NCBI RefSeq assembly: GCF_000517525.1 | Contig: NW_013666257.1 | Span: 131,399-143,478, forward strand | DNA: 12,080 nucleotides | DNA from: Limulus polyphemus | Taxonomy: Eukaryota | Direction: 5' to 3' | Shown: piece after piece, positions 1 through 12,080 of the stretch | Layout of the letters: each line of letters starts with the position of its first letter | How positions within the stretch are numbered: the stretch's first letter is position 1 | The notes under the pieces: model-generated | Database searches by the model: none | Told to the model about the DNA's origin: nothing | What the model saw: the letters and a program-made list of their open reading frames with translations, nothing else | Made by a program: the position numbers and the translations under genes

Positions 1-805
1 AAGCCATCTCCAAGCATTATATGTAATATTATTGAGCATTGTGCATTCATGCAAGATTTATGTTTTAGCCTTTAAACTTGAACAGTTAGATATCGGTAAA
101 TTATATGTTTCATTGTTGAATTTTAGACATTTTCTTTATATATTTTGTTAATGGTAATTGTTTCCTGTAAAAACTCATGAAGAAGAATCTGGGGTGACCA
201 ATTCCTTCTAATTTTTTTCAATCCATATGCAAAATTATTTTTTTATGTGCACCAGTATCAAGGCAATGCTTGGATGTGTGCAACTAGTTTCTTTTTGAGG
301 GTGATGGTATTTTTAGACCATCAACCCTATTGGATCATTAGGCCACTTTGCAATGCTACCAGTTGGTTATTTGGGCTTTAGGACTATCGACCTGCCAGGG
401 TCATTCAGGCCGTCAATGTGTTGAGACTGCTCACCATTACTGAGGATGTGTGCAACTTGAATAATTAAATGCACAGCACTTGAGTGGTTATTCTGCGGCC
501 ATGCAGCTTAGAGGGAAAACTGGTGGAGAACCATACTTTTAATGGACTTCTGATTTTTTTGGTTTGATTTAGACAATATTTTTGGGTTTATGAAGGCAAG
601 AGCAGAATAAAAAGTTTCAATTCACTTGTGAAAGACACTTTCTAAGCTACTTTGAAAGAAGAATATAACTATAGTGTTGTGGCAGTATGTGGAGGTGTGA
701 TTTTAACTTAATAAAAAATGTATTTATGTCTCATAACTCTCCTCAACTTAATTTATTCTGCATGCAAATTTCCTTGGTTTTAATATTAGTTTTTATATTC
801 ACATG

Positions 806-825
806 TATATATATATTTAAAAACT
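806..825 (+). promoter_or_regulatory. TATA-like element (tatatatatatttaaaaa) ~60-90 bp upstream of the candidate MVP start codons. Possible core promoter.
   Basis: A/T-alternating TATA-like run sits directly 5' of the first coding exon. No upstream non-coding exon can be excluded. Confidence 0.25.
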
Positions 826-911
826 GGGCATTGGATAATTTTAAATACTTGTTTTTAATTTCTATTGTAAAGTTTGATGGAATGGAACAGTTTCCGTTAT
901 CATATGCTAAG

Positions 912-1066
912 ATGGCAGGAACAAAGCAAGATTTAAAATGCCAAAGTGATGATGATAGCATCTACCATATTCCCCCATATTACTACTTGCACGTGTTAGA
1001 CCAGACAACTAATGTAACAAGAGTCGAAGTTGGACCACAAAACTACATTCGGAAAAACAATGAAAG
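912..1066 (+). CDS. MVP: Major vault protein, coding exon 1. Start codon is ATG at 912 (alternative in-frame ATG at 882). The exon ends in phase 2 at an AG|GTAAAG donor.
   Basis: Translation [51 protein letters not shown](R) matches the conserved MVP N-terminus ([33 protein letters not shown]). ATG 912 has good Kozak context (gctaagATGG). A GTAAAG donor lies at 1067-1072. The split codon AG|G gives Arg once joined to exon 2. Confidence 0.8.
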
Positions 1067-2028
1067 GTAAAGAATTAAAAAAACATATATCTTATTTACA
1101 TATAATTGCAACACTAGGTTTTTTAATTATATGAAAAAATAAAACCTAACTAGACAAGCTTGCAGCAAGAAGGTCTTTACATTTAACACTGTCCTTTAAA
1201 ATCAAGCTGCATACTATTTTTATTACCTTATCTGAGAATGAATGGTTTATTGAAACATAAATCCCAAAAAACTGTTTTGTTTTTAGGTCATGGATAGGCC
1301 TGTCATAAGTTTGCAGTTGTCATATGAAAACATGATAGGATATTTTTAAAAAACGACATTTATACATATTTGATATCTTTGGAATAAGACAAAACTTGAA
1401 CTACAAAAAAAATATGTAAAACTTTGTCTTGTACTTAAGTATTTCCAGTACATTTAAATATTTTTTTTTGGTTTTTACTTATGATGAAAGCAGTAAATAT
1501 GAGAAAATTTACCATTGAATATGTTTTGTTCTTTGATAAACAAGAAGGTAGTCAAAGACCTTTCGAAAAGATGATCATAAAATAACAGTTTATCTGATGG
1601 CCTTGAAGACATTAATGGGACTCTGCAATTCTCTGTTCCACAGATTTTTACATACATACAGATATTTAATGAGATTGATGTCAATTTATCTTTAGTATTT
1701 AGTGCTATTGATACTAAGTTATTGATTAAGACTGGTGCTGTGTAAAAAGTATTATGTTACACTTTTTTTTTTACATATTAAATTCCCTGAATTTATAACA
1801 ATCTAACCACCATATTTTGTAGGCTATAGCAAAGGTGACTTGATAAATGAAATATGTGCGATACTTCTCAAACAGTTGTTCAGGTAATAGTTGGAATCTT
1901 AACTTAAAATACAGGCTTTGACTTAAAGCACTTGCATTTTAAATTCAAGAACAGGTAATGAGCCACCATATAAAACATGAGCTCCGTAATACTTCATCAG
2001 ATAGAATGAATCATCAGAAGTAGTGTGA

Positions 2029-2141
2029 CCCCCAGTGACACAGTAGCATGCTAGAAACCATGTTTTGATACCCATGGTGGGCAGAGCACAGATATCCCAT
2101 TGTGTAGTTTTATGCTTAACGTCAAACAAACAAGCAAACAG
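2029..2141 (+). mobile_element. tRNA-derived SINE-like repeat, copy 1. Head is partly deleted; tail is (CAAA)n-like.
   Basis: cccagtgacacagtagcatgctagaaaccatgttttgatacccatggtgggcagagcacagatatcccattgtgtagttttatgcttaac is ~80% identical to the element at 3657-3770. It has a B-box-like gttttgataccc and a tail caaacaaacaagcaaacag. Confidence 0.5.
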
Positions 2142-2387
2142 AAGTAGTGATGTTTCAGATTTATCAAGATGACTTTTCAATGCCAAAAAAGAACATATTT
2201 ACCATTGTACACTTAAAATGTAATCCAAAAATGTGAAGATAAGACATTCCAAAAAAAAAGTTAAACTTGTATAGTCATGAATGGTGTATAACTGCGTACT
2301 AACATTCAAATGTCACTGAAGATAATCTGTCTCTTCAGTTATACACCAGTGCAGATAATGATCTGGTGTGCAACAACAATGAACACA

Positions 2388-3272
2388 TTTGAAACTATTA
2401 GAGGATCGTGCTGTGTTCCTTGTGTTAATATACGTGTTCTGATAAAATTGAAACTGTTAGAGGATCGTGCTGTGTTCTTTGTGTTAATGTATGTGTTGTA
2501 ATGAAATTGAAACCATTAGAGGGTCATGGTGTGTTCCTTGTGTTAATGTATGTGTTCTTATAAAATTGAAACTATTAGAGGATCGTGCTGTGTTCCTTGC
2601 GTTAATGTATGTGTTATAATAAAATTGAAACCATTAGAGGGTCATGGTGTGTTCCTTGTGTTATTGTATGTGTTGTAATAAAATTGAAACCATTAGAGGG
2701 TCATGGTGTGTTCCTTGTGTTAATGTACGTGTTCTGATAAAATTGAAACCATTAGAGGGTCATGGTGTGTTCCTTGTGTTAATGTACGTGTTATAATAAA
2801 ATTGAAACTATTACAGGGTCATGGTGTGTTCTTTGTGTTAATGTATGTGTTGTAATAAAATTGAAACCATTAGAGGGTCATGGTGTGTTCCTTGTGTTAA
2901 TGTATGTGTTGTAATAAAATTGAAACCATTAGAGGGTCATGGTGTGTTCCTTGTGTTAATGTACGTGTTGTAATAAAATTGAAACCATTAGAGGGTTATG
3001 GTGTGTTCCTTGTGTTAATGTATGTGTTCTAATAAAATTGAAACCATTAGAGGGTCATGGTGTGTTCCTTGCGTTAATGTACGTGTTATAATAAAATTGA
3101 AACCATTAGAGGGTCATGGTGTGTTCCTTATGTTATTGTATGTGTTGTAATAAAATTGAAACTATTAGAGGATCGTGCTGTGTTCCTTGTGTTAATGTAC
3201 GTGTTCTGATAAAATTGAAACCATTAGAGGGTCATGGTGTGTTCCTTGTGTTAATATACATGTTGTAATAAA
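2388..3272. repeat. 59-bp minisatellite in MVP intron 1, ~15 tandem copies with two unit variants.
   Basis: Unit attgaaaccattagagggtcatggtgtgttccttgtgttaatgtatgtgttgtaataaa recurs with an exact 59-bp period (e.g. 2506, 2565, 2624). Variant A (ccattagagggtcatggtgtg) and variant B (ctattagaggatcgtgctgtg) alternate, with B at ~2388, 2447, 2565 and 3158 and A elsewhere. Confidence 0.92.
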
Positions 3273-3656
3273 ATTTCTTGTGCTACTAAATTTAATCCTT
3301 GTTTAGAGAACTTTTGCTTTGTTACAAAAACAATTTTTTACAAAATGAACAAGTTTAAGAGAAATGTGAAAACAAACATATGTACTTATGTCTTATTAAC
3401 CATTGCATAGCAGCTCATAGAATGGCCGAGTTTTTTTCTTTTTTTTCAAGTACAAACTTTTAGCTCATAGCTCCATCATCTCTTGACCAAGTTGAGATCT
3501 AATTACAGGTTTGGACTCAGAAGGTCAAACCCTTTCAAATGATGTAATGATTAATTTACTCTAATCTTGCCTAAAAGAATTTCATGTGGTATAGCTATTG
3601 AATATTCCTTTTTGTTTTCACCATAATTATTATGCCTCTTAATTTCCAATATGCCT

Positions 3657-3770
3657 CCCAGTGGTTCAGTGGTATGTCTGCAGATTTGTAGCACTAGAAA
3701 TCAGGTTTTGATACCAGTGGTGGGCACAGCTCAGATAGCCCATTGTTAGCTTTGTGCTTAACTACTAAAA
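3657..3770 (+). mobile_element. tRNA-derived SINE-like repeat, copy 2 (more complete tRNA-like head).
   Basis: cccagtggttcagtggtatgtctgcagatttgtagcactagaaatcaggttttgataccagtggtgggcacagctcagatagcccattgttagctttgtgcttaac. A-box-like tggttcagtgg and B-box-like ggttttgatacc are present. It is in the same orientation as copy 1 and is bounded by unrelated sequence on both sides. Confidence 0.55.
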
Positions 3771-4626
3771 CATTTCCAATACTTGGTGTTGTAAGACTAT
3801 AGTAGGTTAGCTCTATTTGTGAAAAATGAGTATACCTTCTGAATTAAATTTTATTGCTATATTTAATTGATTAGAAGCTCATTACAAAATATGATGATAA
3901 CTAAATATACACAATTAGTTCTATGAATGAGACAATGCATTTTGTGCAGAATGTTAATTGTTATTGGGTGCACAAAATTCAGCATTTCTGATAGTTAATA
4001 TAATGAATAAGAGTGTTGGCTGAGTTTATAAATTTGGAGTGGATTAATGTGAGTTTGAGAAGAAGTGGCAAGTGTATTGTAAATAATCCATGCTTTCAAT
4101 AACATTTCTGTTGAAATAGTTAACACAGGATCTAACTTTCTCTCAACCAGAAGCACCTCGAGGATCAGATGTAAAAAAAATGCCAGATTTATCTGATTTG
4201 GGTGAAACTTATAAAAGATTTAGCATATGATGAGAAATGATGATTACAATTTACAGTTACAAAATCATACAAACATTAATAGAGCTATGATTGGCCACAC
4301 CATCAGTAGAAGCCTCAGAGTTAAGGATAGCACTTCTTGTTGTGTAACTGATGGGTTTGATATGTTAGTCTTCTTCTTCTTCCCCTCTTCATTTCATTTG
4401 TTTTTCAGACCAAAGCACAATAGATCTTCAGCAGACAGCTCCAAGCCCTGCTGACCATGACTGAAACTTTGGCATGTCATCATCAATCAGCATTGTTCTC
4501 TTGATTACTTGCATGTGCAAGGTTCTGAGATGTTTAACTTGAAACATAGACTTTTTGACAACCCTTGTTGAGGAAAATCCATCCATCAAGCCCAAAGACG
4601 CTGGAGTGGCACACAAAAATAGGTTT

Positions 4627-5056
4627 GGTGCTGACAAGGACAGTAGTGACAGTAGTATTAGTAGCCTTTCATCAGATCAGAAGATCAAAATAAAAAATCT
4701 CCAACGTCAAACAGACAATGAAGGAAGGTCACTTCGATGGTGCTGACAAGGACTGTAGTATTAGTAGCCTTTCATCAGGTCAGAAGATCAAGAACAAGAT
4801 CTCCAATCTCATACAGACAATGAAGGAAGGTCACTTTGATGGTGCTGACAAGGACAGTAGTATTAGTAGCCTTTCATCAGGTCAGAAGATCAAGAACAAG
4901 ATCTCCAATCTCATACAGACAATGAAGGAAGGTCACTTTGATGGTGCTGACAGGGACAGTAGTGACAGTAGTATTAGTAGCCTTTCATCAGGTCAGAAGA
5001 TCAAGAACAAGATCTCCAACCTCAAACAGACAATGAAGGAAGGTCACTTTGATTTG
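4627..5056 (+). repeat. 102-bp tandem repeat, ~4.2 copies (units 1 and 4 carry a 9-bp gacagtagt insertion). Coding-like, with the period a multiple of three.
   Basis: ggtgctgacaaggacagtagtattagtagcctttcatcaggtcagaagatcaagaacaagatctccaatctcatacagacaatgaaggaaggtcactttgat recurs at 4627, 4739, 4841 and 4943. Spacings are 112, 102 and 102 bp, the fourth unit is 111 bp, and the array decays at ~5056. Confidence 0.88.
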
Positions 5057-5074
5057 AGACTAAAAAAAAAGTAA
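4718..5074 (+). CDS. Hypothetical repeat-encoded ORF (serine-rich 34-aa repeats, MKEGHFDGADKDSSISSLSSGQKIKNKISNLIQT x3.5) nested in MVP intron 1. It may instead be a non-coding minisatellite.
   Basis: A 118-aa ORF stays open across all repeat units. Upstream ORF 4555-4746 encodes the same repeat in another frame. The two frames are separated by a 1-bp difference in a homopolymer A run (aaaataaaaaatc versus aagaacaagatc). No recognisable domain is present. Confidence 0.2.
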   Translation: MKEGHFDGADKDCSISSLSSGQKIKNKISNLIQTMKEGHFDGADKDSSISSLSSGQKIKNKISNLIQTMKEGHFDGADRDSSDSSISSLSSGQKIKNKISNLKQTMKEGHFDLRLKKK

Positions 5075-5593
5075 ACAATTTGTGTGTTTGTGACTACTGC
5101 TAGTAAGTTGGTGCGGCAACTACAAAACCCTGTGTCTTTTTGACTACTCATAACTCACGATTGAAATATGTATTGCATATTTTGGATACAGCAAATTCCA
5201 GACTTTCCAACAATGTATGTAACACCTCCAACAAGCAATAATCAGAATTGCTTGTTCCTTGTCCTGCTACCACAAAAACATTACTCTGCCTCTGGTTGAG
5301 GGAGAGATCCTGAGTTAGTAATTAAGTTTGTTATTTTTACTTTGTCATTCATGGTTATTATTCCTTTTTAAAGTAATAAATATTGGACCAAATTTGCATA
5401 TTTCATTTAGTTTCCAGCTTATCAGTGTTTATTCATCAGTTCAGCTATCAGTAATAAATTAACTAGGTTGTGTGTCTGTATACTTTCATCTTTATTACTG
5501 CATCTGTGACCTACTCAATTATTTTAACCTAAAAGACAGCAGATTGAAAAGGTGTATGTTTAATTGTCTGTGCTCTCATACCTTTATGAAAAG

Positions 5594-5789
5594 GATCATT
5601 TTTGGTCCTGGGAGAATGGTGATCGTTCCTCCTCGTCATTACTGTGTCATCCAGAATCCTGTGGTGCATGACGTTGATAATTCAATCCAATATGATGCTG
5701 CTGGTCAGGTCAAGCTACAGCATGCAGATTTAGAAATTAGATTGGAGCAGGAACCATTTCCTCTTTATCCTGGAGAGTCTCTTCATGTG
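5594..5789 (+). CDS. MVP: Major vault protein, coding exon 2 (phase-2 acceptor, phase-0 donor).
   Basis: Acceptor is ...cctttatgaaaAG|G at 5592-5593, after a pyrimidine-rich stretch. Translation (R)[65 protein letters not shown] aligns with vertebrate MVP [23 protein letters not shown]...[25 protein letters not shown]. Donor is GTAAGC at 5790. Confidence 0.85.
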
Positions 5790-7226
5790 GTAAGCATTTA
5801 CTGTAAAATATATAAAGAATTGTTTGGGTATGATCAAGATAATTGGAATTTTGAAGTTTTATTGTATTTCTGGTGTTAAAATTAAGTTATAAAGAATTAA
5901 ATTAAGGAGATAAATGTTTTTGAAACATAAAAATTCCTTGTAATTTAAATATTCTTATCATATATGTAAGTCAATAAAAAAGTAGTAAGAAATTCTAACT
6001 TAATCAGGCAAAAACACCATTTATGTTGTAGTTATAGTTGTTACTGTTTGTGATTCTCAATAAAGCATGGTTAAACCTGTGATGTACACACATTAGCAGA
6101 TCATACCAGCTGTAGTAATTTCTTTATTAGGGCCTAATTTAAGGAAGTTTAACCATACAACGTTTCAGATGAGGGGTCTCGGAACTATTTAGGTCCCCCA
6201 ACAAGATTCAGAGGAAGTTGAAATTATATGATATTTATTCAAAATGGAAAAAGTATTTACATTATCTTAAAATTTTTTGTTGTGTTATGAAATAAATATC
6301 AATAAATAGTACCACTAATCACATTAACAAGACCACACTAAACTACAAAGATTTTATGAGTTGTAGCAATGATTAGGGCTAGAAGAAATTGATGTGTTAT
6401 CTTCTTTTCTTCATTTTGTATTGGTATTCCATAGGTGTAACACTGATATAATGGTTGTTACATGACTAAAACTGATGTGAAATATATATATCTTTCTACA
6501 TAATATGAATATTTTATTTCTCTGACCTAAAGTACAAACAATCAAATCTCAAAACCTAGTGTTAATTCATTTGGAACCTAACTTGAGGTTGGCTTCGTAT
6601 TTCCCACACTTTTATTAAAGCAAGGTACCATAACTCAGAGATTCGTTATAGGTGTTTAATAGTTTTTTGTTGGAAGTTTTAATTCAACTAGTTTTTTTGT
6701 GTGTGTGTCCCATGCTAATTAATATTTATGGATTCATTGTGTCCTTTCAGAAGTTTTATTGTTTTAAGTTGATTAGCCAGGAGGCATTGTTGAATCAGTG
6801 GTTATTGTGTAGTGTTTTGTCAAGAAGCTCTAACAGTGTATGGAGTCTGTTTTTCTTTTTAAATAAAATAATTATTCCATAGCTATGATTTTAATCTTCA
6901 ATGAAAATTTGTTTACAACGTTTTGTTAGTGTGATAACAAAATTAGTGGGACACAAATGTTGCTTGTTTTAATTGACAAACTCAACATTAATGGACAGAA
7001 AAAGCATTATTTATTAAGTTTTTGTCTGAGTAGTTTTCCAGCTGTGATGAATGAACTTAATAATGAAATTCATCATTTTATTCACACATTAAATTAATAC
7101 TAGTCAAGACAACAAGAGATATTAAAGTATTTAGAAGTTTTTTTTCCTCGGCAGTTCGTGCATAATCAAATGTAAATATATAATGTGTGCACATTTTGTA
7201 AAAGTTTCTAACAATCAATTTTTTAG

Positions 7227-7347
7227 GACATTACACTTTTAAAAGTTGTACCGTCAAACACAGCACTCAGGCTTCGAGCTCTCAGGGATTTCGAGGATGG
7301 AGACGACAAAAAGGTTGCTGGTGATGAGTGGCTGTTTGAAGGCCCAG
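7227..7347 (+). CDS. MVP: Major vault protein, coding exon 3 (phase-0 acceptor, ends in phase 1).
   Basis: Acceptor is ttttAG|GAC at 7225-7226. Translation [40 protein letters not shown](G) matches [45 protein letters not shown]. The donor G|GTTGTA at 7348 is weak, but only this phase rebuilds the Gly codon with exon 4 (g+gg) and keeps GTYIPRK in frame. Confidence 0.78.
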
Positions 7348-9284
7348 GTTGTAATAGTTTTATTTTTTTTAATTATATGAACTGATTGATAGAATAAATT
7401 ACTCATTAGATGCATCACAGGTATAGTTTTTTTTTTTATTAATCAAAAGGTTAACTGTGAAGAGTAACTCGTCTATTTTAGATTAACATTTCTTATTGGC
7501 AGGGTGGTGTAGGATTACTTATTAGAGTCCTGAATTGTGATATTTCATGGGGGGTGTTACTTTAAATACTCTTAAATGTAATCTAATAAAGTTTACTCTA
7601 AAATGTGTGAAATAGTTAAACTAATGTATTTTATAAACTAGTTTTTTATGGAAGTCCACTTTGGATAAATCGGGCATTAATAAAAAGACATTTTAATAAA
7701 AGTCTTCTATTGCAGTGGTTCCTTATCACCGATCCATGAATGTTTTTTTTCTGGTCTGTAGAAATGTCCAGAGAAAAAAAGAAGAGAAAATAAATAAAGA
7801 AAAAAGTATTGTGAAAGATTAATTTATTGTGAACTTTATAATTTGTGTTAGAAGTAGGTAAAAAGTGCTGTGTCCTTCTTAGTTTATCATCAAATAATTG
7901 AGCCTCATGGCTTTCACTTGAAAGCTTCTTGAAAAAGGTAAATTAGGAAACAATATTTGATTGGTCCCAAGTTTTTGACAAAGATTTTACCACTACATGG
8001 AGTGAAAAAGGTTGGGAACCACTGTTATAATGTATTGAATGCCATTTTTTAATGAAAACTCTTTTGAATAATGTTAACTATTTTGAAAATGAGATTTTAT
8101 TTTTACACAAAGTCTGCCTAAAATGAAACCAAAAAATTATAAAATATGTTCCTTTGTATTATGACTGAATATATACTTAAATATCTCTCTCTCTTAACTT
8201 GCCCAAGACTGGGTTTACATGTGTAATAAAGTAAGGTTCATGTCGCTAAAACATTCATAAACAAAATTAAAAAGTTGTCTTATTATGTTTTCATTACCCA
8301 ATTTTTTTTTGCATATGTCTAGTGTAATATGACTTGAGTTATCCTGATCTTATTGAAAATAATACTGAAAGGGTGCCATCGTCAGTAGCTACGGATGTCA
8401 AAGTGTAGTTAAAAGTTATATCTCTTTTCTCTTTTGAAACTTTTACTGAGGCAGTTAAAAACAAATCTGTTTTGTTTATGTTTATTAATCACTCACTGAC
8501 AGGTTTACACGAGATACATTTATCAGTTCACACATCTAAGTCAACTACAGAAAAGCACCATCCAGAAAGAACATCTTTCTAACCATACTAGTGGTTAAAA
8601 GTTTTAGGAAACATATTGTTGTAACCTTGTTCTTTCATTGGTGGGTTCTTTTAAATTATCTGGTGAATATAATTCAGAGTCTAGTCCACGTCAATGACAA
8701 CCAATTAGTTAATTTTTTTTCCTTAATGTTTTTACAAGTTTAAACTTGTAGGCCAACTTTACAAGTGATGCTAACTAAACTATCTAATATAAAGAATAAA
8801 TTTACTTGTACCTCTTCACAACTGATTAATTCACCTCCACCAGCTAGAAACATGTCTACTGTCTTCTTTATGTTTCACTGAACCCAATGTGTATAATCTA
8901 CCTTCTAACTTACTAGAAACTGATGTAAAGTCTTTTAGAACTTTTCAGATGTTCAAGGCCAACATTAAGCTTTTAATCATCATCACTATGCTCCCTCTAT
9001 AAAAGAAACAAGTTACAAGAATATGTTACTATTAAATAACCATATATATGACAAAATCTTTTTTTTTTATCTCTTCAGCCTTTTAACTTGAATATATTTG
9101 ATACAACAGAAGTATGTTATGATTTAAATGTTATTATCTTATTAAATTAACTTTTTCCATCATAAAATTGTAACTTATAGCTTAAGAAATTGTGACTATT
9201 ATTGTCTTATTTGAAAGATGATAATAATATTGTTGAGTACAGTATCAGCAACTAATGGAATTTGATATTTATTTTGTAACATAG

Positions 9285-9511
9285 GGACGTACATTCCTCG
9301 TAAGGAGGTTGAAGTGGTGGAAACAGTGAAAGCTTTTGTAATCAAACCAAACCAGGCTTTAAAACTTCGGGCTCGCATAGAGACAAGAGACAGAGATGGA
9401 AAGATAAGGGTCTGTGGAGAAGAGTGGCTTGTCAGGAAGACAGGTGCTTATCTGCCTGGAGCTTATGAAGAAATTGTTGACATTGTTAATGCATATGTTT
9501 TGACAGAAAAG
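9285..9511 (+). CDS. MVP: Major vault protein, coding exon 4 (starts in phase 1, ends in phase 0).
   Basis: Acceptor is acatAG|GG at 9283-9284. Translation (G)[75 protein letters not shown] matches [53 protein letters not shown]...[22 protein letters not shown]. Donor is AAG|GTAACT at 9512. Confidence 0.85.
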
Positions 9512-10272
9512 GTAACTACTGTGAGTTGGAAAGAAAAGAAACAGAACACTAAATATATTTTCTATTCTTATATTTTAATGTAAACACCAATATGGAAACT
9601 TACACATGTATAATAATTCTGTAATTTTATGATCCTCCATGTCACATATTCCAAAGATAATAAACTGAAACACTTATTGATTAAACTTTTATATAAATTA
9701 ATTAATGTTTTTAGCTTGCCTTGCTGTTTTCACGGTATTTGACCTTTTTTTTAATCAATTATATTTTGTTATGCAATACATGATTGTGTGAAAATCTGGT
9801 TAGTTACTGTCATCAACATATAAGACTCAATTTCAGAAACATGAAATCCATACGTAAATAGCATATTTTTTTGAAACTATTTAGTTCTTTCCTGCTGCAC
9901 ACAGATAATGTACATTGTTCATTAAGTAAAACTTGTGTCAGTATTGGAAAGTTTAAAATTCAAAACAAATGCCTACAGAATACATATAGTAAGTGTTTTT
10001 AAAGAAAACATTAAGTGAAATATGAAAATCCTAGTAATCTTAGCTAAATTACATAACAAAGGTATGTGCTTTTGTTGATCTCACAGTTGGTTTTGTGGCC
10101 ATTCATCAAAATTCACCTAGGAATTAATTTTCACATCATACATTATTGTTTTTATAACAGGTGTAAATTTGTGCTGTACAACTTTCAAAGTGTAATGTTT
10201 TCGTCTATGTTGTTTATTTATTCCACACACTAACATATCAAACTTAAGTTAGTAAACTTCAATATGTTCCAG

Positions 10273-10509
10273 GAAGCAGTACAAGTAAGGGCAACTTGTA
10301 CATTTTGTGATGACCTGGGAGTCAGAAGAAAGAATGGAGAGGAATGGTTGATTAAAATGGTTGACACAGAAACTTACATACCGGGAGTATACGAGCAGGT
10401 AGTTGGTGTTGTACCTATTACAACGTTATCTAAACGCCAGTACTGCATTATTCTTGATCCTGTTAGTGAAGATGGGAAACCTCAGCTAGGCCGGAAGAAA
10501 CTGGTTAAA
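10273..10509 (+). CDS. MVP: Major vault protein, coding exon 5 (phase 0 at both ends).
   Basis: Acceptor is tgttccAG|GAA at 10271-10272. Translation [79 protein letters not shown] matches [82 protein letters not shown], with the same spacing of 21 residues between TEK and GEEWL. The donor AAA|GTATGT at 10510 is consensus. Confidence 0.9.
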
Positions 10510-10813
10510 GTATGTTTAATGTTTTAAATATAACTGTGTCTATTATATCATAAGCCCCTTCTATATGTAAGGAAGTGAAATAATGAACTATTGCTCTTAG
10601 TTTGTCTCCTTTAACTGGTGGTAAAACACACAGTTTTTAGTAGCATAAACAAGAACCTGTGGAATTCTAACAATATGTTTTCTTCATAAGATAAATCTGT
10701 CACGAAATAAGTAAAATATCTGAATCTTTCCTTGCACACATATCATTGTTGATTTTGTCAAGACTTATGTTTTATAAGCACCTATTTGTAGTTGATTTTT
10801 TTTTCATTAATAG

Positions 10814-10945
10814 GGTGAAATATCTTTCTTTCTGATGCCTGGAGAAAGACTAGAGAATGGTATTCAAGATATCTACGTTCTGGGAGAAAATGAAGGATTG
10901 ATCCTACGAGCCAAAGAATCTTTTACAGATGATACTGTCCTGCCA
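10814..10945 (+). CDS. MVP: Major vault protein, coding exon 6 (phase-0 acceptor). The 3' boundary is less certain; the gene continues beyond the window.
   Basis: Acceptor is cattaatAG|GGT at 10812-10813. Translation [44 protein letters not shown] matches MVP [36 protein letters not shown].... Best donor is CCA|GTAATT at 10946. The downstream in-frame read-through ([23 protein letters not shown]) has no MVP similarity. The expected next motif (AGDxWLIRGP) is not found before 12080. Confidence 0.65.
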
Positions 10946-11482
10946 GTAATTAACTTTGTGATACAATTAGGGTTAGCCATTATAGGTACTAGAACTGTGA
11001 AAGGTAGTCATTTGTAGCATTTATATGCTATTATCTGAATAATGGTTTTCACTCATATTGTTGTAGTATTCTTGAATCTCTAGTCCCTGAGAATCTCTAT
11101 ACATTATATCATCTGAATGAATATATCTTTTGATTATAATTTTGTCTGTAATTCTGATCACTCGTATTTATACTATTAATTACCTTTTTGGTTTGTGCCA
11201 ATGCATTTGGCATTTTGTGGAATAGATGCAACTGGAATTATAACTTATGATTTTAACTACAACTAAACAAAAATGACACATTATTAGAAGAAAGATAGAT
11301 AAAATAAATTTTATATGTAACTTTTAATCATATGGAAAACAAATCTGGACATTTCTGAAATCATAGTCAACAATCAGTTTTATTTTTGTCACTTAAGTAG
11401 TGTCGGTCATTTCAAGTTTATTCAAAAGTTTTTTCTTGAATACTAACCTTGACAGTTTTTCTTTGATTACAGAAATAAAATG

Positions 11483-11587
11483 GGGTGTAACAAGTATGAG
11501 TAGGATATGCTAATTTTTACCAACATCTACCACAGAGTGATAGATGTTGGTAAGAATCAGCATATCCTACTCATACTTGTTACACCC
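11483..11587. repeat. Near-perfect inverted repeat forming a ~47-bp stem with a 10-nt loop, in MVP intron 6.
   Basis: Left arm gggtgtaacaagtatgagtaggatatgctaatttttaccaacatctac (11483-11530). Loop cacagagtga (11531-11540). Right arm tagatgttggtaagaatcagcatatcctactcatacttgttacaccc (11541-11587). Only two mismatches, a/g and t/c, near the middle of the stem. Confidence 0.85.
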
Positions 11588-12080
11588 TACAGAGTAATTT
11601 CGTTGCATATTTTTTTTCGTTTGAACTATATAGTTTGATCATGAATGAATCGCAATTTTGTAGTGCAAATTATTGTTGTTTTAAAAATCAAAGAAATTTT
11701 ATGTATATGTTTGGTTATTTTGGTTTGATCTGTCAAAGAATACATGGTTACTAAATTACAGGCATATATATAAGTAGTGTTGAAAAATAACATTAGACAT
11801 CATAGGAAAGGTTTAAGTAGTATCAGGATTTTTTTTCTTTGTGAAGGCCACGATTTACGTAATTATTTCTTTACGATTTATTTATAGCTTAGGTCTTTAA
11901 AATGATTAAAATTTAGGAACTGTTTATCACTTTATTTCGTACGCCCTATAATACACTATTTTAAGTTTGTTTTTTTTTAAATAAAAGTTTATTAGTTTTA
12001 TAGTTTGTTCTCAGGTTATTTAGATCTCTGTATTTTGTGTTAACTGAACTGGCGATGAAAAAAACAATAGATTAATACTT

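Follow-up and report, generated by a model that had tools for sequence, protein, structure and literature searches.

The sixth intron of the major vault protein (MVP) gene of Limulus polyphemus carries a near-perfect 105-nt palindrome, which may have originated as a young inverted duplication in a single template-switch or fold-back event and may then have acquired about four transitions. We put the probability of this sequence-based reading at roughly 0.45. Among the origins considered it is the best one, because no TSD surrounds the palindrome and because, of its two arms, just one is flanked on both sides by a direct repeat. The hairpin is probably single-copy, and in our view it is raw material without selective effect and not an established small-RNA gene. 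Its single-copy status and neutrality, like the order of events given below, are what we infer from the analysis of the window, that is, of the whole stretch of 12,080 nt.

The window consists of AT-rich eukaryotic DNA (GC 27-41% in 500-nt windows), and its plus strand carries the 5' portion of the MVP gene. When the following six AG/GT-bounded exons were joined and translated, an open N-terminus of 356 aa was obtained:

912-1066, plus strand, MVP coding exon 1 (AG/GT-bounded model)
5594-5789, plus strand, MVP coding exon 2 (AG/GT-bounded model)
7227-7347, plus strand, MVP coding exon 3 (AG/GT-bounded model)
9285-9511, plus strand, MVP coding exon 4 (AG/GT-bounded model)
10273-10509, plus strand, MVP coding exon 5 (AG/GT-bounded model)
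10814-10945, plus strand, MVP coding exon 6, upstream of the hairpin-bearing intron (exon model, translation and MVP homology)

In a protein search, the 356-aa product was 71% identical to a spider MVP over 98% of its length, and the Vault Pfam domains were present in it; this similarity points to a chelicerate-like animal. The six-exon open frame, the spider match and the domains confirm the location "MVP intron 6" that had been assigned in an earlier sequence-only reading of this DNA. Exons and introns are numbered here from the ATG exon, and a further 5' untranslated exon is possible. The best identity among the MVP matches listed was 71% for the full query and 77-78% for exon 5, and the longest protein among the 120 best matches had 617 aa; MVP is about 850-900 aa long. 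The hairpin starts 537 nt past the exon-6 donor (donor at 10946). On its 3' side at least 493 nt of intron remain, and no 3' splice site lies nearer than 490 nt. Its orientation is that of the sense strand of the MVP transcript.

An inverted-repeat search, RNA folds and a comparison of the arms divided the palindrome into three parts:

11483-11533, plus strand, left arm, 51 nt, putative original intron sequence and template (inverted-repeat search; arm comparison, 48/51)
11534-11536, plus strand, apical loop AGA, 3 nt (RNA folds)
11537-11587, plus strand, right arm, 51 nt, putative newly copied segment, reverse-complementary to the left arm except for three transitions (search, fold and arm comparison)

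The arms, of which one reads GGGTGTAACAAGTATGAGTAGGATATGCTAATTTTTACCAACATCTACCAC, are complementary at 48 of 51 positions (94%) and are separated by a spacer of 3 nt, as required for the near-perfect 105-nt hairpin that had been proposed at 11483-11587. The outer 29 bp are paired without a mismatch (11483-11511 with 11559-11587). They are followed by two arm differences, an A.C at 11512/11558 and a second at 11516/11554 that forms a U.G wobble in RNA, and by an inner block of 13 bp, again without a mismatch (11517-11529 with 11541-11553). This is the fine structure described in the sequence-only reading, with 29 perfect bp, two differences and 13 perfect bp. Past the 13-bp block, a C.A mismatch (11530/11540) leads to a 3-bp apical helix, CAC/GTG, and to the AGA loop. 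Opening of this helix together with the C.A mismatch leaves a stem of 47 bp and a loop of 11 nt (11530-11540), and the previously stated geometry of a 47-bp stem with a loop of about 10 nt applies when this short helix is left out of account. Each of the three arm differences is a transition without a compensating change, the pattern that a single event followed by neutral decay should leave. The palindrome can possibly be extended outward to 11589, where A11589 is paired with T11481 and T11588 is mismatched with G11482 in DNA.

The RNA spanning 11470-11600, whose folding had been suggested as a check, folded with -81 kcal/mol (z = -17.8). Dinucleotide shuffles of this segment (n = 200) gave -23.2 ± 3.2 kcal/mol, and 0/200 equalled the real fold. 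The two strands fold equally well, with -83.3 kcal/mol for the minus and -80.4 kcal/mol for the plus strand. In the inverted-repeat search of the 12-kb window the palindrome was the sole outstanding hit; the runners-up were 20-30 nt long and 70-90% complementary, with arms kilobases apart. Stop codons interrupt all reading frames of the 105 nt except for one ORF of 43 aa. The GC content of the hairpin is 0.38 compared to 0.26-0.27 in the flanks, a value that is reached by 11.5% of the 105-nt intron windows.

A short direct repeat links the centre of the palindrome to its right edge, and its position delimits a putative insertion:

11530-11538, plus strand, first copy of the direct repeat, CCACAGAGT, in the middle of the palindrome (read from the sequence)
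11587-11595, plus strand, second copy of the direct repeat, CTACAGAGT, at the right palindrome edge (7-nt exact match ACAGAGT)
11539-11595, plus strand, putative insertion of 57 nt, comprising the inverted copy and a re-copied CAGAGT

The two copies, CCACAGAGT and CTACAGAGT, bracket the right arm only, and nothing comparable was found around the left arm. Extended to 12-mers, CCACAGAGTGAT (11530-11541) and CTACAGAGTAAT (11587-11598) are identical at 10 of 12 positions, with transitions at the other two. Measured against 2157 intronic positions of the window with identical geometry, the empirical p was 0.006-0.027, varying with the slack allowed, in a test that was picked after the repeat had been seen. 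At p about 0.01-0.03, this post hoc result is only moderately significant and is suggestive of an inverted duplication. If a single C>T change at 11588 is assumed, the direct repeat becomes 9/9 and the palindrome gains 2 bp (11481-11589).

A third occurrence of the motif, TACAGA at 11469-11474, lies 8 nt 5' of the left arm; of the other two, the central one reads CACAGA and the one at the right edge TACAGA. We treated the third occurrence as chance, and a complex multi-switch event could also have produced it. As a 6-bp TSD, TACAGA was rejected, since TSD and TIR would then be separated by an unmatched AATAAAAT.

The proposed course of events follows the four-point template-switch model (Loytynoja and Goldman 2017, PMC5453318) and would have taken place during DNA replication or repair, by fold-back or inter-strand copying. 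The ancestral intron would have read ...ATGGGGTGTAAC...CATCTACCACAGAGTAATTTCG..., and the nascent strand would have left its template after ...ACAGAGT (11538). Through a complementarity of 2-3 nt (CAC/GTG), it would have switched to the complementary or nascent strand opposite C11531. Leftward copying of the preceding ~51 nt, to about T11481, would then have generated the reverse complement that now occupies 11539-11589. The return to the original template would have occurred at the microhomology CCA (11530-11532), 6 nt upstream of the exit point, and CAGAGT would therefore have been copied a second time before synthesis continued into AATTTCG (positions 11595-11602 read TAATTTCG). Later, about four transitions would have accumulated, at 11512 or 11558, at 11516 or 11554, at 11540 and at 11588.

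The segment 11539-11589 is the reverse complement of the adjacent segment 11481-11531 at 47 of 51 positions. At the junctions we found the one-sided direct repeat and no TSD around the whole palindrome, a combination that was examined post hoc. When 11539-11595 was deleted in silico, the remaining sequence folded with -18.2 kcal/mol, compared to an intron background of -21.7 ± 5.8 kcal/mol. The present 201 nt fold with -86.1 kcal/mol, compared to a background of -33.4 ± 6.8 kcal/mol. The modelled ancestor, lacking 11539-11595, is ordinary unstructured intron sequence.

The template-switch (TSM) events described in PMC10710096 cover 28 to 83 nt, are enriched in introns and can make whole hairpins, which arise in one step from unstructured sequence with a sharp drop in energy. 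At least 18 human miRNA genes go back to such hairpins (Monttinen et al. 2023, PMC10710096). The Limulus hairpin resembles them in several respects: it is the reverse complement of adjacent sequence with a perfect stem made in one step, it is intronic, and its predicted precursor is unstructured. Furthermore, it shares with them the junction microhomology of 2-3 nt and the return upstream of the departure point, which leaves a short direct duplication. It differs in size, since the inverted fragment, at ~51 nt, exceeds the example of 28 nt given in PMC10710096 and, although within the 83-nt maximum, lies near the long end of the published 28-83 nt, which counts against a template switch. Unlike in the TSM miRNA loci, the stem of 51-53 bp exceeds the size suitable for a miRNA, and unlike in the published cases, the event is read here from a single sequence.

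The main rival to an inverted duplication is a short, fully palindromic copy of a MITE or foldback transposon that inserted into the MVP intron and decayed neutrally, its TSD being either 2 bp long (TA, now TG/TA) or lost. We regard this as possible, if doubtful. A near-perfect non-coding palindrome of about 100 bp that lies in an animal intron is very often a MITE; this prior favours a transposon, and we shifted it because the TSD is missing and the direct repeat is one-sided. In a systematic scan of the boundaries (±7 nt of the ends, TSD lengths 2-11), no TSD of 4 nt or more was present in any register, and the 2-3-nt matches obtained were trivial and had asymmetric offsets, in agreement with the previous remark that no clear TSD could be identified. 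The TSD registers of piggyBac (TTAA) and PIF (TWA) were absent as well, and an 8-bp TSD of the hAT type was rejected, as the flanks AAATAAAA and CAGAGTAA agree at only 3 of 8 positions. A single transition would turn the flanks TG...TA into a TA/TA duplication like that of Tc1/mariner elements, which speaks for a transposon and against a template switch, although the match carries no statistical weight. The same direction is indicated by the GC content of 0.38, which exceeds that of the flanks (0.26-0.27) and mildly suggests a foreign origin, and by the right end read outward (TAGGGTGTAA), which we take to resemble the hAT-type terminus TAGGG. The window also holds other interspersed repeats, two SINE-like copies among them, and the sub-threshold Rfam matches to long-stem miRNA families, which concern structure only, would suit a MITE too. 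TIRs, small size and a lack of coding capacity are all present, as they trivially are in any palindrome. On the other hand, neither the 29-mer nor the 16-mer recurs in the 12-kb window (up to 3 mismatches; blastn-short), a TIR-like match is likewise absent from it, and if the element were a MITE, the one-arm direct repeat would need to be coincidental (p about 0.01-0.03). Both termini with a gap between them and an arm 20-mer gave 0 matches in viral, metagenome and prokaryote genome collections, and the ORF through the hairpin had no relatives in a collection of 5.8 billion proteins; these results weigh little against a MITE, as the host genome is outside all of these collections and animal genomes are not expected in the nucleotide ones. 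Nothing similar to the hairpin was seen in three compact MVP genes from unrelated organisms, which were reached by a search with the exon-5 ORF, and a literature string search with arm 16-17-mers and the SINE-like repeat matched no papers.

The closest transposon precedent is Made1, a human element of 80 bp in which two 37-bp TIRs around 6 bp form a stable hairpin and whose palindromic copies gave rise to mir-548 (PMC1784062). Like Made1 and hsa-mir-548, the Limulus palindrome is short (105 bp compared to 80 bp), almost fully palindromic and non-coding; like Made1, which is often intronic, it folds on either strand. Made1 carries a TA duplication, exists in thousands of copies and has an autonomous partner, Hsmar1, whereas no TSD, second copy or partner was found here within the 12-kb window.

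Regardless of its origin, the hairpin might also function as a small-RNA gene, for a non-canonical miRNA or for an hpRNA of the endo-siRNA type, that would be co-transcribed with MVP and diced to 21-23-nt RNAs acting in trans. We consider this unlikely. As it lies in sense orientation within a transcribed gene, it would need no promoter of its own, and its stem has a very high stability, with -80 kcal/mol for the plus strand. There is precedent for such a fate both in the origin of mir-548 from Made1 (PMC1784062) and in the miRNA genes derived from template-switch hairpins (PMC10710096). However, the miRNA pathway prefers a stem of about 35 bp and an unstructured apical loop of at least 10 nt, with single-stranded basal flanks (a rule quoted in PMC10710096), and the present hairpin, with a stem of 51-53 bp and a 3-nt loop, departs from it in stem length and loop size. 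A canonical animal miRNA precursor was rejected on this geometry, which becomes 47 bp/11 nt when the apical helix is opened, and the earlier judgement, by which the length and perfection of the stem speak against such a precursor, proved correct. Across the whole window no Rfam family matched at the gathering score, and membership in a described miRNA family could not be shown. A permissive Rfam search of 11380-11690 returned MIR5380, MIR807, MIR8007 and mir-2797, all of them sub-threshold at about one third of the thresholds (best score 54.9 bits, for MIR5380, compared to a cut-off of 150), and the aligned columns were base-pair symbols and not conserved sequence. Complementarity of at least 13 nt to the MVP exons or elsewhere in the window was absent. 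None of the outer-stem 15-mers occurred in a horseshoe-crab miRNA supplement, which is weak evidence, and the sole match there was a chance 12-mer inside the mir-8 loop. The three uncompensated arm differences likewise count against a small-RNA gene. At the level of sequence, no evidence supports a small-RNA function.

Two other classes of intronic or double-stranded RNA invite comparison. A long, near-perfect intramolecular dsRNA is a better substrate for a Dicer-2-type enzyme than for Drosha, and in this the hairpin resembles hpRNAs of the Drosophila type. hpRNA loci have stems of hundreds of bp, are often built from tandem repeats and have defined targets, whereas from the present stem, which has no known target, no more than about two siRNA duplexes could be cut. 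Like a mirtron, the palindrome is an intronic hairpin on the sense strand. The ends of mirtrons coincide with splice sites, but the present hairpin lies deep in a large intron, where 537 nt separate it from the donor and over 490 nt from any 3' splice site, and by its position it is therefore not a mirtron. That it is a newborn, lineage-specific proto-miRNA or short hpRNA, which a single template switch created and which is expressed with its MVP host, seems very unlikely to us. If true, it would be an invertebrate case of a kind of de novo gene birth that is documented mainly in primates.

Since the host gene encodes the major vault protein, the hairpin was also checked for a vault RNA, and this candidate was rejected. 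Neither box A nor box B was found on either strand of 11400-11680 with up to 2 mismatches, and the Vault model gave no match at E ≤10 in the permissive search of 11380-11690. Moreover, Pol III transcription of the plus strand would end at a T5 run that lies within the left arm (11514-11518). ARAGORN reported no tRNA, and a scan for bacterial promoters and terminators, irrelevant here, was empty.

Palindromic chimeras occur in amplified and long-read libraries, and the palindrome might thus be an artefact of the assembly or the library, for example a chimeric fold-back read, although the analysis yielded no direct sign of one. A self-copy of this kind is expected to be identical, or else to carry random errors and indels, but the arms differ at three positions, all of them transitions. 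Moreover, the palindrome is a short element within a continuous intron whose upstream exons are intact. We find this explanation highly improbable, and the remainder of the probability falls to other explanations. Among the origins named in the sequence-only reading, the recent palindromic duplication, which was listed last there behind the favoured hpRNA and foldback options, is the one that fits best (no TSD, repeat around one arm), and the MITE or foldback element is kept as its main rival. The small-RNA precursor fared worse, being left with no Rfam match, a non-canonical geometry and no mirtron position.

According to the folds, this segment of the MVP pre-mRNA should form a stem of dsRNA, about 50 bp long, in which two A.C mismatches and a single G.U pair occur. 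Enzymes of the Dicer or ADAR type could act on this stem incidentally. If the template-switch origin is true, the hairpin is a clean non-primate example of how one replication error produces a complete 50-bp intronic hairpin, and such hairpins are raw material for new miRNA or siRNA genes. If it is a MITE, it is a matter of routine repeat annotation. Either origin leaves MVP and small-RNA biology unchanged unless small-RNA reads show processing, and either way the hairpin is another instance of an already known type of event.

Most of the repeats of the window reside in MVP intron 1 (1067-5593), which is 4.5 kb long. A minisatellite at 2389-3275 consists of 15 copies of 59 bp (91% matches) with a strong skew of G over C. 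A second tandem repeat, at 4648-5053, has 3.9 copies of 102 nt (92% matches), a period divisible by 3, and is overlapped by a plus-strand ORF (4718-5074) that encodes 118 aa with 34-aa units MKEGHFDGADKDSSISSLSSGQKIKNKISNLIQT. In Pfam, this ORF matched McpB_HAMP_1st with 27.8 bits at a cut-off of 27, a borderline and probably spurious hit, and an exact look-up found no record of its exact product. The ORF may represent an exon, nested or alternative, or else a plain in-frame minisatellite. Ahead of it, the segment 4380-4460 contains a polypyrimidine tract followed by AG (...tttgtttttcag) at its end, which in sequence looks like a splice acceptor.

Two SINE-like repeat copies, at 2020-2140 and 3650-3775, both on the plus strand, are 77% identical and share the core GTTTTGATACC..GGTGGGCA.AGC.CAGATA.CCCATTGT.TAG.TTT.TGCTTAAC. 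Neither ARAGORN nor Rfam called a tRNA there, although the head of the repeat appears tRNA-like by eye. These SINE-like repeats, apparently tRNA-derived, may be similar to repeats of horseshoe crabs.
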